Virus record (IMG/VR): IMGVR_UViG_3300042261_002385
Location: 372,001 to 436,000 of that record
Length of the DNA: 64,000 bases
Reading direction: 5' to 3' (one strand)
Both the position numbers and the translations under genes were made by a program. The notes below the pieces were generated by a model. It did no database searches, was not told where the DNA came from, and worked only from the letters and a program-made list of their open reading frames with translations. How positions within the stretch are numbered: position 1 is the first letter of the stretch; each line of letters opens with the position of its first letter. Below are positions 1 through 64,000 of the stretch, piece after piece.

Positions 1-2
1 AT

Positions 3-386
3 GAAGACACTGATATACCATATGCACTTTTCACAGTAGTTCATGAGATAGCACATTGTGTTGACTACTTAGAAAAAATATCGTTCTCAAAAAAGTGGCA
101 AGCAATCTCTGGTTGGAAAAAATGTGATATCAATGATAGAATACCAGAAGGATACAAAAGATATATTGAAAAAAGACCAGGTAGAAAATTAACCGGTCAT
201 AAAAAATCAGGATGGATTTATAAAGAAGGTTCTGACTTTTGTAGAAAATATACGTCTCGAAATCCAAGAGAAGATTTCGCTGACTGTTTGGCATTTGTAA
301 TTTTAGGATTTGAAGAAAAACTAAAAGGAGAAGGAGGCTTGAAAAAGCTTGAAATCATTAAGCAATTACTCAAAAAGATAGATTAA
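3..386 (+). CDS. 5'-truncated zinc metallopeptidase-like protein
   Basis: Manual frame +3 translation: VVHEIAHCVD (HExxH) and SRNPREDFAD; stop TAA at 384-386. Confidence 0.7.
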   Translation, partial: EDTDIPYALFTVVHEIAHCVDYLEKISFSKKWQAISGWKKCDINDRIPEGYKRYIEKRPGRKLTGHKKSGWIYKEGSDFCRKYTSRNPREDFADCLAFVILGFEEKLKGEGGLKKLEIIKQLLKKID

Positions 387-441
387 TTTGAAATTTTAAG
401 TGTTTTTTACTTTATATATAACTTAAAAATAAATTTAAGAT

Positions 442-1272
442 ATGTTATTAAAAGTAGGAAGTAAGGGAGATGATGTAAAAAAACTCCAAACAAAATTAGG
501 ATTGACATCAGATGGTTCTTTCGGACCTGGAACTGAAAAAGCAGTTAAGGCTTGGCAAACAGCAAATGGACTAAAAGCGGATGGTATAGTAGGTGATGGA
601 ACCTGGTCTAAACTATTCGGAGAATCAGCTCCAGTAGCTGCAGCAAAACCAGCAGTTGTAATACCACCATCCGATTTCAAATTGGAAGCACTAAAAGGAC
701 ATATTCCAGATGCGGTTATAGCTCAAATACCGGATACAGCAGCAAAATTTAATATCACAAATCCATTGAGATTGGCTCATTTTTTAGCACAATGTGGTCA
801 CGAAAGTGGTGGATTTAAAGCAGTTTCAGAAAATCTAAACTATTCAGCCAAAGGATTACTTGGAACTTTTCCAAAATACTTTAACGCTACAACAGCTGCT
901 CAATATGAAAGAAAACCAGAAATGATTGCTTCAAGAGTTTATGGTGGAAGAATGGGCAACGGAGATGAATCTACAAAAGAAGGATTTAAGTTTAGAGGAA
1001 GAGGATATATTCAATTAACTGGAAAATCAAACTACACTAATTTTACGAAATTTATTGGAGAAGATTGTATTGCAAATCCAGATTTAATTGCTACAAAATA
1101 TCCTTTAGCTTCAGCAGCTTTCTTCTTTGATTCAAATAAACTTTGGTCAATATGTGATTTAGGTTCATCTGATGATGTTGTAACTAAAGTTACTAAGAGA
1201 GTTAATGGGGGAACTATTGGATTAGCTGATAGAATTAAACACTTTAAAGAATATTATGCTCTATTAAAATAA
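442..1272 (+). CDS. Endolysin: peptidoglycan-binding domain + GH19 glycoside hydrolase
   Basis: N-term LKVGSKGDDVKKLQ..DGSFGPGT..DGIVG (PG_binding_1); FLAQCGHESGGF, FRGRGYIQLTG, VTKRVNGG (phage GH19). Confidence 0.93.
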   Translation: MLLKVGSKGDDVKKLQTKLGLTSDGSFGPGTEKAVKAWQTANGLKADGIVGDGTWSKLFGESAPVAAAKPAVVIPPSDFKLEALKGHIPDAVIAQIPDTAAKFNITNPLRLAHFLAQCGHESGGFKAVSENLNYSAKGLLGTFPKYFNATTAAQYERKPEMIASRVYGGRMGNGDESTKEGFKFRGRGYIQLTGKSNYTNFTKFIGEDCIANPDLIATKYPLASAAFFFDSNKLWSICDLGSSDDVVTKVTKRVNGGTIGLADRIKHFKEYYALLK

Positions 1273-1326
1273 AAATCAAAAAAATGATTTTAGAAAATAA
1301 TATATAAAAAAAATAATTTTACTAAA

Positions 1327-1665
1327 ATGAAACATGTTAAAACTTTTGAAGGTTTCTTTTCAAGATTATTCGGAGGAGACAAAATCGGAGACTGTGACAA
1401 AATGACTACTAATAGAGATGGTGATGGTATTGAAGGTATGGGTACTGATTATGTAATATTTGGTGGTAGAAAATTCGAAGAAGATGATATCGTTTATGCT
1501 GATGCAAAAGACCCAAAAAACAACGGATTTGAGAATAAATCAGGTATCTTACCAAGAATTGGTTACAGAGAGAAAGATTCAAAAAACGACGGAAAACTTA
1601 TTATCCCAGGTGGTGATATGTTGAAAAAATGGTTGAAATCTAGAGGACTCGGAAGTAGAATATAA
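1327..1665 (+). CDS. Hypothetical protein with N-terminal tag (MKHVKTFEGF)
   Basis: ORF track; AATATATA at 1299-1306. Confidence 0.7.
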   Translation: MKHVKTFEGFFSRLFGGDKIGDCDKMTTNRDGDGIEGMGTDYVIFGGRKFEEDDIVYADAKDPKNNGFENKSGILPRIGYREKDSKNDGKLIIPGGDMLKKWLKSRGLGSRI

Positions 1666-1670
1666 CTATT

Positions 1671-1699
1671 AAAAACCACTCAATATTGAGTGGTTTTTT
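1671..1699. terminator. Bidirectional intrinsic terminator
   Basis: aaaaaccactcaa-ta-ttgagtggttttttt hairpin between convergent genes. Confidence 0.85.
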
Positions 1700-2376
1700 T
1701 AATTTAATACTTCTTCTAATTTTATTTCTCTAATTACAGATTTATAAATATCAGGACTAGTTGAATTTAATATTTCTAAAACTTTTTTTCTATTAAAAAA
1801 ACCTTTATAATATGTTTTTTTATTTTCAATGAAATCACCATACTCAGCAGTTAAGTTTATGAAAAGATTAGGTTTGATTCTTAGTATACATTTATAAAGT
1901 ATACCACCAGTCTCATCATCATAAACACTTAATGTAAATGATTGCTCAAATTCAGAACCAACGTTAGAAAGCCCTGGTTTAAATCCTAATTTTTGAAACC
2001 AATCAATAACCAATTTATGTTTTGACCATCGACAAGTCATTTTAGTTTCAGTATCATAGTATGGAAATCTACTCGGCATTAATTCAAATTCCGACTCATC
2101 TGAAATATAATAATCATCTAATAGAATTTCATCTATATCAATATCTCTAGTTTCTTCTTTTGAGGTTGATAACTTTCGTTTAAATGTATTTGTTAAGTGT
2201 TTATCAAAAATGAATCTAGTCCTTCCATCTTGTGATAATCTTTCACACTCATCAATCAAAGATTTTGAAACTTCTGACTTAACAGATTCAACACTAAGTT
2301 CTTCAATAAAACCATCTGGTTTCTCATCTTCACTTATGACTGAGATTGTTCCATCTGGATTTTGCATCACTTTCAT
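1699..2376 (-). CDS. Hypothetical protein with C-terminal tag (IREIKLEEVLN)
   Basis: ORF track; probable ATG at 2376. Confidence 0.7.
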   Translation of the reverse strand: MKVMQNPDGTISVISEDEKPDGFIEELSVESVKSEVSKSLIDECERLSQDGRTRFIFDKHLTNTFKRKLSTSKEETRDIDIDEILLDDYYISDESEFELMPSRFPYYDTETKMTCRWSKHKLVIDWFQKLGFKPGLSNVGSEFEQSFTLSVYDDETGGILYKCILRIKPNLFINLTAEYGDFIENKKTYYKGFFNRKKVLEILNSTSPDIYKSVIREIKLEEVLN

Positions 2377-2396
2377 ACTTGTTATATTAAACATTT

Positions 2397-2404
2397 AATA
2401 TATA
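2397..2404 (+). promoter_or_regulatory. Putative phage late promoter AATATATA (representative)
   Basis: Also at 1299, 6495, 9394, 12314, 17187, 24147, 25025, 27299, 36929, 40961, 43482, 51597 (+) and 29824, 32323, 33344, 57791, 62572 (-), 3-25 nt before holin-like, virion and N-tagged genes. Confidence 0.7.
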
Positions 2405-2409
2405 GTTTC

Positions 2410-2994
2410 ATGAAACATTTATCAACATTTAAACTATTTGAGAGATTAGATAATTCTACATTAGTTACAATAGACCAGTTACTTGAAAGAATTAGAATTC
2501 CAAATCATATGAGACCACAAATTATTAACTGGTGGAATCAAAATAGAAGTGAAATTAGAATTCATTTTTTTAGATTTAATACTACAGAACCAATTGGTGG
2601 AATAATTATGGATGAAAATACTATAGTTTTGAACGATGACTTACAAACAAGACCAATGCCTCCTCATATTAAATTATTTTTGGCACTTCACGAAAGTAGA
2701 CACTGCGACCAACACAGAATGGGAAATTCAATAACACAATATTTTGATTCTGTCGTAAGAAACGATAGACAATCATTTATGAGACATTATCAAGAATTAG
2801 AAAGTGATGCTAATGACTTTGCTATTTCATCTATGAGAGCTTGTGGTTTCGACAGACAAATGAATTTTGAAGAAAGAATGCTTAGATCAAATGAAATGGC
2901 AGGAGATATGGTTTATCAAATGATGTCAGATGACATACAGAGATTGAATCCGGTTGATTTATTTGACTTATTTAAAAAACAAATTGGAGTGTGA
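2410..2994 (+). CDS. N-tagged protein with HExxH metallopeptidase-like motif
   Basis: Start reassigned to MKHLSTFKLFE after AATATATA 2397-2404; LALHESRHCDQH plus downstream ELESDA. Confidence 0.65.
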   Translation: MKHLSTFKLFERLDNSTLVTIDQLLERIRIPNHMRPQIINWWNQNRSEIRIHFFRFNTTEPIGGIIMDENTIVLNDDLQTRPMPPHIKLFLALHESRHCDQHRMGNSITQYFDSVVRNDRQSFMRHYQELESDANDFAISSMRACGFDRQMNFEERMLRSNEMAGDMVYQMMSDDIQRLNPVDLFDLFKKQIGV

Positions 2995-3329
2995 AACATT
3001 TAAGAAAAATTTTTGAGTCAGCAGCAGAAGAAAATGAAATCAGAGAAGTTTGTATCTGGCTTCAAGACTTAGTTGATGATATTGAGATTACAGATAATGT
3101 TAGATGTTATGATATTAATATTCGTTGTTTTAGGAAGACTAATACATCTATTGGTGAGTTAGTTAAAAATTCAGAAAGACTTCAGGAAATAACAAAAGAA
3201 TATGCTGACCTTTTATTAAGATTGGAGGATTTAGGATATAAAGTTTCTTATCATTTATTAGAAAACAAACATCACCTTAACTTTTTTAGTATGACAGGTA
3301 AAATACAGATTAATAAAAAAGACCAATAA
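2991..3329 (+). CDS. N-tagged hypothetical protein (MKHLRKIFES)
   Basis: GTG start overlapping upstream stop. Confidence 0.7.
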   Translation: MKHLRKIFESAAEENEIREVCIWLQDLVDDIEITDNVRCYDINIRCFRKTNTSIGELVKNSERLQEITKEYADLLLRLEDLGYKVSYHLLENKHHLNFFSMTGKIQINKKDQ

Positions 3330-3334
3330 ATTCA

Positions 3335-3697
3335 GTGAAATACTTACAAACATATAAATTATTTGAATCATCTAATATAGAACAGGTAATAAAAAATATT
3401 TTACTTCCTATAAGTGATGGTCATTTTCAGTATGAGGTAAGTGTTGAAGAATATAGTTCTATTCCTCAGCTAGTCATAAGAGTTGTTTCATGGACCGATG
3501 AACCTCTACTGATAACGGATGGGATTAAAGAGGAATTTATGGGTATGAAAAATTATTTAGAATCCGAAGGTTATAATTATATTTTAGTAAAATACTGGAG
3601 ACCTAACTCGGTCTCTAGTTCCAAACCATTTGATTATTTTATAAATAATTTTGAAGGAACTATATCAAATCTACTATTTGTTGTTAAAAAAATATGA
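3335..3697 (+). CDS. N-tagged paralog-family protein (MKYLQTYKLFES)
   Basis: IKNILLPISD and YLESEG motifs shared with the 40134/51612 family. Confidence 0.7.
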   Translation: MKYLQTYKLFESSNIEQVIKNILLPISDGHFQYEVSVEEYSSIPQLVIRVVSWTDEPLLITDGIKEEFMGMKNYLESEGYNYILVKYWRPNSVSSSKPFDYFINNFEGTISNLLFVVKKI

Positions 3698-4323
3698 AAC
3701 ACTTACAAACATATAAACTATTTGAGTCAATTGAAAGTGAAATCAATTTTGATAAAATCGTTGAAGTCCTTTCAACTGAATGCTCAGAATTTTTAGATAT
3801 TTTACAACAATTTAATATTGAAGGTGTTTTCAGAGGTCATAAAATTTGGGATGAAGGAAATATAACTAAAGGATTTTGGAAGGTAACACCTTTTGAGAAA
3901 AGACTTCCAAGAGATACTAAAGCATCTATAAGTAAATTATTAGATGAAGAATTTGAAAAGAAATTTGGAATTCCTCTAAGAAGTAAAGGAATATTTGCAA
4001 GTAAAGATATATCAATTGCAGCAGATTACGGAAGACATAAAAACGAAGCCTTTTTATTTTTCCCTAAAAACGGATTTAGATATTTTTGGAATCCGGAAGT
4101 AGATGATCTTTTTACTCTTTTAAGAGACGATACCAGTTGGTATGATAAAGAGCCTGTCTTTTGGAAAACAATGGAATGGTTAGATTTTAAACAGATTGTA
4201 GGTGGATACAGAGAAGGTGGAATTCAATATGTAAAGTATCAAGAAATAACTTTTATTTGTGATGAATATTATCTACTTGACTTAGATTACTATGACCAAT
4301 TCTTAAATTACTTTATTAAATAA
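3694..4323 (+). CDS. N-tagged hypothetical protein (MKHLQTYKLFES)
   Basis: ORF track; translationally coupled start. Confidence 0.7.
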   Translation: MKHLQTYKLFESIESEINFDKIVEVLSTECSEFLDILQQFNIEGVFRGHKIWDEGNITKGFWKVTPFEKRLPRDTKASISKLLDEEFEKKFGIPLRSKGIFASKDISIAADYGRHKNEAFLFFPKNGFRYFWNPEVDDLFTLLRDDTSWYDKEPVFWKTMEWLDFKQIVGGYREGGIQYVKYQEITFICDEYYLLDLDYYDQFLNYFIK

Positions 4324-4354
4324 AACAAAATCCATAACTTTACATAAAAATTAA

Positions 4355-4660
4355 ATGATAAAGTTATTTTCATACGGAACACTTATCGAAAAAGAAGTTC
4401 AACTTCGTGAATTTGGTCAAGAATTCAAAGTGGAATCAAATTTAGATGGTGTAAAAGATTTTACAATTGATAAAATAGAAATTGAAGGAGAATACTATTA
4501 TTGTGCCATCAGTAGACCAGAATCAATAATTCTGGGTCAAATTGTCCATATACCTGAAGAATTTATGACTTTAGTCGATGATTATGAAGGTGAAGATTAT
4601 AAAAGAGTAAGTGTCAAAACACTCTCTGATGTTGAATGTTTAATGTATGTAAAAAGATGA
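4355..4660 (+). CDS. Gamma-glutamylcyclotransferase (GGCT/AIG2-like) family protein
   Basis: LFSYGTL N-terminal motif; DDYEGEDYKR. Confidence 0.8.
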   Translation: MIKLFSYGTLIEKEVQLREFGQEFKVESNLDGVKDFTIDKIEIEGEYYYCAISRPESIILGQIVHIPEEFMTLVDDYEGEDYKRVSVKTLSDVECLMYVKR

Positions 4661-5010
4661 GCACCTTCGGAAAGAAATACTTAAATTATTGGCCTTATCG
4701 TTTTGATGAAATGATAACCGGTGATAGTTGTTTAAGATGGAATAAAACCGATAAAGATTTTCAATTAGAAATACTTAAAAAATGGTATCCTATTGGAATG
4801 CGTGGAAAAGCCATTTTAGCTGGTAAAACGACAGGAGGTAACTTGTATGAGATTACCGGATATATTGAGCATGTGTGGGGATGGAAATTAGATATTGATT
4901 ATGTTGATAGTAATTTTAGAAAAGATGTGCATCCTATCAGATTTATTCCAGAAGAAGAAGATAGACTTAGAATTTTAAGAGAGATTAGATTGGAAAAGTT
5001 ATTAGACTAA
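4657..5010 (+). CDS. Hypothetical protein with C-terminal tag (LREIRLEKLLD)
   Basis: ATGA overlap with upstream gene. Confidence 0.7.
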   Translation: MSTFGKKYLNYWPYRFDEMITGDSCLRWNKTDKDFQLEILKKWYPIGMRGKAILAGKTTGGNLYEITGYIEHVWGWKLDIDYVDSNFRKDVHPIRFIPEEEDRLRILREIRLEKLLD

Positions 5011-5364
5011 TCCATCTAAGTTTTTTCTACGTCTATAAATCTTTTTCGATTTTTCCTTTTCTTTTTCTATAAATTTTTCATCACTATACATATAATTGTT
5101 ATAGTAAAGTAAAGTTCCATCTTCTTTATTTTCTTTTATACAATCATCACAGATTGCAATAATAAACTGGTCACCATCATGTTTTGATCCGTAACCAGCA
5201 TCAATAATCTGAATAATACCGTTATCAACCATTTCGTTGTTGATATTTAGAGTTGATCCATTTCTTTCCTTTTTAAAATAAAGCACATCTTCTTCAGTTT
5301 CAGAAAATCCACTTCGGTAGTTTTCTGGAATGACATTATTTTTTTTACAACAAATACAGTACAT
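5002..5364 (-). CDS. Putative Zn-binding protein with divergent C-terminal tag (RRKNLDGLV)
   Basis: CICC and CDDC pairs. Confidence 0.6.
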   Translation of the reverse strand: MYCICCKKNNVIPENYRSGFSETEEDVLYFKKERNGSTLNINNEMVDNGIIQIIDAGYGSKHDGDQFIIAICDDCIKENKEDGTLLYYNNYMYSDEKFIEKEKEKSKKIYRRRKNLDGLV

Positions 5365-5369
5365 ATTTT

Positions 5370-5612
5370 TTATTCTATGATAAATTTATCACAAGTCTCA
5401 TAGTCTTCACTTTCAATTGCATCTAAATAATCCTCACAATTTTTTTTGATATCACCAGTAAAAGGTATAATATCAGAAAACTCTTCTCTCAAATCAATAG
5501 CTCTCTTTAACTTACCATCTAAGTCATTTGGTAAAGATGATGATATTTGTATATTCTCACGTTGTTTTATAATACAATCCAAATACCTTTTTTTGATAAT
5601 TATTTTTCCCAT
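5370..5612 (-). CDS. Hypothetical protein
   Basis: ORF track; within minus-strand operon. Confidence 0.6.
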   Translation of the reverse strand: MGKIIIKKRYLDCIIKQRENIQISSSLPNDLDGKLKRAIDLREEFSDIIPFTGDIKKNCEDYLDAIESEDYETCDKFIIE

Positions 5613-5744
5613 TTAATTAAATATTCTTTCTATTTTTTCTTTTCTAAATGACTTTCTCAAAAGAAATCTTTTACTTAAGTTATAAACTAAAGTTGATTGA
5701 TAATACACATCAACACCACCTGAAATCACATTAATCTCTTTCAT
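5613..5744 (-). CDS. 43-aa ORF ending in C-tag variant (FRKEKIERIFN)
   Basis: Manual translation MKEINVISGG...; below ORF-track cutoff. Confidence 0.55.
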   Translation of the reverse strand: MKEINVISGGVDVYYQSTLVYNLSKRFLLRKSFRKEKIERIFN

Positions 5745-5861
5745 AAATTCTTTTAATCTTGTTTTTTCTTATAAACCTTCTAAAGTATCTGCTAGCAGCA
5801 CCTCTTTTAGGATTTAACTTCTGATACATTTTTTCTACAGCCTTTTCTACCCAACTTTCAC

Positions 5862-6467
5862 TCATTTCTCACACACCTTTCTAAAATCAGATAATATACT
5901 ATTTCTTAATTCTCTAAACTCTAAGTCTAATTCATTCCAAGTCCAATCTTTAGACACTAATTTATCCCAGATATAGTTAGCCATCTCAAAGTCATAAATG
6001 GATCCAGTAGTTGCAACCTGAGTTGCAAAAATTGGAATTCTAAGTGAATGAAAAATAGATTTTATTCCAGTGTGATAGTCTCCTATTTCTAATTTCTTTT
6101 TGCACTTCACCCAGCTATTTGAACTTACATGAGAAGTCGCGTGTCTAAGTTTAGGAAAATCTATATCTAAATTGTATGGGATATTTTCTTGAATCTTAGC
6201 CCAGGTTGGGGCAAAAATACACTCTAAGTTATTTATTCTATGCCACTCTAAATCTTCCTTAAACTTATCTGGAGTATAGATATGAATGTTATACTTCTCT
6301 AATTTCAACTCAATTGCTTCTACTGAATTGTTTGCTACCATTATGATATCCCAATCAGAATTTCCTGTATGAGTATTGTAAATTCTACTTCCGAAGATAT
6401 AGATGTTATGCACCCGCTTTGGATGAAGTCCTGAATGAAGTATTATATCTTGTGCAGTTGGTATCAT
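5862..6467 (-). CDS. Pol-beta superfamily nucleotidyltransferase
   Basis: IYIFGSRIYNTHTGNSDWDII = hGS-x-DhD motif; TATATTTG promoter at 6475-6482 (-). Confidence 0.8.
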   Translation of the reverse strand: MIPTAQDIILHSGLHPKRVHNIYIFGSRIYNTHTGNSDWDIIMVANNSVEAIELKLEKYNIHIYTPDKFKEDLEWHRINNLECIFAPTWAKIQENIPYNLDIDFPKLRHATSHVSSNSWVKCKKKLEIGDYHTGIKSIFHSLRIPIFATQVATTGSIYDFEMANYIWDKLVSKDWTWNELDLEFRELRNSILSDFRKVCEK

Positions 6468-6525
6468 AATTTATCAAATATAATAATTTAATTTAATATA
6501 TACTACAATAAAAAAAGATAAGATT

Positions 6526-6927
6526 ATGAAACACTTAAAATTATTTGAAGATTATAAATATAAGGGCAACATCCGAGTTAAATTACTCGGAAACAATGAT
6601 TTGTGGTATGCTAGTAATAATGAATTTGAAATATCAAATATTAAATATACCATTCTCAGTCATAATAGTAGCAAACAAGTAATTTATGTTGCTACACTCA
6701 ATAATGCTGATGATTGTCAAGAAATTCAAATCTCTACGTTGAAGTATCACTACTTTGAGGGTGATTTAGTGATGTATTCTGAAGTAGGTTCTCATTTATG
6801 GGACAAAGAAATAGAATTATTCAAAAATTTGGGCGGTCAGTTTGGTTATTTAAACTTTTGTAAATTAGATAGTGGAACTGAAGTTGGTAAAACAGACCAT
6901 AGGAAATGGTTTGAAATAGTAGGTTAG
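6526..6927 (+). CDS. N-tagged hypothetical protein (MKHLKLFED)
   Basis: AATATATA 6495-6502; C-terminus similar to the 8570 ORF. Confidence 0.7.
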   Translation: MKHLKLFEDYKYKGNIRVKLLGNNDLWYASNNEFEISNIKYTILSHNSSKQVIYVATLNNADDCQEIQISTLKYHYFEGDLVMYSEVGSHLWDKEIELFKNLGGQFGYLNFCKLDSGTEVGKTDHRKWFEIVG

Positions 6928-6977
6928 ATGTAGAACTGAAGTTAGTAAAACAGAGCATAGGAAATGGTTTGAAATAG
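6875..6977 (+). repeat. Imperfect 45-bp direct repeat (6875-6919 / 6933-6977)
   Basis: gaactgaagtt(g/a)gtaaaacaga(c/g)cataggaaatggtttgaaatag; 2 mismatches. Confidence 0.9.
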
Positions 6978-7004
6978 ATATAATAAGAAAAAAAGATTAG
7001 TATC

Positions 7005-7247
7005 ATGAAACACTTAAATAAATTTAATGAAGGTTGGTTTTCTAAAGATGAAGAAAATGAACCAGTAGATGCGGTAAATAGTAAAATTGAAGATGCTGCT
7101 TATAGTTTAGGATCATTTGGTACTATGACTAAGCAAGCCGCTTTTATAAACGGTGCTAAATGGGCTATTCATAATTTAACAGATGACGAGATTAAATTAC
7201 TCAGAGAGAATACTGATAAAGACGACCATAGTTTCTTTGGTTTATAA
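7005..7247 (+). CDS. N-tagged hypothetical protein (MKHLNKFNE)
   Basis: ORF track; AFINGAKWA motif. Confidence 0.7.
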   Translation: MKHLNKFNEGWFSKDEENEPVDAVNSKIEDAAYSLGSFGTMTKQAAFINGAKWAIHNLTDDEIKLLRENTDKDDHSFFGL

Positions 7248-7282
7248 TAATTTAATTTAATATAATAGAGAAAAATAGGATT

Positions 7283-7888
7283 ATGAAATACTTAAAATTA
7301 TTTGAAGAATTCAAGATTGATTCAGAGCGAAGTTATAACATCGGGGATACTATTAGTGGTGTTCCAGGTAGCGATACATCTATAGTTGTTCGAATTGATG
7401 AAAGGGGAAAACCTATATCTGTTATGGCGAGATTGGATGTTCATCCTCTCTTTACTCAAAGAGATATAAAAGAACTTTATGATCTTTCTGATGCAAAGAG
7501 CATTGGTGAAATATTAAGGCTACCGGAAAATAAATTCTCAGGAAATTCCGGGTGGAGAATTCCTCTTTTGAGTGAGGTAGATATCATGAGAAAGATGTAT
7601 AAAGGTCAAATAAGTCAAAATTGGAACTTTACACGACTTGAAGAGCCTCTTTATCTATATTCTAATCATGAGTGTAGAGAATTTTGGGAAATGGATCCAA
7701 ATACTCGACTAACATATCAACTAAAAAATAAAGATAAACTAGGACTTTTAGATTTTGCAGGAGGTGGATTAGATAAATTAGGAACCATCACAAAGCAGTT
7801 TAATATTAGACTTGTATATGACCTTTATAATTATAAATATTCAGATACTCTGAAAGATTTTGTTAAAACACCAAGATTTGATAGTTAA
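7283..7888 (+). CDS. N-tagged hypothetical protein (MKYLKLFEE)
   Basis: ORF track; GWRIPLLSEV resembles the WRLPT motif of DUF1566-like domains. Confidence 0.65.
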   Translation: MKYLKLFEEFKIDSERSYNIGDTISGVPGSDTSIVVRIDERGKPISVMARLDVHPLFTQRDIKELYDLSDAKSIGEILRLPENKFSGNSGWRIPLLSEVDIMRKMYKGQISQNWNFTRLEEPLYLYSNHECREFWEMDPNTRLTYQLKNKDKLGLLDFAGGGLDKLGTITKQFNIRLVYDLYNYKYSDTLKDFVKTPRFDS

Positions 7889-7955
7889 AAAAAAGACATT
7901 TTTAAATTTTATTATTAAATTATAATATAGAGAAAAAATAGAGAAAAATAGGATT

Positions 7956-8547
7956 ATGAAATATATTAAATTATTTGAAGAATGGAGTCCTAATTTAGAG
8001 TATGATGAATCCCAGAAAGAGGAGTTGAAAATAAATTACGAAAAATACGTAATGTCCAGAGATTATATTCCTAATATGATTAGAGATTTAATTAAGAAAC
8101 ATTTGTCTGAAAAATGGCATCCAACTCCCACACTAGATATTGTGGAAGTTAAGTGGGAACCAGAACCTTTCAAAGATCTTGCGAAACAAAAGGGTATTGT
8201 CAGGAAAAAAGAATTTAATGATGTTACTTATGCAGGAAAACTTACTCTAAAATCTGATTTTGCAAATACCCCAATTAGTTATAGCACAGGTGGTAACCCA
8301 ATTTGTTGGTGGTGATTATAGAGCGATGTTAGGAGAGAGATTTGATTTAATCTTAGCCGAAGCGACTAAATTACTTGATAATGTGTTGGATTTACCATAT
8401 AAAGGCGAAATGGATGATAGTAGCCATGGACCAATTTCTTTCAGACAAGTTGATAATACCTATACACTCAAACAAGAATTTGACAGACCACATGAATATA
8501 AGGCAATTTTCGGTTTAATACTTGATAAGGTTTATTTAGAAATATAA
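7956..8547 (+). pseudogene. N-tagged gene (MKYIKLFEE) split by a frameshift near 8302
   Basis: ORFs 7956-8315 and 8260-8547 join if one T is removed from ccaaTTTgtt (..GGNPI-VGGDYR..). Confidence 0.55.
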
Positions 8548-8569
8548 AAAATAAAAAAAAGATAAGATT

Positions 8570-9121
8570 ATGAAACACTTAAAATTATTTGAAGACTTCA
8601 ATGAGTATGATTTTGACGGTGCTAAAAACAATCCTGATAGAATTGTGGTCAAATTTGCGCCAGGTGGGTATAATAAATTTTGGGATCAATATGTAAAATC
8701 AACCGGTGATTATTATAGAGGATTAGGTGAGAATTGGACTTACTTTGGTAGTTGGGAAGACTTAGAAGAAAAATTTTCTAGTAAGGGATTAAAAATGAGA
8801 GATGGTGAATATTATCTTTTATATAAGAACTATGATCCAAAGGATATTAAAGATTGGTACTCTAAGGGGAAACCTGAAGGTAAATTAGCAGCGACATTCT
8901 ATTTTCTAAAATATAGCAAAGAAGCTGGAGAAATATACATAGTCTCTGTATATGGAACTGAATATCAATATGTAGAAGCGAACAAAGAATATACAACTGA
9001 TAAACTTGAAGGATATCCACAATCTACTTATTGTCGTTTTGATAAAGGTGATGTAGCTAGATTGGTTGAGGTAGGTTCTATCGATCATAGAGGTTATTTT
9101 GAGGTCGCATCAGTATCATAA
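8570..9121 (+). CDS. N-tagged hypothetical protein (MKHLKLFED)
   Basis: Leader plus first codons identical to the 6526 gene. Confidence 0.7.
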   Translation: MKHLKLFEDFNEYDFDGAKNNPDRIVVKFAPGGYNKFWDQYVKSTGDYYRGLGENWTYFGSWEDLEEKFSSKGLKMRDGEYYLLYKNYDPKDIKDWYSKGKPEGKLAATFYFLKYSKEAGEIYIVSVYGTEYQYVEANKEYTTDKLEGYPQSTYCRFDKGDVARLVEVGSIDHRGYFEVASVS

Positions 9122-9136
9122 ATAAGATTAAAACTA

Positions 9137-9388
9137 TTATAATAACTGACTTAATTTTAACTCTCTAATTATAGGAGTTAGTAAAATTCTTTGGTCATCC
9201 GGGAGTCCAATTAAACAACTTTGTAGTAAAACCGTAAAGTGTGAAACCTGGACTTCATCTTCATAGATATAAGCATTTGATAATTCTCTTTCAATTTCTC
9301 TTAAGTTTGAGGCAAGTTCATACATCTGCTTGTCAATTGCAGTATGTTTAATGTCTTTAATAGCTGATATAACTAAACCTGCTTTCAT
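9137..9388 (-). CDS. Hypothetical protein with C-terminal tag (IRELKLSQLL)
   Basis: ORF track. Confidence 0.65.
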   Translation of the reverse strand: MKAGLVISAIKDIKHTAIDKQMYELASNLREIERELSNAYIYEDEVQVSHFTVLLQSCLIGLPDDQRILLTPIIRELKLSQLL

Positions 9389-9420
9389 AAAATAATATAT
9401 AAAAAAAATTAATATATGTT

Positions 9421-10398
9421 ATGGCAAATGATCCAAAAACAATTATAGAAGAATGGGGAGTTGATCCACTTGAAGGAGTTCAATTAAATGAAGTTCAACA
9501 AACAATAGTTGATGAGGCATTAGGAAATGCCACTTCATTCAGAAATGATAAAGTGGTAAGTGATGAACTTGAAAATAAATATTCTAGTTTATTCAGTCAA
9601 TGTGATAGTGTAATTAAATCATTGGATGAAACATCTCTTAAAAGACTTCTTAGAAATGTTTATATAAATGAAAATCCAAAGTGGCACCCTGAGAGAAACT
9701 CACTTGTTCATATTAAAATCGTTATGTCACGAGGAATTCAAACTGGAGATGATGACCTTATTCAAGCAGCACTTTATCACGACATTTCTAAATTTGATAC
9801 TGTTTCATTTAACAAACAGGGATGGCCAACATCACTTGGGCATGACAAAGCAGGAGCTGATGTTGCTATGTCAGATGGTGCAAATGAAGTAGTTGTTTAT
9901 GTTTGTGCTAAACATATGGTCATTAAGGGTTGGCAGGGAGCTTCAGAAGGTGGTGAATTAAATCCATCAACTAAGTTTAAGATATTTGCAGATGCTCCAG
10001 GAGCAGACAATAATGAAAAAGCAAAATCATTTTGGAAACTTTGTGTGTTTTCTAAAATGGATAATATGGGAAATGATTTCAACTATGAAAACTTAAGATG
10101 GGATAATCCAAACTATGATAATTGGGATGAAGAGTGTCCTTTAAGAGATCAATTTAAGAAAGCAGAACTAGTTGAGATTAAAGTGGAAAAACCAAAACCT
10201 CCTTTCTCTGCTCAAGAGATTATGGCATTTGGAGTTCAACCAGGTCCAATGATGGGTAAAGTTATTGGAGCTACTACTGGAAAAACTAGAGAAGAGGCTT
10301 TAGAAATTATTAAACAAATGACTGGTAATCCGAATTTGACTATGGAATCTAAAAGATGGATTAGGACATTTGAGAGTTTTAGAAATAAATTAAGATAG
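9421..10398 (+). CDS. HD-domain phosphohydrolase resembling the HD/tail region of CCA-adding enzymes
   Basis: WHPERNSLVH, AALYHDISK, GHDKAG, GVQPGPMMGKVI; C-terminal KRWIRTFESF. Confidence 0.7.
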   Translation: MANDPKTIIEEWGVDPLEGVQLNEVQQTIVDEALGNATSFRNDKVVSDELENKYSSLFSQCDSVIKSLDETSLKRLLRNVYINENPKWHPERNSLVHIKIVMSRGIQTGDDDLIQAALYHDISKFDTVSFNKQGWPTSLGHDKAGADVAMSDGANEVVVYVCAKHMVIKGWQGASEGGELNPSTKFKIFADAPGADNNEKAKSFWKLCVFSKMDNMGNDFNYENLRWDNPNYDNWDEECPLRDQFKKAELVEIKVEKPKPPFSAQEIMAFGVQPGPMMGKVIGATTGKTREEALEIIKQMTGNPNLTMESKRWIRTFESFRNKLR

Positions 10399-10695
10399 TA
10401 TTTCTTCTAATTTTAACTCTCTAATTTTTTGTAAGTCTAATTTCAATGTTTCAATTGATGAATACTTAAAATGTTTTCCACCGTCATAAGACCAACAATC
10501 TAAAGTTGATACAACTCTATTCCAGTCAAGTGGTTTAACTAAAACCACCTGTTGATTTTGATTATAAATAAGCTGAAAAGCATAAACACCTTCTTTTATA
10601 TAATTAAGTATTTCAGATGTTTTTTCATCGGAAAATCGTAAATTATACTTTACTTTATGGTAATTTAACTCAGCTTTTATATAAACTTCAATCAT
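10390..10695 (-). CDS. C-tagged hypothetical protein (IRELKLEEILS)
   Basis: ORF track; probable ATG at 10695. Confidence 0.65.
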   Translation of the reverse strand: MIEVYIKAELNYHKVKYNLRFSDEKTSEILNYIKEGVYAFQLIYNQNQQVVLVKPLDWNRVVSTLDCWSYDGGKHFKYSSIETLKLDLQKIRELKLEEILS

Positions 10696-10913
10696 AATCC
10701 TAAACACTTTAATTTATTATCTCTCGCTTTTGATTTAGTGGTAAATAATTCCTTTCTATAATTACCAGTGATATCTAAATCATTAACAATTGTATAATGT
10801 CCTGTAACAATTCTTAGATAAACATATTTCTTCCCTTTAGTTAGGACTTTAACTTTTTGACCATTATAAACATTTTGATATCGGTCTTTAATAGCAATTA
10901 CATAATCCTTCAT
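10692..10913 (-). CDS. C-tagged small beta-rich protein (ARDNKLKCLGL)
   Basis: LTKGKKYV motif. Confidence 0.65.
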   Translation of the reverse strand: MKDYVIAIKDRYQNVYNGQKVKVLTKGKKYVYLRIVTGHYTIVNDLDITGNYRKELFTTKSKARDNKLKCLGL

Positions 10914-10946
10914 ATTCCTATTTTATTTTTTCAATTGGCATTGGAG

Positions 10947-11192
10947 CTACAGAAATATCTCATCTAACATTTTTTGCCTCCAAACATCTAAAGTAACAAA
11001 GTTCTTTGTTGGAAACCAATCCATCTTACTAAATCCTTCTAAGTTTAAGTAATTTTTATCCCATTCTACAGCATCGAAAAAAACAAGACTTGCTTCATAT
11101 ACTTTACCATATTCTAATGGCTCTTCTAATTTTAGAATTGGATCTCCACTTAACTTATTTGTAAAGTTAGCATCTATACAAACTACTTTCAT
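10947..11192 (-). CDS. C-tagged small beta-rich protein (WRQKMLDEIFL)
   Basis: MKVVCID..LEYGKVYE pattern. Confidence 0.65.
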   Translation of the reverse strand: MKVVCIDANFTNKLSGDPILKLEEPLEYGKVYEASLVFFDAVEWDKNYLNLEGFSKMDWFPTKNFVTLDVWRQKMLDEIFL

Positions 11193-11710
11193 ATTCCTAA
11201 ATCATCTAATTTACTATCTCTTAAAAACTCTTTGATAAGTAAGTTCAATTCATATTTTCCATCAACACAATCTCTTTCTAGAATCTTAATTGGTCTAATT
11301 TCTATTGTGTGAGTTCTATCAATTCTTTTATCAGAACCCCAATCGGATAACTGTGAATTTTTATTTTTGGATAGAATATCAAAAGTCATAAGTCTAATTG
11401 ACCTCATCTTTTTTGATGTAACTATTTTTGTTTTAAAGTAATCCGATTTCTCAAAAGTAATCTCAACTATGAAGTGAAACTTATCAGTGACTTCTGATAA
11501 GTTTGATGGCATAGTTTTATAAAACTGAGGCTGTTCAATATGAGAATAAGTAATGACTCCGCCACTTTCTGAAACTGCGACATCATCAATTGTGAAAAAA
11601 TCATCACTGGTCATTTCGAAAAAATTCTTTTGCTCAGGAAGCCAACTTAAAAAGATTAGACTTTTAGTTTCCTTATTAAATGAGTTTGATATATTGTAGT
11701 CAATTTTCAT
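11189..11710 (-). CDS. C-tagged hypothetical protein (LRDSKLDDLGI)
   Basis: ORF track. Confidence 0.7.
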   Translation of the reverse strand: MKIDYNISNSFNKETKSLIFLSWLPEQKNFFEMTSDDFFTIDDVAVSESGGVITYSHIEQPQFYKTMPSNLSEVTDKFHFIVEITFEKSDYFKTKIVTSKKMRSIRLMTFDILSKNKNSQLSDWGSDKRIDRTHTIEIRPIKILERDCVDGKYELNLLIKEFLRDSKLDDLGI

Positions 11711-11828
11711 TAAATATCCTTTTAATTTTTTGCACTCTAACTGTTTTTTTGAATCTAAAGTATTTCAATGGAACACCAGAACCCTGTAACAACCTTTCAT
11801 AGAAATATTTTAACTCAGACCTATTCAC
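11700..11828 (-). CDS. 42-aa ORF with C-tag variant (VRVQKIKRIFNEN)
   Basis: Manual translation from GTG; overlaps both neighbouring genes. Confidence 0.5.
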   Translation of the reverse strand: MNRSELKYFYERLLQGSGVPLKYFRFKKTVRVQKIKRIFNEN

Positions 11829-12162
11829 CTTTAATAATTTTGATGAGTTGATTATTAGCCATACCGGTTCCGATAAAATATTCTAAAGCTGTGTAGATGT
11901 TTTTACTGTGGTCTCTATATGAATTCTGAATTCTTAACTCACTTATATCACACTCTAAAACCGGCTTGTCAGAGGTCACATTTAACATCGAACATCTTTG
12001 ATGTAAATCTATGACTCTTTTTGTATAACCAATTGATATAATTCTATCATAAAAATTGACATCATTAAACTCTTCGGTTAATCTACTATCAATGTGACCA
12101 TAATACTTTAACCACTCGGCTTCTGTTTTGGCACACTTCCACATTTTTTCTAAATCTAACAT
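11821..12162 (-). CDS. Hypothetical protein
   Basis: ORF track; probable ATG at 12162. Confidence 0.6.
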   Translation of the reverse strand: MLDLEKMWKCAKTEAEWLKYYGHIDSRLTEEFNDVNFYDRIISIGYTKRVIDLHQRCSMLNVTSDKPVLECDISELRIQNSYRDHSKNIYTALEYFIGTGMANNQLIKIIKGE

Positions 12163-12287
12163 ACCCAATATTGATACTCATTTTCGTCTCTAAGGACTTC
12201 ATTTATTTTTAATTCACGCTCAAATCTTATAACAGAAGCTAAAATGTCATTATACATTAATACTCTACTATTTGCTATAATCCTCAT
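12156..12287 (-). CDS. 43-aa ORF containing C-tag (ERELKINEVL)
   Basis: Manual translation; directly after TATATTTG promoter 12295-12302 (-). Confidence 0.55.
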   Translation of the reverse strand: MRIIANSRVLMYNDILASVIRFERELKINEVLRDENEYQYWVC

Positions 12288-12325
12288 ATTACGCCAAATA
12301 TAATAAAAATTTTAATATATACAAT

Positions 12326-12850
12326 GTGAAACACTTAAAAAGATTTAATGAGAATATAACTTCTGATAATAGAACTGAAAGATTTCAGTCTATGATGGAT
12401 CTTGTGAAAGCCTTTGAGAAGGGAAAAATTACACCACCAACTGAAGATGTTCCAATAAGTCATGTCTATAAAGGTATAGTTATCAAAACGGTAAATAAAA
12501 TTGATACAACTGGTTTAGGTGGAAGACTCGGATCTCCTGACACCGAGCTTTCTGGAGTTGAAGTCTATAATGATATTGCTGAAGATTGGTTTAGAAGAAC
12601 ACTAGATGTTGAAAGTAAAAACTATCAAACAAACTGGATTTATATAGGTCAAAATTTTCGCTCTGGTCAATTTAGTCTCTGTTTCTACGAAAGTGAAAGT
12701 GGAGTGAAACAAAGAGTATCGGCTAATTATGGTGTTGATTTTCACGACCATTTAATACTTAACTACAATGATGTAAATCATGCTGAATTAGAAAACCTAC
12801 TAAGTCAATTCGGAGTTGAAGTAGATGAAATGTGGGGAATTCCAAGATAA
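12326..12850 (+). CDS. N-tagged hypothetical protein (MKHLKRFNE)
   Basis: GTG start just after AATATATA 12314-12321. Confidence 0.7.
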   Translation: MKHLKRFNENITSDNRTERFQSMMDLVKAFEKGKITPPTEDVPISHVYKGIVIKTVNKIDTTGLGGRLGSPDTELSGVEVYNDIAEDWFRRTLDVESKNYQTNWIYIGQNFRSGQFSLCFYESESGVKQRVSANYGVDFHDHLILNYNDVNHAELENLLSQFGVEVDEMWGIPR

Positions 12851-12853
12851 TTT

Positions 12854-13729
12854 TTATTCAACTTTTATTGAATTAAAAAATGATTTCCAATCCATCCAAC
12901 CTCTTCCAACATAATGAACATTTGGGTTAGTTGGTATGTTATCAGGAAAATCTTTTCTAATAGTTTTCCAGTGTCTATGACTTGTAATTTCAGTATAATT
13001 CTCAGATAACCATTTTACACAATCATCATAGTTTAGAAAACACTTTTTTTGATTTTGCACCCTATCATTTGATAAGAAATCTGACCAAGATATCCATCCT
13101 CTATTTTTATAATATCTTTCTGGTCTTCTCGGTAAAAAACTTGGAACCTCAATTTTTTTCCACTCAGCTAAGTTTTCTAAAATAATTTTATTTTCTTTTA
13201 TCCAATTTTTAGCTTCATCATATGATAAGTAGCTAATCTTTTTATTATCTTGTATTCTGTTTGTTCCTAAAAAATCTCCCCATGAAATCCATCCTCTATT
13301 TAGATAAACCTCTCTTGGATTTCTGGATATGAATTCGGGTAAGTCTTTTATTTTATACCATTCACTTTTGCTATTCACTGATAGGTTTTCTGAGACCCAT
13401 TTTTTACAATCATCATATGAAATTTCATATTTAATAGTTCCTCCTCCTTTACCACCTTTAGATGTATTGACTAGATTATCAAACTGAGTTATCCAATACT
13501 GTTCTCTTTCCGACCATATATTATCATCAATTTCTTCTAAAATTTTATAACCTATTTTTTTGTTTTCAGATAGTAGCTTTTTTATCCAACAATTCTTATG
13601 TGTCTTACTATTATTTCTCTGATAGATATGTCTTTTTAAACGGTTAGCTGGATTGTCAGCTTTACCGACATATCTAATGATTTCATCATCCTCAGAATAT
13701 AATCCATAGATAAATGTTTTTTTATCCAT
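12854..13729 (-). mobile_element. Free-standing GIY-YIG homing endonuclease with three C-terminal repeats
   Basis: FIYGLY..IRYVGKA..RLKRH..E..N; repeats P..YxxRGW(I/M)xWxxF x3. Confidence 0.8.
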
Positions 13730-13809
13730 ATAAACTTTTTCTTTTATATATTATAAAACACATAGTCCCTATTCTGGGGTATTTGTAAAAACAACTAAAA
13801 TTAAAAATT

Positions 13810-14535
13810 ATGAAAAGTGAAACAGAATTTAAGAAATTTGCACTAAGTGAGGGTTTATCATCAATGGACCTACACTATCACCAACAACAAATTGAGGCTT
13901 CTATGACACCTTATATTCTTGAAGAAAGAGAAATGAGGGTCACACAAATGGATGTATTCAGTAGATTACTAAGAGATAGAATTATTTGGATATCAGGAGT
14001 TGTAGATCAAAGAATGTGTGATGTCACTCAAGCACAGCTTATGTTTTTAGATTCAACAGAAAAGAAAGATATCACACTTCATATAAATTCACCAGGTGGT
14101 TCCGTTTTACATGGTTTAGGAATTATTGATGTTATGAACTATATCAACTCAGATATCCAAACAATCAATACAGGAATGGCAGCATCTATGGGTTCTGTTC
14201 TACTTTCATCTGGAACAAAAGGAAAACGATCATCACTTCTACATTCAAGAGTTATGACACACCAAGTCAGTCACGGAATGCAAGGAAATATTCAAGATAC
14301 AACTATTTCTCACATTGAAGGACACAAATACAACTATATCTTATTTAAGATTTTGGCTGACAACTGTGGAAAATCTTTTGAAGAAATGATTGAGTCTTCT
14401 CGTCGTGACAAATGGTTTAACTCACATGAAGCACTCCAGTTTGGATTGATTGATGAGGTTATCGGTGATAACTCTATGGATAAAATGTTAGTTGGATTTG
14501 ATGACTATTATAACAGAGAAGTTTTATCAAAATAA
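13810..14535 (+). CDS. clpP: ATP-dependent Clp protease proteolytic subunit
   Basis: MDVFSRLLRDRII, INSPGGSV, MAASMGS (Ser), MTHQ (His), RDKWF (Asp). Confidence 0.95.
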   Translation: MKSETEFKKFALSEGLSSMDLHYHQQQIEASMTPYILEEREMRVTQMDVFSRLLRDRIIWISGVVDQRMCDVTQAQLMFLDSTEKKDITLHINSPGGSVLHGLGIIDVMNYINSDIQTINTGMAASMGSVLLSSGTKGKRSSLLHSRVMTHQVSHGMQGNIQDTTISHIEGHKYNYILFKILADNCGKSFEEMIESSRRDKWFNSHEALQFGLIDEVIGDNSMDKMLVGFDDYYNREVLSK

Positions 14536-14556
14536 TAAATAAGAAAAAACAACATT

Positions 14557-14925
14557 ATGAAAAATTTAATTTTAACTTTTATCTTTAGTTTAATCTCATT
14601 GATTTCTTTCTCACAGTCACAAATTGACTTTGTTGAACTAACACACGATTTCGGTAGAATTGAGTTCAAAGGTGATACATTAGTGACTCAATTCTGGTTT
14701 AAAAATAGAGGAACTTCAACACTAGAAATAATTGACGCAAAAGGTTCTTGTGGTTGCACAATAGCTGATTTTCCAAAAGAAGTTCCAGTGGGGACCGGAG
14801 GTTCAATCACTGTTAAGTATTATAGTGCTAACGAAGGTTTCATAAACAAAAGTGTAACTGTCACTACAAACGATCCAAACAATCCAGTTGTAGTTTTGCG
14901 AATCAAAGGTGAAACCTATAAATAA
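14557..14925 (+). CDS. DUF1573 Ig-like secreted protein
   Basis: Signal peptide; HDFG..F.FKN.G..LEI..SCGCT..VTTNDP. Confidence 0.85.
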   Translation: MKNLILTFIFSLISLISFSQSQIDFVELTHDFGRIEFKGDTLVTQFWFKNRGTSTLEIIDAKGSCGCTIADFPKEVPVGTGGSITVKYYSANEGFINKSVTVTTNDPNNPVVVLRIKGETYK

Positions 14926-14931
14926 ATATAA

Positions 14932-16737
14932 ATGTCAAATTGGACTTTAATTAAAAGAATCTGGGAATTCGCTTACCCTTTTAGAAAAACTATTGGAGTA
15001 ATTTTCTTATGTATTCTTTTTACAGCCATCATTGATGGAATCAATACTTATTTTTTAAGTAATATTTTTGATATCATTCAGAAACACTCAAACGATCCAA
15101 ATTATATGAATGCAGCTCTTCTATCAGCTGCATTGGCTGGAATAGGAGTATTTGTAAGAATTCTTATTTCAAGATATCAAGGTAATCTTGAAATAAGAAA
15201 ACTTGATATAACTGCCTCAAACCATTTAAATCATTTTTCAATTGCAAAATATTTTGGATTTTCTAATGGTCAACACATCAATGAACACTCCGGAGTTAAA
15301 CAAAATATAATTACATCTGGTTTTCAATCAGTTCAAGGTCAAATTCAGCTTTTTGTTTATCACTTACTTCCAGCAGTTGCTAACTTTATAGTTTCAATTG
15401 TGATGTTGTTTTATATTAGCTCCTACATAGGATTCGCTTACTTAGGTGTGTCTTTTATTTTTCTTTGGTCGATATATAAGTTCAATACTTATCTTCAACC
15501 AAAATTGAGAGAAGTAAGAGACGCTAGAAATCAAACAGCTAGAACAATTTCTGAATTGTATCGATTTGTATTTTTAATTAAAAATGAAGTAGCTGAAAAG
15601 AAATCCTTAAATGATTTGGATGATGTTCAAGATGCGCATCAACAGGCCTATGAAAAGACTTGGCTACCTGGAAATAATTGGTTGACCATCATTCGATTAT
15701 CAACTGCTGGATTTAGATACTTAACCATACTTTTTGCAGTTTGGTTGTTATTTAATGGTTTTATAACTGCAGGTGCTATCTTCTTAATCTTTACCTGGTC
15801 TCAAAACTTCATAACGTCTCTTTGGATGATAACTGATATGCAAAAACAATTTATAACAGATAAAATTAACATTGAAAAGTATTTTGAAATTTTAGAAATC
15901 AAGCCTGACGTTCAAGAAGTTGAGACTCCAATAAGTTCAGATTTAATAGGAGATATTGAGTTTAGAAATGTCGAGTTCAGTTATCCACAAAGAAAAAAAT
16001 CACATAGTGATAAATTAGAAGATGAACTTCAATCAGAAATGGTTTTGAAAGGACTAACATTTACAATTAAAGAAGGTGAAAAAGTTGCCTTTGTCGGTGA
16101 AAGTGGTTCGGGTAAATCTACAATTGCGAATCTTGTAAGAAGAGCATTCGATCCACAAAATGGTGAAATTTTAGTAAATGGTAATAATCTTAAAGAATTA
16201 GAACTAAAATCATTTCTTAGAAAAATTGGAAGCGTAGACCAAGAGGTAAATCTCTTTGATAAGAGTATTCGAGAAAACATTTCTTATGGAACAGAAAGAC
16301 TACTAACCGATGAGGAGTTAAATAACATATCAAAGATGGCTCGTATTGATTCATTTTACAAAAAACTAGAACATGGTTGGGACACTATTGTTGGTGAACG
16401 TGGAGCTAAAGTATCAGGCGGTGAAAAACAAAGAATTGGTATCGCAAGAGCATTGGCTAAGAATCCAGAAATACTTATCTTTGATGAGGCGACTTCTGCA
16501 CTTGACACTGTAAGTGAAAGAGTGGTTCAAAAATCAATCGATGCTGTTAGTAAAGGAAAAACTTCTATAATCATCGCACACCGTCTTTCAACTGTAAAAA
16601 ACTGCGACAAGATATTTGTATTAAAACAGGGAGTATTATTAGCTGAAGGAACACATGAGCAACTTTTAGAAAGTTGCGAATATTATAAAGAATTAGTAAA
16701 ACATCAATTAACAAATAAACCAACAGAAAATGTATAA
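14932..16737 (+). CDS. ABC exporter half-transporter (TMD+NBD, MsbA-like)
   Basis: Hydrophobic N-half; GESGSGKST, VSGGEKQR, ILIFDEATSALD, IAHRLST. Confidence 0.93.
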   Translation: MSNWTLIKRIWEFAYPFRKTIGVIFLCILFTAIIDGINTYFLSNIFDIIQKHSNDPNYMNAALLSAALAGIGVFVRILISRYQGNLEIRKLDITASNHLNHFSIAKYFGFSNGQHINEHSGVKQNIITSGFQSVQGQIQLFVYHLLPAVANFIVSIVMLFYISSYIGFAYLGVSFIFLWSIYKFNTYLQPKLREVRDARNQTARTISELYRFVFLIKNEVAEKKSLNDLDDVQDAHQQAYEKTWLPGNNWLTIIRLSTAGFRYLTILFAVWLLFNGFITAGAIFLIFTWSQNFITSLWMITDMQKQFITDKINIEKYFEILEIKPDVQEVETPISSDLIGDIEFRNVEFSYPQRKKSHSDKLEDELQSEMVLKGLTFTIKEGEKVAFVGESGSGKSTIANLVRRAFDPQNGEILVNGNNLKELELKSFLRKIGSVDQEVNLFDKSIRENISYGTERLLTDEELNNISKMARIDSFYKKLEHGWDTIVGERGAKVSGGEKQRIGIARALAKNPEILIFDEATSALDTVSERVVQKSIDAVSKGKTSIIIAHRLSTVKNCDKIFVLKQGVLLAEGTHEQLLESCEYYKELVKHQLTNKPTENV

Positions 16738-17158
16738 AGCTTATATTGTAATGAAAAAAGGTTATGAATATGATGATAATATTTATAACGAAACAGAAGG
16801 TGGAACTCCTAAAACAGTTTGTTTCACAAAAGATGATGCGATTAAAAAGGCAAAAGAGCTGAATATAAAAGAATATCAAACAAGTTCCATAACAGAATTT
16901 TCTTATGAGTATGAAGACTGTATAAATGTTGAATGGGATATATTTGAGAAATTCAATCAGTCTTTAGTTGAAAAGTATGGTAAAATTCAATCAAAATATA
17001 CCTGGGACAATACAGAAAATAGACTTCATCCTGAAGCTAATCAGGATGAAATAAACGAATATTGTAAAATGGTTACAGTTTCATTTTATGATGTAGTTGA
17101 GGTAGATGTTGATATGTCAAGTTGGAGGGATAATCAACTAAATCAAATTATAGACTAA
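16730..17158 (+). CDS. C-tagged hypothetical protein (WRDNQLNQIID)
   Basis: Last gene of the clpP operon; terminator follows. Confidence 0.7.
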   Translation: MYKAYIVMKKGYEYDDNIYNETEGGTPKTVCFTKDDAIKKAKELNIKEYQTSSITEFSYEYEDCINVEWDIFEKFNQSLVEKYGKIQSKYTWDNTENRLHPEANQDEINEYCKMVTVSFYDVVEVDVDMSSWRDNQLNQIID

Positions 17159-17182
17159 CCACTTATGAAAGTGGTTTTTTTA
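17157..17182 (+). terminator. Intrinsic terminator
   Basis: aaccactt-atga-aagtggtt + T-run. Confidence 0.8.
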
Positions 17183-17210
17183 TTTTAATATATAAAAGAA
17201 AAAGTTATCT

Positions 17211-17627
17211 ATGGATAATTATAATACTAATTCTAAAGTAAGAAATTTTGGTGATTTCTGTAACAACTGGAAAGCTGAAAAAGAAAAACTTAAAACGGTT
17301 AAAAGAAGTTTTCAACCTAATTCTGATAGACAAAATCATACTACTAATACTAGAAACGAGTTTAATCCGATCACTAGAAAAATCACAGCTTACACTGAGG
17401 ATGAAGTAGAAGATACTTTAGATAACATGGCAGAAATCGAAAAAATGGAAGAAAAAAAGTCTGAAAAAGCTGAATCATTAGAAGACTGCCCATCATATTC
17501 AGAATTTAACAAAGCAATTTCAGAACTTAAAAAAGTCACAAAAAAAATCCATTCTGAATTGAAAAGAGGAACCAAAGGTGAAATTGATGATTATATCGAA
17601 AAGAAAATTTTTGGAAGAGATGTTTAA
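17211..17627 (+). CDS. Hypothetical charged protein (tag-like KVRNFGDF near N-terminus)
   Basis: AATATATA 17187-17194. Confidence 0.65.
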   Translation: MDNYNTNSKVRNFGDFCNNWKAEKEKLKTVKRSFQPNSDRQNHTTNTRNEFNPITRKITAYTEDEVEDTLDNMAEIEKMEEKKSEKAESLEDCPSYSEFNKAISELKKVTKKIHSELKRGTKGEIDDYIEKKIFGRDV

Positions 17628-17656
17628 ACATCTCTTTTTTATTTAAAACATTTCCT

Positions 17657-17664
17657 TATATTTG
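17657..17664 (+). promoter_or_regulatory. Bacteroidota sigma-A -7 element TAnnTTTG (representative)
   Basis: Also at 18366, 19522, 21031, 23550, 24420, 39466, 43806, 44047, 47067, 47828, 49097, 49282, 56406, 62621 (+) and 6475, 12295, 39401 (-); nearly all just upstream of a start codon. Confidence 0.85.
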
Positions 17665-18770
17665 TATAAAATATAAGATGATGAATAAACTAATTAACAA
17701 GTTCAAAAATTATTTCAATCCTGAAATCAAAGGAGAAGATTTCATCGTAGGTGTAAAGACCTTACATCCAAAAGAAAAATCAAATCCAAAATTCAACTCA
17801 ATGACCACAGGTGATAGAAAAAGATTTTTTGATAATTATAACCAAAATCTTCTTAATCGCATCTCGGATATAAAATCAAAAAATTCATAATGTTATTGAT
17901 AATCTTTTCAATATTCGCAATTGTTACCGCCATTCTTATCATCACACTAGTAGCCTCTCTATGGATACACAAAAACAAACGCGGTTCTAAAATTTGGAAC
18001 TTTGTAAATAAACACATCATCACAGATGAAGATGAATATTTAAAAAATAAATAGTTTTTATGGAAATGATAAAATTCGAACTTCCTGAAATTCTATGGAA
18101 AGTCACCAGAGCTTATTTAACAAATGGAGTACCCACCCACTATTTGTTTGAAATCTTATCGAAAGAAAAAAGTTATTACTTTAAAGATCATAATTTAGCA
18201 CAGGAATTTTGTGACTCATTCGCTGATGAAGAAATAATCGAACCAGTTGAGGTTGCTAAATTTAATAATGAAAATATAGTTTATAATTTAAAAGTAGTTG
18301 CTTATATTGAAAGAATTGAGACGAAAAATATTATCCCAAAAGTTTTTGATTTATAAATTTTTTATTATCTTTGTATAAATAAAAAATCACTACAAAATGG
18401 ACCAACAAAAAGTTAAAGACCACTTAAAAATTACAGGTATCGTAGCCGCAATTGTTTTCATCGGATTCAGTTATATAGTTGGATCTTTCAACCACTCAGT
18501 AGCAACTGAAGATGATAGAGGAATGGCACTAATAATTTTTGCACTCGCTGCTATCATTCTAAATATGATGTATTACGAGTCTTACACTGAAAAGAAAAAA
18601 GAAATTAAAGATAAAGAAAATGAAAATTGGTAAAATGACAATCACTGAGGCTTATCATTACCTCAAACCTATAGCGAATAATCATGGACTAAATTTAAAT
18701 CGTGCCAAAGAATTTAAACTGGCCAGATTAATTTTAGTAAACCTTTATTGCCACAATTAATATAATCGTT

Positions 18771-19106
18771 ATGAGAGTTTATAAGATTAGTACTAATTTG
18801 ACTAATGAGCAAAATAAAGAACTTGTTAAAAACATCGCTGAAGAAGATGCTAATTTTTTAGCAACATTAGATATTAAAGTATCAGTCGATCTTTTAGATG
18901 AAGAGGATAAATTAACCACTGTTATGGTCACTAACATCATCACAGTTGAAAAACTTAAAACATTTTTCAATAAAGCAAATATAGAATACGATGTTGAAGA
19001 TATTACAGAATATTTTTCAACTGAAGAAGATGAAGATGTTTTAACTCCAATTCTTGAAGAATTGACAACCGAAGACATTCTTAAAACATTCGGGGTAGAA
19101 ATATAA
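18771..19106 (+). CDS. Acidic hypothetical protein
   Basis: ORF track. Confidence 0.65.
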   Translation: MRVYKISTNLTNEQNKELVKNIAEEDANFLATLDIKVSVDLLDEEDKLTTVMVTNIITVEKLKTFFNKANIEYDVEDITEYFSTEEDEDVLTPILEELTTEDILKTFGVEI

Positions 19107-19111
19107 ATCCA

Positions 19112-19510
19112 ATGAAAGTAAGCTTTGATTTTGACGGGACACTGTCTCGAAAAGATGTGCAAAATTTCGCAACGACTCTTGTTCAGAGTGGTGTCGAAGT
19201 TTGGATTGTAACATCAAGAATAGCTACAGAACCGGCTTTGAAAAAAGGTTGGCATTGGATCGAAAGACAAAACCAAGAACTATATGATGTCGCTGAAAAA
19301 GTTGGAGTTAAAAAAGAAAATATTGTTTTCACAGAATTTGTTGATAAAATAAAATTTTTAAAAGATAAAAGTTTTATATTTCATATTGATGATGATGTCG
19401 ATGAGCTTATGGCTATTTTAGATTCTAAAGACAGCTGTAAGGCTGTAAATGTTGAACACTCAGAATGGAAACAAACTTGTGAAAATACTTTAAAAAATTT
19501 TGGTAAATAA
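19112..19510 (+). CDS. HAD-superfamily hydrolase
   Basis: SFDFDGTL (motif I), IVTSR (II), K, HIDDD (IV). Confidence 0.8.
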   Translation: MKVSFDFDGTLSRKDVQNFATTLVQSGVEVWIVTSRIATEPALKKGWHWIERQNQELYDVAEKVGVKKENIVFTEFVDKIKFLKDKSFIFHIDDDVDELMAILDSKDSCKAVNVEHSEWKQTCENTLKNFGK

Positions 19511-19561
19511 AAAAATATTTATATCTTTGTATCATTATTAATCACTTAAAACTTATAAAAA

Positions 19562-19777
19562 ATGGCAATTAAAAAAAATGCAGGAAAAGTAATCGGTCAG
19601 GTTGAAGGACTTAAAATTCGTCAAATCGATCAAACCGCTACCGTCAAAGGTAAAACAGTTACTAAGTCAACTCAAATTGGAATCTTTCGTGGTAAAAATG
19701 TGGTTGAAACTGGTTTTAAAAATCGAGAAACTGCACTTATACGAGCTAAAGAGATTAAATCACAAATCGTTAAATAA
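19562..19777 (+). CDS. Small basic protein with own host-type promoter and terminator
   Basis: TATCTTTG 19522; hairpin aggagac-attta-gtctcct + T-run at about 19784-19808. Confidence 0.7.
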   Translation: MAIKKNAGKVIGQVEGLKIRQIDQTATVKGKTVTKSTQIGIFRGKNVVETGFKNRETALIRAKEIKSQIVK

Positions 19778-19817
19778 CATCACAGGAGACATTTAGTCTC
19801 CTTTTTTTATATACTAT

Positions 19818-19925
19818 ATGAAAAAATGGTTGAAAAGAGTTGGTTTAGCTGGTTTTTTGTTCTTTTTAATCAAAGGATTAGTTTGGTTAAGTATTTTTAT
19901 AGCAGCTTACTTTTTAGGTAGTTAA
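19818..19925 (+). CDS. 35-aa membrane peptide MKKWLKRVGLAGFLFFLIKGLVWL...
   Basis: Manual translation; resembles a small Bacteroidota membrane peptide family. Confidence 0.55.
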   Translation: MKKWLKRVGLAGFLFFLIKGLVWLSIFIAAYFLGS

Positions 19926-20611
19926 TTATCTAAACAAACACTTAATAATTTACCTTCTGAGTTATACCAATATCTACGAACTAAAACTCCAAACTCATTG
20001 TATTGGTAAACAATTTTGATATAGTTTTTTGAGCTATTAAATTCTTTTTGAATTATTTTTTTATCTTTAAATATTATTAAATCTTTTCCAATTTTGACAG
20101 TGTCTTGTGTAAATGAATTATTAAAGAATGATAGAAAAAATGTCAACAAACCAACAAACCTCATTTGATATATATTTGAGGTTAATACTTAAATTAATAA
20201 AAAATAAATTAAATTATGAAAAGATATAGTCCAATACTATTTATCTGGTTATTTTGCTTTATAGGAACTACCTCTAACGCCTACATGACTTATATAACTG
20301 GTGATTTGTCAGAAACACTTGCTTGGTCTTCTGCTGGTGCCTTCTTAGCAAATCTAATTGTCTATCATTTCTGGGCTACTAGAAAAGAAAAAGATTCTGA
20401 ATTATTAGATGAATAAAGAACTTTTAGAATATAACATCTGTTTAATTTCTGAACAACTTACAATAGAACAAATTATCTTTGCTCGAAGAAATAGAGATTG
20501 GAGAAAGTTTGATAAATTAGATGAAATTTCAAAATTAAGAGTTAGATTAGAAGAGTTAGAGTATTTTGCTGATGATATAGATCCTAACTATAAACCAAAA
20601 GGATATTTTCA

Positions 20612-20827
20612 ATGATAAATAAAAAAAACATACAGGAATACTTTGAACTGATGAAATCAAAAAATGTCATTGCTGACTATTGGAACTTTGATAATTTTCT
20701 GGAAGAATCGGAACATGTCAAAATCTACTATTCACATAAGTCTGGAAAACGATCTTCATTTAGATTTACTAAAGAAATGGTAATTCAAGAACTTAGAGAT
20801 AACAAGTTAAAAAAAATTTTTGATTAG
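20612..20827 (+). CDS. C-tagged hypothetical protein (LRDNKLKKIFD)
   Basis: ORF track. Confidence 0.65.
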   Translation: MINKKNIQEYFELMKSKNVIADYWNFDNFLEESEHVKIYYSHKSGKRSSFRFTKEMVIQELRDNKLKKIFD

Positions 20828-21004
20828 TTACTTATTCTTAGGTGGTCTAAAAGGCATAGCTTTATTCCACTCCTCTTTTCTTTTTTCACATCCACAATCT
20901 TCATATCCCAAAGTTTTTGCAACTTTCACTGCCAATTTATCAACACGAACTAATTTAGTTGCCTTAGCTACCAAATCACCCATACCTTTTAATTCTTCTG
21001 ACAT
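20828..21004 (-). CDS. Small phage protein with GxGD..DCGCxxR motif
   Basis: Start reassigned to MSEELKGMGD after an AATATATA (-) element. Confidence 0.65.
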   Translation of the reverse strand: MSEELKGMGDLVAKATKLVRVDKLAVKVAKTLGYEDCGCEKRKEEWNKAMPFRPPKNK

Positions 21005-21042
21005 ATATTGTATATATTTAGATTTTTTTTTATATTTGCTGT

Positions 21043-21378
21043 ATGAAAACATTATTTACATCACTAATACTTTTAACGTCAAGTGTAATTTATTCACAAT
21101 ATAAATATAACAATGACTACGATAATAATTCTTTAAATGAACAGACCTGGCAAATTTCAACCACTTTTACTAATCAACAAATATCTTTTAGTTGGGAAAA
21201 AGATATCGTAACTTCTATTATAATAAAATCGATAGACAATGAATTTTATCTACCTAAAATCGATGCTTTTATGACTTCACAGCTTACTTTAAATCAACTT
21301 GCTAGCGGTAGATACGAGGTGATTTTTTTAGATGATTGTGATGCTATTATGTATACAAAAAAATTCGAAATAAAATGA
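21043..21378 (+). CDS. Secreted protein resembling a stand-alone T9SS type-A C-terminal domain
   Basis: Signal peptide; LNQLASGRYEVIF...YTKKFEIK. Confidence 0.55.
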   Translation: MKTLFTSLILLTSSVIYSQYKYNNDYDNNSLNEQTWQISTTFTNQQISFSWEKDIVTSIIIKSIDNEFYLPKIDAFMTSQLTLNQLASGRYEVIFLDDCDAIMYTKKFEIK

Positions 21379-22187
21379 CAATTTTTACTAGAGCTAAAAT
21401 ATCTAGAATCCTCCAAGACAAAACTAACTCTGGTGAGATAAGAGGATTTCAATTGGCTGATAATTATTTAAGAATTACTAAGTCTAAACGAACTGGATTT
21501 ACATTCAAAATTGACAACTTTACTGATAATGTTTTGATAAAAATACTTCAGAAAAAAACTCCTCACCCATCAATTCAAAATATAGAAACTTTCTATGAAA
21601 ATCAAATAGAAATATTTACAATATGAGACCAGAAAAAATTTTACTCCACATCGATAAAACAATAATTGAAAAAATAAAAAATGGTGAACGTTGGCTCAGT
21701 TTAATTGACTATCTAAAAGATAATATAAATAAATACAAAAGAAGAGATGGATACATCCAGGTTTCTGAAAAATATCTAATTAATAATTGGGATAGAATTG
21801 ACTGGAAAAAAAGAATGACCACAATGTTGGTAATTCAATCAAATAGACGTATTTCTGATATAAATTGGATTAAAAAAAGTCACTCAAAATTTCCACAATT
21901 GGGGTCTATTGGTATGTATAATTTAATTTTATTAAAAGATAAACTAAGATATAATCAATCTTCCGATTCTGAGTCTTCTAGATTATCTGATAATTCTAAC
22001 TCATAAACATCACCTCTAAATTCAATCCAGTGATTATCGTTGATTGAATATCTTTTAATGTAAGTCTCTATTTTATCTCCTGTTTTAAGTATGATTTTAT
22101 TTTCTAAGATTTTTATAGTGCCTTTAATATCTGCCATACGTAATTTAAATTTTGTTTAATATATATTGAAATAAAAAAACCCATTTT

Positions 22188-22307
22188 TTAATGGGTTTCT
22201 TGTTTATATTTTTTCAACAAAGCTTCGTTGAGTTGTATTCTTTTTAGTTTCTTTACTAAGTTTCCTCGGTTTCTTTTTGGTTTTCCTTCTTTTCTTGCTT
22301 TTGCCAT
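22188..22307 (-). CDS. 39-aa highly basic peptide (MAKARKGGKPKRNRG...)
   Basis: Manual translation; AATATATA upstream and terminator hairpin at about 22175-22198. Confidence 0.55.
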   Translation of the reverse strand: MAKARKEGKPKRNRGNLVKKLKRIQLNEALLKKYKQETH

Positions 22308-22330
22308 AGTAGTGATTTTTTTATTATATA

Positions 22331-22981
22331 TTAAGTTTTGATATAATAATTAAACCAAGTTCCAGAATTAGACCAAGTCACATCTAATAAAATTTTACTT
22401 AGTGGTGGTCCGAAAATTTTATAAGTTATAAAGTGTGATCCAACTGGTAATAGATTCCAAATAGACTGAGTCAACTCTACAGGAAAACAAACATCATTTG
22501 TGAATACAACAACAGGTTTTTCAAAGTCAAATTGCAAAATGTCATCGTTTAATAAAATGACATTATTGAAATCGTGTTCTAACCTTTCTAGAAGTTCAAC
22601 TGCATATACGTGTCGACCGGTCACAATCTCAACTCCTACAATATTTTCAAAATCTGAAATTAGAGACATATGCAGACAAATTTTTCCGACACCACTACCT
22701 ACGTCGATGAAAGTATCTATACCTTTGTTATGCTTACAAATCTCTTTGTGAATTGTCTCAACACCTGACTTAGTAATCTCACCATACACAAACTTCTTAT
22801 CGTCATAAATAAGTGATTTTTTTTGTTGAATAGTTTTGTCTAAATCTTCCAATGAATATACTTTATCACTAAATTCATTTTGAATTTTACTTGGATCTTC
22901 AGGTAAAAGATTGTTTAAAGTCATTTTGATATTAACATACTTGTCATATATTGTTTCTAACAAATTATCCAACTTAGTCAT
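22331..22981 (-). CDS. DOT1-like class I SAM-dependent methyltransferase
   Basis: FVYGEI, FIDVGSGVGK, VGVEI, VVFTNDVCF. Confidence 0.7.
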   Translation of the reverse strand: MTKLDNLLETIYDKYVNIKMTLNNLLPEDPSKIQNEFSDKVYSLEDLDKTIQQKKSLIYDDKKFVYGEITKSGVETIHKEICKHNKGIDTFIDVGSGVGKICLHMSLISDFENIVGVEIVTGRHVYAVELLERLEHDFNNVILLNDDILQFDFEKPVVVFTNDVCFPVELTQSIWNLLPVGSHFITYKIFGPPLSKILLDVTWSNSGTWFNYYIKT

Positions 22982-24172
22982 ACTATTTTATAATTTGAAA
23001 CATTTTATGTTTAGATCATCTAAACTTTTTCAACAAATCTATTCAGTTATTAACATCCAGACAACCTTTTAGAAGAATTAACGTATCTTTATAAAAAATT
23101 AATTATATGATGTTATCTTACTTACTTCTACTTTGCACACTTTATTTAGTGTGGTCTTTTAACTTATCTTGTCTCGTTTTTCTTATAGAACAGGGATATT
23201 TCAGTCACAAATTTTGGACACGTTCACTTAGGTCTACTTTTGTGATGCCACCATTTGCAATATTGGTTTATTCGGTAATTTTCTTTAAAGAATCGGTTAG
23301 TGTTAATTGGGAAAATCTTAAGATGGTTATGACAAAAAGAAAAGATTAAAACTTTTCTTTTTGATTATTAGACCATTCAAAGTAATCTTTTCTATCTCTG
23401 ACAACAGTTGTAGTTAATAATGTCAATGAAAAAAGTGACAATATAAATAAAATTATTTCCATAGTCTATATATTCTTTAAATCGAAAAAAAGTGTAAATA
23501 ACAGTTTAACAAATTGTTAATTATATTTGGTCAAATAAATAATAATCACTATATTTGTTAAATGAAAAGGATAAAACTCTTACCAATTTTAATTTTCACT
23601 TTTGTGACTGGTATTTTAGTTTTTAAATTTTCCAGTCGGCCATCTGGCTGTAAAACTATCGTTATACTACAAAATGGAGAATCCATAAATTGTAAATGGA
23701 TTAACTCATACAACTCTGGGTTTTCAAGTATCCGTAAGTGTGATGGTTCTGATTTTCAAACAGCAACTGCAAATATTAAACAAGTCATAAATAAATAAGA
23801 TGAAAAATTTTAAATCATTCTCACCTAAAGTTGATGAAAAAAGAAGATTAGTCTTAACTCGTTTTTATACTGGCGTTAAAGACTCTAACTCTTTTTGCTA
23901 TCAGATAACTAAGATTACAAAAGTCGGAACTTTAGATAAAAAGTTTAAACCACTCTATGCTTTCGGAACAGACGACTTTAACTCAGTTAAATCATTCTCA
24001 CATAGTGGTAACGGTCAACCAGTTAAAGTCTTCAGAAAACCTTTTAAATCAGTATTCGGAGTTGAAAAGAAAAACGATCCAGTCAGTGTTTGGCGAAAAA
24101 TATAACTGTAAAAAAACCAGAAATCTATACACGTTATTTTTAACTTAATATATAAAAGAAAAAATAACGCTT

Positions 24173-24346
24173 ATGAAACTAACTAAAGAACAATTGCTTG
24201 GAATCGTAAGACACACACTAACATTTGTTGGTGGTATCGTTGTAATGAAGGGACTTGTAGATGAAGCTACAGTAACTGAAATTACAGGTGGTGTTCTTAC
24301 TTTAGCTGGAGCCATTTGGTCTATCATCGCTAAAAACAAGGCGTAA
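24173..24346 (+). CDS. Putative holin (57 aa, two hydrophobic segments)
   Basis: MKLTKEQLLGIVRHTLTFVGG...LAGAIWSIIAKNKA; AATATATA 24147 and own terminator; the ORF track lists only the antisense frame. Confidence 0.65.
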   Translation: MKLTKEQLLGIVRHTLTFVGGIVVMKGLVDEATVTEITGGVLTLAGAIWSIIAKNKA

Positions 24347-24368
24347 TAGTCACTTAAGAAAAAAAATT

Positions 24369-24395
24369 AAAACCCACTTAATAGTGGGTTTTTTA
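24369..24395. terminator. Intrinsic terminator
   Basis: aaaacccact-taat-agtgggtttttt. Confidence 0.85.
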
Positions 24396-24443
24396 TTTTG
24401 TATTGTAATCATTTATTGTTATATTTGTAGAAATAAATCCACT

Positions 24444-24722
24444 ATGAAAAAATTTGAATCAAGTCGTTTAACAGAAGGAAATAAGTTATTTCCAACTCAA
24501 ATCTTATTATCAAGCAAAGGGGTCGTGGTAAAAAAACCAGGTATGTTTTCATCAGAAGAAAAAGTAATACCTTACTCACAAATTACTTATATTAATATTA
24601 ACACACCACTAGTCGGTTTCTCAAGTATTGAAATCGGAACCGAAAATCAACCAGTCATAATCGGTGGTCTTCTTAAAAGAGAAGTGGAGGAAATTCAAAG
24701 TTTAATTTTAGAAACGTTATAA
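24444..24722 (+). CDS. Bacterial PH-domain-like protein
   Basis: GMFSSEEKVIPYSQITYINI..GFSSIEI; host-type promoter 24420. Confidence 0.65.
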   Translation: MKKFESSRLTEGNKLFPTQILLSSKGVVVKKPGMFSSEEKVIPYSQITYININTPLVGFSSIEIGTENQPVIIGGLLKREVEEIQSLILETL

Positions 24723-24822
24723 ATTTAATTATTATGAGCACGGAAATTTTAGCAGCAATTATGACACCAGTTGTTATTTTTAGTATTTTAATTATTGCAA
24801 CAATCAAAGATAAACGCAACTA

Positions 24823-25020
24823 ATGGTTGTTATATGCAGAGATAATAAAGACTATGAAAGGTTCCTAAAAATTGGCGAGAAGTATTTCGTTATAGAAATT
24901 CTTTGTCAAGAAAACCAATTTTGGTATAGAATTGAAGGATTGAATACTATTTTCAGCTACTTTCGATTCTACCCAGTAGACCTTATTAGACAACAAAAGA
25001 TTGAAGATTTAGGTATCTAA
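24823..25020 (+). CDS. C-tagged small beta-rich protein (IRQQKIEDLGI)
   Basis: MVVIC..LKIGEKYFV pattern. Confidence 0.65.
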   Translation: MVVICRDNKDYERFLKIGEKYFVIEILCQENQFWYRIEGLNTIFSYFRFYPVDLIRQQKIEDLGI

Positions 25021-25036
25021 AATTAATATATAACCT

Positions 25037-25594
25037 ATGAGGTTATTAAATTTCGAGCTTTTTTGTGAAGCCTACAACAAACCAAGAGCTGGTGGTAAAC
25101 GTCGTTGGTCAGTCAAATATAAGAAGAAAATTGATTGTAGTAATCCAAAAGGATTTTCTCAAAAACAATATTGTAAAAGAAAACGTAGAGGTGGTCACTA
25201 TAAAACAGAATCAGTTGATAATGATTTTATAAAAAATACTCTTGGTCATATATTCTTAGAAGTATCTGATGTTAGTGATTGGTTTTTTTCGGTAGAAGGC
25301 GATATTTTTAGTAACTACTATGAAGTTTATATATCATTTGGTGATTCTGAACCATATCGAGGAGATGAAGGTGATGAATATCAACAAAGACAAATTTCTA
25401 AAGAATTAATAGATTGTATAAAAAGATCTATAGATTTTATGGACGGTGAAGATTTTTATTATAATTTACTTTTTTGTTCAGAATATTCATCCGACCCTGG
25501 TGAAGATTATATAGATACAATAGATATTGAAGATTTGAAACCAGGTCAATCAATGTTAGAAAATGAATCTATCAGAATAAAATTTTCTAAATAG
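25037..25594 (+). CDS. N-tagged protein with basic IDCSNPKGFSQKQYC module and acidic domain
   Basis: MRLLNFELFCE; AATATATA 25025. Confidence 0.7.
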   Translation: MRLLNFELFCEAYNKPRAGGKRRWSVKYKKKIDCSNPKGFSQKQYCKRKRRGGHYKTESVDNDFIKNTLGHIFLEVSDVSDWFFSVEGDIFSNYYEVYISFGDSEPYRGDEGDEYQQRQISKELIDCIKRSIDFMDGEDFYYNLLFCSEYSSDPGEDYIDTIDIEDLKPGQSMLENESIRIKFSK

Positions 25595-25631
25595 TTTAAT
25601 CTTTTTTTCCAATAGACATATAACTCTTACT

Positions 25632-25991
25632 ATGAGTTTATTCTATTTCTTTACAATTGTTTTTATTCTATGGGAGCTTAACACTCTCATTTTTACAAAG
25701 TCATATAACGATTTTTTAGAGTCAAGTATTCAAAGAATTCAAACACAGAAAGTCACTACAGATGATATTGTTTTTTCACTTTTTAACCTTTCTTATTTTA
25801 TTTGGACATCAATAGGAATATTTACCAATCAATATCTGTTTTTTTTACTACTTCTTATTTTAGGAGTTGTTAGTGCAACTGTTTCTAAAAAGATTAAAAA
25901 ATCTAATATAGACAGAATTCTATTACACAGGAGAATCGATGCTGTTATTTCAATCGTAATATTAGTTTTGATTTGGTTCAGTCGGTATTAA
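25632..25991 (+). CDS. Membrane protein
   Basis: Several hydrophobic segments. Confidence 0.65.
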   Translation: MSLFYFFTIVFILWELNTLIFTKSYNDFLESSIQRIQTQKVTTDDIVFSLFNLSYFIWTSIGIFTNQYLFFLLLLILGVVSATVSKKIKKSNIDRILLHRRIDAVISIVILVLIWFSRY

Positions 25992-26080
25992 ATCAAATCG
26001 ATGAAAAGATTAATCTTAAAAGTATTACTGTGGTGGAGCCTCAAATATAAAAAAAATAAAAGAAAGTCAATTTGGGATTT

Positions 26081-26395
26081 ATGATGTCAGAAAAAAATGA
26101 ATTAAATGTAGTTCAGAGTCACATTAATAAAATATACGAACTTTTTAAATCACAATCAAAACTAAATTATGTCACTCCATCTATACCAGGTCAACAAATT
26201 GTCGACTATCTTCAAATAGACAAGTCAGAGTATTACCACTTCTTTAATTTGATGTGCTATGAACTAAAAGTGCTTTCTATAAATCCAGGAACAGATGAAG
26301 TGTCTTATCATTGGCAGGAAAATGATTATGGATTACTAGAACCACTCAGAACTCAACTTGAAAGAGATATTAAAATTGATGAACTAGGTATATGA
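26081..26395 (+). CDS. C-tagged hypothetical protein (ERDIKIDELGI)
   Basis: ORF track; probable ATG at 26081. Confidence 0.65.
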   Translation: MMSEKNELNVVQSHINKIYELFKSQSKLNYVTPSIPGQQIVDYLQIDKSEYYHFFNLMCYELKVLSINPGTDEVSYHWQENDYGLLEPLRTQLERDIKIDELGI

Positions 26396-26616
26396 GAGTA
26401 GGTGATATTGTTAGATTAAAATCTGAACACTATTTAAATCAGTTCATTAAAGGAGACTGTTCTATAACACAAGTAGTTAAATATAATAATAAACATAGAA
26501 GGACTCGATATCATATTAAAAATAGTCAAGATTGCATGACTTGGGTATATTTAGAAGAAATAGATTTAATAAGTGATTTAAGAGACCAAAGACTATCAAT
26601 GATAGGTATCAAATAA
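26392..26616 (+). CDS. C-tagged SH3/KOW-like small protein (LRDQRLSMIGIK)
   Basis: MRVGDIVRLK start. Confidence 0.65.
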   Translation: MRVGDIVRLKSEHYLNQFIKGDCSITQVVKYNNKHRRTRYHIKNSQDCMTWVYLEEIDLISDLRDQRLSMIGIK

Positions 26617-26632
26617 ATAAATATATAAGTAT

Positions 26633-27286
26633 ATGTTAACAACCATCTTTATTATCTTAAACATTGTTTTATTAGAAATTGTTCTAAGCATTGACAATGC
26701 GGCTGTCTTATCAACTATGGTAGGACAACTTCCAAAATCTGAACAAAAAAAGGCACTGACTTGGGGAATCTTTGGAGCTTATATCTTTAGAGGTTTGGCA
26801 CTTCTTTTTGCGACCATTTTAATTAAGTTGACTTGGTTAAAAGTAGTCGGTGGTCTTTACTTAGTATATTTAGGAATTAAATCACTAAGTCTCCAATCAG
26901 ATAGTAAAGAAAAACACCCAGTCAAATTACCGTTCTTAAATACATTTTGGTCAACTGTCGTTATGGTCGAATTTATGGATATTATTTTTAGCATTGACAA
27001 TATATTTTCAGCAGTCGCATTTACCAACAACTTCTGGGTAATTTGTTTAGGGGTTTTTATAGGCATTTTAGCTATTCGTTTTGCTACAACTAAAATGATT
27101 GAGTTAGTGAAAAAAATACCAGTTATTGAAAAAATAGCTTTTGTAGTAATCGGTGTGTTAGGTATAAAATTAGTCTTATCTTCTTTCTTTCCTGAATTAA
27201 CATCTGAACTAGTTGACTTAGTTTTTTCACTTGGAACACTAGTCGCTTTTTTGACACCGGTTTTAATTAACAAGCTCAGTAAATAG
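26633..27286 (+). CDS. TerC/Alx family membrane protein
   Basis: LEIVLSIDNAAVL, GIFGAYIFRG, DIIFSIDNIFSAVA. Confidence 0.9.
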   Translation: MLTTIFIILNIVLLEIVLSIDNAAVLSTMVGQLPKSEQKKALTWGIFGAYIFRGLALLFATILIKLTWLKVVGGLYLVYLGIKSLSLQSDSKEKHPVKLPFLNTFWSTVVMVEFMDIIFSIDNIFSAVAFTNNFWVICLGVFIGILAIRFATTKMIELVKKIPVIEKIAFVVIGVLGIKLVLSSFFPELTSELVDLVFSLGTLVAFLTPVLINKLSK

Positions 27287-27310
27287 TTTTTGATATTTAA
27301 TATATAATAT

Positions 27311-27601
27311 ATGAAATTAAAACATTTACAAGACTTTGCGCAAACAAGATTTGGAGGAGCTGAAAAAATAGCTAACACGGCTAAAGACAAAGGTGGACTA
27401 GCACTATTGACCTGGAGACACTTTAAAGTTAAACTTCCTTACTATAAAAAGGCTGCTGAGGGTGAACTGGATTTAGAACAAGCAAAAAAAGAGTTTGATA
27501 AAACCCTAAAGTCAATTAATCTAAACATGACTCAAACTGAGTTTCAAACTGAAGTAGGTAGACTTGAAGTCTTAGGTGAGTTACTTATTAAAAACTCTTA
27601 G
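27311..27601 (+). CDS. Hypothetical protein with tag-like N-terminus (MKLKHLQDF)
   Basis: AATATATA 27299. Confidence 0.65.
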   Translation: MKLKHLQDFAQTRFGGAEKIANTAKDKGGLALLTWRHFKVKLPYYKKAAEGELDLEQAKKEFDKTLKSINLNMTQTEFQTEVGRLEVLGELLIKNS

Positions 27602-28371
27602 ATAGTTACTCTTTGAGAATTTATTTTCTGACCAATTAATTGTAACGATTCTCTATCAAATTCATCACTACTACCGGTTGTAAAATACTTACACGTTCCA
27701 CCTAAACTTGGTTCTATTCCTAAAGCGGAAATATAATCAACTATAATATCATCCTGAGAAATAATCTTAATATCTGGATATAATTCCTTGATGATATCTT
27801 TTAAAATGATGTAGTGTGTGCATGCTAATAAAATTGTGTCAATATCATTGTTTAAGTTAAACAATTCAGATAAATCCGACTTAATTATCTCTAAACCTTC
27901 AGATGTATTGAATTCACCAGTTTCAACCAACTGAGCCCAATTTGGACAACTTAAAGCCGTAACTCTGTCTAAAGACTTTTGATAAACACCCAAATGTATT
28001 GTTTTAGACGTTCCTAACACACCTAAATGATCATACTTGACTCTCTTTACCCAATCAATTGTTGGTGTGATTATATCAATTGTATTTGATGAATAGGTAG
28101 ATAACGAACAAGCTGTATTACAAGCTACAATGTTTGTTTTACATCCTGACTGATTCAAAAAATCTAAACCACGAGTGGTTAGTGATACAATTTCTTGAGA
28201 ATCAAGTTCTCCATATGGTGCTGTAAGATTGTCACCTAAGAAAACAAAGTCATAGTCTGGAAACTTTTTACGAAGTGTCGTCAATATAAAAAGACCACCA
28301 TATCCAGAATCAAAAACACCGATAGGATTATAAGATGAGTTAAACTCAAGATATAATTTTAACCACTTCAT
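27598..28371 (-). CDS. murI: Glutamate racemase with N-terminal tag extension
   Basis: PIGVFDSGYGG, APYG, VACNTA and LACTHY catalytic cysteines; extra MKWLKLYLEFN. Confidence 0.9.
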   Translation of the reverse strand: MKWLKLYLEFNSSYNPIGVFDSGYGGLFILTTLRKKFPDYDFVFLGDNLTAPYGELDSQEIVSLTTRGLDFLNQSGCKTNIVACNTACSLSTYSSNTIDIITPTIDWVKRVKYDHLGVLGTSKTIHLGVYQKSLDRVTALSCPNWAQLVETGEFNTSEGLEIIKSDLSELFNLNNDIDTILLACTHYIILKDIIKELYPDIKIISQDDIIVDYISALGIEPSLGGTCKYFTTGSSDEFDRESLQLIGQKINSQRVTI

Positions 28372-28703
28372 ATATTTTGGTCCTGTAGATATCTTTCAAC
28401 TTGAGTTTTAAAAACTTCAAAATCAGAAGGAATAGTTTTGAATTTAGACTGCCTTATGAAAATTTCTTGATTTCCATTTTTTTCTAAACTATAACCAAGA
28501 TGTGTTTTTTTAATTATCTCACCTGTCGGTAGTTGTGCTGTCGACTCGTCTATAAACTCACCACCGATATTGGAAATAAACATTACTTCTGAATTTGAAA
28601 AATCATTTGGATCATACTCTTTAGTTTGACCATGACTTCTCATCACGGTTCTTAAATCATTTAGACCCTCCTTAATATAATCTTTATATCTTTTAACTTT
28701 CAT
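28368..28703 (-). CDS. N-tagged hypothetical protein (MKVKRYKDYIKE)
   Basis: ORF track. Confidence 0.65.
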   Translation of the reverse strand: MKVKRYKDYIKEGLNDLRTVMRSHGQTKEYDPNDFSNSEVMFISNIGGEFIDESTAQLPTGEIIKKTHLGYSLEKNGNQEIFIRQSKFKTIPSDFEVFKTQVERYLQDQNI

Positions 28704-29806
28704 TACGCTCTAGTAATTGCAAATTGTTGTATTGAATCAAGTCCCCAATCACCTCCCCAGTTGGTTGTTCCACATGATGTAGTGGTTGAACCAGCTGGTG
28801 TGAGTTGTTTATATCCTAACAATTCGTCAAGTGAATAAAGAACATACTCTGCTGAATAAACATCTTCTGATCCAACGACAGCAACTATCCAAGCTGAGTC
28901 ATTAAGTAAGAAACTACCTTCTTTATAGTAGGCTATAACGCTTGTAGGATGTGTGACTCCATCTGGAATAGAAATTGGATAAAATAAGTTTTCTTCTAAT
29001 TGGTTAAAAGCAAACCAACTTAATGGTGTTTGGTAATAAATGAATTGATTATTTGAGTGTGTTGCTGCGTAACTAGCTGCTGATAAAGGTGTCAACGTTT
29101 GTGCTCCAGAACCGTAAGCCTCAAATGTTATACCTGTTATTAGTCCACAAGCTGGAGGAGCAGAACCAGTCGTTACACTTGCAGTAAATGAAAATATTTG
29201 TTTGTCAAGATTCATAACACGATCGAGATATAAAGTATATGTGGTTGAATAACTAGCATTTGATGAAAAATTTATAGTAGCATCAGTAACTTTTAAGTCA
29301 TCATACGTAATTTCAGTTGCTGGAATAATATCACCTGTATCATCTTTAACTAAACGAGCATATCTTGGTAACAAAGAAACTGAGATTACTGGTGCATCAA
29401 AGGTTACAGTCAAAGTATTTAAGTCTACAAATTCAGGGGTGATACCATTGGTAGTAGATATTTCAGTGGGTCTAAAACTTTCTCTAGACTTTTGTAATTG
29501 AGCAGCTACAGTAGGAGCTCCAGAAACAAACGGTGGAAAAACTCTATGTTTCTTTTGGTCATAAGTATTTGTTTCATCCCAACCTAAATCACCATTTGGT
29601 TCTTTTTCAACATCTACATAGAAAGTTTCATCAATTCTATCCCAGCAGAGACTTATGTAAGTAATTTCTTTTTCATCTTCTATAATAATTCTACCTCTTG
29701 AATCGATTTGCCTTTCAAGACCAGAACCTTTTAAAGCTGCACTCCAAGCCACTTGACCAACAATTGAAAGTAAATTTACGACTCGGTTAGTATCATCTAT
29801 AGCCAT
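28703..29806 (-). CDS. Putative virion protein, paralog of 29845-31332
   Basis: Shared WDRIDE, PTVAAQLQK, EAYGSGxQ, YVLYSLD, NWGG, IQQF. Confidence 0.6.
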   Translation of the reverse strand: MAIDDTNRVVNLLSIVGQVAWSAALKGSGLERQIDSRGRIIIEDEKEITYISLCWDRIDETFYVDVEKEPNGDLGWDETNTYDQKKHRVFPPFVSGAPTVAAQLQKSRESFRPTEISTTNGITPEFVDLNTLTVTFDAPVISVSLLPRYARLVKDDTGDIIPATEITYDDLKVTDATINFSSNASYSTTYTLYLDRVMNLDKQIFSFTASVTTGSAPPACGLITGITFEAYGSGAQTLTPLSAASYAATHSNNQFIYYQTPLSWFAFNQLEENLFYPISIPDGVTHPTSVIAYYKEGSFLLNDSAWIVAVVGSEDVYSAEYVLYSLDELLGYKQLTPAGSTTTSCGTTNWGGDWGLDSIQQFAITRA

Positions 29807-29844
29807 ATCACATTTTTTTCTTTTATATATTAATTCTCAAAAAC

Positions 29845-31332
29845 CTAAACTCTATTAATTCTGAATTGCTGAATAGTATCTATCCAATTACCACCCCAAT
29901 TAATTGTTCCACACAAATAAGTAGACGAACCAGCTGGACTTAATTGATATGTTTCACCAATTATGTCTAAAGAATAAAGCACGTATTCATAAGAACTATT
30001 ATAGTCTAATTCAGAGCCTATAATTCCCACAATCCACGGTGCGTCTTCAAGCAAGTAAGCTCCGTTTTTATAATAAACATAAACAGTCGTTGGTATAGTA
30101 ACGCTAGCCGGAACTAAAACAGTAGAATCTAATTTAGTTAAAAATTCAGTCCAATTCAATCCTTCTTGATAATAAATAAATTTATTATCAGTATTGGTGA
30201 GAAAAGACCATTCTGACTCTGACACTGGATAAATCAATTGCTCACCTGATCCATAAGCTTCTATGAAAATACTACTAATTTCAGGACAAGCTCTTGGGGC
30301 ATCTATTGTTGTTGCTGAAACTTCATGAGATGTTGACTCTTTTGCCAAATTGAACACACCATCTATAGTAATCACGTGTGTTGTGCCATATTCTGCCGGA
30401 GGCTCAATAGTTAAATAAACATCGTTTGTTTTATCTTCGTCAGAGTTAATTTCTGTAACTGTAAGATTGTATGAAATTTCAGGTCCCGATGCAGTCACAT
30501 CATCAATAGTAAAAATTGCTTCACTATCACCACCCGAAACTCTAATCTGATCACCGACACGATATCCAGAACCACCAGAAACTATAGTTGCTGACTCAAC
30601 TGCGCCTCCATCAACACTTTCTATTAAAAAAATTGAATTTCCATTACCTCTATCAATTACTAATGTTTCTCCTGCTTGATAGCCTGTTCCCGCTGATATA
30701 ATTGTTGCTGATGTTAATCTGCCTCCTTCATGGGTCATTTCTAATGTTAGACCAGAACCACCAGGTGATCCAGTCACACTGCCTGTAAATGGATTTGTAA
30801 AACCACCTAATCCATCACCAGCAACAAATATACTACCACTTAGAACACGAGTTGGAGTAGCCGATACTAAGACTTGAGCAGAAGTTCCAACATCACTTAA
30901 TACATTGTATGTAGTTGATATATAACCTGAACCAGAAGTTAGAAGACTTATACTATTGATATAACCGTTAGCAAGTCCAGTGATAGAAATACTATCTGTT
31001 GATAGTAATGATGAGTAGATTTTATTTTTAAAATTTAAGTTTAGAGTTTGGAGATTTGAAAACTCTGCCGTAACGTCATTTCCTGTTGGAAGTGAAGTAG
31101 CTACATATCCTACTTTTTGTTTTTGTAACTGGGCAGCCACAGTAGGCGCTCCTTCTTCAAAAGATGGAAAAATCTTATAAGTTTTTTTATTAGAATCATC
31201 TTGAACATAAAGTGCTTCATCTATTCTATCCCATATTATTGAAATCATAGCATCTTCAGATTTTGTAGTAAAAATTACAATTTTTCTATTCTCTGAAGTT
31301 ATTTGACCCGCTCTTACTTCTCTATCAAACAT
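29845..31332 (-). CDS. Putative virion/fibre protein with G-S/T-G-Y repeats
   Basis: SGSGY, AGTGY, GGSGY repeats inserted into the scaffold shared with 28703-29806. Confidence 0.6.
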   Translation of the reverse strand: MFDREVRAGQITSENRKIVIFTTKSEDAMISIIWDRIDEALYVQDDSNKKTYKIFPSFEEGAPTVAAQLQKQKVGYVATSLPTGNDVTAEFSNLQTLNLNFKNKIYSSLLSTDSISITGLANGYINSISLLTSGSGYISTTYNVLSDVGTSAQVLVSATPTRVLSGSIFVAGDGLGGFTNPFTGSVTGSPGGSGLTLEMTHEGGRLTSATIISAGTGYQAGETLVIDRGNGNSIFLIESVDGGAVESATIVSGGSGYRVGDQIRVSGGDSEAIFTIDDVTASGPEISYNLTVTEINSDEDKTNDVYLTIEPPAEYGTTHVITIDGVFNLAKESTSHEVSATTIDAPRACPEISSIFIEAYGSGEQLIYPVSESEWSFLTNTDNKFIYYQEGLNWTEFLTKLDSTVLVPASVTIPTTVYVYYKNGAYLLEDAPWIVGIIGSELDYNSSYEYVLYSLDIIGETYQLSPAGSSTYLCGTINWGGNWIDTIQQFRINRV

Positions 31333-31383
31333 TTGGTGGTTTAAAATTTTATTTATATATTAATATTATAATATATATTAAAA

Positions 31384-31950
31384 ATGAAAGGATTAATCGT
31401 TTTAGATATAGATGAGACGTTGATATCATCTAAGGTAGTTTTAGAAAATGAACTTGACACAATTGACCAAAACCAGTTTGATTTTAGCTTCACATTGGAT
31501 TGGCAGTCAGAAACATATTATGTTTTTATCAAAAAAAGACCATTTTTAGACGAATTTATAGAATATTTGGTCAAAGACTTTGAAATAGCAGTATTTACAG
31601 CAGCAGACAGAGAGTATGCAACAAAAATACTACAACACTTAGGTATATTTGACAGACTTAAATTCTTTAAATCTCGAGAGTCTTTAAGTATAGGGTTTGA
31701 CTGGTTTAAACTATTTGTTTACCTAAAAAAACTTAAATCAATACCAGATATAGATTTAAAAAAGACAGTCATAATTGACGACACTAAAGAAGTCGCAAAT
31801 AGAAACTCTAAGAATTTAATACATGTCAATCAATTCAAATGGAACAGAAAATCTTCTGAAAATGACGCTACACTTCTAAAAGTTATTTCTTTACTTGAAC
31901 AAATAAAAGACTTACCAGATTGGACCTCAGTTAAAAAAAGAATTGTATAG
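31384..31950 (+). CDS. NIF/FCP1-SCP-like HAD phosphatase
   Basis: VLDIDETLI, KKRPFLDEF, AVFTAA..YA..I, VIIDD, D..L. Confidence 0.85.
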   Translation: MKGLIVLDIDETLISSKVVLENELDTIDQNQFDFSFTLDWQSETYYVFIKKRPFLDEFIEYLVKDFEIAVFTAADREYATKILQHLGIFDRLKFFKSRESLSIGFDWFKLFVYLKKLKSIPDIDLKKTVIIDDTKEVANRNSKNLIHVNQFKWNRKSSENDATLLKVISLLEQIKDLPDWTSVKKRIV

Positions 31951-31951
31951 A

Positions 31952-32317
31952 TTATTTAGACTGTTGTAATCTTTTAGTCTTTTCTTTTGACCTTTCACAT
32001 TTTACTTTAATATAATCATGAGCTCTTTTAAGTCGTTTTTTAACTTCAGGATCTTTCGAGGTTCTTACAGCAACTCTTAATCTTTGTTCTATCAAATTTA
32101 TAATCTGAGATTGACGCTTATGTGACTTACTCTTAAAACTTTGACTATTCAATGTCTTTCTGACATCTTCTAAAGTTCTAAACTTTACTGATACTGTATC
32201 ATCAGGATTTTCGTCAGTGTATAACCTACGAGAGGAACCTTTAGGCTTTTTTCCAGTTCCTACTAAAGGGTCTTTTTCTTCTGAGATAAATTGACCAAAG
32301 CTTTCTAAATGTATCAT
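31952..32317 (-). CDS. N-tagged basic protein (MIHLESFGQFISE)
   Basis: GTGKKPKGSSRRLYTDENP module; AATATATA (-) 32323-32330. Confidence 0.7.
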   Translation of the reverse strand: MIHLESFGQFISEEKDPLVGTGKKPKGSSRRLYTDENPDDTVSVKFRTLEDVRKTLNSQSFKSKSHKRQSQIINLIEQRLRVAVRTSKDPEVKKRLKRAHDYIKVKCERSKEKTKRLQQSK

Positions 32318-32334
32318 TAGATTATATATTATAT

Positions 32335-33339
32335 TTAGTAACCGAATACTCCTTTGTCTGCATTATAATTTTGTAAAACCTCATCTGGAGTTAAGGATCT
32401 TGTATAACAATAAACTTTAGATACTCTTCCATTTAGTAAATTACCACCAGGACTATAACAAGCTACATTTGTAGAACCGTTACCGGTATAAGCTGTTTTA
32501 ATAGTTGTATAACTACTATCTAATATTCCGTTTATATAAAGTTTCATTCCATCTGTTGTATTAAAAGTTAAAGCTGCATTATACCACTTGTTTAAACTAA
32601 ACGTAGCAGTTGATGGATAGTTAGAAGGAAATCCTGCCCAATTTGAATGACCGTTATACATTTTATTAGTTCCTTGAAAAAACATATAATGACCTCCAGT
32701 ATTACTACTTAAAACATTGTTGTCTTGATATGAATTTAAATAAAACCAAACAGATTTAGTATAAGATGTTGATGATAGAACCGCTCCTGAACCACTACCG
32801 TATTGATTAGAACCATTAAAGGTGAAATAAGCAGGTGATGTTGAAGTATATGTAGGATTATTAACAAGTGTAATGTTTTGAGTCGTGCCTGCTAAATCTG
32901 TCCAAGTAGTTCCTGATCCTGTATAACTTAAAGGATTACCAGCATCTAGACGTAAAGATAAATCAGTAGTGACAATTTGACCATAAGACGTCCAATATCC
33001 ATTTGAGTTTAAATAAGATAAAGCATTTGAAGCTGTTAAAAATGATTGACTCGTCAACTTTAAAACAGTAGATAAGAACTCAGCATCAGTAAATTGAGAG
33101 GTTCTTCTGAATCCTACCGATGTTCCTGAAACTATCACACTTCCAGATGCTGCTGTTTTTGGGCCTGTATAAGGGTATCCAATTATATATCCTAAATCTT
33201 CATCGGGTCCGTTAAACCAAGTCAATCCACCACAACCGGCTGTCCAACCAGTGGACTGAATCGATAAGTTTCCATACTGAGTTGATCCAGTCGGTGCACT
33301 TAAACTTGGATTATAAGCAAACGCTCTTGATGTTGGCAT
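32335..33339 (-). CDS. LamG/concanavalin-like virion protein
   Basis: LDAGNPLSYTGSGTTWTDL, FNGSNQY, KLYING, RSLTPDEVLQNYNA. Confidence 0.8.
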   Translation of the reverse strand: MPTSRAFAYNPSLSAPTGSTQYGNLSIQSTGWTAGCGGLTWFNGPDEDLGYIIGYPYTGPKTAASGSVIVSGTSVGFRRTSQFTDAEFLSTVLKLTSQSFLTASNALSYLNSNGYWTSYGQIVTTDLSLRLDAGNPLSYTGSGTTWTDLAGTTQNITLVNNPTYTSTSPAYFTFNGSNQYGSGSGAVLSSTSYTKSVWFYLNSYQDNNVLSSNTGGHYMFFQGTNKMYNGHSNWAGFPSNYPSTATFSLNKWYNAALTFNTTDGMKLYINGILDSSYTTIKTAYTGNGSTNVACYSPGGNLLNGRVSKVYCYTRSLTPDEVLQNYNADKGVFGY

Positions 33340-33349
33340 AGATTATATA

Positions 33350-34075
33350 TTATTTATATAATGTAGTATCTATCGTTTGTAGAATAAAATCACACACCAA
33401 TATATGTCCTCGAGCAGTCGGATGTATTCCATCTGATGTCATACTTTGTAGATCATAAGGCTCAATAAATTGACATTCGGTTAAATCTGATTTTAATTTC
33501 AGCTGTAGGTTTTTTCTTTTTTCAACATATGGAATCCAATCTGACCTTTTACTTAATAGATTTGCTGGTCTTCCGACAGGAAGAATGTTAATATCCATAA
33601 ACTTACCTTCAATCTTCCAACCTAAGTTAACCCAAACATCACAACCATGTGAGTTGGATATGTCAATCATTTTCTGAAAATTAGAAATAGTTGTCTCCAA
33701 AGGTATTGACATATTTGAAGCATCATTTCCACCACCATATAAGATAACACGGTCCCAATTTTTACCAGTCTTAAACATCGATTCTAATTTTTCTAACATC
33801 CATTTTGAAGTCTTACCACCAGAAGCTCCAACATCAACAGTGACACCATATGGTGATAACTTTTGTGATAAGTGATTAGGCCAAGTCCAAGTTATCTTTT
33901 GTCCAGAATTAGTTGTAACAGCACTTTGTGAATCACCTATAATAAGAATAGACATCGGTGGTTTAATAGTATCAGTTACAACCTGACTGTTTGTTTTGAT
34001 AAAACTAATTTGTTTCTCATCTCTTAAAACTCCAGAAAACAAAAAAGATAAAATTAAAATTCCAAGCAATCTCAT
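33350..34075 (-). CDS. Secreted SGNH/GDSL hydrolase
   Basis: Signal peptide; IGDSQS, GGNDA, DGIHPT. Confidence 0.85.
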   Translation of the reverse strand: MRLLGILILSFLFSGVLRDEKQISFIKTNSQVVTDTIKPPMSILIIGDSQSAVTTNSGQKITWTWPNHLSQKLSPYGVTVDVGASGGKTSKWMLEKLESMFKTGKNWDRVILYGGGNDASNMSIPLETTISNFQKMIDISNSHGCDVWVNLGWKIEGKFMDINILPVGRPANLLSKRSDWIPYVEKRKNLQLKLKSDLTECQFIEPYDLQSMTSDGIHPTARGHILVCDFILQTIDTTLYK

Positions 34076-34164
34076 ACGTTATATATTATAATTTTTATAA
34101 AAACAAAGTTATAAACAAATCAATTTTTATATCGTATAACCGTGATATAAAATATTTACTTATT

Positions 34165-34674
34165 ATGAAAAATTTAATTCTTACCTTAATTTTAAGCTTT
34201 GTGTCGACAATTTTGTTTTCACAAACATCACTTGATATCTATGTTGTATCAAATCAAGGAACTGGAGTTCCTGAATGTCCTTTCGGGTTAGTCGATACCT
34301 GGTCCAGTCAATCAGGAGCTGGGAATATGACACTTATTTCACAAGACTCAATCTTTGGAGCGCCGGTATACCACTATGAGATTCCAGATACCACTTATCC
34401 TATTTTAGTGACTATCTGTCTTTATGTTGGTTCACAACAACCACCATTTCCACCACAAACTCCGAACTGTGTAACATTGACAGTTAATGGTCCTATGATG
34501 GCTTATACAATTGTTGCAGATTGTGGACAACTACAAATAGAAGAAATTTTTACAGAAGATAAAATCGTAAGTATTACAAATCTTTTAGGTCAACCAATCA
34601 GTTGGAAACAAGAAGAACTTATGATTGTTAAATTCTCTAATGGAACTTATAAAAAATTATTCGTCAATAAATAA
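34165..34674 (+). CDS. Secreted protein with T9SS type-A-like C-terminal domain
   Basis: Signal peptide ..LFSQ; ITNLLGQ...IVKFSNGTYKKLF. Confidence 0.65.
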   Translation: MKNLILTLILSFVSTILFSQTSLDIYVVSNQGTGVPECPFGLVDTWSSQSGAGNMTLISQDSIFGAPVYHYEIPDTTYPILVTICLYVGSQQPPFPPQTPNCVTLTVNGPMMAYTIVADCGQLQIEEIFTEDKIVSITNLLGQPISWKQEELMIVKFSNGTYKKLFVNK

Positions 34675-34927
34675 ATGACTAAATCTGAAATCATTTCCCG
34701 TATTATTTTTTTAGAGTCTCAGATAACTCAAAAAATTATTAGTGATAGAAGTTTTAGAGCTAGTGACCAAGATGAGTTTAAAGAACATAGAACCGAATTA
34801 AGAATCTTAAGAGAAATGGTCAAAGATGAATTATATCCACCAAGCTATCTTCCTGATGGAAAAAATCCTCAAAGACCTAGTGTTGATTTAGAAATTAAAA
34901 AACCAAAACTAGATAATAAGTTATAAT

Positions 34928-35272
34928 ATGGACTATAAAGAAATGCAACTATTAACAAATCAAAAGTTTGAATCACTAGACTTTAAAGTAGGTGATATCT
35001 TTTCAGAAATGTTAGCTCACTGGAAAGTAATTATTAAAGTTGATGGTGATAGACTTACTGTTATTTCTGGTTCATCAAAAAATCTAAAATTAGAATCATA
35101 TACACCGAAAGAATTTAAAGAACATTGTTCTTATAAAAATATCACAGGTTATTGGATAGACTTTATGAAAAACGATACTAGAAGAGCATCAGACTATTTA
35201 GAAGCTTACTTTGAGCAAATAGATATGAGTCAAAAAGAAATAAGAGATTTCAAATTAGATTTAGTTCTCTGA
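34928..35272 (+). CDS. C-tagged hypothetical protein (IRDFKLDLVL)
   Basis: FKVGD motif. Confidence 0.65.
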   Translation: MDYKEMQLLTNQKFESLDFKVGDIFSEMLAHWKVIIKVDGDRLTVISGSSKNLKLESYTPKEFKEHCSYKNITGYWIDFMKNDTRRASDYLEAYFEQIDMSQKEIRDFKLDLVL

Positions 35273-35471
35273 AAAAAAATTTTTGATTATGAAAAAACAA
35301 TTTCTATTTATCGTTTTCGTTCTTTCTTGTGTTAATATCTGCACGTGTTTTATGATTGGTGATTCAGTAGCAGCAATTGCCTGGGTTACAGCAGCTATCT
35401 CTTCAATAGATCACTTTAATACTTTAAGAAGGTTAGACGATTAGTCTGTTTTACAACTAGATATATAGAGT

Positions 35472-36344
35472 ATGAAACCACTACTTACTCTTATTGCTAT
35501 AATATTATACACAAATTTATTTTGTCAACAATCACAAGATACAGTAAGTCTTAGTCCACAACAATTATTCGAGTTTAACTCTAAATGGAATAACTTAGGT
35601 GTATCACAAATCTACGTAGATTTCTCTAAAGATGTGCTGTCAAACTCTGATTTATCATTCGGAGTAGTTGGTAGAAAAGTATCGACTACACTAAATCTAT
35701 CATATAATATACAATCTCCAAATGGCAACTGGAGTCATATGATACTTAGTTCGATAAATCCTGTTTGGAAATACTATGGTTTAGGCTACGGATTTTCACA
35801 TACTACCGATAAAAGAGTTACAACATTACAATCAATGATATCCTCTGATTTCAAGTTTCAAAACAATATTAATTTGAATTTTATAGATATTTACAAAACA
35901 AAAAAAATAGGTAAACTGGGATGGGGAATAACCTTGTCTAAAACATACTGGGATGAATGGCAAGGACCGTGGGAAGGCCAATATATTGTAGACTCATTAG
36001 GTAATTGGGTTAGTAATATTTATCCTATCAATCCACCATCTAATCAATTATCAACTCGAGCTATAATAATGTATACATATACATTTAAAACAAAAATTGT
36101 TGATATATCACCTCAAACATTCATTACATCGGATATTCATAAAGTATTTAAAAGTCCTGAATTGCAAATTAGTTACTTTGATGATGTAAACCTGGATATT
36201 TACTACGGTGTTTGCATGAATTGGAAAATAACCAACAAGTTTCGACTTAATACTACTTTAAGATTTAATAACACATATGATAAACAAAATTTAGGATTCA
36301 AAAAAAGTAATCCTATCCTTTTTATGATTGGAACAAGTTTTTAA
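35472..36344 (+). CDS. Putative outer-membrane beta-barrel protein
   Basis: Signal peptide, alternating beta pattern, terminal Phe (FMIGTSF). Confidence 0.5.
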   Translation: MKPLLTLIAIILYTNLFCQQSQDTVSLSPQQLFEFNSKWNNLGVSQIYVDFSKDVLSNSDLSFGVVGRKVSTTLNLSYNIQSPNGNWSHMILSSINPVWKYYGLGYGFSHTTDKRVTTLQSMISSDFKFQNNINLNFIDIYKTKKIGKLGWGITLSKTYWDEWQGPWEGQYIVDSLGNWVSNIYPINPPSNQLSTRAIIMYTYTFKTKIVDISPQTFITSDIHKVFKSPELQISYFDDVNLDIYYGVCMNWKITNKFRLNTTLRFNNTYDKQNLGFKKSNPILFMIGTSF

Positions 36345-36895
36345 TTATCTAAGATATTACTGGAGACTTCAAAGTATTTACCATCAGTAGATCCTCCGAT
36401 ATTATCTAACTCTTCACCGTCATATAATACTTTAGAAATCATATCACCATAAAAGTAAGATGTGATACCAACTTCTTGGTCAACTATTAATTTTAGTTTA
36501 GATGAATCAAACTCTTCACACTCTATTTTAGATTCAAAGAAAGAACCTTTTTCACCACTAACACAAATTAAAAGCGGATCAGTTGATGTTTGATATCTAT
36601 CAACAAACTCAAAATTATCAACCTCATCAGAGTAAAGTTCTTCATCAGATATCTGAAAAACTTCATGACCTGATTCATCGGTCACACTTAAAACAAACTT
36701 ATCTCCGACACCCCAGTTGTGATAGATATCATCTATATCATAAAAAGATTTACCAAGTTTTTCATCTAAAACAATATCTTGTAAAGTAGATTCTTTAGAC
36801 AATTCTGAATTGATTATAGATATGTCTTGTTCTGATAATGTTCCAATAGTTACTTCAGCTCCATAACCCCAGATAGTAATAGTGAATTTTTTCAT
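36341..36895 (-). CDS. Acidic hypothetical phage protein
   Basis: ORF track; GYGAE..GGSTDGK. Confidence 0.65.
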   Translation of the reverse strand: MKKFTITIWGYGAEVTIGTLSEQDISIINSELSKESTLQDIVLDEKLGKSFYDIDDIYHNWGVGDKFVLSVTDESGHEVFQISDEELYSDEVDNFEFVDRYQTSTDPLLICVSGEKGSFFESKIECEEFDSSKLKLIVDQEVGITSYFYGDMISKVLYDGEELDNIGGSTDGKYFEVSSNILDN

Positions 36896-36943
36896 AATTT
36901 TGAATTTATTATAGTTATATCGAAAAATAATATATAGTTTTAT

Positions 36944-38281
36944 ATGATATCAAGACTTTCAACATTTTCGGGACCTATATCTACTATATTTAAAAAAATC
37001 ACTAGTTCTACTTCTGTCGTCACAAATGGTTTAGTTCTTTACTACGATCCAAGTAATTCACAAAGTTATCCAGGAACTGGAAATACTATCTATGACTTAT
37101 CTGGAAATTCACTTCACGGTTCAATGTCTAATATTAGTTTTACCAGTTCATATTTTACTTATAATGGAACATCATCACAAATATCTATAACCGATAATTC
37201 CTTACTAGAACCTGGAAGTGGTAGTTGGACAATGGAAGCTTGGGTTAATCAAACTGTTTCAGGAAACGATGTTGTATTAGGTAAATTTGATAACGGTGGT
37301 TTATCTGAAGATGTTAGTTATAGTCTTAGAACTACCGGAACTAACTATTATGGTCAATACAGTGATGGTTCTGGAACAGGTGCAACTTTATTTCAAAATA
37401 GTATTACTGTTACAGCAAGTGTTGGAAACTGGTATCAAATAGTTTTAGTTTGGAAAAACGGAGCAGTAAAAACGTTAGAAACGTTTGTAAATGGTCTTAG
37501 TATAGGAACTTCAAGTCACAGTTTGACTAGCTTAGTTAATACCGCAAACAACCTTTATATTGGAAGTTACAATGGTGGTGAGTATACTCAATACTTTGAT
37601 GGAAAAATTGGAGTAGTAAGATTGTATAATACAGCATTGACACAAGCTGATGTTTATCAAAACTTCTCTGCTGATGCTTCTAAATATGGTTTAGTATATG
37701 ATGAGATTAGAGAACAACTTACCGAATCACAAAGGATAACATATGACGCAGCAACTGATGGCAATTGGATTAAGGTAACACAGACTCAATATGATAATAT
37801 CGCAACTAATGTGTTAGGCACCACAAAATACCGAGATACTGACTCTAATTTTACAGCTGGATCATCTCAATGGGGTAGTCCTTTCTTTTTAGTGGGTGGT
37901 TCAGCAAGTTTCTATATACCGGCTGATAACTATATAGTCGCGTATAAATTTATTGCAGGTAGAACAAATGAAACCTACTCTACAAGAATTTATCAATCAA
38001 ATACTTATTCACCAACTGCCAGTTCTTGGACCGCACTTGGTGTGACTAACTCGTTTGTTACCGGAGCATCAGCTAACGAAGTGGCTTACTATGTAAGAAA
38101 GAAACCAAGTTCAGTTACTCCTATAAATGTATTTATAGCTATCTATTCATCTAACAATCTTAAACAAAGTGTTGGAACACCGACTTATCTTAGCTCTAAT
38201 TTTGGAACATCATTTACTACTTATGCTTCAACAAATTCACCAGCTTTACAAGTATTAGCGACTCCTACAAAATCTTGGTAA
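36944..38281 (+). CDS. LamG-domain virion/fibre protein
   Basis: GLVLYYDPSNSQSYPGTG, WTMEAWVN, FDGKIGVVRLYNTALT; AATATATA 36929. Confidence 0.8.
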   Translation: MISRLSTFSGPISTIFKKITSSTSVVTNGLVLYYDPSNSQSYPGTGNTIYDLSGNSLHGSMSNISFTSSYFTYNGTSSQISITDNSLLEPGSGSWTMEAWVNQTVSGNDVVLGKFDNGGLSEDVSYSLRTTGTNYYGQYSDGSGTGATLFQNSITVTASVGNWYQIVLVWKNGAVKTLETFVNGLSIGTSSHSLTSLVNTANNLYIGSYNGGEYTQYFDGKIGVVRLYNTALTQADVYQNFSADASKYGLVYDEIREQLTESQRITYDAATDGNWIKVTQTQYDNIATNVLGTTKYRDTDSNFTAGSSQWGSPFFLVGGSASFYIPADNYIVAYKFIAGRTNETYSTRIYQSNTYSPTASSWTALGVTNSFVTGASANEVAYYVRKKPSSVTPINVFIAIYSSNNLKQSVGTPTYLSSNFGTSFTTYASTNSPALQVLATPTKSW

Positions 38282-38285
38282 AATT

Positions 38286-38948
38286 ATGTTAAATAGAATA
38301 TCTAACTTTTCTGGACCAAAATCAGTAACATTTAAAAAAATAGCTGCAGCTACTGGAGCCGACTCAATTAGATCTTCTTTAAATGCTGGATCACAAACTA
38401 GATACGATAGTGCTACAGTTGGTGACTTTATAACTGTTTCATCAGCTGAATACGCTTCTGTTGTAACCGCAGTCACTGCAACAAAGTATATTATGACAGA
38501 TGCTGATTTAACCAGTTCATTTACTGGTTGGTCTACAGGATATAATGTTTCTTACCAAGATACAACAAAGTCTGAAGGTGCGATTCCTACATCAAATTAT
38601 ATAATAGGATATGCATTTAGTGGAGGATTTGGAGCAGGCAATATAACAACATATTTAAGAACAGGAACCGCTTCTAATAATACACATACAAAATTAGGTT
38701 CGAATATTGTTTTTGCACCGGGTTCTGGAAGTAAAACACTTTACTTCATAAGAAAAGCTCCTACAACAGCGACTTCCCAGAAAACATATGTTTCATTCTA
38801 TATGAATGGAACTAACTTAGGTCAAGTTTCAGGTAAAACAAATTATCCAATTTACTATAGTCAATTTATTGATACAAATACTTGGACCTCTTTTACTGGT
38901 GGTTATCCTACTTTACAGGTTATAGCAACTACAAATAAACTTTGGTGA
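38286..38948 (+). CDS. Paralog of 36944 lacking the LamG domain
   Basis: Shared N-term RxSxFSGP and C-term PxLQVxATxxKxW. Confidence 0.7.
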   Translation: MLNRISNFSGPKSVTFKKIAAATGADSIRSSLNAGSQTRYDSATVGDFITVSSAEYASVVTAVTATKYIMTDADLTSSFTGWSTGYNVSYQDTTKSEGAIPTSNYIIGYAFSGGFGAGNITTYLRTGTASNNTHTKLGSNIVFAPGSGSKTLYFIRKAPTTATSQKTYVSFYMNGTNLGQVSGKTNYPIYYSQFIDTNTWTSFTGGYPTLQVIATTNKLW

Positions 38949-38950
38949 TG

Positions 38951-39382
38951 CTACCCAATCTTCCAAACACCTAATAACCGACAACGCAGTTTAGTAGCAT
39001 CATTCGAGTTACCACCAACTACTTCACCATCTTTAATAGTAAACGCGTGGTGTGATACAACAATGATATAAGTTCCTTTATCATACCACTTAACAAATTG
39101 TCCTACTGTTTTAATTGAGCTATCTGAAATAGGTTTAATCGATTTACGACCTAATTTACGACCTTCATTGACCAACCTTTTCATAGTAAACATAAACTTA
39201 GGTGTGCCTTTTTTATCTGGTCTTAAAAATTCTTTCTTTACAAATTTATGAGCTTTATCATAATCCCAATCACAAGCCGCTGCAAAAGCACGAACTACAC
39301 AATCATTTTTTTCAGACTGAGCAATCTTTGATTCGACATAATTTTTGATAGAGTCTTTAGGTGAAGTAAAGTTTAATTTCAT
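38951..39382 (-). CDS. Hypothetical phage protein (NDCVVRA...HHAFTI), possible papain-like fold
   Basis: Cys/His motifs; host-type promoter 39401 (-). Confidence 0.6.
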   Translation of the reverse strand: MKLNFTSPKDSIKNYVESKIAQSEKNDCVVRAFAAACDWDYDKAHKFVKKEFLRPDKKGTPKFMFTMKRLVNEGRKLGRKSIKPISDSSIKTVGQFVKWYDKGTYIIVVSHHAFTIKDGEVVGGNSNDATKLRCRLLGVWKIG

Positions 39383-39490
39383 AGAGTGTAGTGATTTATA
39401 CAAAGATACAAAAATTTTTTAGATTAAAAAACTTATTTAACTATTGCTGTTTACTAATAATTCCTTATATTTGTAGAAATAATCACTACA

Positions 39491-39784
39491 ATGTCATTCG
39501 TTAAAATCAATCAGGGAAAAGTTGAACTTCGTAACTGTTGGGGTGTATTAACTCGATACATCACTGATAGAGCTAAAAGCTGTAATATAAATCAATCACA
39601 AGACCTTATCTTAGTTACTAAATTAAATGGTCAAGTAGAACTTAGAAAATCAAATGGTATGTTAGTTAGAACTATTACCAATGCGGCCGAAGATGCTAAG
39701 TTTCAAGGTGATGATATCTTAGTGATTAAATATCCAAAATGTGAACTAAGAAATCAATGGGGTGTCTTAATTAGAAAGGTTTAA
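39491..39784 (+). CDS. Three-repeat protein (VELRxxxGxLxRxI)
   Basis: Repeats visible in translation; host-type promoter 39466. Confidence 0.7.
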   Translation: MSFVKINQGKVELRNCWGVLTRYITDRAKSCNINQSQDLILVTKLNGQVELRKSNGMLVRTITNAAEDAKFQGDDILVIKYPKCELRNQWGVLIRKV

Positions 39785-40133
39785 TTGATAATCAAGTTTT
39801 GCTAATTATCTAGAATGGAATGCTCATAAACATCAGTATTTACAAGACTTTTAGATAAATTCTAAATAACACTATTATATATATTGTATTATGAAGAAAG
39901 ATAATTTAATTCCTATTGCTATCTTAATCGGTTGGTTTACGATTGTAATAGCATTTGCTATTTACATGGGATAAGATTAATAATATCTTATTTCTGTTAC
40001 TTTATGACCTGAAACCTTTTTGTCTGCTTAAAACGTTATTGAAAATAAATATATAATAAAAATTAGGCGGATTATGAAAGTGATAATCCAAACGAAGAGT
40101 ATTTCAATCTTAAAATAGTTGGATAATATCTAT

Positions 40134-40553
40134 ATGAAAAGAATTAAATCATTCATTTTGTTTGAGACATTTGATGAACAAGATGACGTCTATCAAATTA
40201 CCACTACTGTAAAAGAAATGTTATTAGAGTTAGACTTCTTAGATATTGAAAAAAGAGTTGATATTGTTAAAAATCATTCTAAATTACAAATTGATGAATC
40301 CCCTGAGATTATTGTAATTAATCTATGGAAGAAGGCAATTAAAAAAGAAGACTATGGATTTAGAGCTTCTTATCATTGGAATGATGTTAAAGATGTTATA
40401 GTGCCAGTTATTGATTATTTAGAAGCGGAAGGATTTACTTGGCAAATGGATAGGGGAACGCTTGCTTATAATGGAGTTCCTATTATATCTACATCAGGTA
40501 GTCAGCAATTCGATACTGTTAGGAGTAAAGTAGAAATGTGGTTTATAAGATGA
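40134..40553 (+). CDS. N-tagged paralog-family protein (MKRIKSFILFE)
   Basis: Close paralog of 51612. Confidence 0.72.
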   Translation: MKRIKSFILFETFDEQDDVYQITTTVKEMLLELDFLDIEKRVDIVKNHSKLQIDESPEIIVINLWKKAIKKEDYGFRASYHWNDVKDVIVPVIDYLEAEGFTWQMDRGTLAYNGVPIISTSGSQQFDTVRSKVEMWFIR

Positions 40554-40969
40554 GAAAGATTAAGTCATTTAAGTTATTTGAAAGTGATTATCTACCACTA
40601 AATTTTGATTATACACAGTATGATGAAGACCATAAATTCATTTCAGATACACTTTTAGATTTAGAAGACATAGGATATAAAATCAAAATCTCACCAGATG
40701 GAATTTCTAGTCATATAGGAATTAATGAAGAAATGCCATTCTTTATAATTGATAATAAAAAATACTTTAAATTTTCTGATGTTAAAGAACAACTTCTTCA
40801 AATTAAATCTTACTTAGATGATAGATGGTTTAAGTGTGGTGTTCTTTTTGAAGGTGATCCTAAAAGACTAGAAGTTTATATAGATGAAAAAGATTATGAC
40901 TATTTAGATGATTGGTTTCAAACATCAACTACAGCAATCGTAAATTTAGCAGTCTATTTTAATATATAG
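40550..40969 (+). CDS. N-tagged paralog-family protein (MRKIKSFKLFE)
   Basis: ISDTLLDLEDIG motif. Confidence 0.72.
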   Translation: MRKIKSFKLFESDYLPLNFDYTQYDEDHKFISDTLLDLEDIGYKIKISPDGISSHIGINEEMPFFIIDNKKYFKFSDVKEQLLQIKSYLDDRWFKCGVLFEGDPKRLEVYIDEKDYDYLDDWFQTSTTAIVNLAVYFNI

Positions 40970-40972
40970 TTA

Positions 40973-41452
40973 GTGAAACATTTAAAATCATATAAAGTAT
41001 TTGAAAATTCGGGTTCTGGAAATGCCCAATTTGATTGGTTGAGAAAACAAAATAATGAAAGATTTTTTAAGTTAGCAGATATACTTTATTCTGAAGTTTT
41101 TGATGAGTATGATGTTATCGAAAAAAAAGATGAAAGTTTTGATGGCCAAGCCGATCCTACTCACAAATTCTGGGGATTCAATTTATTAAACGGAGGTTTT
41201 GTAAAAAATAAAAGTGAAATCTCAGACACTGATTCTATTAAATCAATTTTCGTTTACAATATACCAGAACACGAAGAAAGTGAATTTTATGAATTGTTAA
41301 AAAGTTTAGATGAAAGAGTTTTTGATTATTGTGAAAAACATTTAGTCGTTACTCAAGAATCATATGTCAATGATTATGTTTACTTTGACTTTATAATATC
41401 TTTCGGAGATGAAACTGCTTTTTATAACGAGTTAGGCGCACCACTTACTTGA
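40973..41452 (+). CDS. N-tagged hypothetical protein (MKHLKSYKVFE)
   Basis: AATATATA 40961; GTG start. Confidence 0.7.
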   Translation: MKHLKSYKVFENSGSGNAQFDWLRKQNNERFFKLADILYSEVFDEYDVIEKKDESFDGQADPTHKFWGFNLLNGGFVKNKSEISDTDSIKSIFVYNIPEHEESEFYELLKSLDERVFDYCEKHLVVTQESYVNDYVYFDFIISFGDETAFYNELGAPLT

Positions 41453-41467
41453 AAACTTGAATAAACT

Positions 41468-41944
41468 ATGAAAAGAATAAAGACATTTAAACTATTTGAA
41501 TCAGTATCCGAACAAATTATAAGAGACATACTCTTAGATCTAACTGATGATAGTAATTTCAATGTTAATATCAAAAAGGTAGATTATCATTTAGAAGTTG
41601 TTATAACGAGGGGTTCTTATTTAGATTCAAGAAAAACAAGAGAGATTCCAGGAGCACCTGAAGCACCAGGTGGATATCCAAATAATTTATTTTTATGGTT
41701 TGAAATCAAAGATGTTATTATAAGATTATGTGAGTATGTTTATTCAGAAACTGAATTAAAACCAATTGAGAATAGACATTTTCAACAATGGTATTTACAG
41801 GCAGAACATTTTTCAAAATCACCATTTAGAATGAAAAATCTTGGTATTGGAAGTGAGTTTGGTATAGGATGGCACAAAGCAGAAGATTTTACTTTAGGTG
41901 ATTTTATTTCTTTTACTGGATTAAAATTAATAATTAAATTGTGA
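41468..41944 (+). CDS. N-tagged paralog-family protein (MKRIKTFKLFE)
   Basis: IRDILLDLTDD motif. Confidence 0.7.
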   Translation: MKRIKTFKLFESVSEQIIRDILLDLTDDSNFNVNIKKVDYHLEVVITRGSYLDSRKTREIPGAPEAPGGYPNNLFLWFEIKDVIIRLCEYVYSETELKPIENRHFQQWYLQAEHFSKSPFRMKNLGIGSEFGIGWHKAEDFTLGDFISFTGLKLIIKL

Positions 41945-42213
41945 GAAGAATAAAGACATACAAATTATTTGAATCTGTTCAAAACTGGATAGAGATTAAT
42001 GATAAACTTTGTAGAGATTTCGAGTTTTCTGATTTCAATGAAGCTTTACAATTCATTAATAAAATATCAGATATTTGTGAATCAGAAAATCATCATCCCG
42101 AAATCAATTGGACTTATAATAAGATAACTCTAAAGTTATCAACACACGATGCAGGAGATATTATCACTGATAAAGATTTCAGATTAGCTAAATTAATAGA
42201 TGATTTAGTATAG
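41941..42213 (+). CDS. phhB: Pterin-4-alpha-carbinolamine dehydratase with N-terminal tag
   Basis: FSDFNEALQF, ENHHPE, LSTHDAG, ITDKDFRLA; extra MRRIKTYKLFES. Confidence 0.88.
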   Translation: MRRIKTYKLFESVQNWIEINDKLCRDFEFSDFNEALQFINKISDICESENHHPEINWTYNKITLKLSTHDAGDIITDKDFRLAKLIDDLV

Positions 42214-42216
42214 GCA

Positions 42217-42252
42217 TAAAAAAACCTCATCAATTGATGAGGTTTATTTTTT
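42217..42252. terminator. Bidirectional intrinsic terminator
   Basis: aaacctcatc-aatt-gatgaggttt between convergent genes. Confidence 0.8.
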
Positions 42253-42255
42253 TGA

Positions 42256-42540
42256 TTACTGTCTTGCTGGAAATATACCTTGAACACAAATATAACTTTC
42301 AATGTATGGTGTTCCATCAGGTAATAAATCACCTTGTCTTAAGTATTGGCCATTAGCATCTTTCTTTCTTAAATCAGGTAGTTTGAAATTTGTTTGACCA
42401 TCGCCTCCAAACTGAGTTCCTAAAAGTGCAAAAAGAGCTTGATTTTGTGCAATACCAATTGTTTGACCGTGGCAAATCATCCAGCCTTGAGTTTCAAACA
42501 TAAAAACAAATTGTTTAATAGTTCCTATAAATTCATCCAT
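42256..42540 (-). CDS. Phage tail-collar domain protein
   Basis: FIGTIKQF..GWMICHGQ..NQALFALLGTQFGGDGQTNFKLPDLR..ICVQGIFP. Confidence 0.85.
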   Translation of the reverse strand: MDEFIGTIKQFVFMFETQGWMICHGQTIGIAQNQALFALLGTQFGGDGQTNFKLPDLRKKDANGQYLRQGDLLPDGTPYIESYICVQGIFPARQ

Positions 42541-42576
42541 AATAAATAATAATTTTAGTTTATATATCTAAAATGA

Positions 42577-43401
42577 TTATCTTAATTTGGCAATAGCTGA
42601 ATTCTTAATCTGACGACATCTTTCTTGACCAACTCCAATCACATTAGAGATTTCAGAAATTGTCATTTCAGAATGACCTGATAGCCCAAATGACATTTCA
42701 ATAACCAATCGTTCTCTATCTGATAAACGAGTAAGTAGTTGTGATATCTCATACTTAACAGAATCAACTTCTAAGTCTTTATCAGTTTCTGAATCAGAAC
42801 TTATTGTATCAATTAAAGTAAGGCTATCTTCATCAAAAGATATTTGACTATCTAATGAACTAACATAAGCAGATGATTTTAAACTTAATTCAATCTTACT
42901 TACATCAACACCTAAAGCTTCAGATAGTTCTTCGGCAGTCGCTGGTCTTAATAACTTCTGTTCTAAGTTGATTTGACATTCTCTAATCTTATTTAAACTA
43001 TTGATTTGATTTAAGGGAAGTCTAATCATTCTGGAGTTATCTGCCAAACTTTGAAGTATTGATTGACGAATCCACCAAACAGCATATGAAATGAATTTTA
43101 TACCTTTAGTTTCGTCAAACTTTTGTGCAGCTTTTATTAGACCAATGTTTCCTTCACTTACTAAGTCAGAGATATCTAAACCTCGACCTTGATATTGTTT
43201 TGCAATACTAACAACAAAACGTAAGTTAGCTTCGACTAATTCGTTTTGAGCTTTGAGACTTCCTTGTTTAATTTGTTTAGCAAGTTCTACCTCTCTGTCT
43301 GGAGTGATAAGTTGTTTAGGATTAATGTCTTTTAGATATTTATCAAAAGACTCGGAATCACGGTTAGTGATTGATTGTTGGATTTTCGTAGTGTTTCTCA
43401 T
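42577..43401 (-). CDS. Sigma-70 family RNA polymerase sigma factor (short Bacteroidota RpoD/SigA type)
   Basis: LVEANLRFVVSIAKQY, DLVSEGNIGLIKAA, KFISYAVWWIRQSI, region 4 ERCRQI; lacks region 1.1; ATG at 43401. Confidence 0.92.
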   Translation of the reverse strand: MRNTTKIQQSITNRDSESFDKYLKDINPKQLITPDREVELAKQIKQGSLKAQNELVEANLRFVVSIAKQYQGRGLDISDLVSEGNIGLIKAAQKFDETKGIKFISYAVWWIRQSILQSLADNSRMIRLPLNQINSLNKIRECQINLEQKLLRPATAEELSEALGVDVSKIELSLKSSAYVSSLDSQISFDEDSLTLIDTISSDSETDKDLEVDSVKYEISQLLTRLSDRERLVIEMSFGLSGHSEMTISEISNVIGVGQERCRQIKNSAIAKLR

Positions 43402-43513
43402 ATAATATAAATATACTATATAGACGTAAAAAGTCAATAAAGGTTACCAAAATTAACAATTTTTTTTGATTTTTTTAATTAAATATATACTTTATTAAAA
43501 AATAATAATTATA

Positions 43514-43750
43514 ATGAAACATATTAAAAATTATAGATTGTTTGAATCAGCTGGTCCAGAAGAAGCTTGGAGAGAATTATTCAAAAATTGGGATGGTAAA
43601 AGTCCGAATGCTCCATGGCACTATCAATATGATGAGTTCAAAAAAGAGCTTCAAGCAGAAGGTAAATGGAAACCTGAATGGGATAAGAGTTTTAACTCTT
43701 CACGAGACCAAGCACAAGAAGATTATCTTACACATTTTAACAGACATTAA
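43514..43750 (+). CDS. N-tagged hypothetical protein (MKHIKNYRLFES)
   Basis: AATATATA 43482; terminator at about 43757-43784. Confidence 0.7.
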   Translation: MKHIKNYRLFESAGPEEAWRELFKNWDGKSPNAPWHYQYDEFKKELQAEGKWKPEWDKSFNSSRDQAQEDYLTHFNRH

Positions 43751-44073
43751 ATTAAAGACCTCATTAAAAAGATGAGGTTTTTTTATGCTGTTTAATTTTT
43801 TTGTTTATCTTTGTCTTATTACTAACAATTTAAATTTATCATTATGGAAAACATTAGAATGACTCCTGAACAGGAGCAAAAAGTAGCTGATTATGTATAT
43901 CTTAAATACAAACAGTTTGAAAAGAAAACTTTGATTATCAAAGATAAAGGCACACACTATGAAGTATTAGCTCACAAAGATGGTTCACCACTTATCTTAG
44001 GAAAAGATATTTTTTAAATCTCATTTGAAATTTAAAAAAATTATCTTAAATTTGTATAAAACTATATTACCGT

Positions 44074-44520
44074 ATGAAAAACAACTTTAAAACAAAATGG
44101 ACTCGATTCAAACGTAAATTCATTGTAGCCTGGTATGGCCTTAGTGCAACACGAAGAGATTCTAGAATCCAAAAACCTAAAATGTCCGAGACCGAAGAAC
44201 AAGCAGCCAGAATTTGGATTAAAGTAGTCCATCAAAAAGATTCTGATTTAATGTATAATCCACAAACACACGAAGCTTATGCGCTCTGGGAATCACCAAG
44301 TGGAACTGTTTACCTATTCTTAGAAGCAGGAAACCTTAGAGTTATCAATACCGTTGTAGGTTATGATATCAGATTAAGCTCACAAGTTGAACAGTGGTGT
44401 GCTAGTATCTTCTCACGAGAAGTGGCTAAACGTAGAGCGAAGTTTCGTAAGAATGCTGAATCTAAAGTAACACACTCATTAGATAGTCTTGAGACTAGAT
44501 TAGAAACACTTGAGAAATAA
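44074..44520 (+). CDS. Hypothetical protein, first gene of a host-promoter operon
   Basis: TAAATTTG 44047. Confidence 0.65.
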   Translation: MKNNFKTKWTRFKRKFIVAWYGLSATRRDSRIQKPKMSETEEQAARIWIKVVHQKDSDLMYNPQTHEAYALWESPSGTVYLFLEAGNLRVINTVVGYDIRLSSQVEQWCASIFSREVAKRRAKFRKNAESKVTHSLDSLETRLETLEK

Positions 44521-44735
44521 TGTTATATGTTGTTAAAGTAAAAGATAAAGATTTGTTTTTTACTCGTGATGATTCAGATGAATGGATTTCTGAAATCCCA
44601 CTTATTGTTACTTTAAAAGAAGCCGAGACCATTATGACTTGGGCGAAAACAAAGATACCCGATTTGTCAGAAGATAATTGGTATCAAAAACAAGATTTAG
44701 AAATTAGACAAATAACATATCAAATTATTTAATCT

Positions 44736-44898
44736 TAGTGACCGTTAGTTGCACTAAGCTCTATGTCAAGATAGAGAATATAATCAATTAAGACTTGACT
44801 CAACTTAATTGTTTCGCTATTGACACTGAGCGAACGGGGTTTAAATCCACCTGTCTGTAAGATGGGGTCCAGAAGATGGGTGAATCAGTGTCTTTTTT
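44736..44898 (+). ncRNA. Candidate structured ncRNA (multi-stem junction with kissing loops, then a long hairpin)
   Basis: Stems ctctat/atagag, caattaag/cttaattg, tagtga/tcgcta, gacactga/tcagtgtc; loops GTCAAG and CTTGAC are complementary. Confidence 0.55.
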
Positions 44899-44907
44899 AT
44901 TTTAACT

Positions 44908-45171
44908 ATGATAGTATTCAATACAATAAAGAAAGCAGAACACTGGTTAAAGTGGTATTCTAAACATAACGATTATCATAGAGATGGTTATGATTGGGAA
45001 TCTGTTTCAACTTATATTGATGGAAATCTTGTTGTAACTCGTCACCAAGGTGATGGTTGTGGGTGTGGATGTGACGACCATCATTTTGATTTCATCACAG
45101 TTCATGGTAGAATTAAAAAATTCGATACTAAATCTATTCGTGGTGAAAAGATAAATGACTTAGGTGTATGA
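44908..45171 (+). CDS. C-tagged hypothetical protein (IRGEKINDLGV)
   Basis: GCGCGC motif. Confidence 0.65.
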   Translation: MIVFNTIKKAEHWLKWYSKHNDYHRDGYDWESVSTYIDGNLVVTRHQGDGCGCGCDDHHFDFITVHGRIKKFDTKSIRGEKINDLGV

Positions 45172-45371
45172 TAGTTAAATGTAAATCAGATAATGACTCT
45201 GTTGGTAAACTTAAAGGCTTGACTATTGATAAATCATATACAGTTACTGGTATTGATAAAATAGGGTATAGAATAGTTGATAATGAATTTAGAAACTATT
45301 GGTATACAAAAGAATTGTTTTATCCGATAGATGAAGAAAGAAATAAAAAATTAAATGCCTTAGGAATATGA
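45168..45371 (+). CDS. C-tagged small beta-rich protein (ERNKKLNALGI)
   Basis: MIVKC..LTIDKSYTV..YRIVD pattern. Confidence 0.65.
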   Translation: MIVKCKSDNDSVGKLKGLTIDKSYTVTGIDKIGYRIVDNEFRNYWYTKELFYPIDEERNKKLNALGI

Positions 45372-45701
45372 AAACCCCAGATGAAATTAGATTAGAAGAA
45401 ACTAAAAAGTGTAAAGGATACACTAATAGACAATTACGTTTTAATCTTATAATTTATAACTTCTTTAAATTTCTTTTTTCAAGAACATTTATGTTTATTT
45501 TCTATGCTACACTAATCGTAATAATGTCAATGTTTATGATGGTTCCAATCGAAATTAGAATCTTCTTTGGTCTTATATCACACTTTATTCTTTTTATGGT
45601 ATTTGATCCACTGATAAGTAAGTTTGTTGGTGTAGACTATACCAAAAAAGAAATCAATATCTTAATACAGGTCAATAAAGAGATTCTAAAACAAAGACTA
45701 A

Positions 45702-46181
45702 ATGAAAGAAGTTGAAATCCTTTTAGACATCATAAATAAACTTCCAGGAGTCGAAGTTACTGGTCATATCTTAGACAGATCTTTTGACCAAATTAAATCA
45801 AAATGGTCAGGGCCCCTTATCTTTTTACATATAGATGAAAGTGAACAAGAAGGTTTATTCTTCTTAACCAGAGTATTAGATAAGAGATATTTTCAACACG
45901 GACATCTTTGGAGAATCGAACTATCAGTTGGAGACCTTAATTATAACAATGGTGATAGACCAATCACCTATCAGATATTTAGACCACTAGTAGGAATCGA
46001 AACTGAAGAAACATTAGTCAGGGAATATAGTGACTTGATTGAAAACATGGTTTATCATTTCAATCACAGTGAGTTTATGGACTGTTATAGAATGTGTAGA
46101 GAAAAATATAGTAATAGTAGACTTCATTGGACTAACGAGGCTTGGTTAAGAAAAGATAAATTAAACAGATTAGGAATATAA
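45702..46181 (+). CDS. C-tagged hypothetical protein (LRKDKLNRLGI)
   Basis: ORF track. Confidence 0.65.
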   Translation: MKEVEILLDIINKLPGVEVTGHILDRSFDQIKSKWSGPLIFLHIDESEQEGLFFLTRVLDKRYFQHGHLWRIELSVGDLNYNNGDRPITYQIFRPLVGIETEETLVREYSDLIENMVYHFNHSEFMDCYRMCREKYSNSRLHWTNEAWLRKDKLNRLGI

Positions 46182-46205
46182 ACAAAAATTAAATAATTTA
46201 GGAGT

Positions 46206-46553
46206 ATGAATAATTTTTTAGATGATACCGATATTTTTATAAAGGATAACTTAGACTGGATATTAGCTGGTAACTATGATGATAAGTTTAATAAAGAACA
46301 GTTAGATAAGATGATTGAACTAAGTTTTCTTTATAATCATATGATATTAGAAAACGATAAACTTACTTTTGAGTATAGTAAGTATCAAATAAATCTAACT
46401 AATCTTTATGAACAATATAGTGAGTTGGTTTATCAATTAGGTAGAGAAGGAGTAAAGAATATGATTATCACTACAATCACTTCACAGGACCAATTTAAGT
46501 TAGCTTTTAAATCATTCTTAAGAGATAGAAAGATTAATAAAATTATCGAATAA
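46206..46553 (+). CDS. C-tagged hypothetical protein (LRDRKINKIIE)
   Basis: ORF track. Confidence 0.65.
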   Translation: MNNFLDDTDIFIKDNLDWILAGNYDDKFNKEQLDKMIELSFLYNHMILENDKLTFEYSKYQINLTNLYEQYSELVYQLGREGVKNMIITTITSQDQFKLAFKSFLRDRKINKIIE

Positions 46554-46559
46554 TCGAAT

Positions 46560-46701
46560 ATGAGAAGAAGACATCCAGAAATTAAAGGGTATAAAAGGGT
46601 ATATTCTTATTTTAGATTATTCCGGTAATCGAAGACCACTCGGAACATTTGAACCGTAAGACGTGATAAGAGATAAGAAGTTAAAGAAACTTGGAATATA
46701 A
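46560..46701 (+). pseudogene. Decayed gene remnant ending in an intact C-tag (IRDKKLKKLGI-stop)
   Basis: Tag codons 46666-46701 are preceded by an in-frame TAA and an aaagggtat duplication. Confidence 0.5.
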
Positions 46702-46723
46702 ATGAAAAGATATCTATAGAAAT

Positions 46724-47041
46724 ATGAAATGTTATAAGCTAGTCGATAACACACCAGTTAAATGTGAATTAGATGAGATAGATATGAAGGATAAAACTCT
46801 TTGGTATGATGATTTCTCAGGAGTTCAAGTTTCTACTGTATTCTTAGTTTGGGACCATTCATTCGGAAATGGAGCACAACCAGTTCTTTTTGAAACAATG
46901 GTGTTTGGTGGCGTCTATAATGACTATCAAATCAGATATAATACTTATGAAGAAGCCGAAGCAGGTCATAAAGAAACGTGTTATATGGTTAATAAAATAT
47001 CTGATGATAGACAAAAAAAATTAGATGATTTAGGTATCTAA
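46724..47041 (+). CDS. C-tagged phage protein (DRQKKLDDLGI)
   Basis: VSTVFL..PVLFETMVFGG..RYNTYEEAEAGH phage hypothetical motif. Confidence 0.7.
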   Translation: MKCYKLVDNTPVKCELDEIDMKDKTLWYDDFSGVQVSTVFLVWDHSFGNGAQPVLFETMVFGGVYNDYQIRYNTYEEAEAGHKETCYMVNKISDDRQKKLDDLGI

Positions 47042-47208
47042 AATTTGTATTATCAAATAATTTCCTTATCTTTGTAGTGTCAGAAAAGATAACGGTTGCC
47101 GACGATATCAAAGTATGAAGGGCGGGGGTAAGACCACGAAGTAAATCAGAGGCAGGCTGCCTTTTTAAAAAAAAAGAACTTTTCTACTTTGTAAGAGTAA
47201 AATTAATA

Positions 47209-47796
47209 ATGAAAATAGTAAACAATAGAATAGACTTCTTAAACGAAGTTAAGACACTCATACCAGACAACCCAACGTGTATTGAAATAGGAGTAGAAAA
47301 AGGAGATTTTAGTAAACTACTTATACAATATCTGACACCTAAAAAACTATTCTTAGTAGATCCGTGGCAAACCGGTCACGATAAAAACTCAGAACCTAAT
47401 TATGGAACAGTGTTAAATAGTTTACCAACCGCTTACTCTACAGAACAAGATTACGCTTCTATCTTAACTCATTTCTATAAAGATATAAAATCAAATAAGG
47501 TTATTGTAAGACCGGACTTCTCATATAATGTAGTAGATGATTTTCCTGACAACTATTTTGACTTTATCTATATTGACTCCTGTCACCTTTATGATTCTGT
47601 TAAGGCAGATTTAAATGATTTTCTACCTAAATTAAAAGTAGACGGTATAATGGCCGGTCATGACTATTTTAACTATGATAACTTTGGCGTAATCAAAGCA
47701 GTAGACGAGTTCTGTATTGAACACGGTTTTGAAAAAATAGTAATGGCTCAACCATCTTGGGATTGGGCACTTAGAAAAACAAATCTTAATTTCTAA
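47209..47796 (+). CDS. Class I SAM methyltransferase (Methyltransf_24-like)
   Basis: IEIGVEKGDFS, LVDPW, FDFIYIDSCHLY, GIMAGHDY. Confidence 0.85.
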   Translation: MKIVNNRIDFLNEVKTLIPDNPTCIEIGVEKGDFSKLLIQYLTPKKLFLVDPWQTGHDKNSEPNYGTVLNSLPTAYSTEQDYASILTHFYKDIKSNKVIVRPDFSYNVVDDFPDNYFDFIYIDSCHLYDSVKADLNDFLPKLKVDGIMAGHDYFNYDNFGVIKAVDEFCIEHGFEKIVMAQPSWDWALRKTNLNF

Positions 47797-48234
47797 CTAT
47801 TATTTTGATTAAATAATAAATATTAAGTATATTTGTGATATGAAGACATATTATTTAATCGTAAGTCTATTAGCAGTTATTGGATTATCTCAATTGCTAT
47901 CTGACTATCCTATCTTAGTTGGTTTAATTTCATTTGGAATCGCTATTGGTTACTCTAATGAACTGCACATACTTAAACAGAAAACTAATAAACAGTAGTC
48001 TATGAAAGTATTCTTTGAATTAGAAGTAGGGTTATTTGACCGTGCTTCAATAAGAACGCAATTAAATAACTCTAAAGCAAAACTCGAATATTGGTATCCC
48101 CAGTGTCGTGTTCTTCTTACAGAAGATAAGAATTGGTTTGAATCAAAGTTTTATTTTGAAGCTGATGGTTTACCAGATACGGCTAAACTACATATGCAAC
48201 ATTGGCTAGGTAAACTAAAGAGTTTAGCAAAATT

Positions 48235-48603
48235 ATGATAGAAAAACTATGGAATGATATTAGACTTATCTATGACGGTTATAATTTTAAGAGTAATTCA
48301 TTAGTAGATGATCTAATGATTGTCTCACAAGATAACTATTACATAGTAAATTTCAGCCGTTCGGATAGCCTGTCTAAAAAAAGAATCACTACTCAAATAA
48401 GAATCGAAAAGAACTATAATTTAGTTAATATGTGGTCTATAGGTAAACAATTCGATGATAGATACCACAATAAAACAGATTATAAACTCACGGTTCAAAC
48501 AAATAATAAAATAGAAGTAGATGAAAACCACAAAATTGAATTAGCATATAAAATAATCACACCATTCCTAAGAGAAGTTAAACTTGCTAAGATTATAAAC
48601 TAA
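48235..48603 (+). CDS. C-tagged hypothetical protein (LREVKLAKIIN)
   Basis: ORF track. Confidence 0.65.
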   Translation: MIEKLWNDIRLIYDGYNFKSNSLVDDLMIVSQDNYYIVNFSRSDSLSKKRITTQIRIEKNYNLVNMWSIGKQFDDRYHNKTDYKLTVQTNNKIEVDENHKIELAYKIITPFLREVKLAKIIN

Positions 48604-48607
48604 AGAT

Positions 48608-48892
48608 ATGGATTTAGAACAAATGATACAAAGATGTCCTGACATCACTAAACTTACTCAATCTTTGCTTAATGAAGTGGCTATAAAAAAAACCGGTCAA
48701 GAACTGAATTTCAATCTAACATTCATTGAGAACGGATATGATGATTTAGATGTAATTGAATTAGTAATGGAAATCGAAAAGATATTAGATATCACTATAC
48801 CCGATGATGTGGTAGATGTAATTATAAAAGGAAAACCACCACGTTTCACCGAGTGGATTCGAAATGAAAAGATTAGACAACTTGGCTTATGA
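48608..48892 (+). CDS. Acyl-carrier-protein-like protein lacking the phosphopantetheine Ser, C-tagged (IRNEKIRQLGL)
   Basis: GYDDLDVIELVMEIEKILDITIPDD vs canonical GADSLDTVELVMALEEEF..IPD. Confidence 0.7.
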   Translation: MDLEQMIQRCPDITKLTQSLLNEVAIKKTGQELNFNLTFIENGYDDLDVIELVMEIEKILDITIPDDVVDVIIKGKPPRFTEWIRNEKIRQLGL

Positions 48893-49292
48893 TAAAAAAA
48901 GTCAGTGATACACTCTTTGGTATATGGGGTCTTTGCTTATTTGCAATAAAATGGGTATTAGGATTTATATGGTGCCAAACTACCGGTCATAAATTCACTA
49001 CTATACACTATTCTAAAAAAAGTGGTGAATCACTCGAAATATGTGAACGTTGTTTAAAAACAAGAATAAATTATTGATATTGTAAATAATTTTAACTATA
49101 TTTGTAATTATTAACTATCAAATCAAAACCACTATGAAAGGAGACCTAAACGAAATTGCTATCAAATCTATTATACAAGGAGTTATTGCAAACGCTATCA
49201 TAGTTATTAGCGTCACTCTATACCAACTGATTTTCTAATACAAAAATCTGTTCATTTTTCTGTATATTAGAAAATAATCCTTATCTTTGTGT

Positions 49293-49817
49293 ATGAAATC
49301 AACCGTAATTAAACACATCGAAAAATTATCTAAAAACACCATCCCTACGCCAGATGCCGCTGGTAACTTCTATGAATATCCACTACAATCCCTATTCACT
49401 ATAACACACGGTGGAACTAAATCCGGCCACGTAGACCTTATCACATCAGGTAAATTTATCATTACCGAAAACGATTTTAAAGTTGATAAAACATTCGCCT
49501 CAATGTCTATGTCCAGTAAAATTGGAAACCAATACAGATATAAATTTATTGTAACTATTAATGAACCTAAAGAATCAGATATTAAAATCACAGGTTCTGA
49601 AAAAGCCCTTTACTCTGGTGTCTACAAAAAAGAACACACCTTTATGTTTAATTCATTTACTGATGCTAATGAATTCTACTTACATATGAGTGATAAATTA
49701 AACCTAACCAACGATACCTATAAAAATAGGAGATATACTCAATTGGTTAATGATAATGCACCAGAATTCACCAAAGACGTTTATTTAGACTTAATTAGAG
49801 AGTTCAATGTAATGTAA
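49293..49817 (+). CDS. Hypothetical protein, probably leaderless transcript
   Basis: ATG 3 nt after TATCTTTG 49282-49289. Confidence 0.65.
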   Translation: MKSTVIKHIEKLSKNTIPTPDAAGNFYEYPLQSLFTITHGGTKSGHVDLITSGKFIITENDFKVDKTFASMSMSSKIGNQYRYKFIVTINEPKESDIKITGSEKALYSGVYKKEHTFMFNSFTDANEFYLHMSDKLNLTNDTYKNRRYTQLVNDNAPEFTKDVYLDLIREFNVM

Positions 49818-50150
49818 TATAAAATGACTACGAAAGTTGTTTATAACTCTGATTTTTAATATACAAAAATATGCACACTTTTCTGTAGTCTTTCTTAAAG
49901 ACTCAAACTTTGTTTGTAGTATTATATAGCCTAATAGCCTTCTCCATTCGCAAAACTCTACGCTTAATAAACCACCTGGCACGCTTATTACGATACATCT
50001 GACTGAGGTTCTCTATAAAGGTTATCTTATAGTCCATAAATACGTTTTATCTTCATCATACGAGCCGTCTTAATGAGTTTAGATTTGATACGAGCCTTCC
50101 ATGATTTTGCAAGTGAAAATGATGTTACTACATTATCACTGGCGACTTTG

Positions 50151-50342
50151 TTACTCTCCCAATCCATCTTTGACATCCATAAACTTCTTTATGACAAGTT
50201 CTAAAAGCTTCGAACGGTCGTAACCATTCGACTCACAGTAAGATTCAAACCGGTCAAATACTTTGGCATCAATTGTGCCACATAAACGTTTCTTAGCGGC
50301 GTTTTCTCTTTTCGCCATTTCAAATTCATCTTCTTCTTTCAT
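50151..50342 (-). CDS. Ribbon-helix-helix (CopG-like) DNA-binding protein
   Basis: KRLCGTIDAKVFDRFESYC..DRSKLLELVIKKF. Confidence 0.6.
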   Translation of the reverse strand: MKEEDEFEMAKRENAAKKRLCGTIDAKVFDRFESYCESNGYDRSKLLELVIKKFMDVKDGLGE

Positions 50343-50640
50343 AGTATATTATATATTAGAATTTTGTGCTCAAGTTCTGATTTCTAATCGTGGCTAACGT
50401 AAGTAAATGTAATGGCTGACTTAACCCTTTTGACACAAACTTACAAATACAAATAGAATCAACACAAAATCATACAAAAAAACGACCACATTTCTGTATG
50501 TGATACAAATATCCGTTCAGAATTTTGTATCTTTGTATTTTACTTATACAGAAAAACAAACAATTTTTTGTATCAATTACATACCTGAATACAGAAATTT
50601 GACCGGAATTTCGCCCCAAAAATCCAGCCCATTTCCAAGC

Positions 50641-50865
50641 TTATTCCCCTATAATTTGATTAATCTTACCTTGTCTTATTTGAGACCTTATACTATAGAA
50701 GCTATCTAAATTAATTGACCAACTATTATTAATAAACACAGTTTCGCCTACTATCTGGTATACACTATCTTGTTTTTGGAGTTCGCCTAAAATCCAATCT
50801 TGTGAAACTTCCATTTCGCCAATAGGAGACATTATAACTAATTTATCAACTTTATTATCTAACAT
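50641..50865 (-). CDS. C-tagged hypothetical protein (IRQGKINQIIGE)
   Basis: ORF track. Confidence 0.65.
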   Translation of the reverse strand: MLDNKVDKLVIMSPIGEMEVSQDWILGELQKQDSVYQIVGETVFINNSWSINLDSFYSIRSQIRQGKINQIIGE

Positions 50866-50879
50866 AGATATTATATTAT

Positions 50880-51092
50880 ATGAATTGGATTTGTCGTTTA
50901 TTTAGGCATAAGTTTCGTTATCAAGAAAAAAGAGTTCCTTTACAGATTGGGTCTATTACTAAAAAGTTTAGAAAGTGTCAGAGATGTGGTCTTACTCAGA
51001 AGTATTTAAATGATACTGGCCAGTGGATTGAATTAAGAAAGACATTATCTGAGATACGGGATGAAAAGCTATCTAAATTAGGAATCAAATAA
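50880..51092 (+). CDS. C-tagged DUF1660-like Zn-finger protein (IRDEKLSKLGIK)
   Basis: ICRLFRHKF..CQRCG. Confidence 0.65.
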   Translation: MNWICRLFRHKFRYQEKRVPLQIGSITKKFRKCQRCGLTQKYLNDTGQWIELRKTLSEIRDEKLSKLGIK

Positions 51093-51611
51093 TTTTCTTC
51101 ATATTGGAGTAGATAACAAAGTTAATTCTATCTACTAATTGAGGTCTTTCCCTATCGTTTATTATAAGGACTTTGTTATCTACTATGAATTTAGTTTTAT
51201 ACACTTTATTTAGTGTAGTATTTTTAACTTTACCTTTAAGGTCAAATGTTGAGATGCAGAGTATATCTATCATTTGATATTATTAAGAATATCTTTAGGT
51301 AGTTCTGACTCTGTAATGGTAGTTGTCTTAGTTTTAGTTGGAGTTATTTGGACCATTTCAAAATGGAATAATTGTTTATTTTGAGTTTTAGTTCTGACGT
51401 GGTAGTATTCAGAGATTTGTCCTGTAGAGTGAATAGTTCCTAAGTGTTTTTTATCTTTCATAGTTATATTATTATTGTTATTATTATTAGTTTTATAAAA
51501 ATTAGGTGAAGGCATATCTGAGTAGTGGCACCATTGTTCATCGTTCATAGTTTTTATATGATGAAGTGGGTTTTTGGTTTAAATATTTTATAAATTAATA
51601 TATAACTTATT

Positions 51612-52001
51612 GTGAAAAAGATTAAATCATTTAGTTTATTTGAGTCAGTTGATGATGCATTAGACATTTTACCTGTTGTAAAGGATATGTTATTAGAGTT
51701 AAGTGATTTAGATTATATTACTAATTGTGTAGTAAGAAGAATGGATGGTTGTGAGTATATTAGAATAGGAATTTCTAAGCCAGTTGTGATTGGAGATAGA
51801 TATGATGTTAAGGCATCATTCGAGTGGATTGATATAAAAGATATTATGGATACTATTATAGAGTATTTAAAATCCGAAGGGTATCATTATCAAGTGGATA
51901 AGGGAACCCTATCTTGGAGTGGTCATCCTATTGTGGTCACTTCTGGAAATGCCTTTGAAGGTATTAAATCAAGATGTGAAATGTGGTTTGAAAAGAGATG
52001 A
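51612..52001 (+). CDS. N-tagged paralog-family protein (MKKIKSFSLFES)
   Basis: AATATATA 51597; paralog of 40134. Confidence 0.72.
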   Translation: MKKIKSFSLFESVDDALDILPVVKDMLLELSDLDYITNCVVRRMDGCEYIRIGISKPVVIGDRYDVKASFEWIDIKDIMDTIIEYLKSEGYHYQVDKGTLSWSGHPIVVTSGNAFEGIKSRCEMWFEKR

Positions 52002-52513
52002 AGAGGTTAAAATCATTTAAGTTATTTAATGAATCAAAAGATTATAATTTATCTACTATAAAGGATATGTTATTAGATTTTACTGATAAGGATATTGATG
52101 TTGATGTCAGTGAAGGTTCTTGGATTTTAGATAATGGGGAAGTTGAATATGTTAAGATAAAGATTGGAAAATTTAATGGACCTCTTTTTAGTATAGAAAG
52201 GTGTTTATTAGATGTTATAGATTATTTAGAAGAATCTGGGTTTGTTATGATGGATGAGTCTTGGTATTGGAATGATTCTTGGCAGCATTACGTTGGGTGT
52301 CCTAATTGTTTATCAGATGATTTTGAGGACAATTATGGTTTACGTGGAGCAACTCGTTGTAATAAGTGTGAGTATATCGGGCCTCCTGATAGTTTTTTAC
52401 AAGACCAGTGGTCAGTTACAAGATATGATTTGGCAAAGGATATTAAGGGTAGGCAGGTTGAACAAATAGAGTTACTTTTCAGTGATAGAAGGAGTAAGTT
52501 CGGTGGTGGGTAA
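51998..52513 (+). CDS. N-tagged paralog-family protein with inserted Zn ribbon
   Basis: MKRLKSFKLFNE; IKDMLLDFTD; CPNC..CNKC. Confidence 0.7.
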   Translation: MKRLKSFKLFNESKDYNLSTIKDMLLDFTDKDIDVDVSEGSWILDNGEVEYVKIKIGKFNGPLFSIERCLLDVIDYLEESGFVMMDESWYWNDSWQHYVGCPNCLSDDFEDNYGLRGATRCNKCEYIGPPDSFLQDQWSVTRYDLAKDIKGRQVEQIELLFSDRRSKFGGG

Positions 52514-52743
52514 TTAGAAATTCCTGCCTAAAAAATTTTTAAGCCGTCTTCGACGATAGGTCAAAATTTTTTTTCGGGGAGTCAAAATTTTTTTAAACTG
52601 TAGAATCAGAATTAATCAGATAGTTTTTATGGGTTAGATGTGAAAGAGATTATTAGTCTTTATCAATAATAGACCAAATTAATCCACTGATGCCAGCTGC
52701 TATAAGTAAAGTGATTAAGGTTGAAATATCCATAGTTAGATTT

Positions 52744-53013
52744 TTAGAATGCTGGAACGGTGTCTTTAATTACTTTATCGTATTTATGATCAATTAAGAT
52801 AAAAGGAGCTGGAATTACCACTTGAGATCCGTCAGAGTTTCGGTAAGTGGCATAGTTTTCACCCAATTCGATAGAATCAGTGAACCAGATGGCTTTATGT
52901 TTTTCGCCTTTGTAGTGGACGTATCCTTTAATTTCATAACGCCAGGTGGTTTCTTTTTTGGATTGTTGACAACTTAAAATAAGTAACGTGGTTAAGATAA
53001 TTAGGTATTTCAT
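52744..53013 (-). CDS. Putative lipoprotein
   Basis: MKYLIILTTLLILSC lipobox. Confidence 0.65.
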   Translation of the reverse strand: MKYLIILTTLLILSCQQSKKETTWRYEIKGYVHYKGEKHKAIWFTDSIELGENYATYRNSDGSQVVIPAPFILIDHKYDKVIKDTVPAF

Positions 53014-53054
53014 ATTTTGTAATTTTAAGTTATATTAATCTGGTTTAAAAAGTT

Positions 53055-53807
53055 TTATATGATATTAAACCAACAGTATTGTTTATGCCAGTTTTGGGTA
53101 TGATTAAAGAAGTAACTTCCTGTTCTAGAGTTATCAATAAGTATTAGACCAGGTTGGTCTTGGTTATTTCCTCTACAAACTATAATTTTATCATCATCTA
53201 TTAATTCACTGAAATAGGTTTGTATTCCATTAAATTGATTTAGGGCATGATTTATATAAGGAGATGATTTTTTTCCATATATGATAGATGTAGCGGGTCC
53301 AATTCTTCCTTCCATACTAATTATACTTGAGCACATTTGTATCTTTGTAATTATTCTTCGATAATCTTGGTCAAAATCTCCGGTTAGTTTGACATCTAGT
53401 GATGACATTGGTCCATATGCAATTGATTTAGGAAGTTTAGTATTTTGGTTTAAGAAATCAATTACTTCATCTTTGAGTTTTTGGTAAGTCTCAAATTTTT
53501 TAGAAGTCAGTGTAAGTTTCATAATTTTTGGACTTATCACTTGATTTCCTGAACTACTTACTATTGAGTTATATTGTGAGCTTAAATCAACTGCTATTGA
53601 TGAAGTATTATTTTCTCTAAAATTGTTTAGTTCTTCAATCTTATCATCTAAAACAGCATCAACTACTAATTCTCTGTTTCGTTGTTTAATCTGTCTTTGA
53701 TATTCTTCTTCATCTTGTGATACCATATCAATATACATCAATTGAGCCGTTGGGTGACTCATTTGTTTATCTGAGTAGTTACAAATAGATTTAAGTTCGT
53801 CAATCAT
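53055..53807 (-). CDS. Hypothetical protein with an internal C-tag-like helix (NRELVVDAVL)
   Basis: ORF track. Confidence 0.65.
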   Translation of the reverse strand: MIDELKSICNYSDKQMSHPTAQLMYIDMVSQDEEEYQRQIKQRNRELVVDAVLDDKIEELNNFRENNTSSIAVDLSSQYNSIVSSSGNQVISPKIMKLTLTSKKFETYQKLKDEVIDFLNQNTKLPKSIAYGPMSSLDVKLTGDFDQDYRRIITKIQMCSSIISMEGRIGPATSIIYGKKSSPYINHALNQFNGIQTYFSELIDDDKIIVCRGNNQDQPGLILIDNSRTGSYFFNHTQNWHKQYCWFNII

Positions 53808-53809
53808 AA

Positions 53810-56260
53810 TTATCTTAATAATCTCACGCTACCCTGAAGTTCTCTTTTATCATCGTTTTTTGGAAGACCAAACTCGATAGTCCAGTTATAGATTCCATCA
53901 GGACAGATTTTATTATTATAAGTTCCATCCCATTTACCAGTAACATCAAAAGATTCCCATACCATTTCTCCCCATCTATTATACATAGTCATATGAAACT
54001 GATAGATATCAACTCCTGAAGTAATAATTGGAGAAAAGTATTGATTGTGTTCGTCTCCGTCTGGAGTAAATGAATTTGGAATATAAATTAATTCTTGTGG
54101 ACAAAGTTGAATAGTAACTGTTATATTTTGTGGATAAGATTGGCAGCCTAATTCCCAGCGAGTTGCTTGAAATAAAAACACACCTTCTTGATTCCAAGTT
54201 AAGTTAATTTGGTCTCCGATTAAGGTATCTCCAAAAGTTGACCATTCTGTATAACCTGGTTGTGAAAAAAGTGATACATAGGTATCAGTAATTGAGTCTC
54301 CTTCACATAGTTCGTGATACTCAGAATTAGTGATTTGACCATCAATTTGTATTGAGAATTGTGGACGTGGATTTACTTCAATTTGAGATGTTTGTGTAAA
54401 TTGACACCCTGATTGAATATAAGTATACGTTATGGTGTTTAGACCTGCTAATTGTGTTGTTGGACAGAACTGAGAATTTTGAACACCAACTCCTGAGAAT
54501 TGACCACCTACTGGTTGTGCAGATAATTGGACACAGTTATCATAGTCACAAAGTGGAAGAACTGGTGTGATTTGTGGAACGATATCTAAATCTACAATAG
54601 TAAATGTTTGTGGAGGTGAAAGACATCCAGTTACATCTTCTCCTATAACAGTTAAGGCATTTGGGTAAACACCACCAGCGACTCCTGTCACATCGAGTAA
54701 GATGTTTTGGGTTCCTTGACCAGAGATTGTTCCGATTGTTGAGGTCCAGTTATAGGTTAAGTTATTAAAAAGACTTGATGTTTGATAAGGGTTATTTGAA
54801 GAGTTAACACAAACTGTATCACTTCCTATTATTGGGTTTATTATAACTTGTGGTGGATCTGTTAAGGTAACGGTTCCAGTTGCTTGGCATCCATTAGCAT
54901 CGGTTACTACAACACTAAAGTTTCCTTGGCAAAGACCAGTTGCAGTTTGTCCAGTTTGATTATCAGACCAAAGATAAGTGTAGGGTGCAATACCTGCTAC
55001 TGGATTTACCACGGCTTGTCCATCACAGTAACTGTAGCAAAGTGGATTAGTTCCTGTAACTGGTGGTTGTGGAAGTGCTGCTGGTTCAACAATAGTGGCC
55101 AATCCTTGATAGCTACAACCAGATGCGTCCTGGAGTGTGAAGTTATAGTTTCCAGCACAAAGACCATTTTGTGTTAGTGAGTTTCCGACTAAACCAGGCC
55201 AACTTATAGTTATTGGAGCAGTTCCACCTATTGGAGTTACAATTATCTGACAAGTGCAATCACCATTACAAAGTGGATTCGTTATTTGAACTCCTGGAGG
55301 TGGTAGATTCGGGGTTGGAGTCACTAAAATAGTGTCTGGTCCTAAGTTTCCAGCTCCAGCATTACATTGAGACCAGCCTAGATTACAAGTTGGATAAACA
55401 AATTGACAAGTGTATTGAGTTGGTCCATTTGGAGTTACCGTGATTTGAGGTCCGGTTCCGATTGGAATTGGATTTCCAACTTGAAACCAAGTTAATGTAG
55501 GTGTCACTTGTGGACCTGATGGTGTCCATCTGTAAGCGTTGTTCTGAGTTGTCCACTGAGTTGAGTTTCTACCTGGAACAGTCACGGCTGCGGATCCTAA
55601 AAGGTTATGAACACCTTGAACTGCGGTTCCGCCAGCCCATTGTGGACAGTTTGGTTTATTTTGAATATGATTTTCGATTACGTTTGTAGATTCGTAAATT
55701 ACAATATGGAAAGTTCCTAATAGGTTAGTGCAAGAAAACATAGGAACGTTTATCCAACTAACAATTAATCTACGACATGGAGCTACGCCTTGAACTTGAT
55801 AACGGACTAAACCTCCGATACCTGGATTCCAGTCTTGCCACGGTCCCATAATACAATTCTTAGGTGTTAAGGCGTTTCCTGTTGGAATTGGATTTGATGT
55901 AAAAGTTGTTGGTTGACCAGCGCTAAATGAAATCCAACCGTTTGAACCTATCCAGAATTGTGTATACGTGTTTCCATAGTAACAGAAAGTAAAACCAATG
56001 TTAAATGGTCCAGATTGAGAGTCATCTCCTAAAGCAACAGTAGTTCCGGCATTGGGTTGACCGACAAATGGTATGTTAGTAACGGTATAGTTTGTGGTTT
56101 GATTTGGATTAGAACCAGGTCCACACTGAGAAAGGTCAGCTGTTAAAGTAGTTTGTGTTACTCCACAAGGTAGAGTTACATCTGGTCCTAAATAAGGACA
56201 ATATTGACCAAATGTGAATTGGGCAAAGATAAGGCTTAAAAAAATTATTAGGTTTCTCAT
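53810..56260 (-). CDS. SprB-repeat surface protein with T9SS type-B (gliding-motility-associated) C-terminal domain
   Basis: Signal peptide; PLC..GGTAP..GLCAG..DANGC repeats; YIPNSFTPDGD..YNRWGEMV..WDGTY..DGIY..GSVRLLR. Confidence 0.88.
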   Translation of the reverse strand: MRNLIIFLSLIFAQFTFGQYCPYLGPDVTLPCGVTQTTLTADLSQCGPGSNPNQTTNYTVTNIPFVGQPNAGTTVALGDDSQSGPFNIGFTFCYYGNTYTQFWIGSNGWISFSAGQPTTFTSNPIPTGNALTPKNCIMGPWQDWNPGIGGLVRYQVQGVAPCRRLIVSWINVPMFSCTNLLGTFHIVIYESTNVIENHIQNKPNCPQWAGGTAVQGVHNLLGSAAVTVPGRNSTQWTTQNNAYRWTPSGPQVTPTLTWFQVGNPIPIGTGPQITVTPNGPTQYTCQFVYPTCNLGWSQCNAGAGNLGPDTILVTPTPNLPPPGVQITNPLCNGDCTCQIIVTPIGGTAPITISWPGLVGNSLTQNGLCAGNYNFTLQDASGCSYQGLATIVEPAALPQPPVTGTNPLCYSYCDGQAVVNPVAGIAPYTYLWSDNQTGQTATGLCQGNFSVVVTDANGCQATGTVTLTDPPQVIINPIIGSDTVCVNSSNNPYQTSSLFNNLTYNWTSTIGTISGQGTQNILLDVTGVAGGVYPNALTVIGEDVTGCLSPPQTFTIVDLDIVPQITPVLPLCDYDNCVQLSAQPVGGQFSGVGVQNSQFCPTTQLAGLNTITYTYIQSGCQFTQTSQIEVNPRPQFSIQIDGQITNSEYHELCEGDSITDTYVSLFSQPGYTEWSTFGDTLIGDQINLTWNQEGVFLFQATRWELGCQSYPQNITVTIQLCPQELIYIPNSFTPDGDEHNQYFSPIITSGVDIYQFHMTMYNRWGEMVWESFDVTGKWDGTYNNKICPDGIYNWTIEFGLPKNDDKRELQGSVRLLR

Positions 56261-56442
56261 AAATTATGATATGGTTTTTTTTAAAAAAAGTTTATTACGG
56301 TATATATTGATAAGTTGTTTGTGAATTATCGTAAATAGATAAAAGATTAGCAAACTTATTAACTGGATTAGCAACCAAAATATTTGATAATTTAGATAAA
56401 TTCCTTATCTTTGTATTATAAATCACTACAAAAACAACACTT

Positions 56443-57129
56443 ATGACATACGATATTAACAAGCGTTTCGAATTTTTAAATCAACTAACAGGACTTGTTG
56501 TTGATGGAATTACTCCATCTTTGATAGTTACTGGTGAAGGTGGACTTGGTAAAACTCACTCAGTTATGCAAACTATCCGTCAGAAGCACGTTCCTGACCA
56601 CGAATTTATAGTGTTTAAAGGATATTCTACCGCTCGAGGTCTTTACAATACTCTTTTTGATAATAATGGTAAAGTTATTGTTTTTGACGACTGTGATTCT
56701 ATTTTAGAGGACAGAGTGGCACTTAACATTTTAAAGTCGGCTCTTGACTCTTATGAGAAAAGAACAATTTCTTGGATGTCACGTATGGCAAGAAATGACG
56801 AGTATCCACAACAATTTGATTTCAAAGGTCAAGTCATTTTTATCTCAAATAAAAATATGGATTCTATTGATGATGCGATTTTGAGTCGTTCACTTACAGT
56901 AGACCTTTCAATGACTTCTGTAGAAAAAATTCAACGAATGAGTTTTATCTTACCGAATATTTTACCGGACTATGATTTAGATATCAAACAAGAGGCTTTA
57001 GAGTTCTTGAATCAAAAGAAGGATGATGTTAATTTGAATCTACGTAGTTTGATTATTACTTCTAAATTAAGAGCGGCTTATCCTGAAAACTGGAAAGACT
57101 TAGCCAATTATATGATTACTACTAAATAA
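56443..57129 (+). CDS. P-loop (AAA+-like) ATPase
   Basis: GEGGLGKT, VFDDCD, IFISN, AILSRS; host-type promoter 56406 and terminator. Confidence 0.8.
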   Translation: MTYDINKRFEFLNQLTGLVVDGITPSLIVTGEGGLGKTHSVMQTIRQKHVPDHEFIVFKGYSTARGLYNTLFDNNGKVIVFDDCDSILEDRVALNILKSALDSYEKRTISWMSRMARNDEYPQQFDFKGQVIFISNKNMDSIDDAILSRSLTVDLSMTSVEKIQRMSFILPNILPDYDLDIKQEALEFLNQKKDDVNLNLRSLIITSKLRAAYPENWKDLANYMITTK

Positions 57130-57136
57130 TCTGTAA

Positions 57137-57168
57137 CAAAAAACCCACTCAATCGAGTGGGTTTTTTT
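57137..57168. terminator. Bidirectional intrinsic terminator
   Basis: aaaaaacccactc-aatc-gagtgggtttttt. Confidence 0.85.
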
Positions 57169-57193
57169 CTATGTTAGTAAAATAAAATTATTA

Positions 57194-57772
57194 TCAAAAA
57201 GGTGAAAGTTTATGACGTGAGGGGTTTAAATTTTTACCACTTCCTGCTACAGCGGACAAGCATTTCCAACATATCGCAGCTGCGAAAGTAATAATAGCTC
57301 CGGCTAAAACACCAATACCTAATCCAGTTCCTAATAAAGCAAGTAAAGTAACGATGGCTCCTCCAATAGTGATTGCTGCTGAACTTAACCAACCTATCAT
57401 TTTCAAGAATTCAACTGCACTCATACCTAAAATTTCTTCAGTAATTAACGTATAGTTTTCTTTTAATACCGGTTGTAATTTTTTCTCGTCAGTTGGTGGA
57501 ACATAATTTTTTAATTTTTCATAACAATCTTTTATGTCTTCTATACCAACTTTTTCGGATACTATTTTACAAGCAGCATTGAATTTATCGGCATATTTCT
57601 CCATTACCTCTTTAGCCTTCTCCATACCTTCGCGGTAAGATCCTGTTAGTTTATCCCAGAGGTTTTTAAGACTATTTTTTAGTGAGTCCCACCACTCACC
57701 CAATCTGCTAAATAATCCTTCTTCTTCATTAATGGAATAAGAAAAACTTTCGAATGATTTGACGTATTTCAT
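57194..57772 (-). CDS. N-tagged protein with C-terminal hydrophobic hairpin
   Basis: MKYVKSFESF; about 45-aa hydrophobic stretch; AATATATA (-) 57791. Confidence 0.7.
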   Translation of the reverse strand: MKYVKSFESFSYSINEEEGLFSRLGEWWDSLKNSLKNLWDKLTGSYREGMEKAKEVMEKYADKFNAACKIVSEKVGIEDIKDCYEKLKNYVPPTDEKKLQPVLKENYTLITEEILGMSAVEFLKMIGWLSSAAITIGGAIVTLLALLGTGLGIGVLAGAIITFAAAICWKCLSAVAGSGKNLNPSRHKLSPF

Positions 57773-58166
57773 TTTATTTAATATTTTTTTTATATATTAA
57801 GTGACAAAAATGTTTTTTTTACCGATTTTTCAACTGTTTTTTTTTGTTTGACTTAATTAATGTATAGTCTAATGAGGATATATCTTAAACTCTACTCACG
57901 GTGATAAAAAGAAAAATGATAGAACCAGAATTCAAAGAATCGGTGATTACTTTCGAATCGGTGAGATTTTAGACTAATCTTCAGTCCAGTTTTCGGGGTC
58001 TATCAAATCACCTTCATCAATCAAATCCATTTTTATATAGATAAACACTTGATTGTGTTCTTTAATGAATTTTAGTTCATCGTAGTAGTTGAATTCTTTT
58101 TCTGCACGTTTTTTCCAATAATCATAAACGCCATCAAAGTCTTTGTTAAAAGAAGTTGCTTTTACT

Positions 58167-58424
58167 TTACCAATTTTTTTGAGTCTTAGTTCCATTTATC
58201 AGCTGTTCTATTTTATAGTCTCTTTTATTTATTATTTTTTCATTTAATACATTTTCTAAAACTAATTCTAGGTCAGCTGCAAGTGAGTCTATTTTTATTG
58301 TGAAGATTTCACCATCAAATGTATCTTTTAAGGTATATGATGGTAGAAATGTGGTTGAGTGGTAAGATATAGGTAGATGATTTTGGAATCTACCACTAAA
58401 TTTTTTAAGTAATTTATCAATCAT
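58167..58424 (-). CDS. C-tagged hypothetical protein (KRDYKIEQLIN)
   Basis: ORF track. Confidence 0.6.
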   Translation of the reverse strand: MIDKLLKKFSGRFQNHLPISYHSTTFLPSYTLKDTFDGEIFTIKIDSLAADLELVLENVLNEKIINKRDYKIEQLINGTKTQKNW

Positions 58425-58435
58425 TTAATCTGATA

Positions 58436-58654
58436 TTAATTAAGTAGTTTATTTAATAGTTGTTCTCTATGAGATCTAAGATTTCTCCTATAAGAGTCTA
58501 AAATTATTACTTCAATTTCTTTTTCTGTGATGAGAAAACCATGATGCATATCTTGTATTATTTCAGGTGACAGGTCAAGTTTTACTCCTTTGTAATATGC
58601 TTGAGTAAGACCATCTGGTTCTTTAATCCATTTTATCTCGTCTTTCTCTATCAT
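58436..58654 (-). CDS. C-tagged hypothetical protein (HREQLLNKLLN)
   Basis: ORF track. Confidence 0.6.
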   Translation of the reverse strand: MIEKDEIKWIKEPDGLTQAYYKGVKLDLSPEIIQDMHHGFLITEKEIEVIILDSYRRNLRSHREQLLNKLLN

Positions 58655-58847
58655 TTAGTATTTGTTCTAATTGTTTATCTCTTATTTGATCTAATTCTTT
58701 TTTATAGTAGAACATAATAATAGATTCTGCTTTCATATCTGTTTGAATGACATAGTCTTGAACATTTTGACGAGTGACTTTAAGTTTTATATCGTCATAG
58801 AAAACTTCTTCGCCTTTAAATATTAGGAGTTCTTTGTTAAATTTCAT
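58623..58847 (-). CDS. C-tagged hypothetical protein (IRDKQLEQILN)
   Basis: ORF track; resembles 58436. Confidence 0.6.
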   Translation of the reverse strand: MKFNKELLIFKGEEVFYDDIKLKVTRQNVQDYVIQTDMKAESIIMFYYKKELDQIRDKQLEQILNDRERRDKMD

Positions 58848-59256
58848 ACTTTTTATATATTTTGCTCATTTTTTGTTGTTAAATTTTGTTTCTAAATTTT
58901 AACATAATCATATAAAACCGTTGATAATAAAGGGTTTCATAAAAAATAGCTATTTTTGAATTATATATACAAAATGATTAGAAGGATTATATCGTGGTAT
59001 AAAATCTGGATATTAAAAAGAGAAATAAAGTCAATTCAAGTAGAAATTGATGAGTATTATCTTACGCTATTAGCCCGTAATGATGAATTTCATAAGGTCA
59101 TAGACATAGACAAACACTTTCAGAGAGTTGTTAAACTAAGAGACGTTGAAAGACGTGAGTTAGAAAGACAGATTGAATCTCTTAAAAGGTAGTTAAAACT
59201 TCTCTTTTTAATTAAGTAATCAATTTCACTTAAATTGTTTACCCTAAATTTGTGCC

Positions 59257-60906
59257 TTAAATTTTAGTTACGAGATTTTCTACAATTTGGAGACCTCTTA
59301 TTATTTTTGAATAATAATCATTTACTCTCCAATTTCTCAAATATTGACAAGCTCTTTCACCAGTATCTTGACCTAAATAATCTATGAAATTTGATAAATT
59401 ATCTAAACCGTAAGTGCTATTAGAAAAGAAGTTTGATAGACTTATCATTTTTTGACGAGCTATTTCTAAATCTTCTATGGTATTAAATTCACCAGACATT
59501 AGTCTTGTATAGAACTTTTGACTTATTCTTTCTAAACTTTCAACAATTGGTAAATATTTGTTTTCAGTTTCTTCACTGTCGGATTTTAGAATTTTTTTAA
59601 CAGTTTCTAAATTTTTAGTGATTCTAGTAGTTCTTTCAGCTGCTCTTTTGTAAAGGTCTTTGATTCTATTATTAATTTGATTAATGCAGTATTCTTTATT
59701 ACTTTCGTCTTCAGTAGACATCATATCATAATAAAGTTCTGATATTGATCCAAAATAGTTTTGATATCTTGAAGCTGATTCTAAGACAAACATTGACCAT
59801 CTACCACCAACTCCTCTAGATACTAAATTTTTGATATTAGACACATCGCCTATGATGTCAGCTTTAAGTGCAATTTGAGTAAGATATCTTTCAATATTTT
59901 GTTTTCTAACATCATCATCACTAACTACTAATCTGCTGCCAGATTTAAGTTCTTCTCTTTCATCTTTTATTTCACTTCTACGTTGATACTCACCCGACTT
60001 TAATTTATTTAAGTCTAACACTAAGGCAAAATGAGCATCTTTTATAGTAGATTCTACATTTGTTCCAGTATATGATTTAAAGTATTGGTTTAGTCCAACA
60101 TTCCACTCGTAAGGATCTACGGCATCTTTATCATCATCATCATCACCTTCTTCTTTTTCTTTAAGAACACAAATTCTGTTAAAATCTCCACCAGATACAT
60201 TCCAAGAGTATCTTCCATAACTTCTCCAAGCACTACCATTTGGTGATCCACCGTCGAACCTGTCTTGAATACAGAATACTTCTCCACCACTTTGAAAAAT
60301 CGTTGCAATTACATCTGGATCTCTATCATGTGCTGCAATTGTAACTTTTGTCAAGTGTGGTAGACTACGGAGAGTTCTTACTCCATTTGAATCAGGTAAC
60401 AGGGTAGATACTACTTTATATTTTTGCAAAGATTTTGATTTAGATGCTACGCTTCTAAGAACTCCATCAACTCCAGTTTGTGTGATGAATTTACCATCTG
60501 ATGAAAACCAGAATTTAATTATTTTTACCTCTGGTTGTTGTGGTTCTTTTCCAGATCCATCACAATGGGGACAATCAACGATTCTAGTTCTTTGACCCCA
60601 CATACGTGCTAATTTACCTGATTTACAAACCTCACCTTCAACACCGTGTTGTCTGAATGCGGTTTTAGAAGTCATTTTACAAGGTTCATCTTTAGGTTCA
60701 AATTTAACATTTAGTGCCTTTTTGAAAGGTAAGTATTCAAACATATCATCTGAAAACTGAGATAGTGGAAAATCGTAACTGCGAGCTAATTTTTCGAGTG
60801 TATTAATGAATCTTTGTTTAGATTCAGAATTTATATATCCTAAAATTTTAGTTAATTTAACTGATTCAAATGCTTCGAAAAGTTTGAGATATTTTAATTG
60901 TCTCAT
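59257..60906 (-). CDS. Large N-tagged hypothetical protein (MRQLKYLKLFEAFE)
   Basis: Zn-ribbon-like CPHCDGSG; helical C-half. Confidence 0.75.
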   Translation of the reverse strand: MRQLKYLKLFEAFESVKLTKILGYINSESKQRFINTLEKLARSYDFPLSQFSDDMFEYLPFKKALNVKFEPKDEPCKMTSKTAFRQHGVEGEVCKSGKLARMWGQRTRIVDCPHCDGSGKEPQQPEVKIIKFWFSSDGKFITQTGVDGVLRSVASKSKSLQKYKVVSTLLPDSNGVRTLRSLPHLTKVTIAAHDRDPDVIATIFQSGGEVFCIQDRFDGGSPNGSAWRSYGRYSWNVSGGDFNRICVLKEKEEGDDDDDKDAVDPYEWNVGLNQYFKSYTGTNVESTIKDAHFALVLDLNKLKSGEYQRRSEIKDEREELKSGSRLVVSDDDVRKQNIERYLTQIALKADIIGDVSNIKNLVSRGVGGRWSMFVLESASRYQNYFGSISELYYDMMSTEDESNKEYCINQINNRIKDLYKRAAERTTRITKNLETVKKILKSDSEETENKYLPIVESLERISQKFYTRLMSGEFNTIEDLEIARQKMISLSNFFSNSTYGLDNLSNFIDYLGQDTGERACQYLRNWRVNDYYSKIIRGLQIVENLVTKI

Positions 60907-62567
60907 ATTTGTGGACCTACGATTTCTACTTTTATTCCGCTTCTTCTTAGTTCGGATACATATTCTTTAGTTTGCTTGTCAACTATAAGGTCACCAGAAA
61001 TTACTAATTTTTTTACTTTTAAGTTACTGAAACCTTCTTTCATATCAGCTAATGTATCTAATGTATAAAGTATTTGTAATTCTTCCAATTCAGTGAATAT
61101 AGAAAGATCAATATCTCCTGTCATATCACAACTTAATATCTGAAGTTTCTTAATATTTGGATTTACTGAAACAATTTCTTCGAATATCTTAGAGTCAAAT
61201 TTACATTTATCAAATGCGATAGAGTCTGTTTTTACGTTGCTAAATCCTGACAATGTTTTTATTTTCAATGATTTGAATTTAATCCATTCTAAGTCAAGTG
61301 GAATTTGAGTCAAATTCTCTGGAATATCTGTAGTCTCAATTACTAGTTGTTTGATTTTTGCTTTTGGTGATATTTTTATCTTACTCCAGTCATAAACTGC
61401 ACTTAAGTAAAGTGATTTAGTATTTTTTCCAATAAACTGAGCTTGGTCAAGTCTCATTCTATCCATATAAGGAGCTCTAATTGAATCTTCAGGATCAATA
61501 TCCGGTGTGAATAAATATCTAGAAGAACTTGGGCTTGTGTTTTCAACGTTGCTTGAATATTTTGTTACAAGCTCGTCAAATATATCTTTCATCCTATCTG
61601 GATAAGCTCTGTCAAAGTAAATCTTTGCTTCACTTTGGTCATCAAATGATTCGATATTTCTAATCATCATTCTTGAAAGTGGTAGTTTATCTGATATTTT
61701 TTCATCATTCCAGAAAATCGGAGTATCAAATACAAAGAAAGCTGGAATTGAATTCGGATCGAAAACGTTTCCTAATAGTTGTTCTCTGTAGCCACCTGTG
61801 TATAAATGTTGACAAGAACTATAGAATTTTGAAATAGACATGTTCAAAATATCACTCGGATTGTGGTCAATCTGAAGATATATATCTCTTCCAAAGATTG
61901 CATATTCATATCTGTAGTCACTGTTGTGATTTTCTTTAGCTAAATTTCTTAATTGACTAATATCTCTTGATGAGAAAATAGTTGTAGAGACTCTATCATC
62001 TGGATAACATCTATTGTAGTCATCAACAAAGCTATTGATATTAATTAAGTTCGTTGAGAAAACAGGATCACCTGCATTCTTTTTAACACGAATCATATTT
62101 CCTTCTTCATCTCTAATTGGTCTACCATTCTCATCTTTTTGAATTCTTTCTGAAGCTTGAGTTTCTCTAATTTCTAATTTTCTAAATACCGGCTCATAGA
62201 TAAAAACTATTTGATCTACAGTTGGTGCTTGGATATTAAAATTATCCATAACCATTTTACTAGCATCGGTTAGAAGCTCTAAATTTATAGACTCTTGAAG
62301 AACATGATTGAATTTATCTGGAATACTTGTAAATGAATTCATAATATTTTCCATATTACAATCAAAAAAATAAGATAAAACTTTAAGTTTATCTTCTTCT
62401 TCAAGTTTCCATCTACCTTGTTTAATCTTATCGGTCGGATCTACTTCTTCATAATCTAAGTATTTCTCACCCCATTGTTGAGCAACAGCTTTTGCTTGTT
62501 TTGGTAAGATAATATCTTTGATTCTGGCTTCGTTTAACCATTGTTCTCTAGTTTTAATCCACTTCAT
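60903..62567 (-). CDS. Large N-tagged protein with LRR-like C-terminus (MKWIKTREQWLNE)
   Basis: IKQLVI, IKKLQI, LEELQI, VKKLVI repeats; AATATATA (-) 62572. Confidence 0.72.
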   Translation of the reverse strand: MKWIKTREQWLNEARIKDIILPKQAKAVAQQWGEKYLDYEEVDPTDKIKQGRWKLEEEDKLKVLSYFFDCNMENIMNSFTSIPDKFNHVLQESINLELLTDASKMVMDNFNIQAPTVDQIVFIYEPVFRKLEIRETQASERIQKDENGRPIRDEEGNMIRVKKNAGDPVFSTNLININSFVDDYNRCYPDDRVSTTIFSSRDISQLRNLAKENHNSDYRYEYAIFGRDIYLQIDHNPSDILNMSISKFYSSCQHLYTGGYREQLLGNVFDPNSIPAFFVFDTPIFWNDEKISDKLPLSRMMIRNIESFDDQSEAKIYFDRAYPDRMKDIFDELVTKYSSNVENTSPSSSRYLFTPDIDPEDSIRAPYMDRMRLDQAQFIGKNTKSLYLSAVYDWSKIKISPKAKIKQLVIETTDIPENLTQIPLDLEWIKFKSLKIKTLSGFSNVKTDSIAFDKCKFDSKIFEEIVSVNPNIKKLQILSCDMTGDIDLSIFTELEELQILYTLDTLADMKEGFSNLKVKKLVISGDLIVDKQTKEYVSELRRSGIKVEIVGPQI

Positions 62568-62642
62568 AAACTATATATTAAAATATTTTGTTTATTTTTT
62601 GATTTAGATAAAAACTTTAGTATCTTTGTCTATAACATAAAT

Positions 62643-63269
62643 ATGAAAACATCTTTTAAACTCTTTAACTTTTTAGGAGCACCAGTTGAAATTAGTGTCT
62701 GGTTTTTCTTAATTTTTCTTTTTTTGAATGTCAAAATAGTCTTAGCTCTTTTTATTTCTATATTAGTTCACGAAATGGCTCATGCGCTAGTTGCTCATAG
62801 ACTCGGCTGGGGATTCTATGGAATAAAACTAGACCTGTTTTTCGGAACTGCAAACGTAGATATGTCTATGCCTGAAAGAGATTCAATACGTGTCGTTGCT
62901 GCTGGCCCGCTAAGTAATTTGCTACTTGCTGGTGTGACTTTGTTAGGATATTCACTCGCTGTAAATTCAAACTTAGGTGTGAATCCACAAGTAGGTTCAT
63001 TTCTGAATAGTCTTTTTACTATAAATATGATTTTATTTATTTTCAACTTACTTCCTATTTTTCCGATGGATGGTGGTAGATTGGTTAGAGATATTTTACT
63101 TACTAGACTACGAAGTAGACTAAAAGCTCGTAGAATATCAGCAACAATATCATTGATAGCGTCAGCACTTCTTTTACTATATTCTGTTTCAATAAGTGCT
63201 ATTTTCTTAATATTCTTTTCGGCTTTCTTTATATGGATTGCTTATAAGGATCTTCAAGAACTTAAATAA
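62643..63269 (+). CDS. M50 family site-2 intramembrane metalloprotease
   Basis: VHEMAHAL, AAGPLSN, FNLLPIFPMDGGR; host-type promoter 62621. Confidence 0.9.
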   Translation: MKTSFKLFNFLGAPVEISVWFFLIFLFLNVKIVLALFISILVHEMAHALVAHRLGWGFYGIKLDLFFGTANVDMSMPERDSIRVVAAGPLSNLLLAGVTLLGYSLAVNSNLGVNPQVGSFLNSLFTINMILFIFNLLPIFPMDGGRLVRDILLTRLRSRLKARRISATISLIASALLLLYSVSISAIFLIFFSAFFIWIAYKDLQELK

Positions 63270-63535
63270 TCAAATAAATATATAGTTTATGATACTAAAA
63301 GACTGGCAAGTAATTGCTGAATCTGATGAATGTGTATTAGTTACTATTGATGAATCTGTCGATATCAATGGTTTGGAACTAACATTAATTAGTGATACTA
63401 GAACTCCAATTTTAAAGTTAAAGGTAACTTGTAGAGAGATACACATTTGTTCACATACTGAGAAGCCAATGTTTGCTCAATTAGGAAACTCTGTCAAATA
63501 CGTAAAGGGTTCTGGAAAATCTATGTATACAGAAA

Positions 63536-63724
63536 ATGTGTGATTGGAAACGACTTCGTGTTGATGAATTAATAGAAGGAGTTGATTTCTATTGGGAAGA
63601 AAAAGAAGGTATTAGACTTAGAGTTTTTACTGAATCTTATTTACAGATGATTAGACCAAAGTGTTGTGAATCAGGTTGTCGACACTGTCCGTGGAATTTT
63701 AAAAAAGAGAATAATGTCAAATAA
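63536..63724 (+). CDS. DUF5522-like Cys-rich small protein
   Basis: EGVDFY..VFTESYL..CCESGCRHCPW. Confidence 0.75.
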   Translation: MCDWKRLRVDELIEGVDFYWEEKEGIRLRVFTESYLQMIRPKCCESGCRHCPWNFKKENNVK

Positions 63725-63953
63725 ATTTTACTGCCCTGGTTGTGGTTATGTTTGTGCTTTAGTTACAGATTTAAATGATATATACGTTGCTAAAATTAAC
63801 AAAAGAATATGGGTTGATTTTACGAATTATCAATGTGATAAATGTTTTGATTCATTTACTACTACAGAATTAGATGAATTGAATTTGTTTGAAATTAATA
63901 AAGCAATTCGACGGTCTGAAAGAAAAACTAAAATAAAAACGTTATTAAAGTAA
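63714..63953 (+). CDS. C-tagged Zn-ribbon protein (ERKTKIKTLLK)
   Basis: CPGC..CDKCFDSFTT; ATG at 63714. Confidence 0.65.
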   Translation: MSNKFYCPGCGYVCALVTDLNDIYVAKINKRIWVDFTNYQCDKCFDSFTTTELDELNLFEINKAIRRSERKTKIKTLLK

Positions 63954-63985
63954 AAAAAACCCTCTGATTTCTCAGAGGGTTTTTT
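63954..63985. terminator. Intrinsic terminator
   Basis: aaaaaaccctctga-tttc-tcagagggtttttt. Confidence 0.85.
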
Positions 63986-64000
63986 GTGTAAATTAATTTA

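What the first reader, a model, noticed from the sequence alone, without database searches (positions are those of the whole stretch)
53810..56260. Phage-encoded T9SS type-B substrate (SprB-like adhesin)
Seen: signal peptide, SprB-like Cys/Gly repeats and a complete gliding-motility-type CTD, with an AATATATA element upstream. Established: type-B CTDs direct export through the Bacteroidota T9SS and usually need a PorP/SprF-like partner; SprB is implicated in phage susceptibility in Flavobacterium johnsoniae. Inference: the phage remodels the infected cell surface (adhesion, receptor masking or superinfection exclusion) through the host T9SS.
Basis: partly seen in the sequence, partly recalled or inferred. 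Interest (0 to 1): 0.68.

Follow-up and report, generated by a model that had tools for sequence, protein, structure and literature searches.

The report
Jumbo-phage gene for T9SS-exported surface protein
A giant freshwater phage carries a well-conserved, host-derived gene for a surface protein with the export tag of the Bacteroidota type IX secretion system but no gene for the carrier protein such tags need, so the phage probably uses the infected cell's own secretion machinery to change the cell surface.

Summary
Window 53810-56260 (-) is an intact 816-aa ORF with a signal peptide, two SprB repeats, PKD-like domains and a full type-B T9SS C-terminal domain (CTD), all above curated cut-offs. 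It lies on a real myovirus-type jumbo phage: a 436 kb IMG/VR record cut from a 522 kb contig, with tail sheath, portal, major head and protease genes.

It is not a chimera. The same protein with the same flanks occurs in independent assemblies, and its GC3 equals the phage mean. Full-length homologs sit on 28 viral contigs, two of them complete with terminal repeats, and evolve under purifying selection (dN/dS 0.09-0.24, CTD included).

New findings:
- The best-conserved part is a ~230-aa NIDO-like N-domain shared with hundreds of Bacteroidota proteins.
- In a quick tree the phage clade nests among Flavobacteriales/Crocinitomicaceae sequences.
- One full-length ortholog is chromosomal, next to rpoA/rplQ/eno in a Crocinitomicaceae MAG.
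- None of six phages tested has a PorP/SprF shuttle gene; candidate host MAGs have 10-22. The protein is therefore an orphan type-B cargo that must use a host shuttle.

It is not an SprB ortholog. Its biological role is inferred, not shown. Phage-borne type-A T9SS cargo was already published, so this is a new variant of a known kind.

The parts
53810..56260 (-). Whole gene (816 codons plus stop) for the phage-encoded T9SS type-B cargo protein
   Evidence: The identical protein is found in four assemblies.
56207..56260 (-). Sec signal peptide, residues 1-18, predicted cleavage FTFG|Q with Gln at +1
   Evidence: Read from the sequence. AF2 gives a helix at residues 2-15. All phage homologs keep '...Y(S/G)Q|YCP'.
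55511..56206 (-). Conserved all-beta N-terminal domain (residues 19-250), NIDO-like, with invariant motifs such as NCIMGPWQDW
   Evidence: It is the best-conserved region: 72-83% identity among phage copies and 77% to the chromosomal ortholog. It has no Pfam hit of its own. NIDO PF06119 hits 10 of 32 relatives, best E 2.6e-4. AF2 pTM is 0.67. No solved-structure match was found.
55343..55510 (-). Small Ig-like beta domain plus Pro-rich linker (residues 251-306)
   Evidence: AF2 strands at 255-288, low pLDDT at 291-306.
54857..55342 (-). Two Cys/Gly-rich SprB-type repeats (residues 307-468)
   Evidence: PF13573, two stretches, 30.6 bits. AF2 pLDDT is about 80-89.
54101..54856 (-). Three PKD/Ig-like beta domains (residues 469-720)
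   Evidence: PF19408 PKD_6 at 474-530. AF2 pLDDT is about 88-92 over residues 470-720.
53813..54100 (-). Type-B T9SS C-terminal sorting domain (residues 721-816)
   Evidence: PF13585 52.1 bits; TIGR04131 36.5 bits. Many residues are invariant across 24 homologs. dN/dS is 0.07-0.19 in informative phage pairs.
56296..56319 (-). Upstream conserved block AACAACTTA-N-AATATATA-CCGTA, including the AATATATA element at 56301-56308
   Evidence: The block recurs upstream of divergent phage homologs (L008, L011, L013, L016). A (T/A)ATATATA element also precedes the tail sheath, major head, protease, portal and virion-structural genes.

Best explanation
The gene is a host-derived, phage-maintained 'orphan' type-B cargo of the Bacteroidota type IX secretion system.

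Proposed mechanism:
1. In the infected cell (probably a Crocinitomicaceae or other Flavobacteriales bacterium) the protein is made from a phage promoter element that it shares with the structural genes.
2. It crosses the inner membrane through Sec by its signal peptide.
3. Its type-B CTD is recognised by the host T9SS translocon.
4. A host PorP/SprF-like shuttle collects it, because the phage encodes none.
5. That shuttle holds it on the outer surface, with the NIDO-like N-domain held away from the cell on a stalk of SprB and PKD/Ig domains.

A host ortholog exists with the same architecture and a 54% identical CTD. The phage copy therefore most likely uses the same host shuttle and adds to or replaces the host's own protein. 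The effect would be to remodel the infected cell's surface for the phage's benefit. My preferred reading is masking or replacing a T9SS-displayed receptor, so that competing or progeny phages do not adsorb to the infected cell or its debris.

Shown: domain content, phage location, conservation, purifying selection, host-family origin, and the lack of a phage shuttle.
Inferred: export, anchoring, timing and biological effect.
For: - Domains are above curated cut-offs.
- The genome is a bona fide jumbo myovirus.
- The identical gene with identical flanks occurs in a 522-kb JGI contig and in a Logan assembly. A 98% copy with the same downstream genes occurs in another sample.
- GC3 is 0.213 against a genome mean of 0.207; the raised GC comes from codon positions 1 and 2.
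- 28 viral contigs hold full-length homologs at 44-68% identity. They include the complete, terminal-repeat-bounded genomes G003 and G005.
- More than 120 protein clusters of about 815 aa exist.
- dN/dS is 0.09-0.24 overall and 0.07-0.19 in the CTD for informative pairs.
- PorP/SprF is absent from G000 and from five other phages carrying the gene. The same search finds 21, 10 and 22 copies in three Bacteroidota MAGs.
- The phage clade (SH-aLRT 98) nests among Flavobacteriales/Crocinitomicaceae sequences.
- Chromosomal ortholog L035 lies next to eno, carA, rplQ and rpoA. It is similar in every domain, CTD 54%. Its composition is native to its contig. It is itself an orphan, with no PorP/SprF-like ORF in the ~1.6 kb immediately upstream and none among its Pfam-scanned neighbours; the PorP genes found on its contig lie more than 60 kb away.
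- Literature: orphan type-B cargo uses a shared orphan shuttle, and CTDs of high identity cross-talk (PMC12618676). Type-B cargo stays bound to PorP-like proteins (PMC9143113). T9SS-displayed adhesins are thought to be phage receptors (PMC9804748).
- The (T/A)ATATATA element is shared with structural genes.
Against: - There is no expression, secretion or localisation data.
- The host is inferred only from gene phylogeny, T9SS dependence and Gln+1 signal peptides.
- The N-domain has no assigned activity or ligand, and no solved structural relative.
- The AATATATA element lies 40 nt from the ATG, whereas most copies lie 0-25 nt away. Shared timing with late genes is therefore uncertain.
- The direction of transfer between the phage clade and L035 is unresolved, and only a quick tree was obtained.
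- The specific benefit (receptor masking) has no direct support here.
Confidence: 0.5

Rival explanations
1. Host-function maintenance or adhesion gene. The phage copy simply supplies more of the host's own NIDO-type surface adhesin during a long jumbo-phage infection. This keeps the infected cell attached to particles, algae or neighbouring cells (future hosts), and has no role in blocking phages.
For: - A full-length chromosomal ortholog has the same architecture.
- The adhesin-like stalk of SprB and PKD/Ig domains is modelled with pLDDT about 80-92.
- NIDO-like domains are extracellular interaction modules in other proteins (established knowledge; the match is sub-threshold).
- The phage carries other secreted proteins: an Ig_7-rich 1,729-aa protein, DUF1573, an SGNH hydrolase and an EEP nuclease.
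Against: - The phage and host copies are only 37-77% identical by domain, more diverged than expected for simple resupply.
- No ligand is known.
Confidence: 0.25
2. Secreted enzyme or soluble binding protein. The conserved N-domain is catalytic or carbohydrate-binding, and the protein acts on extracellular polymers (capsule, algal glycans) after T9SS export, either released or surface-bound.
For: - The N-domain has many invariant polar and aromatic residues (D79, D80, D143, E190, R163, R231, several Trp).
- The weak best structural matches are N-terminal beta-supersandwich domains of glycoside phosphorylases, mutarotases and polysaccharide lyases, Z 4-5.
- Published phage T9SS cargo includes glycoside hydrolases (PMC7468147).
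Against: - Z of 5 or less is within the noise range stated by the tool.
- There is no Pfam or PDB sequence match to any enzyme.
- Type-B cargo is normally retained on its shuttle (PMC9143113).
Confidence: 0.12
3. Virion protein. It would be an Ig/PKD-rich decoration or fibre protein of the phage particle, and the CTD and signal peptide would be relics.
For: - Ig-like and PKD domains are common on phage virions (established knowledge; Fraser et al. 2006, cited in PMC6949934).
- The upstream element is shared with structural genes.
Against: - The signal peptide and CTD are intact and under purifying selection in all phage copies, which would send the protein out of the cytoplasm where virions assemble.
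- The gene is not in the structural module.
- Its neighbours are not syntenic between phages.
Confidence: 0.05
4. Artefact or passenger. The gene is host DNA mis-joined to, or mis-binned with, the phage contig, or it is a recently captured gene with no function for the phage.
For: - IMG/VR classes the record as 'provirus'.
- GC of the 54-56 kb window bin is 0.39 against about 0.30 around it.
- Close relatives are found in Bacteroidota MAGs.
Against: - The trimmed 'host' part is the first ~86 kb of the 522-kb contig, at the opposite end from this gene.
- Independent assemblies reproduce both junctions.
- GC3 equals the phage mean.
- 28 viral contigs hold the gene, including terminal-repeat-bounded complete genomes.
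- dN/dS is about 0.1-0.2.
Confidence: 0.03

Closest known systems
Orphan type-B CTD substrates of Flavobacterium johnsoniae (Fjoh_1123, Fjoh_1720, Fjoh_4934) served by the orphan shuttle Fjoh_1677 (Paillat et al. 2025, PMC12618676)
   Same: It has a Sec signal peptide, a putative adhesin body and a TIGR04131-type CTD. No porP/sprF-like gene lies next to it, so it must be collected by a shuttle encoded elsewhere.
   Different: The gene sits on a phage, so the shuttle is in another genome (the host's). The N-terminal module is NIDO-like. Secretion has not been tested.
SprB, the gliding-motility adhesin of F. johnsoniae, with its shuttle SprF (PMC9143113)
   Same: It has SprB-type Cys/Gly repeats (PF13573) and a type-B CTD, and belongs to the class of T9SS surface proteins thought to serve as phage receptors (PMC9804748).
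   Different: It is 816 aa with two repeats, whereas SprB is a multi-thousand-residue repeat protein (size from established knowledge). There is no sprF or sprC/sprD context. The N-domain is unrelated. It is not an ortholog.
Phage-encoded T9SS cargo in 'Cryophage' (Bellas et al. 2020, PMC7468147) and in gut phages with BACON repeats (de Jonge et al. 2019, PMC6949934)
   Same: These are phage genes with T9SS sorting domains, presumed to hijack the host T9SS.
   Different: Those are described as type-A sorting domains, which PorV serves generically, on enzymes and PA14 proteins that vary between phage variants. This one is type-B, which needs a specific shuttle. It is conserved under purifying selection across a wide phage clade and has a chromosomal ortholog.
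Chromosomal NIDO-like/CHU_C proteins of Bacteroidota MAGs (L035, 816 aa, Crocinitomicaceae; the ~1,040-aa class in Bacteroidia/Sphingobacteriaceae chromosomes)
   Same: They share the N-domain at 49-77% identity and carry a CHU_C tail. L035 shares the whole architecture.
   Different: Most cellular members have different middle regions and CTDs (only 30-35% identity in the CTD for L036, L041 and L039). None has a known function.

Membership tests
T9SS type-B CTD cargo (TIGR04131 / PF13585) | C-terminal domain matches the type-B model above its curated cut-off, at full length and at the very C-terminus | tested here: met
   PF13585: 52.1 bits (cut-off 27), profile positions 2-84 of 86, residues 726-812. 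TIGR04131: 36.5 bits (cut-off 35), residues 726-814 of 816.
T9SS type-B CTD cargo (TIGR04131 / PF13585) | N-terminal Sec signal peptide | tested here: met
   Basic residue, then a hydrophobic stretch, then FG|Q. AF2 gives a helix at residues 2-15. The feature is conserved in all phage homologs. No SignalP-type predictor was available.
T9SS type-B CTD cargo (TIGR04131 / PF13585) | Cognate PorP/SprF-like shuttle gene directly downstream (usual, but not universal: 9 of 12 in F. johnsoniae, PMC12618676) | tested here: not met
   PF11751 is absent from G000 and from five other phages. The positive control found 10-22 copies per MAG. The gene therefore falls in the 'orphan' subclass.
T9SS type-B CTD cargo (TIGR04131 / PF13585) | Secretion depends on the T9SS and on a PorP/SprF shuttle | not testable with these tools
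   This needs secretion assays. The one complex-prediction job gave no answer and is not evidence either way.
SprB gliding adhesin | Very large protein made mostly of SprB repeats, encoded with sprF (and sprC/sprD) | tested here: not met
   The protein is 816 aa with two PF13573 stretches at 30.6 bits. No PorP/SprF gene is in the genome. Neighbouring genes have no matches of this kind.
NIDO (nidogen-like) domain, PF06119 | Sequence match to the Pfam model | tested here: inconclusive
   The window protein has no hit. Ten of 32 family members hit at E <= 1, best 2.6e-4. An atlas feature neighbour is a 92% NIDO cluster at score 0.86.
Phage-encoded T9SS cargo as published (Cryophage, type-A CTD) | Type-A sorting domain (PF18962 / TIGR04183) on a phage gene | tested here: not met
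   This protein carries a type-B CTD, not type-A. A different G000 gene (C1:55533-60722) has only a sub-threshold type-A match: 24.7 bits in the genome search and 17.5 bits in the protein scan, cut-off 27.
Tailed jumbo phage (the context of the claim) | Virion hallmark genes on the same record | tested here: met
   Tail sheath E 9e-95, portal 2.4e-60, head maturation protease 1.9e-30, major head protein 8e-25. CheckV completeness is 95%.

The most novel reading that the evidence does not exclude
A broad clade of freshwater Bacteroidota phages, from about 150 kb to over 500 kb, keeps a type-B T9SS cargo whose CTD has evolved to dock on a particular host PorP/SprF shuttle. The phage protein would displace the host's own ortholog, which is the phage's receptor or part of the receptor complex. 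That would make it a secretion-system-dependent superinfection-exclusion or progeny-protection device, a new class of phage-host surface conflict that works through shuttle competition.
Probability: 0.15. Interest if true: 0.8.

Novelty: new variant of a known kind. Interest (0 to 1): 0.5.

Why it matters
T9SS-displayed proteins are the main surface interface of many environmental and pathogenic Bacteroidota and are thought to include phage receptors. A phage gene that must pass through the host T9SS and borrow a specific host shuttle would show that phages rewrite this surface from inside the cell. It also offers a natural probe of type-B CTD/shuttle specificity, which is currently an open question (PMC12618676).

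The gene also links this jumbo-phage clade to Crocinitomicaceae/Flavobacteriales hosts. And it flags a large uncharacterised NIDO-like surface-protein family in Bacteroidota.

Tried and rejected
Independent assemblies served instead.

2. Hidden phage-encoded shuttle: the 290-aa virus-only protein at window 35472-36344 looks like an outer-membrane barrel by atlas features. It has no Pfam or NCBIfam hit and no close relatives in viral contigs by pattern search. It is absent from five other phages that carry the adhesin gene. I rejected it as an obligate partner.

3. Complex prediction with the CTD (residues 720-816) and three orphan PorP/SprF proteins of the candidate host MAG: verdict 'no answer', score 0.01. 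This is no evidence for or against binding.

4. Fold assignment of the N-domain: no PDB sequence hit, no Foldseek match at E <= 0.001, and best VIA-align Z of 5.0, which is within noise.

5. Synteny: the window's flanking genes are not found next to the homologs in other phages, so gene neighbourhood gives no functional clue.

6. Terminase_6C (PF17289) found nothing in G000. Hallmark genes were shown with PHROGs instead.

7. The careful maximum-likelihood tree did not finish in two 300-s runs. Only the quick tree with SH-aLRT support is used.

8. PorP/SprF next to the chromosomal ortholog: none within the locus.

9. The large representative-protein search was not used, because the word search and the family scans answered the question. 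Only table 11 was used.
Full report
OBSERVATION. Window 53810-56260 on the minus strand is an uninterrupted 816-codon ORF. Pfam finds a full-length CHU_C type IX secretion signal domain at residues 726-812 (52.1 bits, cut-off 27). It also finds two SprB repeats (30.6 bits, cut-off 28) and a PKD_6 domain (25.2 bits, cut-off 25). NCBIfam finds TIGR04131, the type-B sorting domain, at 36.5 bits against a cut-off of 35. The N-terminus (MRNLIIFLSLIFAQFTFG|QYCP) reads as a Sec signal peptide. AF2 models residues 2-15 as a helix, and every phage homolog keeps the same layout with Gln at +1. From memory, a Gln at +1 fits the Bacteroidota 'Q-rule' for signal peptidase I substrates. One AATATATA copy lies at 56301-56308 (-), 40 nt upstream of the ATG.

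IS IT ON A PHAGE, AND IS THE ASSEMBLY SOUND? The window is positions 372001-436000 of a 436,265-bp IMG/VR record rated 95% complete by CheckV. The record encodes a tail sheath (E 9e-95), portal (2.4e-60), head maturation protease, major head protein, a tape-measure-like protein and a tail fibre. Virion-structural PHROG matches also lie inside the window.

The 'provirus' label comes from trimming. The exact protein sits on a 522,324-bp JGI contig, and by my coordinate arithmetic the IMG/VR record is that contig without its first ~86 kb, which is the end far from this gene. The same protein with the same neighbours on both sides is also on an independent Logan assembly. A 98%-identical copy from a different JGI sample has the same downstream genes.

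The locally raised GC (0.39 against about 0.30) is an amino-acid effect. GC3 is 0.213 against a genome mean of 0.207, while GC1 and GC2 are at the 93rd percentile, as expected for a protein rich in Thr, Gly, Pro, Asn and Gln. I consider a chimera excluded.

CONSERVATION IN PHAGES. Twenty-eight IMG/VR contigs encode homologs at 44-68% identity, nearly all full-length. Flanking genes are not shared with the window. These contigs do share other G000 genes located elsewhere, so they are related phages with shuffled gene order. Five of their records were searched whole. All five carry the CHU_C gene, and two are complete genomes of 158 and 166 kb bounded by terminal repeats. The gene is therefore not restricted to the largest genomes.

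The word-based protein search lists more than 120 clusters of about 815 aa at 50-98% identity, on contigs of up to 296 kb. In GenBank phages only two records match, both uncultured phages of over 630 kb. Pairwise dN/dS among phage copies is 0.09-0.24 over the gene and 0.07-0.19 in the CTD for informative pairs. The export signal is therefore under selection in phages.

WHAT THE PROTEIN IS MADE OF. The full-length AF2 model is beads on a string (mean pLDDT 73, pTM 0.34). In order:
- signal helix
- all-beta N-domain, about residues 19-250
- small Ig-like domain and Pro-rich linker, to residue 306
- two SprB-type domains, to residue 468
- three PKD/Ig-like domains, to residue 720 (pLDDT about 90)
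- linker and CTD

The N-domain is the best-conserved part, at 72-83% identity among phages, and has no Pfam match of its own. It has no solved-structure relative by sequence, Foldseek or exhaustive structural alignment (best Z 5.0, within noise). Scanning 32 diverse family members one by one gave NIDO (PF06119) in 10 of them, best E 2.6e-4. That agrees with an atlas feature neighbour. I call the domain NIDO-like, with membership inconclusive. The same predicted fold recurs in atlas clusters that are 100% viral with CHU_C/PKD_6/SprB, and in Bacteroidota CHU_C proteins.

ORIGIN AND HOST. A scan of one genome per prokaryotic species with the N-domain profile found at least 268 relatives. Of the 80 best loci kept, 78 are from Bacteroidota MAGs and two are from MAGs labelled Akkermansia. 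Several lie on contigs of 0.9-1.7 Mb that must be chromosomes.

In a quick ML tree of the N-domain, 29 viral rows and two MAG rows form a clade with SH-aLRT 98. The neighbouring lineages are Flavobacteriales and Crocinitomicaceae, and the ~1,040-aa class of Bacteroidia/Sphingobacteriaceae lies further out. The careful search did not finish.

One MAG row inside the viral clade, L035 (Crocinitomicaceae), is an 816-aa protein next to enolase, carA, rplQ and rpoA, so it is chromosomal. It resembles the window protein in every domain as much as other phage copies do: N-domain 77%, SprB 47%, PKD 49%, CTD 54%. The other Flavobacteriales copies share only the N-domain. Its GC3 (0.37) matches its neighbours, and the phage copies match their own genomes. 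The transfer is therefore old, and its direction is open. These data, the T9SS dependence and the Gln+1 signal peptides of many G000 secreted proteins point to a Flavobacteriales host, probably Crocinitomicaceae. This is inference.

THE MISSING PARTNER. Type-B CTDs are collected from the translocon and held at the surface by cognate PorP/SprF-like outer-membrane proteins, usually encoded directly downstream. Three orphan substrates in F. johnsoniae share one orphan shuttle, and CTDs of high identity cross-talk (PMC12618676, PMC9143113).

PF11751 is absent from G000 and from five other phages with the gene. The same search finds 21, 10 and 22 copies in three MAGs that hold cellular homologs. 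In the Crocinitomicaceae MAG, 13 PorP/SprF genes lie directly downstream of a type-B CTD gene, and five loci (one with a tandem pair) plus a partial one at a contig end have no such gene beside them and look like orphans. The chromosomal ortholog L035 is itself an orphan substrate. The phage protein is thus an orphan cargo that must borrow a host shuttle, plausibly the one that serves the host ortholog.

A candidate phage barrel (window 35472-36344) was considered as a substitute shuttle and rejected as an obligate partner. The one complex-prediction job returned no answer and is not used as evidence.

REGULATORY HINT. AATATATA is enriched 2.7-fold in the window. It sits within 60 nt upstream of 129 of 504 crudely called genes in the genome. 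A (T/A)ATATATA element precedes the tail sheath, major head, protease, portal and two virion-structural genes, and also this gene. It does not precede the other secreted-protein cluster or the AAA, ABC-transporter and nuclease genes. It is a plausible structural/late promoter element. Here it lies further from the ATG than usual, inside a block (AACAACTTA...CGTA) that is conserved upstream of divergent homologs. Timing remains an inference.

MECHANISM AND RIVALS. The best-supported reading is export by Sec and the host T9SS, followed by capture and surface retention by a host PorP/SprF-like shuttle. The NIDO-like head would be displayed on an Ig/SprB stalk, adding to or displacing the host's ortholog.

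The benefit I favour is receptor masking or exclusion of other phages. T9SS-displayed adhesins are thought to be flavobacterial phage receptors, and T9SS loss gives broad phage resistance (PMC9804748).

Rivals, detailed in the Rival explanations section, are:
- plain adhesion or maintenance of a host function
- a secreted enzyme or binding protein
- a virion protein
- an artefact or functionless passenger gene

COMPARISON AND NOVELTY. The protein meets the sequence definition of a type-B T9SS cargo. It is not an SprB ortholog: two repeats, 816 aa, no sprF. Phage-borne T9SS cargo has been published for type-A sorting domains in 'Cryophage', where it was called a unique occurrence in 2020 (PMC7468147). 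T9SS sorting-domain proteins were also noted in gut phages (PMC6949934). My searches found no paper describing type-B cargo on phages, this family, or its NIDO-like domain. JGI merely labels members 'gliding motility-associated-like protein'. I rate it a new variant of a known kind, of moderate interest. The idea of hijacking the T9SS is not new. The new points are the dependence on a specific host shuttle, the strong conservation across a wide phage clade and the chromosomal ortholog, and these make the idea testable.

LIMITS. There are no expression, secretion or host-linkage data. Only a quick tree was obtained. The signal peptide was judged by eye. The N-domain model has moderate confidence (pLDDT 66, pTM 0.67).

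Noticed in passing
window 7283-7888(+), 8570-9121(+), 40550-40969(+), 51998-52513(+), 59257-60906(-); also G000:C1 4957, 48929, 66867, 77294, 157350 and others: At least 14 of 504 crudely called genes, from 93 to 549 aa long, begin with nearly the same N-terminus 'MK(Y/H)LK(L/S)FE'. The pattern was found 0 times in two control windows inside proteins. The tag ends in L-x-E. From memory, that recalls T4-type prohead-protease sites and the capsid-targeting sequences of internal head proteins. It may mark a set of packaged proteins.
   Followed up: partly
whole window (36 copies), e.g. 33344-33351(-), 36929-36936(+), 56301-56308(-): AATATATA, or (T/A)ATATATA, is a genome-wide upstream element. 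129 of 504 genes have it within 60 nt of the start, with distance modes at 0-10 and 15-25 nt. It precedes the structural genes and is a candidate late-promoter motif of this phage.
   Followed up: partly
window 35472-36344 (+): A 290-aa protein with a signal peptide (Gln at +1) and a C-terminal Phe. It belongs to atlas clusters that are 100% viral, and its nearest named neighbours are all outer-membrane beta-barrels (autotransporter, porin, OmpG). It has no Pfam or NCBIfam hit and is absent from five related phages. It may be a phage-encoded outer-membrane barrel.
   Followed up: partly
G000:C1:55533-62934 (outside the window; locus L115): A second cluster of secreted proteins, each with its own signal peptide. 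It holds a 1,729-aa protein with seven Ig_7 domains and a sub-threshold type-A CTD, a 349-aa ALK/LTK glycine-rich-domain protein, a 188-aa PKD_6 protein and a 189-aa protein with a full type-B CTD (47 bits on TIGR04131). A secreted EEP-family nuclease lies at 67426-68160.
   Followed up: partly
window 52744-53013 (-) and 53055-53807 (-): Directly downstream on the same strand lie a 250-aa protein with no signal peptide and no database match, which starts 2 nt after the adhesin's stop codon, and an 89-aa protein with a lipoprotein-type signal (LILSC). Both are kept in the 98%-identical contig from another sample but not in more distant phages. They may form an operon with the adhesin gene.
   Followed up: no
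window 14557-16737 (+): A secreted DUF1573/Ig-like protein (122 aa) is followed by a 601-aa ABC-transporter homolog (phrog_2392, E 1e-124). This is an unusual cargo for a phage.
   Followed up: no
G000 as a whole; JGI contig of 522,324 bp: The IMG/VR 'provirus' record is a 522-kb contig with its first ~86 kb removed. For a jumbo phage rich in cell-like genes, this trimming may be an artefact, and the true genome may exceed 500 kb. G000 also has a GC peak (0.44) at 290-300 kb over a 3,055-aa ORF.
   Followed up: no
L063 (Crocinitomicaceae MAG contig, 127.5 kb) and L034 (viral contig): A truncated 442-aa form of the protein pairs with a viral copy at 100% branch support. The pair sits on a long shared stem (length 1.43) and both rows have an amino-acid make-up unlike the rest of the alignment. 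It is either a phage contig binned into a MAG or a second phage-host exchange.
   Followed up: no
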